DNA of 32,000 bases from an uncultured archaeon (GCA_964426185.1 CAYRPF010000002.1:1387-33386); one strand, 5' to 3'. Positions 1 to 32,000 are shown, counted from the stretch's first letter. The notes: generated by a model not told the origin, from the sequence alone. Numbers and translations: made by a program.

Positions 1-1469
1 AATCTACAAAGGGAACAACCACCTACTCCTTTGGCAATTTACAGATAAAAGACAGCCGAACGAAATCTAAGGCGATTTCATATTCTTCTGATACTTCATA
101 TTCTCCTGAGTCTGAAAACTGCCCCCTAGCTGAGGAAGAAGTGGTAGAAGATGCCATTGTAAACATTTTCGGCAAAGCTACCTTTCATAGAGATCAATTG
201 GAGCTGGAAATTAAATCGATCCGTTCATCTTCTATGGATTTTGAAGGAATTTTGCAGCAGCGCAGTAAACCCCGCCGTACCGAATTCAGCATTCCTTCGC
301 AGCGATATCAAGCGATGAAAAAGAGATTTATTAAGATCGCACAAAGAATCAGAAGGGCTATTATGGATCAACAACCTATTTTAATTCGACATCACAATGA
401 TGCCGATGGAATCTGCGCTGGATTGGCAGTGGAACAAGCCATTTTGCATGAAATGGAACGCAATAATATCGATCCAAAAAACAAAATATACCGCAGTCCC
501 AGTGTTTCGCCTTTTTATGATCAAATCGATCTATTTAGAGATGTTAGCAAATTTAATCGTTATACTAATCATTTCGGTGATAAATCGCCTCTGATTCTTC
601 TATTGGATACTGGCTCTACTCCCGAAAATTTGTTTGCCCTTCAAGTGCTCAAAAGTTTCAAATATGAATGCATTGTTGTGGATCATCACAATCCTGGTAA
701 TTTAGAGGATGGAAAAAGTGTTATTTGCAATTATCTGGAAGACCATCTTAATCCTTATCTATTTGGTTATGATTCCCAAACAAGCGGTGGAATGTTGGGA
801 TATGAACTTGCTCGATTCATTGATGAAGATTTTGAAGCACCCTTATATCCTGCTGTTGCAGGTGTAGGTGATCGATGTGAAGGTGAAGAAATTGACAAGT
901 GTATAGAAAAATCTGGTAAAAATCGAGAAGAATTAATGAATATGGCAAAAGTTATTGATTATTTAGCCTTTCACTTCAGGTTTGAAGATGGAGAAGGGGT
1001 TTATGAACAGGTATTTACCAATGATAAAATGGTGAACTTGGTGGCTCGTGAAGTAGATCGATATTTTGAAGAAACCTTGAACCGAATTTTACCCCATGTT
1101 CAAATTGAAGATTTTTCCGCGGTTAAGTTTGTTTCATTAAATTTAGAACAATTTACTCAACGGGGAAAATACCCTCCGCCTGGGAAAACCCTTGGATTAA
1201 TTCATGATTACATTGCGGGTCAGAGTGACCTTAAACCCGTTTTTACCATGGGCTTTTTTGGTGATGGAATCATTATAAGGGCGACTGAGGCGATTCTTCC
1301 CGTTCCTGAACTGTTAGTCGACTTACAGAAGAAATTTCCATTGGCTGCTGTAGAAGGAGGGGGACATGAGCAAGCAGGTTCAATTAAATTCTTGGAATTA
1401 TATGGGGAACAAATTTTGAGGGAAATAAAAGCAAGATTAGAAAATATTTCCTTTACGGATAATAAATAA
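1..1469 (+). CDS. Archaeal RecJ-like DHH-family phosphoesterase/exonuclease with N-terminal OB-fold (5'-truncated)
   Basis: DHH motifs RHHNDADG, LLDTGS, VVDHH and C-terminal DHHA1 GGGH. The frame is open from base 3 (STKGTTTYSFGNLQIKD...), so the real start lies upstream of the window, not at the GTG at 141. Segment IVNIFGKATFHRDQLELEI is OB-fold-like. Confidence 0.85.
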   Translation, partial: STKGTTTYSFGNLQIKDSRTKSKAISYSSDTSYSPESENCPLAEEEVVEDAIVNIFGKATFHRDQLELEIKSIRSSSMDFEGILQQRSKPRRTEFSIPSQRYQAMKKRFIKIAQRIRRAIMDQQPILIRHHNDADGICAGLAVEQAILHEMERNNIDPKNKIYRSPSVSPFYDQIDLFRDVSKFNRYTNHFGDKSPLILLLDTGSTPENLFALQVLKSFKYECIVVDHHNPGNLEDGKSVICNYLEDHLNPYLFGYDSQTSGGMLGYELARFIDEDFEAPLYPAVAGVGDRCEGEEIDKCIEKSGKNREELMNMAKVIDYLAFHFRFEDGEGVYEQVFTNDKMVNLVAREVDRYFEETLNRILPHVQIEDFSAVKFVSLNLEQFTQRGKYPPPGKTLGLIHDYIAGQSDLKPVFTMGFFGDGIIIRATEAILPVPELLVDLQKKFPLAAVEGGGHEQAGSIKFLELYGEQILREIKARLENISFTDNK

Positions 1470-1660
1470 AGCGAAGCAAACATCGCTTGATTCAAGACAT
1501 GTGGTAGTTTATTCAAGTAAAATTTTAATTTTATGAAATAATCTATCAATAATTTATTTTCCGAAGTTGGGATTATGGTTCCGAATTCGCATTATAGCGA
1601 AATACATAAAAATCCGAAATTACGAATTATTCCTTAGCAGTCAACAGAATTAACTATAGG

Positions 1661-2920
1661 GTGAAAATACTGGATATTAATTTGTGGCTAAATTGGATAG
1701 GAACAATTGTTATTGCAATCATTCTTTCAAACTTCTTCACCACCAGTATTAAGAAAAAATACTATAATCCCTTTTTACTCGTTTCAGTTTTCTTTTCTTT
1801 TATTGGTATCATTTTTGAAAATATAATGTATCACTTAGAAGAAAATGGGATTCAATCTATGGTTAATTTATTTTATGCACTTCATATCACAAGTTTTTGC
1901 ATATATTTCTTTTATATGTATTTATTTTTGAATTCATTAATACATAGTCGCCCGTCGGTTCCAAGTTTAGTGTTTATATCGGGGCTAATTGCAATTATTT
2001 TTATAGGATCTTGGGTACATTATCTTTATTATCCTGAATTATCTTATGATGATGGTTCAATTCCAGTTGCCCTTGCACGGTTAGCCTTTGATCTCACGGG
2101 AGTATACGTTTTTGGAGTTCAAGGTATGGTAATTTATTTTCGTATTTATCAAAAAGTGAAAGAGAAATTCGCATTATTATTTATTTTTACTCAATTTTCA
2201 ATGATGAGCGGATATTTCTTCCGAATTTTCCGGGAAATCAATAATTTGGCAAGCTTTTATAATCCTACTCAAATTAATCCTGTTTTTATTAATGGTCTCT
2301 CCCCAATAATTATATTTTTAAACATATTTGGTATGATAGGTGCAATGGTTTATATTGTGCTTTACAGTATAAATATCAAATACATTGTTCGTCTACCGGA
2401 TGACATATATTTCTTAGGGATTTACACCATTTCAGGCCTACAAATATATAAAGTTAATCTCAAAGCCTCTAAACAGCGTTATGTGGAAGATCGCCTTCTT
2501 AGTGGAATTTTCTCGGCCTTTTATAGTATTTTTAAAACATTATTTCAATCCCACCATCCCATTGAGATTATCCGTAGTCAAGATTTTTCACTTCTATTTA
2601 TTGCTCAAGAAAAAATAATGGTGGTTGCCGCTACAGAGCAACCTACTTATACTTTGGAACACGCCATGCGGCAATTTTTCAAACAGTTTACGGAAGAGTT
2701 TCCTAGGATTTATGAGAAGAATTTTCTCAATTTGGATGGAATTGAAAGGGTAGAGCAAATTCTGCATGAAAGATTTCCCTTTTTGGAAATTGAAAAATCT
2801 CCTTTTGATTCAGCTTATTCCACTCAAGCAGAGTTATCAACTGAACAAAATGGAAAAAAAGACTCCCAAATTCCAGTAACACCTGATCTTGTGGAAGATG
2901 TTCAAAATCTTAGCAAATAG
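1661..2920 (+). CDS. 7TM membrane protein fused to a C-terminal longin/roadblock-like domain
   Basis: Seven hydrophobic segments in aa ~8-237, then DIYFLGIYTISGLQIY...LLSGIFSAFYSIF...IEIIRSQDFSLLF...IMVVAATE...AMRQFFKQFTEEF, a beta-beta-alpha-beta-beta-beta-alpha pattern typical of longin domains. Confidence 0.7.
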   Translation: MKILDINLWLNWIGTIVIAIILSNFFTTSIKKKYYNPFLLVSVFFSFIGIIFENIMYHLEENGIQSMVNLFYALHITSFCIYFFYMYLFLNSLIHSRPSVPSLVFISGLIAIIFIGSWVHYLYYPELSYDDGSIPVALARLAFDLTGVYVFGVQGMVIYFRIYQKVKEKFALLFIFTQFSMMSGYFFRIFREINNLASFYNPTQINPVFINGLSPIIIFLNIFGMIGAMVYIVLYSINIKYIVRLPDDIYFLGIYTISGLQIYKVNLKASKQRYVEDRLLSGIFSAFYSIFKTLFQSHHPIEIIRSQDFSLLFIAQEKIMVVAATEQPTYTLEHAMRQFFKQFTEEFPRIYEKNFLNLDGIERVEQILHERFPFLEIEKSPFDSAYSTQAELSTEQNGKKDSQIPVTPDLVEDVQNLSK

Positions 2921-2970
2921 AAAAAGAAAAAAAAGAAAAATAAAAAAAGGGACGCGTCAGTAATAAAAAA
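2921..2970 (-). terminator. Oligo(T) tracts (minus strand) in a convergent intergenic gap, probable archaeal terminator
   Basis: Several A5-A8 runs on + (T runs on -) downstream of the stop of ORF 3002..4009. Confidence 0.4.
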
Positions 2971-3001
2971 GAACCAGAATATTATTCTTTCTCATCAATT
3001 T

Positions 3002-4009
3002 TTAGTCAAATTCTAAAATATCTCCGATATAATAGATTGTTTCATCAATATTTAATTCCATTTGCTGATTCGATGCAACAAAAACTCCGTGGTTGATTCC
3101 TTGTAAAATTTTATCCAAATACGCCAGGAACATTTCAACTATTTCGCGTAGCCTAACCATATCTCCAATTCGGTACGCCATATTCATTATATTGATCATA
3201 CCTGGAATAAAATCTCTGTTTAGAATAAGTGACTCCACTGCACCATTCGCAGTTTCAAATGGTTGTGGAATATCACACACTTGAAATAATAACTTGGAAA
3301 CAAATAACGAAGATTTCAACCCCCGAATAATGTAATTAATTTTACTTACTGAAGTTCTCTGCCGAAATGAGTGTAACTCATATAAAACCCTAAAATTTAC
3401 GTCATCATATGTATTAAGATATTTTTTCTTATACGTGGGCTCCCATACAATGGTTTTGAAATATTTTAACATTCTTTCGTAGTATTCAGCGAACAAGATG
3501 CTATATAGCGATTTATCTTCCTTTCTGACATATGAGGGAAAGTATTTTAAATTATAGTGCTTCCTTCTTAAAGTGTGGAAGAAATTCCGAAGAATTAATA
3601 TCTTCACTTTGAATCGATCGACTGCATAGAAGAGAGGAATTCGGGATTCTGTATACGCATTTACATTTCCATATCGAAGTTCATTTCTTCTATTGGGTCC
3701 CAAGCGTGATGCAATCGGGACTAACCTATGAACAACAATGAAAAATCGCGCCAAAATTTTAGAAAATAGATGGTTTTCATCTAACTCTAACTCTTCCATA
3801 ATTTTTTCCATATCTAGCGATTTGAAGGAGATATTAGAGAGATATTCGTAATTACGGAGGGCTAGAATACCTGAAGTCATCAGTTCTGCTTCCAATATGG
3901 AACGAAATGGAATGTAAACTCTGTTTAAATCCGTTGTATAACTATTTTGTGAAATAATATCAGGATAAGTCCCCACTCCAGTCACATCCAACCGATGGCT
4001 CATATTCAT
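3002..4009 (-). CDS. Hypothetical protein (soluble, probably helical, Tyr/Arg-rich)
   Basis: 335-aa ORF with ATG and upstream AAGGAA; no motif recognised. Confidence 0.75.
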   Translation of the reverse strand: MNMSHRLDVTGVGTYPDIISQNSYTTDLNRVYIPFRSILEAELMTSGILALRNYEYLSNISFKSLDMEKIMEELELDENHLFSKILARFFIVVHRLVPIASRLGPNRRNELRYGNVNAYTESRIPLFYAVDRFKVKILILRNFFHTLRRKHYNLKYFPSYVRKEDKSLYSILFAEYYERMLKYFKTIVWEPTYKKKYLNTYDDVNFRVLYELHSFRQRTSVSKINYIIRGLKSSLFVSKLLFQVCDIPQPFETANGAVESLILNRDFIPGMINIMNMAYRIGDMVRLREIVEMFLAYLDKILQGINHGVFVASNQQMELNIDETIYYIGDILEFD

Positions 4010-4293
4010 GCTTGTTTCCTTCAGATAATGTTTAACGTTTCAAGTAACCATTTTGTTATTTGCCATGCAAAATTGCAATTCAATAATTATTCTTAGTACT
4101 TGAAGTTAATAAAAATATGGAAAAAATAATTTGAAATAGTGAATATTTTATCTAATGCAGTAAAAAATTTATCTGACAGTTATTTTTCACACTTCAATTG
4201 CTAAATTTGTAAGTTTTTCACTTTAATTCTGAAAAAGGGCTAGTTTTTATCTTTATCGCTCCATATAATTATTAAATAGTGGAAGCACCAATC

Positions 4294-4311
4294 CAAGATA
4301 ATCTTTATATA
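4294..4311 (+). promoter_or_regulatory. Putative BRE/TATA box for the 4363 gene
   Basis: CAAGATAATC-TTTATATA (TATA at 4304-4311), about 50 nt before the ATG; strong RBS GAGGAGG at 4346-4352. Confidence 0.45.
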
Positions 4312-4362
4312 TGTTTAATCAGAGTATAAATATCCTCTTAATTTTGAGGAGGGGATTTTCTA

Positions 4363-5091
4363 ATGGCCGTAACACCTATTGCGATGACTCTTGGTATAAC
4401 TTCAATAATTTTATTGATTTTAGGATGGACATATTCTGTCCTATTTTGGATTAAATATATTTACGTAAGAAAAATCTTGGTTCCCCTTGTTGCTTGGGTT
4501 GCATTTTGCTGCGGAATGTTTTATTTAGGACCTACAGTGAGTTTTATTTCACTCTTAACAACGGGAAATAATATTGCTCCGAGAACCTATTATCTATTAT
4601 CCTATATTACTCTACCTTTAGCGGGGATGGGTATTACGCAGATGTCCTTATCTGTATTCAATCGAAAACTACAGAAGCGGGCATTTGTTATATATCTGTT
4701 AATGTCACTTCTTTACTATATCTTTGTGATTGGGTTCACAGATCAACAGTACAAAGCTGAAGATGTGGGACCAAGTGAATTATTAGATATTAGCCATAAT
4801 AATGTCTCACTAATAGTTACAGGTTTTACGCTATTTACTGTATTAGTTGTAAGTAGCGGTGGTTTTTTCTTACTTGCCCGGAAATTAAAGAAGAATAATA
4901 TGCCCAAGAAAGATATTCGAAAAACATTAATGATTGCAATTGGTTGGCTATTTTTCGTGGTTTCAGGTATCATGGATGCCATGATTCCTCCCTTATCGAT
5001 CATCTTCATTCTCTTTGTGCGGATTTTGATGATAATTGCCTTTAACTTTATATATTTGGGATTTTGGAAGAAACCCGTTAGAATGAAGTAA
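4363..5091 (+). CDS. Stand-alone 7TM membrane protein
   Basis: Seven hydrophobic helices, basic cytoplasmic loops (RKLQKR, RKLKKNNMPKKDIRK), no soluble C-terminal domain, strong RBS. Confidence 0.75.
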   Translation: MAVTPIAMTLGITSIILLILGWTYSVLFWIKYIYVRKILVPLVAWVAFCCGMFYLGPTVSFISLLTTGNNIAPRTYYLLSYITLPLAGMGITQMSLSVFNRKLQKRAFVIYLLMSLLYYIFVIGFTDQQYKAEDVGPSELLDISHNNVSLIVTGFTLFTVLVVSSGGFFLLARKLKKNNMPKKDIRKTLMIAIGWLFFVVSGIMDAMIPPLSIIFILFVRILMIIAFNFIYLGFWKKPVRMK

Positions 5092-5333
5092 ATTTGGGAG
5101 GTATTTTTCACTATTTTTTTTATCAAGTAAGACAATCCATCTGCTGCATGCTTAGAATTGCTAGAATTTTTAGGAATGTGCCAAAATCACCGAAATCTTA
5201 AATATTTTGCAATATTGAATTGTTTATGGTGAATTTGGGGATGAATGAAGAATAAAATTATACGATTTTAAAATTTAAATTCCATCATAAATGTTTTATC
5301 ATAAGCATAATCAACTTATAGATGCGCATTAAA

Positions 5334-6263
5334 ATGTCACAACAACCTGTCTTTAAATCTCATCACCCAGATGGATTCGGTAGTTTTGCCGGATTGGCCC
5401 TTAAAGAGTCTGGTGTTCCATATTTGCTTCAAGAAGCTGACATTCTCATCCAAGGCATTCCCTACGAAGCGGCTACTAGTGGAAAAAAGGGGACCTCCTT
5501 CGCTCCCCATGCCCTTCGGGCGATCTCAAAAGATTTCCAAGTCATTTCTCGTCGGGGAGTGGATTTGACAAAGTTAAAAATCTGTGATGTCGGCAATATT
5601 CCGATTTTTCCAGTAGAAGGTGCACAAACCCGGGATTCCATTACTTCTGCAATGCAAGCTTTGCTCAATGCTACATCTTCGCCTATCATTTCCATTGGGG
5701 GGGACCATTCGGTCACCTTTCCGTTGGTCAAAGCCTTTGATCCCTCTCAAAGCTTGGGGATCATTTGGTTAGATGCCCACCGCGACCTCCAAGACGTGTT
5801 CTTGGGTTCCCCTTTTTCCCACGGGACTTCACTTCGGCGAATATCTGAGCTACCAAATGTCGACCCTGAAAATATCTGTCTTATTGGCACTCGATACATG
5901 GATCCACTCGAACAGGTATTTATAGAAAAAACGCAAATTCAAGAACTGACTGCTCCTATGCTTGAAGACGCTCCTAACTACCGGAGTCTTGTCCAAAAAA
6001 CCATTTCGGAAATTGAGGATCGGGTTGACCATTTGTATATCTCGATTGATATCGACGTCCTTGATCCGGCTTTTGCACCAGGGACTGGGACTCCTGTGGC
6101 TGGGGGTTTAACCAGCGCCCAATTGTTGAATATTGTCAGTGACCTTTCCGTACCAGTCAGAGCCTTTGATATTGTTGAAGTATCGCCCCCATTAGATCCC
6201 TCGGGGATAACAAGTAAGGTACAGATGGCGCTCCTTACGGAAATTTTTGCCAAATATGCATAG
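5334..6263 (+). CDS. speB: Ureohydrolase (agmatinase/arginase family)
   Basis: Binuclear metal motifs GGDHS, DAHRD, SHGT, SIDIDVLDPAFAPGTGTP, DIVEVSP. Start at ATG 5334 or 5322. Substrate uncertain. Confidence 0.85.
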   Translation: MSQQPVFKSHHPDGFGSFAGLALKESGVPYLLQEADILIQGIPYEAATSGKKGTSFAPHALRAISKDFQVISRRGVDLTKLKICDVGNIPIFPVEGAQTRDSITSAMQALLNATSSPIISIGGDHSVTFPLVKAFDPSQSLGIIWLDAHRDLQDVFLGSPFSHGTSLRRISELPNVDPENICLIGTRYMDPLEQVFIEKTQIQELTAPMLEDAPNYRSLVQKTISEIEDRVDHLYISIDIDVLDPAFAPGTGTPVAGGLTSAQLLNIVSDLSVPVRAFDIVEVSPPLDPSGITSKVQMALLTEIFAKYA

Positions 6264-6284
6264 TAAAATTATTTTTTTCTTTTA

Positions 6285-7571
6285 TCAATTTTCTTTAATT
6301 CGTGCTTGAATCACTTCAGCCACCTTAAAACTTGTCGCTATCGCAACACCCAAACCTGTTCCATCCCTAACTTCGTCTTCTTCACTGAGATCTGTGGAAA
6401 ATAGATAATTTGAGGCGCCAACCACGAAAATATTTGATTTTTGAGTGGTGGATATAATTTCATAATTAGAATCAATCGAATCAGGAAAATCTAATTCCAA
6501 CTGGTGAAATTTATTGCCTAATTCATACGATTCAGAGAACAATCCTTGAGTAAATAAAGATCCAACTGCGATTACAATATATTTAGTTTTGAGTTTTTGA
6601 GTATTACCATGAGAATCTACTAAATGCACAATCCATTCTGAATCATTTTTAGTTAAATCGACCATTTTTGTCTTTTTTGCAAATGGTATAGCAAGAACTT
6701 GAATTTTCCTTTGAAATTGGCGGAGAAAACGTTCAGCCATAATCGATGGTGTCAAAGCCACCGTTTCAAAACATTCTATTCCTAAATGAGAACTCAAATG
6801 TGTAAAAATTGTGGGACAATTCTCAATACCCATAATTGGGGGAAATAATACTAAGGATATCTTTTTCCAATCAATTTCAGGAAATTTCGTGGCAAAATTC
6901 GACTTAATTAGAGTTGCTAAAGGAGACATATGAATTGCTTTTTCATCGAAAAATTTAGCAATTGTTTTTACGGAAATTACCTGCTTTTTCATGTTATCCA
7001 TCAAATCTGCATTCATTTGCTGAAATAATTGCCTAAGGCTAACAGTAAGAACTAAAAATTGTCCTTGAAATTTTTCTTCTAAACCTTTAGCTATCAAAGC
7101 CATGGGTGAATTTGTAAATTCTTGAAAATTAATTAATAAACACACCGATTCTTCCGTAAGTTTGCCAAAATTTGAAAAAATAGTATTCCACTTACCAGTT
7201 GTCAGCTTTGTATTTCCTAATGATGTAAGAACATGTCCATTGCAAACCTCTGCATTAGAATCTTGAAAAGAAGAAAACGTGGGAAAGCTTTCATAGAATT
7301 CTTGTAGGCTTTTTTGTAGGATTTCCATACTGATATGAGAATAGGGGTGAGCTGGTAAAGATACTTGAAATTTTGCCAATTCGAGAATTAGGTTGTCTCC
7401 CGGGTAATTGAGCACATCAACCGTCCCCAACCAAAAATTAGAAGCTCCGTTACCGGCATCGATTATTTTGCAATTGATTCCCTTTTTAGCTAACAATCGG
7501 GCTGTATTCATTCCTGCAAAACCACCCCCGATAATTGCTACATCTACATCTTGATTTGAGGTATCGTTCAA
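6285..7571 (-). CDS. glpB: Anaerobic glycerol-3-phosphate dehydrogenase subunit B (divergent)
   Basis: FAD motif DVAIIGGGFAG, GTVDVL, HPYSHI, C-terminal GTGLGVAIAT; ATGA overlap with glpA. Confidence 0.8.
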   Translation of the reverse strand: MNDTSNQDVDVAIIGGGFAGMNTARLLAKKGINCKIIDAGNGASNFWLGTVDVLNYPGDNLILELAKFQVSLPAHPYSHISMEILQKSLQEFYESFPTFSSFQDSNAEVCNGHVLTSLGNTKLTTGKWNTIFSNFGKLTEESVCLLINFQEFTNSPMALIAKGLEEKFQGQFLVLTVSLRQLFQQMNADLMDNMKKQVISVKTIAKFFDEKAIHMSPLATLIKSNFATKFPEIDWKKISLVLFPPIMGIENCPTIFTHLSSHLGIECFETVALTPSIMAERFLRQFQRKIQVLAIPFAKKTKMVDLTKNDSEWIVHLVDSHGNTQKLKTKYIVIAVGSLFTQGLFSESYELGNKFHQLELDFPDSIDSNYEIISTTQKSNIFVVGASNYLFSTDLSEEDEVRDGTGLGVAIATSFKVAEVIQARIKEN

Positions 7572-9202
7572 GAAAGATTTCCTCCTAAAATATACATATA
7601 TTTAGCCAGTTTAATTTGCCGTCGCTGTGCTTCATCAACCAAATCTTCTGTTTTCCATCTTTTTTCTAACGCTTCTTTTAATTCTTCCATGATCTTGGTA
7701 TGAGATTTTTGAGACCACAGCAATTCTAATTCTGCTACTTTAAAATAGCAGAATTGACCTTGACAAACCCCCATACCTTGGCGCGTTCGGCGCCGATAAT
7801 CATCAATTTTCTTCACAAATAGGTTTTCTCTTACCCAAGACAATTCAGATTCAGAAACTTGTTCACATTCGCATACAATTTTTGATTGAGTGTCAACTAT
7901 CGCGGTATCCAAGCATTTTGCGCATAATTCACCCATTTCTTGGATGAATGATCCCCATTTTAAACTTAAATCTGCAGCGTGTCGTGGATCAACTTGAAAT
8001 AATTTTTGCAATTCTTCTTTTGTGAAAGGACTATCTGCACCAGGGAGTAATTTTTCCTTAGTTAAACATGGTTTGTAATTTCCTAACTTTTGACATATGA
8101 GATCACCCACTTTTTCAGCTATTAAGCGATAAGTAGTGAGTTTTCCTCCAAAAACCGTTATTAAACCTGAAAAACCTTCGCTGGAATAATCAATAATGGA
8201 AAATTGACGGGAAGAAGTATAAGGTGATTCTTTTCTTTTAATTAAAGGACGTACTCCTGTATAATATCGAATTAGGCGAGTAGATTTTAAAACTGGGATT
8301 AATTCTTCACCCAAATGCTGCAAAGTATCAATTTCTTCATATGTCACCTTCGGCTGATCTAGTTCCCTATCTGGGATTGGGATGGCATTTGTTCCCACAA
8401 TGACTGATTGATGGCTGGGAACAATGATATCGCCTGTACTTGGAGGTTGTAGTCTGTTAATTACACTTGAAACCAAACGATTTTTAAAAATAAGGAGGGT
8501 TCCCCTTGTGGGTGCAATTTCCAACGGATGTTCGGGTTTTATATCTCGTTCAAGGATTGAAGCCCAAGGACCGGTTGCATTTATTATCCATTTTGCATAT
8601 ACATTGAAAAATTCATCGGATAATAAGTCATGCACCCGTATTCCGACAATTTCCTTCTCAGTAAGAATAAGATGTTCTACTTTACTGTAAGTGTGAATTT
8701 CCGCACCATGATTCTTGGCATCGAGTGCGTTATAAAGGGTTAAAAGGAAAGGGTCAACATAGGCATCATTCGTTCGAAAAACTTTACGAATGTTAGGATT
8801 ACAATTGGGTTCATGCTGTAGAAATTCTTTTATTGGAATTTCTTCGATATCTACGCCTGCATTTTGGCACATCTCGGGAAATTTCTTTCCGTAGTTTAGA
8901 TCTTCATCGGTTATTCCCACAAAATAGCCCCCAACGGAATCAATTATATGGGCTGCAGTTCGTCGTAAAATAAGGTTTTCTTGAGCGCATTCTTTGGCGA
9001 CTTCTGGATCAGTTGAAACATATCTCGCCCCCGAATGTAATAGTCCATGACATCGCCCCGTAGTTCCTTCTGCCAAGTCCCTTTTTTCAAATAATGCAAT
9101 TCTTATACCGCGTAAGGCTAAATCTCGGGCGATTCCCGTTCCACAGATGCCACCTCCCACAATGATTGCATCAAAATCTTGAATTAATTGCATTGGGTTC
9201 AC
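7568..9202 (-). CDS. glpA: Anaerobic glycerol-3-phosphate dehydrogenase subunit A
   Basis: IVGGGICG, GTTGRCHGLLHSGARY, GVRPL, GGKLTTYRL, C-terminal BFD-like [2Fe-2S] motif VCECE...RRRTRQGMGVCQGQFC. Confidence 0.92.
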   Translation of the reverse strand: MNPMQLIQDFDAIIVGGGICGTGIARDLALRGIRIALFEKRDLAEGTTGRCHGLLHSGARYVSTDPEVAKECAQENLILRRTAAHIIDSVGGYFVGITDEDLNYGKKFPEMCQNAGVDIEEIPIKEFLQHEPNCNPNIRKVFRTNDAYVDPFLLTLYNALDAKNHGAEIHTYSKVEHLILTEKEIVGIRVHDLLSDEFFNVYAKWIINATGPWASILERDIKPEHPLEIAPTRGTLLIFKNRLVSSVINRLQPPSTGDIIVPSHQSVIVGTNAIPIPDRELDQPKVTYEEIDTLQHLGEELIPVLKSTRLIRYYTGVRPLIKRKESPYTSSRQFSIIDYSSEGFSGLITVFGGKLTTYRLIAEKVGDLICQKLGNYKPCLTKEKLLPGADSPFTKEELQKLFQVDPRHAADLSLKWGSFIQEMGELCAKCLDTAIVDTQSKIVCECEQVSESELSWVRENLFVKKIDDYRRRTRQGMGVCQGQFCYFKVAELELLWSQKSHTKIMEELKEALEKRWKTEDLVDEAQRRQIKLAKYMYILGGNLS

Positions 9203-9311
9203 TTACTATTTACTCTTGTTACTATATATTTCTTCGCGCATAGGAATTATTCAGTGTTTGGTTAATGAGAGAATAATTTTTAAAGATTTATGCTAATCAT
9301 AATTCATACAG

Positions 9312-9905
9312 ATGAAAATGATTGAAACACCATATATCGAAGTTGAAATTATCAGTAGTCAAGACCCAAAACAAAAAATTTTAGATATGTTAAAGCAAAG
9401 GGCAAAAAAAAATCATCATGTGAAATCTCATTTTAAGGGTACTCCCGAGAATCCTATTTTAAGGGTTGATTATGACTCCCTTGAGCAATTTAAGGCCGGA
9501 TATAATCGTGATCGTTTAATATACGAAAATTTCATTAAATTCATTAATCTACAAGAAGTTTCATTCAGTAAGATCCCTCTGCGCAAGATCAGAATAGAAG
9601 ATGATGATATTTATCTAATTATGAAGTACCGAACGAATTGTAAGGAACCTATTCGAAATAATTATAATTTTACTTTTCGCATCATTGAATTAATTGGTTT
9701 AGGGGCTTCATTTGAAGAAGTTCAAGATGGATTTATTCTTTTTTATCAAACTAAAGAGGATTTTAAGATTGGATTGATGGATTTGCTTAATCTGGAAGAA
9801 GTAAGGACATATCTTGATTCTATTGGGATGTTAATCCCCTCTATTGAACGCTTTCTAAATCAGATCCAAGATAAAACTTTTAAAAAACCTCCAAAGTTGA
9901 CATGA
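9312..9905 (+). CDS. Hypothetical protein, possibly two tandem alpha/beta units
   Basis: 197-aa ORF divergent from glpA; 3' end overlaps the methyltransferase 3' end by 26 bp. Confidence 0.7.
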   Translation: MKMIETPYIEVEIISSQDPKQKILDMLKQRAKKNHHVKSHFKGTPENPILRVDYDSLEQFKAGYNRDRLIYENFIKFINLQEVSFSKIPLRKIRIEDDDIYLIMKYRTNCKEPIRNNYNFTFRIIELIGLGASFEEVQDGFILFYQTKEDFKIGLMDLLNLEEVRTYLDSIGMLIPSIERFLNQIQDKTFKKPPKLT

Positions 9906-12900
9906 ATCTTTGATTGAGAAGTTTGGTAATTAAAACTGCATCCGGATGAATTTTTACCCCGTTGCAATAGACTTGGGCATAGTCCGTTAGTGATAAAGCG
10001 AATTTTGTTTTGATTAAACCTTGCCATTCTTTATCTTCCCAATTTAATGAAACATCCATCAATGATATTGGGCTTTTAACCAGATCTTGCCAAATGACGA
10101 GTATTTTTCCGTCTTTGGCATTAGACACTCCCTCCACTAAAATATATTCACGCGATTTGTAATGGATGCGTTGGATATTTGGGCATGTAATTCGTAAAAG
10201 GAAATTGACAGTGGTTATAAAATCTACGTGTTTCACCGTTATCACTCCATCTGAGAGGCCGTACATCCAATAACCAAAGGGTGATAGAATTGCTTGAGGT
10301 CGCACAGAGATTTCCCAACCGTTAGATCGTAATTTTAAACCATAAGCCAGATGAAATGGATCTTCTGGGTGTTTCCCAGTGATAATCTCAAGGTCAGGAA
10401 ACGGTGGAGGAATGATATTCAACCAAACGTCTAAGTATTGCTCCAATTCTCCGTACTTAATTATACCCGAAAAACCTGTGGATGCGACTGGATGTCCATC
10501 ACGCCATTTGGATGAAATCATTAATTTTTTCAGCCGGGATAGAAGCACAGAATCAAACCATCTGCCTTGTTCAATTAAAATGAATTTTCGGGCTCCACCA
10601 TCGCTAGAATTCAAATCAATTACAGCTTGTGCTGTGGTTCCAGAGCCAGCAAAAAAATCTAAAATTATTCCAGATGAACGGCTAAAAGTAACTGCCCTAA
10701 TCAAATATTTTATTAATTCGGTTGGTTTCGAGTAGTCAAAGGGAGATATGCCGAAAAGATCTTTCATTTCTTTATTTGCATCGGTATTGGTGGGAAGATC
10801 ATTCACTTTCTTCGATAGCAGTGTGGTAGGTGCTTTAATAATGGGTTTATCATAACAGCGCGCTATAGTCGGGCGTAAGCTATCAATAGATTTTACATGA
10901 ATAATTCCACCTTTTTTGATTTCAGCATTAATTCTTTCTTGTTTCCACTTAAATCTTCCTTCTAAGTGTAAATTTTGTGATGGAATACCATTATTGACTG
11001 TTATCGGGCCGTTTAACAAGGTGATTTGGAGTTTACCTTTACCGTAAATTCCTGGATCAAGTGTGCCATCCCAATCATTCGCAATTAGCAGATTCTGACG
11101 GGGAAGGATGCGCCTTGAGATATTGTTTCCAATATTTATCAATTCTGTGAGCTTCTTAGGATTTCCCAAACTTCCCATTAATGGAATGGAGTTTGCTGTG
11201 AGTTTTCCCCCTAAAATATATTCCGTAACTGTAATTAACTCTTTTGATAGATAAGAAGGCTGAGTTTTCTTATGCCAAATAATATTATCAAAGGTATATG
11301 GAAAAACACTTTGAAACATCAAAGAATACGGCAGAAATTCGTTATCATCAATGCTGGAAAAAAAGATTCCCTTCTGTGAAAGTAATTCTCGAGCCATGAT
11401 CAAGCGATTTTTAAGAAATGTGAGCCAATGTTCCCGAATGAAGCGATCTTGATAGATCATATCTTGATTTCCGGTATTATAGGGAGGATCAATATAGATA
11501 ACATCACATTTCTGTGATGATACACATGAAAGTATGTTAAGTGCTTGCCAATTTTCACTTTTCAAGCAAAATCCGGCCATTCGATTGGAATAATCCCAAA
11601 GATAGGGAAGTGTTTGACGGTATTCTTGAGGTGAAAGGAGTTTTGTATCTATAATTTGTAGCACAGTTGAAGATGGATTAGTTTCAAGAATTTTTTCGAT
11701 ATTCTTTTCTTTGCTTTTTTTATTATTTTCTTCTTTAATTTGGCTGAAATTTTGCATAGTTTCTTGATCTTGGAGCAGAGCTTGATATGATTTTGAATGC
11801 AATTTACATGTCGAAATCACTTCTGGAATGCTGATCAAGTAGTTTGTATTCAGAAAAAACTTCGGTTTGCGAAAAAAGAGGATCTTTAGCGATTCCAACT
11901 TACTGATAGTGTCAATTATTTGGGTAATTATTGCTTTAAACAAGGAGATAGATAATCGGTATTCTTGATAATCTTTTTCAAATTTTTGGACTTGGTTTAA
12001 TTCAGTTGCTTTATCGGCTGATTTATCCCTTGAATTGTCCCATTTTGTAGGATTTTCGATCGATTTCACCCATTGCAGCTGTTTTTGCTCGATAAAATTT
12101 AACACTGCATTATTTAAACAATGTTTACAAAGTGGATATAATTCCAAAAACTGTGACCGTCGTGAATAAAAAATTTCAAAATTTGAATCAATCGCCCGTG
12201 AAAATTCACGGATATTTTGTTGGATTGGTGCCCATTCTTCGAGTTCTGTTTGAATCAATGATGGAAGCATGTTTATAAAGTTCTGACGAATTTTTCGTTG
12301 TGGGTGGCTAGGAAATTGGATCTTTTCTTGAGGTGTTAAAGAACGATAATCAAACCAAAAAATAAGATGCTCGCGGGATTTTGAAGCATGAAGATGGGGG
12401 ATTGTAGAAGATGGAATATAATATTTCTTGGGGGCATATTTTCCCGCCTTTATGGACTCGTTTTCACGTAAGCAGAAAGTAACTAAGATCTGATGGAATT
12501 GAAACTGCCAAAGTTTGTGATAATGATTCCAATGATGGATTATCACTTCATTATTGCGCCAGTTAAAATCTATCTGAGCAATACGAGGATTCTTTGGGGT
12601 ATTTTTAACGGGATTTGAATATTGGAGTTGGTGGGTCGTATATTGCTCCTTATAAAAATCTTGAATCCAAGCAGTTACTCTACTGACAATCTTTGGATCT
12701 GGCTGACGCTGTTGTAGTAAATTTCTGAGTGTTTGTTGCAGGCTTTCCAACAAAGAAAGTCCAAAATGATGATGAAGAAAAACTTGGCTGATATCGCTAT
12801 GCCACCAATGTTGCGAGACCCATTCTTTTATAAGGTCATTAAAGGTAGAACTGATGAGGGAGACATTTAGATCAAGATTGGGTTCGTTGGATGGGAGCAT
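9880..12900 (-). CDS. Large beta-class N6-adenine DNA methyltransferase (Type III Mod-like)
   Basis: Motif IV IYIDPPYNTG precedes motif I LDFFAGSGTT; also FSSIDDNE, FDYSKPTELI, RKFILIEQ, IKYGELEQY. Confidence 0.88.
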   Translation of the reverse strand: MLPSNEPNLDLNVSLISSTFNDLIKEWVSQHWWHSDISQVFLHHHFGLSLLESLQQTLRNLLQQRQPDPKIVSRVTAWIQDFYKEQYTTHQLQYSNPVKNTPKNPRIAQIDFNWRNNEVIIHHWNHYHKLWQFQFHQILVTFCLRENESIKAGKYAPKKYYIPSSTIPHLHASKSREHLIFWFDYRSLTPQEKIQFPSHPQRKIRQNFINMLPSLIQTELEEWAPIQQNIREFSRAIDSNFEIFYSRRSQFLELYPLCKHCLNNAVLNFIEQKQLQWVKSIENPTKWDNSRDKSADKATELNQVQKFEKDYQEYRLSISLFKAIITQIIDTISKLESLKILFFRKPKFFLNTNYLISIPEVISTCKLHSKSYQALLQDQETMQNFSQIKEENNKKSKEKNIEKILETNPSSTVLQIIDTKLLSPQEYRQTLPYLWDYSNRMAGFCLKSENWQALNILSCVSSQKCDVIYIDPPYNTGNQDMIYQDRFIREHWLTFLKNRLIMARELLSQKGIFFSSIDDNEFLPYSLMFQSVFPYTFDNIIWHKKTQPSYLSKELITVTEYILGGKLTANSIPLMGSLGNPKKLTELINIGNNISRRILPRQNLLIANDWDGTLDPGIYGKGKLQITLLNGPITVNNGIPSQNLHLEGRFKWKQERINAEIKKGGIIHVKSIDSLRPTIARCYDKPIIKAPTTLLSKKVNDLPTNTDANKEMKDLFGISPFDYSKPTELIKYLIRAVTFSRSSGIILDFFAGSGTTAQAVIDLNSSDGGARKFILIEQGRWFDSVLLSRLKKLMISSKWRDGHPVASTGFSGIIKYGELEQYLDVWLNIIPPPFPDLEIITGKHPEDPFHLAYGLKLRSNGWEISVRPQAILSPFGYWMYGLSDGVITVKHVDFITTVNFLLRITCPNIQRIHYKSREYILVEGVSNAKDGKILVIWQDLVKSPISLMDVSLNWEDKEWQGLIKTKFALSLTDYAQVYCNGVKIHPDAVLITKLLNQRFMSTLEVF

Positions 12901-12963
12901 AATTATCTCACATAGGAAATCGCATTAAAGCTTTTTCCTTTTTACCTTAAAAAAATTGATTGA

Positions 12964-13284
12964 TTAATCCAAATATTGATACTCAAACACGGTAGCTAAG
13001 GTTAAAATACCCGCTGGAATCAGTAAACCCCGCACAATTTCCATTTTACCCATCACGAATTTTTCACCTTCATAACCACCAAAACGAATACCAATAATAA
13101 ATCCAATCACGGTTAGAATTACGGCCAATAATAAAGTGGCCAATATTATCCATATTGTGCGCACGGATTTACGATTTGAAAACCAACTTAAGTGATGAGT
13201 CTTAATAGGCTCTTCTTCAAGGATTTCTTCTTCTTCGAGTATTTCAATTTTTTCGTTGGGCATGGAAGATTTTTCTTCGGTCAT
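12964..13284 (-). CDS. Small two-TM membrane protein with acidic N-terminal tail
   Basis: EILEEEEILEEE repeat, followed by two hydrophobic helices. Confidence 0.7.
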   Translation of the reverse strand: MTEEKSSMPNEKIEILEEEEILEEEPIKTHHLSWFSNRKSVRTIWIILATLLLAVILTVIGFIIGIRFGGYEGEKFVMGKMEIVRGLLIPAGILTLATVFEYQYLD

Positions 13285-13433
13285 AAGTGGATAATTAGAT
13301 CATGCATTAAAAAATATTCTTCTTCTACTTCGAATGTGCGTTGAAATAACAAATTTATGAAAAATTATGAAAATTCATGTGATTTCAAGTAAATTAGTGT
13401 TAATCCATTCAAATCCAGAGTTTAATTTTCTTC

Positions 13434-14657
13434 TTAGATATAATTTTTCATATTAGCAATAAAATTGCGAATTATTCTTTTTGCTGCAGGAGCATCCAAA
13501 TTCACATTAGGTGGACAGATCATCAGCAAAATGTAGTATTCGTTGAAGATATGAACTTTGACAAATCCAGTAGCAGTATCGATGCGCAATTCTCTCAAAT
13601 TGGTAAATTTATAATCTGGCAGTATTTTTTCGATGGTGATAATAATTCGATTTGTAGTTCCCACCAGGGTTGCATCATCTAACAGCGTTTTAGAGGAACA
13701 AATCGGTAGACCTGTGCGTTTTTCAATTATCAAAACCGTATATAATGCCAAATCTTCTTTTAATTGATTAGATAATTGATCCAACTTGGAAGATTTAGGC
13801 ATTAAAGTTTCAATTATTTGAGTCCACGCTTTGTAAAGACTCGAATCAAAAATGGAAGTAGGGTAAAAGACTATTTCTCTGTTCGGTTTCCCAGTAGATG
13901 GATCAATTTGAAAGTAATTCACCAGCGAGCGGAATTTCTCCAATATTTTCTGGAAGCGGTCCATTTTATGTATTAAACAAAAGAGTGTTTTACGGTTTTT
14001 TGGCAAATATTGGGGATTTGTGCCCATTTCATTCATTTTTTTTACAGATTTATGCAAGTTTAAACGCATTTCCTCGTAGTGATCCACATCAAAGGAGTCA
14101 ATAACGAATAAAAGTACTGTTGCGTCTTGGAAAAAACTATCATCCGGAAAAAAGGAACCTGATTCCCATATCTCTAACTTCTGACCCCGATTCTGTTTTG
14201 CCAAAAATGAAAAATCTAAGATGTGTTTCTCAATTCTACGAGTCGGCAGTGTAGTTTGAATTTCATTGGCCAATTTTCCTTCAAAAATAATCTGATAAAT
14301 GGATGATTTTCCCGAAAAACCCGTTAATAGGATTTTTACTACTTCGTTGGGTGATCGCAGAGCTTGGTAACTCTGTGTGAATGATTTCTGCTTTTGCAAG
14401 TGTTGTTTTTGAAGTTCTCTCTGTTTTTGCTGGACCTCTAAATATTCAGCCTCGAGATCTCTTAATATTCGGTCCAAGCGATTTTGAGGGAGAAAAATGT
14501 CGTTTTCTTCCAATATATCCGCTAAGTCAGCCTCAATTTCTGAAAAATCAATTATATGGGCACGGTATTCAATACTTCCTTGCTTTAGCACTTGAAACTC
14601 GATTAACTCATCTTTCAACTTCAATAAAACTTCAAAGAATGATCCCGGAATTTTCAT
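13434..14657 (-). CDS. Rag/Gtr-like GTPase-fold protein with N-terminal helical/coiled-coil extension and C-terminal roadblock domain; G1 and G3 degenerate
   Basis: KILLTGFSGKSSIYQIIF, PT (G2), LEIWESG, CLIHKMD (Rag-type G4), TSIFD (Rag-type G5), C-terminal VLIIEKRTGLPICSS roadblock-like. Start placed at ATG 14657 (RBS GGAG/GAGG upstream) rather than TTG 14714. Confidence 0.8.
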   Translation of the reverse strand: MKIPGSFFEVLLKLKDELIEFQVLKQGSIEYRAHIIDFSEIEADLADILEENDIFLPQNRLDRILRDLEAEYLEVQQKQRELQKQHLQKQKSFTQSYQALRSPNEVVKILLTGFSGKSSIYQIIFEGKLANEIQTTLPTRRIEKHILDFSFLAKQNRGQKLEIWESGSFFPDDSFFQDATVLLFVIDSFDVDHYEEMRLNLHKSVKKMNEMGTNPQYLPKNRKTLFCLIHKMDRFQKILEKFRSLVNYFQIDPSTGKPNREIVFYPTSIFDSSLYKAWTQIIETLMPKSSKLDQLSNQLKEDLALYTVLIIEKRTGLPICSSKTLLDDATLVGTTNRIIITIEKILPDYKFTNLRELRIDTATGFVKVHIFNEYYILLMICPPNVNLDAPAAKRIIRNFIANMKNYI

Positions 14658-14720
14658 ATTATCAGATTCCTCTTTCTCCCAACATGCTAAATAATTTTTA
14701 GGTTGAAACACCAATACATC
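14658..14720. promoter_or_regulatory. Putative bidirectional promoter between the two GTPase genes
   Basis: 63-bp gap between divergent ATGs with a central AT box TAAATAATTTTTA (14688-14700). Confidence 0.4.
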
Positions 14721-15314
14721 ATGATGATTAAATTAAAACTCATTGTTGCAGGTGATAAAGATGTTGGAAAAACATCACTCATTCATCGATACATTAATAA
14801 CACTTTTGAATCCGATACCATTTCCACTATAGGCGTTGACTTCATGGTAAAACGATTAATGATGGATGAAACCCCAATCCAATTAAGCCTATGGGATTTT
14901 GCAGGGGAACGGAAGTTTCGGTCGCTCTTTCCTAGTTATATTACGGGATCTTCGGGCGCTTTTATTTTATTCGATATTTCAAATAGGGATTCATTTTTGA
15001 ATCTAGCGGAATGGATGGAGTTAATTAATAGTTCTTCGGGACAGATGGTCAAGTTGCTGGTGATTTCAAAGATAGATTTACAGGAGCAAGCCGCAGTTTT
15101 GGAGGATGAAGTTGCTCAATTTGTGCAAAACTATCAAATTGATTCAGTTTTGAAATGTTCGGCGAAGACAGGCGAGAATGTGGAACAAGTTTTTGAAACC
15201 ATTACAAAAATGATTGTTAAGCAGACTTTACAAGAATGTCCTAATTGCCATGAGAAAATTTCGAAAGATCTACATTTCTGCAGTTTCTGCGGAATTCAAA
15301 TAACAAAAAAATAA
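14721..15314 (+). CDS. Rab-like small GTPase with C-terminal zinc ribbon
   Basis: G1 GDKDVGKT, RabF1 TIGVDF, G3 WDFAGE, RKFRSLFPSY, G4 SKID, G5 SAKTGENV; C-terminal CPNC-x10-CSFC. ATG at 14721 or 14724. Confidence 0.92.
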   Translation: MMIKLKLIVAGDKDVGKTSLIHRYINNTFESDTISTIGVDFMVKRLMMDETPIQLSLWDFAGERKFRSLFPSYITGSSGAFILFDISNRDSFLNLAEWMELINSSSGQMVKLLVISKIDLQEQAAVLEDEVAQFVQNYQIDSVLKCSAKTGENVEQVFETITKMIVKQTLQECPNCHEKISKDLHFCSFCGIQITKK

Positions 15315-15331
15315 AAAGTGTTAAAAGTAAA

Positions 15332-16174
15332 ATGGATGATTTTAGGTCAAAAGTCGAAAAATTGTATGATAAATATGCCGACGATTACAATAGTGAATTT
15401 ATTAAACCTACCTTTAATACATTCCGTTCTGCTCTCTCGTTTTGTAACGATATTCACATCTATTACCTCAAGAAATATCTAACACAAAAAGAAAAGAACA
15501 TCAAAATTGCAGATATTGGAGGAGGTGATGGAATGTGGTCTGAATTTCTTTTAAATTATGGTTTTTCTCACATTACACTCACGGATATATCCCAAAATAT
15601 GCTTGAAATTGCCAAAAAACGCCTTAATTCCATTATCAAACCGAAAAATATCCCATTGTCCCATTTGAATTTTATAAAAGCTGATATCTGTGCAATGCCT
15701 CAAATTCCTTCAAATAAATTTGATGTAACCATATCATTGTACGATCCCGTTTCATATTCTCTTCAACCGAAACAAGCGGTTCAGGAACTTAGCCGAATAA
15801 CTAAATCAGGTGGATTAATTTTTATTTCTTTGGATACAAAATATAGGCGTGTACCTGAATTAATTGAAGCGGGACAGTTGGATAAAGTGGAAGAATTGCT
15901 TCAAACGAGTATATCGTATGATTTTCAGCATCCTCAATATAATGTAGTTTGGGAGGAAATGGAAGCGATTTTTCGAGCTGTGGGAGTTCAAGTTTTAGAG
16001 TTTATCGGCGCTCCGGTATTTGTTCATCAAGTCAAACCAAAAATTTTACGAGAATTGGAAAAACAATCTAACATTAGAGATAGATTGTTAGAAATTGAAT
16101 TAGAATATGGAACCAATCGCTCCTTAATTAACAATGCTGGACATTTGATTTGCATTGGAAGAAAAAACTTGTAA
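15332..16174 (+). CDS. Class I SAM-dependent methyltransferase (weakly CmoM/SmtA-like)
   Basis: Motif I IADIGGGDG, DISQNML, FDVTI; 17 bp downstream of the Rab-like gene. Confidence 0.85.
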   Translation: MDDFRSKVEKLYDKYADDYNSEFIKPTFNTFRSALSFCNDIHIYYLKKYLTQKEKNIKIADIGGGDGMWSEFLLNYGFSHITLTDISQNMLEIAKKRLNSIIKPKNIPLSHLNFIKADICAMPQIPSNKFDVTISLYDPVSYSLQPKQAVQELSRITKSGGLIFISLDTKYRRVPELIEAGQLDKVEELLQTSISYDFQHPQYNVVWEEMEAIFRAVGVQVLEFIGAPVFVHQVKPKILRELEKQSNIRDRLLEIELEYGTNRSLINNAGHLICIGRKNL

Positions 16175-16199
16175 GAAAAAGAGAATTGGATGGAAAAAA

Positions 16200-16871
16200 T
16201 TATACAGCCAGGGAAACAACATGATCCCGACTAATATATGCATGAATGTTCCCAAGTAATTCCTTAACATATTGTTTAGTGGTGCGCTTTTCTTGCTCGA
16301 TTAACTTGAATATCCAATCCGGGGAAATTTCTACCCGAGGCACCAAGACTTTCCTGGTTTTAAAAATTCTGCTAAGACCGCATGATTGCATTATGTAAAT
16401 CAGCGTGAAAGTTTGAAAATCTTGAATTTCTTTCGCTTTGGTCAATGCTCTAATTCGATCAATTATATCCCAATATATTCGTGATTTAATCATCGGATAT
16501 GCCACTCTCATGCCAAATTTTCCGGGATATATTTCTCGTTGTATAATTTTACGTTCGATCATTCTTTCAATCAAACGATCTTGCAGGTTCTGGATATTAC
16601 TCTGGATTTCTGATACCCAGAATTCTATTGATTTGGGATTATCCGATCGAGCAATGTTTCTCAATATTTCATTCAAGATGTGATCCCCGGTCGATTTAGA
16701 TGAAAGCAAAATCACTCTACCTTTACGGCAGAAAATTCGTTTCTTTAAGGCAAGATCCATGAGCAAAGCGCCAGCTATGCCCGATTTTACCTGTTTCCAA
16801 GCGTTAAAAAAAACTTCTGTCCCATATTTGGGATGCAAACTCATCAATATCAATTCTTCAGCAACCAACAT
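16200..16871 (-). CDS. GPP34/GOLPH3/Vps74 family protein
   Basis: MLVAEELILMSL...GIAGALLMDLALKKRI...TGDHILNEIL signature; ATG 16871 preceded by RBS AAGGAG. Confidence 0.85.
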   Translation of the reverse strand: MLVAEELILMSLHPKYGTEVFFNAWKQVKSGIAGALLMDLALKKRIFCRKGRVILLSSKSTGDHILNEILRNIARSDNPKSIEFWVSEIQSNIQNLQDRLIERMIERKIIQREIYPGKFGMRVAYPMIKSRIYWDIIDRIRALTKAKEIQDFQTFTLIYIMQSCGLSRIFKTRKVLVPRVEISPDWIFKLIEQEKRTTKQYVKELLGNIHAYISRDHVVSLAV

Positions 16872-16891
16872 TTTTTTTTTACACTCCTTGA

Positions 16892-16955
16892 TCAACAGGG
16901 TTTCAACAAGGTTCCCGTGTTTTCTAAGTGCCTTATGTTTTCTAAGTTCCCTATT
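16892..16955. repeat. Short tandem direct repeats upstream of GPP34
   Basis: TCAACA(G/A)GGTT twice (period 11, 16892-16913); TGTTTTCTAAGT at 16918-16929 and 16936-16947 (period 18). Confidence 0.7.
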
Positions 16956-16983
16956 TAGCCCTTGTCAATCATTAAGAAAATGA

Positions 16984-17192
16984 TCTCCGGCTACCCTACA
17001 TAAACGCTTTCCCAGCGGTTTATAGGGAGGTATATGGTTACATGTGGAAAATGAAATTCCATATGTGCCATGATGTTTTTCGGAGAAAATTCCATTAATT
17101 CACTTACAGAGCACGGGGTTGAATAATATATTTCACAAGAAGAACATGGTAGCATATGGCACCAGATGCAAATGAAAAATCCATATGTTTCC
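16984..17192 (+). ncRNA. Candidate structured RNA / cis-regulatory leader (three-way junction plus duplicated hairpin)
   Basis: P1 TCTCCGG(16984-90)/TCGGAGA(17080-86) encloses hairpins 16994-17027 and 17034-17071; a related hairpin lies at 17148-17192. G-U pairs occur on the + strand. Confidence 0.4.
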
Positions 17193-17259
17193 TTTGGTAA
17201 TGAAGAAAAGATTGATTTTGTGAGATATTCTTATGCAAAAAGATCTTTTATATATTATT

Positions 17260-17805
17260 ATGCTCTCACAATGGAATCTGAAAACCCAAGAACGAGTGTT
17301 TTCCAGCCCTCCGTTTAATATTTTGGCAAAAACATATGACAATCCCGAAAGGAATCAAGAATTCACCGCCTATGTGATTGAAGCTCAAAGATGGGCCAAT
17401 GTAATAGCTATGACCCAAGACAAAAAGATCCTTTTAATTCAACAGTATCGATTTGGGACCGATCACTACGAAATGGAGATACCCGGCGGTGTATTGGAAA
17501 AAGGAGAAGAACCGTTGGAGGGAGCAAAGCGTGAATTAGAAGAAGAAACTGGCTTTACGGCTTCAAATTGGAAATTGATTGGCAAGGTGGATGCGAATCC
17601 TGCGATTCAGAATAATGTCTGCTATACCTTTTTAGCTCAAGATATTCACTCAGATGGCCAAATCAACTTTGATCCTGAAGAAGAGATTGAACATGAGCTT
17701 GTTCCATTGGAAAAGGTTAGAGATTATATTGCAAATGGTAAAATTACGAATACATTCATTATTGCAGCTTTTTACTGGTTAGAGCGCGAGTTAGGAACGT
17801 TTTAA
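17260..17805 (+). CDS. NUDIX hydrolase (ADP-ribose pyrophosphatase-like)
   Basis: Nudix box GGVLEKGEEPLEGAKRELEEETG; QYR motif. Start ATG 17260 or 17233. Confidence 0.92.
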   Translation: MLSQWNLKTQERVFSSPPFNILAKTYDNPERNQEFTAYVIEAQRWANVIAMTQDKKILLIQQYRFGTDHYEMEIPGGVLEKGEEPLEGAKRELEEETGFTASNWKLIGKVDANPAIQNNVCYTFLAQDIHSDGQINFDPEEEIEHELVPLEKVRDYIANGKITNTFIIAAFYWLERELGTF

Positions 17806-17826
17806 CCATCTTAATTGTTGATAACT

Positions 17827-19203
17827 ATGCCGAATTCCCCCAAAAAATCTCCTTTAATATCTTCATCAAAATCTTCTCTAAAATCTTCCCTATTGGCTGG
17901 GCTTAATAAATTAGAGCAAAAAGAAAAAACAAATTATTTAAGAAATTTAAATAATTTCCCCCAACTATTCCGAATTAGGCAGAAATTTGACCATCCGACC
18001 ATATCCGCCGAGCAAATACCCACTGCCATTGATACTCAATTAAATATACTTCACTTTAATGAAAAAATTAAACCTGGTGAAACAGTAGCCATCACCGCCG
18101 GAAGTAGGGGTATTGCACATATATCTCTAATTTTAAAGACCTTAGTAAAGCATTTTCAGCGAATAGGCGCCCAACCCTTTATATTTCCTGCAATGGGAAG
18201 TCATGGAGGGGGAACTTTAGCGGGGCAGCTCCAAATTTTGCAAAATTACGGAATAACTGAAGCAGTGTTAGGATGTCCGATAAAGGCAACTATGGAAGTT
18301 GATTTGATCGCCACCACTTCATTAGGAACTCCTGTTTATTTAGATCGATTTGCCGCACAAGCCGATCATATTTTTGTGGTTAATCGGGTGAAACCGCATA
18401 CCAAATTTTCAGGTAAGGTGGAAAGTGGATTGATGAAAATGTGCTTGATTGGTATGGGAAAGTGTAAAGGTGCCCAGATATACCATCGAGCTGCCGAGCG
18501 TTATACTTGGGATCGTGTGGTAACTACCGTGTACGAGGTTCTGAATAATAAAATTCCGTTGTTAGGTGGACTAGCGCTATTAGAAAACGCCTATGATGAA
18601 ATTGCTTTGATCCAAGCATTATCTTCTGATGAAATTCCCCTCAAAGAACCAGAGTTGTTGAAACAAGCATATCTATGGTTTCCACGAATTCCTTTTCCAG
18701 AAGTGGATTTGTTGATTGTGGATGAAATAGGGAAAGAATACAGCGGAACGGGCATGGATACCATTGTGGTTGGAAAAAAACCAAGTGCTCCTATTAAGGT
18801 TAAACTGCTATACGTGCGTGATTTAACCGAACAAACTCACGGAAATGCACAAGGTATTGGCTTTGCTGATTTTACTCGGCGTTCTCTGGTGGAAAAAATC
18901 GATTTTAAGGCAACTTATTTAAATTCACAGACTGCCTTTCGCACTCAAGCTCCGAAAATACCGATGACTCTCGCCAATGATAGGGAAGTAATCCGGATCG
19001 CTTTGCAGATGAGCGGTTACGAAGAAGATTTACATCAGATAAGGCTCGTTTGGATTAAAAATACTCTTGAGTTGGAAGAAATGGTTGTTTCTGAAGCTTA
19101 CAGAAAGCAAGTAGAGAATAATCCTAATTTAGAGATTCTTTCATTTAAATTAAAGATGGACTTTACGGAAGATGGTTTCTTGATTCTTAAAGATAATCAT
19201 TAA
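17827..19203 (+). CDS. LarA/lactate-racemase N-terminal domain (DUF362/DUF2088-like) protein
   Basis: VAITAGSRGI, PAMGSHGG, NRVKPHT, ESGLMKM, IGKEYSGTGMD, IKNTLEL. Confidence 0.75.
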   Translation: MPNSPKKSPLISSSKSSLKSSLLAGLNKLEQKEKTNYLRNLNNFPQLFRIRQKFDHPTISAEQIPTAIDTQLNILHFNEKIKPGETVAITAGSRGIAHISLILKTLVKHFQRIGAQPFIFPAMGSHGGGTLAGQLQILQNYGITEAVLGCPIKATMEVDLIATTSLGTPVYLDRFAAQADHIFVVNRVKPHTKFSGKVESGLMKMCLIGMGKCKGAQIYHRAAERYTWDRVVTTVYEVLNNKIPLLGGLALLENAYDEIALIQALSSDEIPLKEPELLKQAYLWFPRIPFPEVDLLIVDEIGKEYSGTGMDTIVVGKKPSAPIKVKLLYVRDLTEQTHGNAQGIGFADFTRRSLVEKIDFKATYLNSQTAFRTQAPKIPMTLANDREVIRIALQMSGYEEDLHQIRLVWIKNTLELEEMVVSEAYRKQVENNPNLEILSFKLKMDFTEDGFLILKDNH

Positions 19204-19211
19204 TATCCGAA

Positions 19212-19673
19212 ATGAGTTATAATATATGTACAATCATGGATCCGGATCGAGTGCAACGTTATCTGGCAAAATTTGAGAAATTTGAATACTTTTACAATCA
19301 ATTTTCCAAATGGTTGGATCAGCATCCAATCGATTCTATTGATCCGGAAAAGGATGCACATTGGCTTTATGCAATTGTACATGTATTTCAAAACATCTCT
19401 GAATTAATTTCTGATCTTGTAGCAATGATATTAAAAGATTTAGGAAAAACAATATATGATAATTATACCAACTATCAAACTCTCTATCAACTTTCTGTTA
19501 TTTCTCAAAAATCTTGGAATAGTTTGAGGAAAATAAATGGTTTGCGAAACAGAATTGCTCATGAATATAATGGCCTTAATTATTCAATTGCATGGGAATC
19601 TTTCGTGTTTTTTTCTGAAGAATTGGAACAAATCCGTCAGGAGTTAGAAAAATGGTTGACAAAAAACTCATGA
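19212..19673 (+). CDS. hepT: HEPN (DUF86/HepT-like) ribonuclease toxin
   Basis: GLRNRIAHEY = RX4HXY motif. Confidence 0.88.
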   Translation: MSYNICTIMDPDRVQRYLAKFEKFEYFYNQFSKWLDQHPIDSIDPEKDAHWLYAIVHVFQNISELISDLVAMILKDLGKTIYDNYTNYQTLYQLSVISQKSWNSLRKINGLRNRIAHEYNGLNYSIAWESFVFFSEELEQIRQELEKWLTKNS

Positions 19674-20026
19674 AAGATCTTCGAGAAAATTTTGATTTTA
19701 CACTCCAAATTCCTGAAATTTTGGGTGTCATGTTGTACGGCTCTCAAGTTAGGGGGGATATTACCAATCGGAGCGATGTAGACATATGTATTGTTACTCA
19801 AAAGAAACCTACTGGTACCCTTTTATTGGAAATCTTGGAACGTCAGCCACATCCTAAGGAAATATATTCTATATTCTTTTTTCACGAATTACCCCTTTAT
19901 ATCAAGAAAGATATATTCAATGAAGGAATTGTGATTGTCAGTCGAGATGTTCCCGCATTGTATGAATTTTTTTTCTATTATCGTAAAATCTGGGAAGATG
20001 AAGCCTATATTATTAGAAATGCTTAA
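19670..20026 (+). CDS. mntA: Minimal nucleotidyltransferase (MNT) antitoxin
   Basis: LYGSQVRGDITNRSDVDI = GSX10DXD; ATG 19670 overlaps the HEPN stop (ATGA); alternative ATG at 19652. Confidence 0.88.
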   Translation: MKDLRENFDFTLQIPEILGVMLYGSQVRGDITNRSDVDICIVTQKKPTGTLLLEILERQPHPKEIYSIFFFHELPLYIKKDIFNEGIVIVSRDVPALYEFFFYYRKIWEDEAYIIRNA

Positions 20027-20042
20027 TTTTTGATAGAAGATT

Positions 20043-20567
20043 TCATTTGTTGGATTTTTCTTGCAGAGATTTCAACCAAAATTCAAGTTCTTTTGGATGG
20101 TTAAATCGATTTATTGAAAGATGTGAAAATTCGGGGTCGCTAAACATTTTGAGAATTTGCGGTCTTCTCTGCTTATGAAATCTCCAAATAAATAAGAGAA
20201 ATTTACCACTCAATCGTTCACGACATCCAGGAGTGATGTCTGATCGTGGGTGTCTCTTGTTGAAGGCTTGGCGTTTAAAGGCACGAATTAAGGCAATACG
20301 GGTGGGATAATCCAAATATATAACTGTATCTGCGAACTTAAAGCGTAATGACATAGTGCTACTGTAATTTCCATCGATAATCCATTTAGGTTGATGGAGA
20401 AGGGTAGTTAAAGAATCTAACCATTCATCATGCGGTGTTTTCTGCCAATTTGGTTGCCAAAAATAACAATCCAGATGAAAAACGGGAAGATTCAGTATAT
20501 CTCCTAATCTTCGAGCACAAACCGACTTTCCCGTGCCCCCAGAGCCAATAATTAAAATTCTTCTCAC
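20043..20567 (-). CDS. FlaR / DNA topology modulation protein (adenylate-kinase-like P-loop)
   Basis: RILIIGSGGTGKS, HLDCYFWQPNW, WIIDGNYSST, ADTVIYLDYP, GCRERL. Confidence 0.85.
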   Translation of the reverse strand: MRRILIIGSGGTGKSVCARRLGDILNLPVFHLDCYFWQPNWQKTPHDEWLDSLTTLLHQPKWIIDGNYSSTMSLRFKFADTVIYLDYPTRIALIRAFKRQAFNKRHPRSDITPGCRERLSGKFLLFIWRFHKQRRPQILKMFSDPEFSHLSINRFNHPKELEFWLKSLQEKSNK

Positions 20568-20724
20568 CTTTATTCAAAAAATAGAATGCATCTACCTCCA
20601 AATATTTTACGAAAATGCTTCATTATCCATGAATTTTGCCATTAATTAAATTAAATCAAATTTAATTTAGGATTCAGATGATTAATTAAAGAACTTCGGA
20701 TTTTGGATTAGGAGAAAGCAAGTT

Positions 20725-22032
20725 TTATGACTTACACTCTGGATATGTTCGAGAAGAATATAATATGGTTCTAATATGCATTTTTGCAGATTTATGCCCA
20801 GTTGTTACTCCGATAATCTTAGTAGTTAGCCAATCGGCTGAATACTTAAAATCGATTTTTTCCCAACGCTTAAGAATCTGCCAATATACGATAATTGTGC
20901 TGAAACTAAAAATTACCACCGCGGGCATATTACTTGCCCAGCCAGGGACGACTATATCAACTAAACGTTTGAGTAAGGTGCTGAAAAATCCTTCCAGCAT
21001 ATACATAGTTAGCGAAATCAATCCAAAACGTCGGAAAAAAACTGAATGAAATATAACCGTTCCAATACTACGTTTTGGAGCAAAATGAACAAAATATACT
21101 GCAGTCATTAATAGTATCATGCAACCAATTTGCAACCACATCGTTTGAGGTGCTACTGTCCTAAGAATATGAGCAACTGGTGGTGTTCCATTGTGAATAT
21201 AACCAATAATACCCAATCCTATCCCGATCAAACCCGTAGTTGAGCCAAATAATACCATTTTTTTTCGAGGTATCTCCGCAGCAGTTGCAATGCCAAAAAT
21301 TGAACCGAATAGTGCATAACCGAAAAATGGAAGCATAGGATGAGCATCTCCCACGAAAAATCCGTAGAATAATGCCAAACTTACATTATTTTGTTTCATT
21401 GCATCTACCCATAAAGGGCGGAGAAGATCGATTAACGGGGGGGAAATTAACAAAATACTTACCGCAATACCAAAAAGAATAGAAATATTCCGAATTGAGC
21501 GTTGAATTCCATTTTTATAGAATAATAATCCTAATATAAGCGTGGAGAAAATTAAGCTCCATCCCATTAAATTTAGTGCTCCTACCGCATAAACCAAAGA
21601 GTAAAATGTAGGCAGATGAAAAGTGCCTGTGGCAATCCAACTGGTAATAATGGAATGATGCGTTGGACCTTGATCAAAATCATAAATTCCTCCGCCTTGA
21701 TTTGGACGGCTGAACAAAGCTCCCAGTAAATGTTCCAGAATAATTAACCAAAGTCCCGTTATAACGGCTTCCTTCAAGATTTGACAGAATATTCCCTTTT
21801 TTAATTGGTATCGGTTAGCGATTTGAACTGCGTGGACATAACAAGATATAATTGCAAATAAACTCGCCCATCTACTTATGAATTCAATAATTTGGGCGAT
21901 AGGATTTCCAGTTAGCGAATCTGCCACCGCATTAAGGTCTCCTTCGTAGAATTGAAAATTATGGAAAAATACCATAAATAAAATGGCCAATCCACGTAAA
22001 AAGTCTAAACCATCAATGCGACGCTTGTCCAT
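20725..22032 (-). CDS. Multi-TM acyltransferase-like protein (DUF1624/HGSNAT-like)
   Basis: N-terminal RIDGLDFLRGLAILFMVFFH; PMLPFFGYALFG; FGLISLTMY; about 10 TM helices. Confidence 0.75.
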   Translation of the reverse strand: MDKRRIDGLDFLRGLAILFMVFFHNFQFYEGDLNAVADSLTGNPIAQIIEFISRWASLFAIISCYVHAVQIANRYQLKKGIFCQILKEAVITGLWLIILEHLLGALFSRPNQGGGIYDFDQGPTHHSIITSWIATGTFHLPTFYSLVYAVGALNLMGWSLIFSTLILGLLFYKNGIQRSIRNISILFGIAVSILLISPPLIDLLRPLWVDAMKQNNVSLALFYGFFVGDAHPMLPFFGYALFGSIFGIATAAEIPRKKMVLFGSTTGLIGIGLGIIGYIHNGTPPVAHILRTVAPQTMWLQIGCMILLMTAVYFVHFAPKRSIGTVIFHSVFFRRFGLISLTMYMLEGFFSTLLKRLVDIVVPGWASNMPAVVIFSFSTIIVYWQILKRWEKIDFKYSADWLTTKIIGVTTGHKSAKMHIRTILYSSRTYPECKS

Positions 22033-22034
22033 AT

Positions 22035-22079
22035 CCTTATATTAATATACTATTTAGCCTTATATTAATATACTATTTA
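22035..22079. repeat. Perfect 22-bp tandem duplication, each copy containing a 12-bp palindrome
   Basis: CCTTATATTAATATACTATTTA at 22035-22056 and 22058-22079; TATATTAATATA is self-complementary. Confidence 0.9.
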
Positions 22080-22176
22080 TGCACTTAGTTTCTAAGATTT
22101 AAATAAAACACTCTAAAAAATTTACAAAGATCTCTATGAAATGGGTGCTGAATGCCACCAGATCTGCTAAAATGAA

Positions 22177-22250
22177 TGGGAACGCTGAGATTTGAACTCA
22201 GGATCACTTGGTTCCGAACCAAGTATCATACCAAGCTAGACTACGTTCCC
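22177..22250 (-). tRNA. tRNA-Pro(CGG), intronless, CCA not encoded
   Basis: Reverse complement reads GGGAACG TA GTCTAGCTTGGTATGAT A CTTGG TTCGGAA CCAAG TGATC CTGAG TTCAAAT CTCAG CGTTCCC A: full cloverleaf, anticodon CGG. Confidence 0.96.
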
Positions 22251-22332
22251 TAAAAATGAATTCTTATGCGAAATAAAGCCCGATCGGATAAAAATTTTTT
22301 TTTATTGCGGTTCAAATCATCAAAAAGTTGAT

Positions 22333-23208
22333 TTACTGCCTTTTTTCGGTGATTTGCAGTTGTGAAATTAATCCCGCAATGGTTTTTGCCATCATGGCAC
22401 TGTGGGTTTCTGCATTACTTTCCATCATCACAAATTCCGATTTCGGTAACATCTGAGCAATGCGTAAAGAATCAGATGCTTTATGCATTTTATCATTTCC
22501 TTCCCCGATAACATAAATAAACTGATTGATTTGAGGGAATATCGAACTGAATTCTTCAAAATAAACCGCTTTTCCGACCTTTTTCCATTTTTTGGGGTCG
22601 GCTTCATTGATAATTCGTATATATTTCTGAGCCTGCTTCTTATCCGTCGTTTGAAAGTATCGCAGCCAAAACCTCAAAATCGGTCGGAAAAAATAAAACA
22701 TCCAGTAGGGAGCAATTGGAATGAGAAATCTTCCATACCACGGTAAGGGAAATCGTAATTGTGGACCAATAAACACATTCATTAATGGCGAAAATCTGTT
22801 CCGCATCAATCCGTAGGCAATAGAGTTGGCGCCAAAACAAGAACCAACTAATATCAGTTGTTTTTGGGAGACATTAAGAAATTCAATCACTTCTTGGATA
22901 TCTTGCGCATTTCGATCCATATTAGAATGCGTGTGTTTTCCCAAAATGCTGGAATCTTTTTCCCGTGTTTCTAAATAGACGATGTTGAATCTTTGAGCGG
23001 CTTCCATCAGGAAATCATCCCAACTTGGTACTATTGTTCCCCATCCAGGAATGAGCATTAAAGTATATTGTGTAGAATATGAATTTTCTAGGATTGTTTG
23101 TTGGAGTTTTGAGGTTAAAATCTTCAGTTGGGTTCCGTCCGACATGGGAAGATATTGTTCTTCACAAATTTGCTCGAATTGTGCTTGAACAACATTGGTG
23201 GATCGCAT
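22333..23208 (-). CDS. Alpha/beta hydrolase with Cys at the nucleophile elbow
   Basis: LIPGWG oxyanion region, LVGSCFGA elbow, GNDKM (Asp), ETHS (His). Confidence 0.8.
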   Translation of the reverse strand: MRSTNVVQAQFEQICEEQYLPMSDGTQLKILTSKLQQTILENSYSTQYTLMLIPGWGTIVPSWDDFLMEAAQRFNIVYLETREKDSSILGKHTHSNMDRNAQDIQEVIEFLNVSQKQLILVGSCFGANSIAYGLMRNRFSPLMNVFIGPQLRFPLPWYGRFLIPIAPYWMFYFFRPILRFWLRYFQTTDKKQAQKYIRIINEADPKKWKKVGKAVYFEEFSSIFPQINQFIYVIGEGNDKMHKASDSLRIAQMLPKSEFVMMESNAETHSAMMAKTIAGLISQLQITEKRQ

Positions 23209-23320
23209 AGGAAATCATGAAGAATAGAGTGGGATTAAAAAAAAAGATATTGATATACCAATTAATTCTAGAAGAAATACTAAAGTATCAAGCTTACATT
23301 TGAATTATCGTGAGAATATT

Positions 23321-24361
23321 ATGTTGTTCGAAAACTTAGAAATATCGGGAATGACGTTGAAAAATCGCATTGTAATGCCACCAATGTGTATGTACACTGC
23401 AAAAAACGATGGAAAAGTGCTGCCTTTTCATTTAGTACATTACGGTACTCGGGCTCAAGGTGGCGTAGGCTTAATAATTCAAGAAGCTACGGCGGTGGAA
23501 GCCAGAGGGAGAATTTCAGCAAATGATCTTGGTATATGGGATGATGAACATATTGAAGGACTTCGTCAATTGGTGGAAATTGTCCACAGTTTCGGGGGAA
23601 AAATTGCTGTTCAATTAGCCCATGCTGGAAGGAAAAGTGAAGTAGGTCCTGTGATATCTTGCACCTCTGAAAAATTCAGTGAAGAATATCAATCCCCTGT
23701 CAATCTTTCCACTGAAGAAGTATCTGAGGTGGTGGAAGCTTTCGGTAACGGCGCGAGAAGAGCTTCAAAAGTGGGATTCGACGCAGTGGAAATTCATGGC
23801 GCTCACGGCTATCTAATTCACCAATTCTTATCACCCTTAACAAATCACCGGAAAGATCAATACGGTTGCCAAGAAGGTATGGGGGCTAAGTTTTTAATCG
23901 ATGTTTTACGGGCAGTGAAGGATAATTTTTCCCGACCAGTGGGTTTACGAATATCCGCTGAATCATATCTAAAAAACGGACTTCATCCCCAAAATTATGT
24001 TGAATTACTCCAACAACTTCAAAGTAAACTTGACACCAGCCTTGATTTCTTAGATGTAAGCAGTGGTGGTATTGTAGCCGAAAGTCATCCATCAATTCCC
24101 GTAAAGCCGGAATATCAAATAAATTTTGCAGCGCAGATTAAAAAGGTGGTTTCTATCCCAATTATTGCTGGAGGATTACTCACCACACCACATCAATGCG
24201 AAGGTATTTTAGAAGCGCACAAAGCTGACTTAGTGTGGTTAGGAAGGGAATTATTGCGCAATCCTTATTGGTGTTTGCAAGCAGCAGAGACATTAAATGT
24301 TTTAATTGACAAACCCGTTCAATACAAGCGAGCGGAACCTTATTTGCCAAAATTACAATGA
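23321..24361 (+). CDS. namA: NADH:flavin oxidoreductase / old yellow enzyme, YqjM-NamA class
   Basis: KNRIVMPPMCMY, QLAHAGRK, EIHGAHGYLIHQFLSP, GRELLRNPYW, C-terminal QYKRA; ATG 23321. Confidence 0.9.
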   Translation: MLFENLEISGMTLKNRIVMPPMCMYTAKNDGKVLPFHLVHYGTRAQGGVGLIIQEATAVEARGRISANDLGIWDDEHIEGLRQLVEIVHSFGGKIAVQLAHAGRKSEVGPVISCTSEKFSEEYQSPVNLSTEEVSEVVEAFGNGARRASKVGFDAVEIHGAHGYLIHQFLSPLTNHRKDQYGCQEGMGAKFLIDVLRAVKDNFSRPVGLRISAESYLKNGLHPQNYVELLQQLQSKLDTSLDFLDVSSGGIVAESHPSIPVKPEYQINFAAQIKKVVSIPIIAGGLLTTPHQCEGILEAHKADLVWLGRELLRNPYWCLQAAETLNVLIDKPVQYKRAEPYLPKLQ

Positions 24362-24440
24362 TAATAAGTAAAGGAAAAAATAAGCAAAGAAAAAAAATAA
24401 TAGAATAAAAGAAAAAGAAGATTCAAGTGAAGGATTAATC

Positions 24441-25145
24441 ATGGAAATTGGAGAAAAAATTGCAGATAATGTTGCCTTAGTCGGCTCAGATAGACTTTCT
24501 GGAACCGGAGACTGTGATGTCTATGCCATTCAATATGCTGTTGGTAAAGTGTGTCTGATAGATGCAGGTGTTTCTTCATTTAAAAGGATCTACGAAAATA
24601 TCTGCCAGGTTTTTAAGGAAAAAGGAAAAAACAAACCGGAAATTACTCATTTATTCCTCACTCACTGCCACATTGATCATATTGGAGCCGCCCATCAAGT
24701 ACAGGAGATGTTTCCCCATTTAACTATAATTGCCCATGCTTGGGATACTGCAGCCATCGAAGGTCGCCCTGGAACGGAAAAAATGACTGCCGCTAGTTGG
24801 TACGGTGTTAACTATCAGCCAATAAAAATTACCTGTAGCATCAACACCGATAATCTCGAAATTAAATTAGATGATGTTGTATTGACAATATTGCATACAC
24901 CAGGACATACACCAGGTTCAATAAGTATAGTTTATAATCATCCGAAGATTGGAAAAATTTTGTTCGGTCAAGATGTACATGGACCATTTATGAGCGAATT
25001 TAATTCTAATGTGGAAGATTGGCAGAGATCTATGAAATTGTTATTGGCACAAGAACCTGATATTTTGTGTGAAGGTCATTATGGGATAATAAAGGGTAGG
25101 GATTCAGTTCGCAAATTTATCGAATCTCAACTTCATCAGCACTAA
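24441..25145 (+). CDS. Metallo-beta-lactamase-fold hydrolase
   Basis: LIDAG, THCHIDHIG, HTPGHTPG, GQD, EGH. Confidence 0.9.
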   Translation: MEIGEKIADNVALVGSDRLSGTGDCDVYAIQYAVGKVCLIDAGVSSFKRIYENICQVFKEKGKNKPEITHLFLTHCHIDHIGAAHQVQEMFPHLTIIAHAWDTAAIEGRPGTEKMTAASWYGVNYQPIKITCSINTDNLEIKLDDVVLTILHTPGHTPGSISIVYNHPKIGKILFGQDVHGPFMSEFNSNVEDWQRSMKLLLAQEPDILCEGHYGIIKGRDSVRKFIESQLHQH

Positions 25146-25196
25146 TTTGGTTCTTTTTCTTTTCCTCTTTCCTTCCATTTCCTTTTATTCTCTCTT
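25146..25196 (+). terminator. Pyrimidine/oligo(T) tract, probable terminator
   Basis: TTCTTTTTCTTTTCCTCTTTCCTTCC directly after the MBL stop, in a convergent gap. Confidence 0.4.
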
Positions 25197-26288
25197 TTAT
25201 TTTTCCTTTTCTTTTTCCTTCATATTAGTTAATTCAAACGGAAGTAAATTAAAGAGAACTTCGAGTTTAGTAGAAAAAGTGGAATATTCCGCTAAATCAT
25301 CTAATTTTTCGGAAAGTAAATGGCTATAATTTTGAATAAATTGAGTTAATATAAATCGGATCGTCTTTTCAATCGAAAAAAAAGTTCTATTAACTAATAA
25401 TATCGCGCCTAGATTTCGATTTTTATATTTTTGATATACTAAAACAAATTTCTTATCTCCAAAATCAAGCATTTTAATTTTTGATTTTGCTTGGGCGATT
25501 TTCTGCTGAATAATTGTAGAAGCATAAAAACTGTATTCATACAGTGGAGAATTGTCCTCAATTCTGAATAAATCCATTCCACTTTCTATATCGATAATAG
25601 AGAAATGGAATATTTTCACCGAATGTAGGAAAATTGCCTTCGGATAATGTAAATAAGCAATTGTACTCATAGAAAAACCAAAGATCATAAATATCTCACG
25701 TAGATATATGATATCTAATGATTTTACAAAACCTTCGCCTAAAAATGCTATGATAATTCCAAGAAAGATGAAACCATTGTATATTTTCTTTTTCCTACTG
25801 TTTTGATTATCATATGATCGAAAATCTCTGGGAATTATGATCACTAAAGAAAGTCCTAAGAAAATGTTAATAAAAATAGTCATAAATGGATTGAAATGTA
25901 ATATCCAATGATATTTTTCGGAAAAATCAATTACCCATGGAGAATAAATACAATTTCCAATTAAAAAAGAAGAATAGAGTGAAATGAAGAGGAAAATTCT
26001 TGATATTTTTTCTGCTCGAATTGATTCCACAAAGTACACCAAAAGGGGAATACTAATGAACCAAAAAATGACACGCGCTTCCATTAAAATGCTTACATAT
26101 TCAATTTCAGAAGGGGGAATAAAAAACGTGATGAAATAAAAGAAGTCATTTAGAAAGAATAGGATGAAAAAAAAGGTCAAAATTTGACTGGGACCGAACA
26201 TTGTTTTCCTATAATGTATTAAAATTCCGTATATCAGAAAAATTTCAATCAATAATATAAATACAAGTAGAAAAAGATATAGATCCAC
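25197..26288 (-). CDS. 7TM membrane protein fused to a C-terminal longin-like domain
   Basis: Seven hydrophobic helices (aa ~3-213), then KIFHFSIIDIESGMDLF...KIKMLDFGDKKFVLV...LGAILLVN...IRFILTQFIQNY. Confidence 0.7.
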   Translation of the reverse strand: MDLYLFLLVFILLIEIFLIYGILIHYRKTMFGPSQILTFFFILFFLNDFFYFITFFIPPSEIEYVSILMEARVIFWFISIPLLVYFVESIRAEKISRIFLFISLYSSFLIGNCIYSPWVIDFSEKYHWILHFNPFMTIFINIFLGLSLVIIIPRDFRSYDNQNSRKKKIYNGFIFLGIIIAFLGEGFVKSLDIIYLREIFMIFGFSMSTIAYLHYPKAIFLHSVKIFHFSIIDIESGMDLFRIEDNSPLYEYSFYASTIIQQKIAQAKSKIKMLDFGDKKFVLVYQKYKNRNLGAILLVNRTFFSIEKTIRFILTQFIQNYSHLLSEKLDDLAEYSTFSTKLEVLFNLLPFELTNMKEKEKEK

Positions 26289-26401
26289 ATTTTTCTAAAT
26301 CCCTAGTTATCCTAATAAAGTTTTGTAACAAATTCATGAGCTTTTCGAAAAAATTAAAAAAGAGGCACAAGAGTCTAGAACGATGGTTTTTATCTTTGAA
26401 A

Positions 26402-29173
26402 TTAATTTTTAACGACTTTTTTCTTGATATCGGTCAACTCTTGTGCCTCTTTAAATGCTGCCTCATAAACTTTCACTTTGAACCTATTATGAATGGGAGA
26501 AAGCTTCGCTCCAAATTTCACCATCGAATAATAAGCCCTAGCTAACCCTTTAACGCCTGTCACCATGTTGGTGGCAACATCTAGCTCATCCAAAGTATTG
26601 TTGCAGAAACCACCGAATAATCCATCAAAGAAGGCATAAACATATTCCATCCCGAACATACCGATCACAAACAGAATTACCGCATTGATGATGTTGTAAT
26701 CCCCTCCGAACATCACGTCAACCACCAAAATTACAATTCCTCGTAATATAAGATAATTTACCGCAGCAGAAATTAAGGGGGCTAAATAAGCCTGCCAAAC
26801 ATTCCAATCCCATTTATGTATCTTGGTTCGAATTAAAATCATTACCAGTACGTTTTTGATTGAGAGCGAGATGATATACGCAATAATAACTGCTTCCATT
26901 GTATGCATTTGGGCTAATAACACAAAAGTTAACACAGCCCTGATGAATTGCTCTACGATCCATGCGATTCCTGCATATATTGGTTTATTTGCAGCGGCAA
27001 ATTCATAATCCGCCTGCCAACTTGTTGGGCCTAACGCTTGAAAAAGCATCAATAAAGGAATTAATTCTGCGGCTCTTGCCCAATTCGGACCACTTGCCCC
27101 CAAGATAAACGGACCCCCAATTGCTAAAAAGGTAGAAACCAAATAAAATGTCCAAAGACTTCCCCATTTGGTTCCTGAAAAGGAAGTGTATCCATACAAG
27201 TTTTCTTTTTTATATTCATGCGCTTCGGTTAATCCACCCAGCATGGAACTCATAAGCAGAGCAATCGCTTGCGGTATAGTAGATACAGTATAAGCCAATT
27301 CAAAATATCCTTGTTCTGCACTACTGTTTGGTAGGTAAATTCCCACTAAAAATACTTGTAAAAGCCATCCCAAAGGAACCCACATTTGGCCTAATACCAT
27401 TTTACCTCCAAATTTTAATGTCTCTACAAATTCCGACTTATTAAAATCGGCGGTAAAAATTGGAAGTAATGGCAATTTGAGGCTTTTATACATCCCCATA
27501 GTAATTCCGAATAACACCCAATCGCCTAAGAGCAGTCCAACCAGCATTCCAATTCCCGCACCAAACGCAGGGCCATAAATCACATTATTAGCAAAGATGG
27601 TTTTGAAAATGGGCACGGTTGCAACTTGCAGAGCTAAGCGGAGCACAAATGCTTGCAATGCAAATGATATCATGCTGAAATCGGTGCGTTGGTATGCTTG
27701 GAAGAAGTATTGAAAAACTAAAAAGAATCCGGGAAATTGAATAAGCGAATGCACTACAAACATCCAAGATAAATAGGAAAAATTGGTATGTGGAAATATA
27801 ATCGAACCTAAAAAGGCTATGAAAAATATTTGAGCTACTCCTGAAAGTATTTCCCACCACATGAACAACTGTACGTAGTGATATGCTTTTTCTGGGCGTT
27901 CCAAACGGTGTTGGGCAAAGAATTTGGTAATGGCAAAATTAAAACCCATATCAAATACTAACCATATAGCTTCAAAGAAATGCAGCGTATAGGAATACCA
28001 TCCACTGGCCTGAGGATAAGGGTTTAAGTAGACGGGCATGATGAAAGAGGTAACCACGAGTTGAGGTATTAATAGAATGATCATCACAAAAAATAACTTG
28101 AAAAAGCCAGCGATCTGGCGATGCATTCCGATAACTTCCCATTTATTTTCTTTATCTACATAGATTTCCTTTTTAAGTTCTTCTTCAGGGATTTCTTCGG
28201 TAATTTTTTCTTCATCGCTGACAAAGATCTCTCTGTGTCCTTTTTTATGCTTTCGTGCGTAGGAATATGCAACCACTGAACCGATTCCAATCACACACAC
28301 AACAATTCCTAAAATTAGTTGTGCTTGAAAATGGGGCACAGGACTACCTATCCAATCTCCGTACTGGGGAATATTGGTATAGCTTATGGAAGATTGAGCA
28401 ACAGAATAGATATAGTAGTTGAAATATAACCATATCATGAAATGTTGATTGGAAGTGACATCATCGAAAGCGTTTTGAAACCAACCAGAAAATACGTAAA
28501 TATTTAAGTGATTATTGCTCCCTAATGATTTTCCAGCTAAAAGTGGATAATTTGTGGTGGTTACGTTTGCATCAGTCCACTGCATTTGAATGATAGTATC
28601 AACATCTGAAGATAAATCCGAAAAAAGTGTGAAATAAAAAGTTTCCGGAGCGGTGTTCCATACAATCGAGGATATAAAGGGAAGCTCACTATCTTTGTAT
28701 TCATCAGTCACCAAGGAGAGTCCTTTTTTCTCGTTTAATTCATCTGGTGTGGTAATATATCCAGAGTTATTCGTTAAAGCCGTAGAAGTAGTAATATCTA
28801 AACTAACCAACAGTGTGGAATTTGCGGTTAGGTTCGGACCCATAATAACCATTATTCCGTGATTGGAATCAGCACCCCAATTCACCAAATTCGCTTGTTC
28901 GGTAGATGATAGAAGTGCATCATTTATTACCACCACGTTGAAACTGGATAAATCGGAAAAATCGATGTTTGAGGGGTCTTGCACAGTAACATGCATAGTA
29001 TCTGAATCAATCATTAAAGCTTGAGCCACATTCTCCGTTGGATCACCTAAATAAAGGACTTCTGTAAGAGTTGAGCTCTGGGCTGCGGCATTGGAGAAAA
29101 ATATAGATCCTCCAAAAGAAATAATTAATAAACAAATGAGGGAATACGAGACCAATTTTGTTTTCTGAGTCAT
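26402..29173 (-). CDS. Secreted ectodomain fused to a MOP/MATE-superfamily (flippase-like) multi-TM domain
   Basis: Signal peptide ending AAA-Q, ~250-aa S/T/N-rich ectodomain, one TM, charged linker, then about 14 TM helices with FDMGFNFAITKF (Wzx/MurJ-like). Confidence 0.7.
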   Translation of the reverse strand: MTQKTKLVSYSLICLLIISFGGSIFFSNAAAQSSTLTEVLYLGDPTENVAQALMIDSDTMHVTVQDPSNIDFSDLSSFNVVVINDALLSSTEQANLVNWGADSNHGIMVIMGPNLTANSTLLVSLDITTSTALTNNSGYITTPDELNEKKGLSLVTDEYKDSELPFISSIVWNTAPETFYFTLFSDLSSDVDTIIQMQWTDANVTTTNYPLLAGKSLGSNNHLNIYVFSGWFQNAFDDVTSNQHFMIWLYFNYYIYSVAQSSISYTNIPQYGDWIGSPVPHFQAQLILGIVVCVIGIGSVVAYSYARKHKKGHREIFVSDEEKITEEIPEEELKKEIYVDKENKWEVIGMHRQIAGFFKLFFVMIILLIPQLVVTSFIMPVYLNPYPQASGWYSYTLHFFEAIWLVFDMGFNFAITKFFAQHRLERPEKAYHYVQLFMWWEILSGVAQIFFIAFLGSIIFPHTNFSYLSWMFVVHSLIQFPGFFLVFQYFFQAYQRTDFSMISFALQAFVLRLALQVATVPIFKTIFANNVIYGPAFGAGIGMLVGLLLGDWVLFGITMGMYKSLKLPLLPIFTADFNKSEFVETLKFGGKMVLGQMWVPLGWLLQVFLVGIYLPNSSAEQGYFELAYTVSTIPQAIALLMSSMLGGLTEAHEYKKENLYGYTSFSGTKWGSLWTFYLVSTFLAIGGPFILGASGPNWARAAELIPLLMLFQALGPTSWQADYEFAAANKPIYAGIAWIVEQFIRAVLTFVLLAQMHTMEAVIIAYIISLSIKNVLVMILIRTKIHKWDWNVWQAYLAPLISAAVNYLILRGIVILVVDVMFGGDYNIINAVILFVIGMFGMEYVYAFFDGLFGGFCNNTLDELDVATNMVTGVKGLARAYYSMVKFGAKLSPIHNRFKVKVYEAAFKEAQELTDIKKKVVKN

Positions 29174-29263
29174 TAATAATCTCCTTTCATTGAATTCGTT
29201 AAAAATACAAAAAATGAGTTATTATATGATCTTTTGTGAAGTAAGCTTAAAAAAACTCCTTTC

Positions 29264-29301
29264 GAAAAATCGAAAAAGTGAAAAATCGAAAAAGTGAAAA
29301 A
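29264..29301 (-). repeat. 16-bp tandem repeat of T5 tracts, probable terminator
   Basis: GAAAAATCGAAAAAGT about 2.4 times, immediately after the stop of ORF 29302..30378. Confidence 0.7.
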
Positions 29302-30378
29302 CTAAACTCTGTATTCTTCAATTTTCTGCATTATCTCTGGATCTTGCTGGATGGTTATATCAGTCCATTGGTTATTAATCCTTGAATTTCTCACTTCTAC
29401 TATATAATCACCAGAAATAGCATCAGAATACCGTAAAGTTAATTGTGCTGCAAACTTAATCTGAGCGTCGGTTTTTGGTGCTTGCACAAGTGTACTTGGA
29501 CCTTTAATATTTTTCACCGATAAAATTACATCCGATTTTTGAGCCCATGTTTCTAACATCTTATTTTCCTGTTCATCTTTTCCAACAATAATTTTTGCAC
29601 CTTCATAGCGAAAATGACGACCGATCTTTAAATATTTCATATGTTTCATCTGTGGGACAGGATTATTATCAAAATAATCCCGCAGTTTTCGTGCAAAATT
29701 TTTATCTGTGAGCCGACAACCCCCTCCCGCGCAATATTGCTGAATTAACTCATAATTTTTTCCTAATTCTACTTGAATATTACGTCTACGTCCATGAATT
29801 GCCAGTAATTTCTCTCGATCAACAATCCCTTCCTTTTCTATATCTGTTGGGGGTAATAACTTCGCAGAGAGTGGTCTTAGGATTTTTCCTTCCATATTTG
29901 CGGCTCGTTCTATGGTTTGTAGTGCATGCAACATTTGAGATTTTGGACGTTGACCTAAAACTTCTCCTGTAACTACAAATTTTGCCCCAATTTCTTTCAT
30001 GTATGCTTTTGTTTTTTCTAATATGTGAATACGGCAGTCAATGCAAGGATTCATATTTTTTCCATAACCGAATTTAGGGTTTTTAACGATCTCTAAATAA
30101 TCATCGCCTTTTGAAATTGTTTTAATAGGAATTCTCAAGCGAGATGCAAAGTATACCGCACCACATTGGTTATACTTGCTGTTGGATGAGCAGGTGCAAA
30201 ATGGAGAGTGAAAATTAAGAGCTACGACATTAATCCCTTGGTCAATTACCAATTTTGCTGCAATTGCGCTATCTAATCCTCCAGAAAGAAGAACAATTGC
30301 TTTGGGTGCAGAAGGGTTCTTATCTAATGAATTTTCTGATGATTCTTGAATTAAGCGGAGATCTGGGATTTCATTCAT
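29302..30378 (-). CDS. PP-loop tRNA sulfurtransferase-like protein (ThiI/MnmA-related, no THUMP; C-terminal DUF814/NFACT-R-like)
   Basis: LLSGGLDS, FCTC, NPCIDCR, TGEVLGQRPKSQ, LRPLSAKLL, GGCRLTD, GRHFR. Confidence 0.8.
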   Translation of the reverse strand: MNEIPDLRLIQESSENSLDKNPSAPKAIVLLSGGLDSAIAAKLVIDQGINVVALNFHSPFCTCSSNSKYNQCGAVYFASRLRIPIKTISKGDDYLEIVKNPKFGYGKNMNPCIDCRIHILEKTKAYMKEIGAKFVVTGEVLGQRPKSQMLHALQTIERAANMEGKILRPLSAKLLPPTDIEKEGIVDREKLLAIHGRRRNIQVELGKNYELIQQYCAGGGCRLTDKNFARKLRDYFDNNPVPQMKHMKYLKIGRHFRYEGAKIIVGKDEQENKMLETWAQKSDVILSVKNIKGPSTLVQAPKTDAQIKFAAQLTLRYSDAISGDYIVEVRNSRINNQWTDITIQQDPEIMQKIEEYRV

Positions 30379-30530
30379 AATCTGGACAAAATTTGGGGTC
30401 TACTTGGATTTTTAGGTTATAAAGTATAAATTTGATAATTAAAATACGCTTTTTTTTAAGAGCTCCCAAGATTTTTTAAGAGGAAGTTTCTTCAGTTAAT
30501 AGAAGCAATATTTTACATGGTTGGGATAAA

Positions 30531-31520
30531 ATGCAACAATTAAAAGAAGCTGCAGCAAAAATAACCTCTCTAGAGATTCAAGGTGCCACCAATATTGCGA
30601 TATATGCGATTAAAGAGTTTATTTCCTTTACAAAACGCCATAGTAATTTGGATAACTTCTCTCTTTGGCAGAAATTGTTGATGGCTGAAAGAATTTTCTC
30701 AAACGCACGTAGCACCGAACCAGCTATGCGTAATGGGCTTATCTTTATTCTTGGAAAAATTCAGCACGATCAAAAGCAAGGAATCGAAGTATCGTTAGCT
30801 AAAATGGTTGAAATTTATGGAAATGAATATATCAGCATTTTGAAAGCTTCTAAAGCACAAATTGCAAAGTTCGGTGCTCGATTGATCCCAGAAAGTACCA
30901 AAGATCCTATTGTAGTGCAGACTCACTGTCATAGCAGTATAGTGGAAGCAATTTTGATAGAAGCAAAAAAACTTGGCCGCAATTTCAAAGTAATCTCCAC
31001 GGAAACTCGCCCATTTTATCAAGGACGAATAACAGCACAAAATCTAATCTCACATGGTATTCAAGTTACTCAAGTTGTGGATAGTGCAATGCGTTGGGCG
31101 GCTCGTAATTTAGGCTCTGAAATTATTATTATTGGAGCCGATGCAGTAACCAGTGAAGGAACCGTACTTAACAAAATAGGCTCTCGTCTGTTAGCCTTGG
31201 TTGCTCATGAGGAGCACATCCCTTTTTACGTTGCCACGCCCCTATTAAAGTATAATCCTGGAACTGCCTTTGGGAATTACGAGAAAATTGAAATGCGAGA
31301 TAATCATGAAATATTCAAGGATTGGCCTCAAAAGCCGAAAAAATTGGAAGTATTAAATCCTGCCTTTGAAACTGTCAATCGTTTGTATATTTCTGGGGTA
31401 ATTACTGAAGCGGGTATTTTTCCCAGCGGACAAGTGCATAATAATTTTCAAAATGTCTATCCTTTCCTGCACCATGCTTATCAATTAATTGAGCACGACA
31501 ATTTAGAATTCAAAGTTTAA
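30531..31520 (+). CDS. Ribose-1,5-bisphosphate isomerase (eIF2B-like family)
   Basis: LEIQGA, RSTEPAMRN, catalytic THCHS, ETRPFYQG, GADAV, NKIGS, NPAFE; adjacent to RuBisCO. Confidence 0.9.
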   Translation: MQQLKEAAAKITSLEIQGATNIAIYAIKEFISFTKRHSNLDNFSLWQKLLMAERIFSNARSTEPAMRNGLIFILGKIQHDQKQGIEVSLAKMVEIYGNEYISILKASKAQIAKFGARLIPESTKDPIVVQTHCHSSIVEAILIEAKKLGRNFKVISTETRPFYQGRITAQNLISHGIQVTQVVDSAMRWAARNLGSEIIIIGADAVTSEGTVLNKIGSRLLALVAHEEHIPFYVATPLLKYNPGTAFGNYEKIEMRDNHEIFKDWPQKPKKLEVLNPAFETVNRLYISGVITEAGIFPSGQVHNNFQNVYPFLHHAYQLIEHDNLEFKV

Positions 31521-31576
31521 GCACAATTTTTTTTTTCGCACTTTCTTATTATTAATACATTATAGGAGATAAAAAA

Positions 31577-32000
31577 ATGCTCGAAGTTGAAAATTGGGAG
31601 TTTTTTCCCGAACAAATTACCTTACCAATCGTTGAATGCAACCGTTATGATGCATACGGTTTAAAAGTACCGGATCCAGAATTAATTGATGAAGCTATGC
31701 GCACCCGTCTTGGACCTTATTTATTGGATTCTGTGAATTCAGTTGATTTTGAGAAATTTCGCCAAAAATATATCATTATGTATGTTTCGATTAGCCCTAA
31801 ACTTCGTGAAGGATGGTCGTTGCGCTATGGCTTATTTAGAGCTGCTTTGGAAATTGCCGCAGAAGAATCTACAGGAACATGGGATCCTGATTTAAAGACA
31901 ATCGTTCCAGGTGAAATGGATGAGCAATCACAAGCTAATATGAAAATTTTACCTGCAAAAATAATAGGTTTAAACTTTTTTAATGGAATGGCAGCAATTG
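31577..32000 (+). CDS. rbcL: RuBisCO large subunit / RuBisCO-superfamily protein (3'-truncated, not in the ORF track)
   Basis: RBS AGGAGA (31564-69), ATG 31577, open to the window end; contains IAAEESTGTW (canonical AAESSTGTW, 31856-31882); follows R15P isomerase. Confidence 0.85.
   Translation, partial: MLEVENWEFFPEQITLPIVECNRYDAYGLKVPDPELIDEAMRTRLGPYLLDSVNSVDFEKFRQKYIIMYVSISPKLREGWSLRYGLFRAALEIAAEESTGTWDPDLKTIVPGEMDEQSQANMKILPAKIIGLNFFNGMAAI

What the first reader, a model, noticed from the sequence alone, without database searches (positions are those of the whole stretch)
1661..2920. 7TM-longin fusion: candidate membrane receptor wired directly to a small-GTPase regulator
Seen: seven TM helices followed by a longin-like domain and a disordered tail. 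Known: in eukaryotes, longin/roadblock domains form GEF/scaffold modules for Rab and Rag GTPases (TRAPP, Mon1-Ccz1, DENN, Ragulator). Inference: a one-component sensor coupling an external ligand to small-GTPase nucleotide exchange, conceptually GPCR-like. A paralogue (25197-26288), a stand-alone 7TM (4363-5091) and two GTPases lie in the same window.
Basis: partly seen in the sequence, partly recalled or inferred. Interest (0 to 1): 0.7.

Follow-up and report, generated by a model that had tools for sequence, protein, structure and literature searches.

The report
Asgard seven-helix receptor with longin tail
This Asgard archaeal gene encodes a receptor-shaped seven-helix membrane protein that ends inside the cell in a longin domain, the fold eukaryotes use to dock and switch small GTPases. 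It belongs to a large family I found described in no paper searched, but its signal, partner and activity are untested.

Summary
ORF 1661-2920 (+), 419 aa, has seven confidently modelled TM helices, N-terminus out and C-terminus in. A highly conserved linker (Y-x-YRLP) follows, then a cytoplasmic longin domain and a non-conserved disordered tail.

- **Longin domain:** pLDDT 90, order beta-beta-alpha-beta-beta-beta-alpha-alpha. All 50 best PDB matches are longin (Z 7.4-11.4) or roadblock (Z 7.3-9.7).
- **Family:** matches occur in 298 of 301 sampled Asgard genomes, often several full-length copies each. No Pfam or NCBIfam model covers it, and no paper I could search describes it.
- **Earlier hits:** this scan met the same family before in at least 69 other genomes.
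- **Paralogue:** 25197-26288 is a true distant member (hhalign 98%).
- **Stand-alone 7TM:** 4363-5091 shows no detectable relation.
- **Conservation pattern:** the outer side of the helix bundle is variable, while the cytoplasmic side and linker are conserved, as in receptors.
- **Link to GTPases, indirect:** in this genome the same longin subfamily is fused once to an Arf-like GTPase and lies next to GTPase genes four times.
- **This gene's own context:** its nearest GTPase is 11.8 kb away, and 7TM-longin genes elsewhere only occasionally neighbour one.

GEF activity is therefore inference. The best reading is a 7TM sensor whose longin tail docks or regulates a small GTPase at the membrane (about 0.45).

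The parts
1661..2920 (+). Whole gene: 7TM-longin protein, 419 aa, GTG start, stop at 2918-2920
   Evidence: ORF list. 13 close homologues with full-length alignment. 218 family clusters at E<=1e-3.
1661..2371 (+). Seven-helix membrane domain (aa 1-237), N-terminus outside. Nucleotide ranges: TM1 1664-1753, TM2 1769-1843, TM3 1853-1936, TM4 1958-2029, TM5 2060-2158, TM6 2165-2260, TM7 2279-2371.
   Evidence: AF2 helices with block pLDDT about 80-96. Positive-inside rule over 102 members. GPCR-type bundle, VIA-align Z 10.9-13.8. TM7 contains no Lys, so it is not a retinal-binding rhodopsin (sequence).
2372..2404 (+). TM7-to-longin linker (aa 238-248, NIKYIVRLPDD; family consensus N-x-D-Y-x-Y-R-L-P). 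This is the most conserved segment of the protein.
   Evidence: Mean column entropy is 1.9, against 2.95 for the TM region and 2.77 for the longin domain. P246 is conserved in 91% of members, R244 in 78%, Y241 in 79%.
2405..2800 (+). Cytoplasmic longin domain (aa 249-380): b1 249-256, b2 261-267, a1 277-294, b3-b5 303-325, a2 330-346, a3 363-371, then the near-invariant F372-P373 motif.
   Evidence: Domain-only AF2 model, pLDDT 90.2. Foldseek and VIA-align matches to longins. G259, F372 and P373 are conserved in 98% of members.
2801..2917 (+). Disordered, non-conserved C-terminal tail (aa 381-419)
   Evidence: pLDDT 28-36. Absent or unalignable in orthologues.
25197..26288 (-). Distant paralogue of the same 7TM-longin family (363 aa). 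It lacks the YRLP and FPF motifs.
   Evidence: hhalign of A4 against A2: probability 98.1%, E 8.6e-14, 317 columns. Family HMM E 2.3e-8 over HMM positions 11-376. The long N-terminus is supported by homologue P0015.

Best explanation
The gene encodes a one-component membrane sensor of an Asgard-wide family.

- A seven-helix, GPCR-shaped bundle (N-out, C-in) has a variable outer half that would receive a ligand or physical signal.
- A conserved cytoplasmic face and a rigid, highly conserved linker (Y-x-YRLP) would pass the change on to a fused longin domain.
- The longin domain, probably as a homodimer or with another longin or roadblock protein, forms a platform that docks a small GTPase at the membrane and alters its nucleotide state or location. 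The genome has about 51 Ras-superfamily GTPase ORFs.

Shown here: the fold of both domains, the topology, the family's size, and the conservation pattern. Inferred: ligand sensing, dimerisation, GTPase binding, and the direction of regulation (GEF, GAP or plain recruitment). The closest longins by structure and by weak sequence signal are the GEF or platform type (Fuzzy/Mon1/Hps1, TRAPP sybindin), not the GAP type.
For: **Fold and topology**
- Seven TM helices at high confidence, with N-out, C-in topology.
- Longin topology at pLDDT 90.
- All 50 best PDB representatives are longin or roadblock. The highest-scoring longins have Z 9-11.4 with 105-127 residues aligned, reaching to about model residue 135-138. 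Roadblocks score lower and stop before a3.
- Foldseek gives 33 hits at E<=1e-3, nearly all longins: AP sigma/mu, Mon1-Ccz1, Fuzzy-Inturned, TRAPP, COPI zeta/delta (Sec22b follows at E 2e-3).

**Family**
- 218 clusters at E<=1e-3, and matches in 298 of 301 Asgard genomes.
- 126 of 150 representatives carry both halves, and none has the 7TM part without the longin.

**Receptor-like conservation**
- Outer TM halves have entropy 3.16 against 2.68 for the inner halves (Mann-Whitney p 1.8e-9). Outer loops score 3.3 against 2.42 for cytoplasmic loops.
- The linker is the most conserved segment.
- The orthologue in a same-genus closed genome is syntenic but only 53% identical, against 63-84% for its neighbours.

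**Link of this longin subfamily to GTPases in the same genome**
- One fusion to an Arf/Ras-like GTPase (L013).
- Four of 31 members lie within 250 bp of a GTPase ORF, where about 0.6 would be expected by chance (my estimate).
- One fusion to V4R, the TRAPPC3/Bet3 relative (L007).

**Weak sequence hints and literature**
- Sub-threshold Pfam hits across 102 members: Fuz_longin_1 in 8, Sybindin in 4, 7TMR-DISM_7TM in 4, HisKA_7TM in 1.
- Longin or roadblock dimers are GTPase platforms, and Asgard longin-GTPase and longin-TRAPPC3 fusions are known (PMC10933270).
Against: - There is no GTPase near this gene: the nearest is 11.8 kb away.
- Only 1 of the 5 7TM-longin genes in this genome has a GTPase within 2.5 kb.
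- In 40 loci from other Asgard genomes, GTPase density is 1 per 45 kb, barely above this genome's average of 1 per 64 kb. Only 5 of 47 7TM-longin genes have a GTPase within 600 bp, and three of those are orthologous.
- The same longin subfamily is also fused to MFS, CBS, TPR and HisKA-REC modules. It could therefore be a general regulatory or dimerisation module.
- Longins have non-GTPase roles, as in SNAREs and coat subunits.
- The GPCR-like Z scores lie in the range that generic helical bundles can reach.
- No binding, dimer or complex model could be run, and no expression data were found.
Confidence: 0.45

Rival explanations
1. Constitutive membrane anchor or scaffold. The seven helices only tether a longin platform to the membrane. 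The platform recruits GTPases that lack lipid anchors, or other longin or roadblock proteins, as LAMTOR1 does for Ragulator or the SR-alpha SRX domain for SR-beta. No ligand is sensed.
For: - The longin fold is solid, and matches include SRX (5ck3 Z 9.8) and Ragulator subunits.
- The window's Rab-like GTPase carries a zinc ribbon in place of a prenylation tail.
- No ligand-binding motif was identified.
Against: - A plain anchor does not need seven helices in a GPCR-type arrangement.
- It would not need many diverged paralogues per genome and tandem arrays.
- It would not need a strictly conserved TM7-longin linker and a conserved cytoplasmic face next to a variable outer face.
Confidence: 0.2
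2. The longin domain is a generic regulatory or oligomerisation module unrelated to GTPases. The 7TM part is a transporter, channel or membrane enzyme, or a sensor that signals to something else such as two-component proteins. The longin domain would gate it or couple it to other partners.
For: The same longin subfamily is fused to an MFS transporter (L006), CBS (L004), HisKA plus receiver (L011) and TPR proteins (L012, L061-L063, L065). One representative has 12 TM-like segments plus a longin (P0163). Liu et al. report longin fusions with two-component domains. There is no consistent GTPase neighbourhood.
Against: - The subfamily is fused to a GTPase and lies next to GTPases more often than chance in this genome.
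- The nearest structural and weak sequence relatives are GTPase-platform longins.
- All top structural neighbours of the 7TM fold are receptors or a designed receptor-like fold, with no transporter among them.
Confidence: 0.22
3. GAP-type longin. The tail works like FLCN, NPRL2 or SMCR8 and stimulates GTP hydrolysis on a Rag- or Arf-like GTPase, so the receptor switches the GTPase off and not on.
For: - Asgard genomes hold FLCN/SMCR8-type longins (PMC12290439).
- An invariant Gly (G259) sits in the b1-b2 hairpin, where GAP longins carry their GP motif.
- GATOR1 and FLCN chains are among the structural matches: 8fw5_G Z 7.6, 6ulg_N Z 7.4.
Against: - G259 is followed by L, I or V, with Pro only at +2 in 20 of 96 members, so the GP motif is absent.
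- There is no near-invariant Arg inside the longin domain. R244 lies in the linker before b1.
- GAP longins score lower than Fuzzy, VAMP7, AP-mu and TRAPP longins.
Confidence: 0.08

Closest known systems
Eukaryotic longin-domain GTPase platforms: Fuzzy-Inturned (CPLANE), Mon1-Ccz1, BLOC-3, TRAPP core Bet5/Trs23 (sybindin)
   Same: - The same longin fold and strand order.
- The best structural matches: 7q3d_C Z 11.4, synbindin 2zmv Z 10.3, Bet5 3cue_C Z 10.3, Mon1/Ccz1 Z 8.7-9.5.
- The only weak Pfam signals for the tail are Fuz_longin_1 and Sybindin.
   Different: - No sequence membership at Pfam thresholds.
- A single longin, not a tri-longin or multi-subunit complex.
- Covalently joined to a 7TM domain.
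- GEF activity and a dimer partner are untested.
Prokaryotic 7TM receptors with a fused cytoplasmic output (7TMR-DISM, HisKA_7TM histidine kinases)
   Same: - One polypeptide with an N-terminal 7TM input and a cytoplasmic output domain.
- Sub-threshold hits of a few members to PF07695 and PF16927.
- A 7TM-only relative in the genome nearly reaches the HisKA_7TM cut-off: 26.9 against 28.6 bits.
   Different: - The output is a longin domain, not a kinase, cyclase or HD-GYP.
- The target itself has no Pfam hit.
- The 7TM module was found with no output other than longin.
Eukaryotic GPCRs and the GPCR-like domain of LYCHOS/GPR155
   Same: - Seven helices, N-out and C-in, with the same bundle arrangement: Z 10.9-13.8 and 198-235 residues aligned.
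- Variable outer side and conserved inner side.
- LYCHOS also reports to a longin-containing GTPase regulator, GATOR1 (established knowledge).
   Different: - No sequence similarity and no GPCR Pfam family.
- The Z values lie in a range that generic helical bundles can reach.
- The presumed transducer domain is fused rather than separate.
- No heterotrimeric G protein is involved.
Asgard soluble longins and longin-GTPase or longin-TRAPPC3 fusions (Klinger 2016 as cited in PMC4917890; Tran 2024 PMC10933270; PDB 8yqg)
   Same: The same fold (8yqg_B Z 8.0). The same genome holds a longin-Arf-like GTPase fusion and a longin-V4R fusion that match the same HMM.
   Different: Those proteins are soluble. 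The texts I could search do not mention a 7TM-longin architecture.

Membership tests
Longin domain fold | Strand and helix order b1-b2-a1-b3-b4-b5-a2-a3, with no N-terminal helix | tested here: met
   Domain-only AF2 model, pLDDT 90.2: E10-17, E22-28, H38-55, E64-66, E71-77, E80-86, H91-107, H124-132.
Longin domain fold | Structural superposition on solved longin domains over the whole domain | tested here: met
   VIA-align Z 9-11.4 with 105-127 residues aligned for Fuzzy, VAMP7, AP-mu, synbindin, Sec22, Bet5, SRX and Mon1/Ccz1. Foldseek gives 33 hits at E<=1e-3.
Longin domain fold | Sequence membership in a Pfam longin family (Longin, Sybindin, Fuz_longin_1, etc.) at the curated cut-off | tested here: not met
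   The target has no Pfam hit at E<=1. Among 102 members, only sub-threshold hits: Fuz_longin_1 in 8 (best E 1.3e-4) and Sybindin in 4.
Longin GTPase platform (GEF type) | Forms a longin dimer that binds a small GTPase and promotes nucleotide exchange | not testable with these tools
It needs AF-Multimer or biochemistry.
GAP-type longins (FLCN, NPRL2, SMCR8) | GP motif just before or at b2, plus a catalytic arginine finger (PMC12290439) | tested here: not met
   G259 is conserved in 98% of members, but position 260 is L, I or V, and Pro appears only at 261 in 20 of 96. There is no near-invariant Arg within the domain.
Roadblock/LC7 | N-terminal helix and a-b-b-a-b-b-b order, with no C-terminal a3 | tested here: not met
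   The model starts with b1-b2 and ends with a2-a3. Roadblock matches score lower (Z 7.3-9.7) and cover only about residues 5-113.
Eukaryotic GPCR superfamily | Seven TM helices, N-terminus outside, C-terminus inside | tested here: met
Eukaryotic GPCR superfamily | Homology, meaning sequence or clearly above-background structural similarity | tested here: inconclusive
   All 50 best PDB representatives are GPCRs, the GPCR-like LYCHOS/GPR155 domain or a designed GPCR-like fold, with Z 10.9-13.8. The tool warns that Z below about 13 can be generic for helical bundles. No Pfam GPCR family is hit.
Prokaryotic 7TM receptor families (7TMR-DISM_7TM PF07695, HisKA_7TM PF16927) | Match to the family model at the curated cut-off | tested here: not met
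   The target has no hit. Among 102 members, 4 and 1 have sub-threshold hits. The genome search finds nothing over the cut-off.
Microbial rhodopsins | Retinal-binding lysine in TM7 | tested here: not met
   TM7 (aa 207-237, NPVFINGLSPIIIFLNIFGMIGAMVYIVLYS) contains no Lys (sequence). No rhodopsin is among the top 50 structural matches.

The most novel reading that the evidence does not exclude
The 7TM-longin family is a true ligand-gated regulator of small GTPases. An extracellular signal received by a GPCR-fold bundle would directly switch the exchange or recruiting activity of its own longin tail toward an Arf-, Rab- or Rag-like GTPase. Asgard archaea would then have had a fused '7TM receptor to G protein' signalling system before eukaryotes arose. 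The 7TM part might even share ancestry with eukaryotic GPCRs or the LYCHOS-GATOR link.
Probability: 0.15. Interest if true: 0.9.

Novelty: new variant of a known kind. Interest (0 to 1): 0.62.

Why it matters
Asgard archaea encode dozens of small GTPases, and few of their native regulators or membrane attachment sites have been identified. A widespread family joins a receptor-shaped membrane domain to the fold that eukaryotes use to dock and switch Rab, Rag and Arf GTPases. It therefore gives concrete, clonable candidates for how these GTPases are brought to and controlled at a membrane. It also bears on two open questions: where the 7TM-receptor-to-G-protein logic came from, and how eukaryotic trafficking regulators arose. 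The soluble longin domain (about 147 aa) and cultured Lokiarchaeia make the idea directly testable. This particular copy names no partner, because no GTPase is linked to it.

Tried and rejected
- **Target against paralogue, shallow comparisons.** BLASTP found nothing meaningful. hhalign of the shallow alignments failed (probability 0.6%). Only the deep family profile showed the relation.
- **Sequence libraries.** The PDB sequence search with the orthologue profile gave 0 hits at E<=10. Pfam and NCBIfam gave no family for the target.
- **ESM Atlas.** Only unnamed Promethearchaeota clusters came back. A second Atlas query, for the neighbour 3002-4009, could not be run.
I fetched 40 loci by coordinates instead.
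- **Stand-alone 7TM 4363-5091 as a relative:** rejected (no hit to the TM HMM).
- **GAP-type longin:** the GP motif and Arg finger were not found.
- **Rhodopsin:** no Lys in TM7.
- **Operon link to a GTPase:** not supported for this gene and weak family-wide.
- **Expression:** no RNA holder was listed among public runs.
- **Literature.** Searches for a 7TM-longin description in Asgard found none. A 2026 preprint only lists '7TM proteins' among ESP families attributed to earlier catalogues. I could not check whether those are this family, and the supplement of Liu et al. is not held.

Full report
**Setting.** The window is G000:C2:1387-33386 of a 3.26-Mb, 155-contig Asgard (Promethearchaeota/Lokiarchaeia-type) genome with about 35% G+C. 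Named homologues come from Candidatus Harpocratesius, Promethearchaeota and Thorarchaeota. The window also holds a Gtr1/RagA-like protein, a Ras/Rab-like GTPase with a zinc ribbon, and a GPP34/GOLPH3 homologue.

**The observation.** ORF 1661-2920 (+) starts with GTG and encodes 419 aa. The open frame has no start codon further upstream. Orthologues conserve the first two helices, so the long form is correct. At least one public record begins only at Met56, which hides TM1-TM2.

AlphaFold2 with 13 orthologues gives seven long helices (2-31, 37-61, 65-92, 100-123, 134-166, 169-200, 207-237; block pLDDT about 80-96), followed by a beta/alpha domain of low confidence and a disordered tail.

I re-modelled aa 240-386 alone with 148 family sequences. 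That raised pLDDT to 90.2 (pTM 0.84) and gave b1-b2-a1-b3-b4-b5-a2-a3. This is the longin order, not the roadblock order, which begins with a helix.

- Foldseek against the PDB returns 33 matches at E<=1e-3, nearly all longins: AP sigma/mu, Mon1-Ccz1, Fuzzy-Inturned, TRAPP Bet5/Trs23 and zeta/delta-COP, with Sec22b just beyond at E 2e-3.
- An independent all-against-representatives search gives only longin and roadblock domains among the top 50.
- The highest-scoring longins have Z 9-11.4 with 105-127 residues aligned, reaching to about model residue 135-138. Roadblocks have Z 7.3-9.7 with 91-107 residues aligned and stop before a3.

The tail (aa 381-419) is disordered and absent from most orthologues.

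**Topology.** Over 102 diverse members, loops 1, 3 and 5 carry 3.37, 1.60 and 2.63 Lys+Arg on average. Loops 2, 4 and 6 carry 0.25, 0.53 and 0.17. The N-terminus is therefore outside and the longin domain is cytoplasmic.

**The 7TM fold.** In a search of 48,161 PDB representatives, all 50 best matches to the bundle fall into three groups: a designed soluble GPCR-like fold, GPCRs of several classes, and the GPCR-like domain of LYCHOS/GPR155. They score Z 10.9-13.8 with 198-235 residues aligned at rmsd 3.9-5.2. The tool warns that helical bundles can reach about Z 13 without homology. I therefore take this as 'same arrangement of seven helices' and not as shown ancestry. TM7 has no lysine, so it is not a rhodopsin.

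**The family.** An exhaustive profile search of 1.84 billion representatives finds 218 clusters at E<=1e-3, most 355-385 aa long and matched end to end.

- Of the 150 best, 126 carry both the 7TM and the longin part.
- The other 24 show the longin part only. Most of these are fragments, many with one to three hydrophobic segments before the longin.
- None has the 7TM part without the longin.
- In 301 sampled genomes of the phylum, 298 have a match. Full-length copies are spread over many families, often several per genome and sometimes in tandem.
- No Pfam or NCBIfam model covers the target, and Atlas neighbours are all 'hypothetical protein'.
- This genome has at least five full-length copies: the target, C44, C15, C22, and the window's second copy at 25197-26288.

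The second window copy looked unrelated by BLASTP and shallow profiles. It aligns to the deep family profile over 317 columns at probability 98.1%. The stand-alone 7TM at 4363-5091 does not.

**Conservation pattern.**

- The TM7-longin linker (family consensus N-x-D-Y-x-Y-R-L-P) is the most conserved stretch, with entropy 1.9 against 2.95 for the TM region and 2.77 for the longin domain.
- The near-invariant positions are P246, G259 in the b1-b2 hairpin, and F372-P373 after a3.
- Other conserved positions cluster at the cytoplasmic ends of helices. These are an Arg in loop 1, a Glu at the end of TM3 (Asn in this protein), E168 in loop 5 and Y235 at the end of TM7.
- Inner halves of the helices are clearly more conserved than outer halves: 2.68 against 3.16, Mann-Whitney p 1.8e-9, with 17 against 2 low-entropy positions. 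Cytoplasmic loops are more conserved than outer loops: 2.42 against 3.3.
- Helix a1 carries L-x-S-G-x-x-x-A. A small-residue motif like this is what one expects on a helix that packs tightly against another. I read it, as inference only, as consistent with the canonical longin dimer.
- The orthologue in a closed same-genus genome is syntenic but only 53% identical, while its neighbours are 63-84% identical.

A variable outside, a conserved inside and a rigid joint are what one expects of a receptor coupled to its output. They are not what one expects of a plain anchor.

**Link to GTPases.** The direct context is negative.

- The nearest GTPase ORF is 11.8 kb away, across RecJ-like, agmatinase, glycerol-3-phosphate dehydrogenase and methyltransferase genes.
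- Of the five copies in this genome, only the C44 copy has a GTPase within 2.5 kb.
- In 40 twenty-kb loci from other Asgard genomes I found 47 7TM-longin genes and 17 GTPase ORFs in 766 kb. That is 1 per 45 kb, against 1 per 64 kb genome-wide here.
- Five of those 7TM-longin genes have a GTPase within 600 bp, and three of the five are orthologous loci.

This agrees with the published remark that Asgard GTPase genes rarely share operons with longin or roadblock genes (PMC10933270).

The indirect evidence is better. An HMM of just this longin domain finds 31 ORFs in the genome.

- One is fused to an Arf/Ras-like GTPase (longin at residues 20-122, GTPase at 141-270).
- Four lie within 250 bp of a GTPase ORF, where I estimate about 0.6 by chance.
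- One is fused to V4R, the relative of TRAPPC3/Bet3.
- The same domain is also fused to MFS, CBS, HisKA-receiver and TPR modules. This keeps open a more general regulatory role.

**Which kind of longin.** The best structural match is the first longin of Fuzzy (Z 11.4). The only weak Pfam signals in the family are Fuz_longin_1 (8 of 102 members) and Sybindin (4 of 102). [quoted passage not shown] G259 is invariant but is followed by L, I or V. If the tail acts on a GTPase, a GEF or platform role is therefore somewhat more likely than a GAP role. For the 7TM part, a few members give sub-threshold hits to 7TMR-DISM_7TM and HisKA_7TM. A 7TM-only relative in the genome nearly reaches the HisKA_7TM cut-off. 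I treat these as leads and not as membership.

**Known or new.** Soluble Asgard longins, longin-GTPase fusions and longin-TRAPPC3 fusions are described. Longin fusions to two-component domains are described too. None of the texts I could search mentions a 7TM-longin protein. I could not inspect the asCOG supplementary tables.

Earlier agents of this scan met the same family on other DNA in at least 69 genomes and reached similar verdicts. In some Lokiarchaeial genomes they found paired 7TM-longin genes beside a Rab-like GTPase. I saw loci of that kind, but not in this window.

**Verdict.** The architecture is real, conserved, Asgard-wide and unannotated, and the receptor-like reading is well grounded in fold, topology and conservation. 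Coupling to a small GTPase is the best-supported output but remains inference. GEF activity specifically is unproven, and this copy offers no partner.

Noticed in passing
G000:C21:752-1660 (L013): A longin domain of the same HMM-defined subfamily (residues 20-122) is fused to an Arf/Ras-like GTPase (residues 141-270). This is a natural first candidate for pairing tests.
   Followed up: partly
G000:C18:41183-42399 (L007 and the ORF just upstream): A 117-aa ORF matching TM1-TM3 of the family lies 12 nt upstream of a longin + V4R (TRAPPC3/Bet3-like) protein. It may be a split or frameshifted gene, or a 3TM-longin-V4R variant.
   Followed up: no
G000 loci L004, L006, L011, L012, L061-L063, L065: The same longin subfamily is fused to CBS, to an MFS transporter, to HisKA plus receiver, and five times to the C-terminus of TPR proteins. 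The domain is a promiscuous module in this genome.
   Followed up: partly
window 1661-1825 and 26085-26288: Public gene calls truncate both 7TM-longin proteins at the N-terminus. The Atlas record starts at residue 56 of the target. The cluster representative of the paralogue has 295 aa against the full 363. The truncation removes TM1-TM2 and makes the proteins look like 5TM proteins.
   Followed up: partly
L022 (G210:C1:23400-43399) against window 141-9905: The same-genus closed genome keeps the gene order RecJ-like, 7TM-longin, unknown 335-aa protein, 7TM, glpB, glpA. It has about 5.6 kb extra between the RecJ-like gene and the 7TM-longin gene, and tblastn found no match to the agmatinase-like gene in that 20-kb stretch.
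   Followed up: no
window 3002-4009 (-): A 335-aa protein lies tail-to-tail 82 bp from the target. It has no Pfam or NCBIfam family and is 74% identical and syntenic in the same-genus genome. Its function is unknown.
   Followed up: partly
L028, L030, L046 (G074, G026, G086): In three related genomes, two tandem 7TM-longin genes are followed by a third copy. The third copy has a small GTPase gene about 500 bp upstream on the same strand.
   Followed up: partly
G000:C4:31123-31884 (L019): A 254-aa 7TM-only protein weakly matches both the family's TM profile (E 7e-4) and Pfam HisKA_7TM (26.9 bits, cut-off 28.6). It may bridge the family to prokaryotic 7TM sensors.
   Followed up: partly
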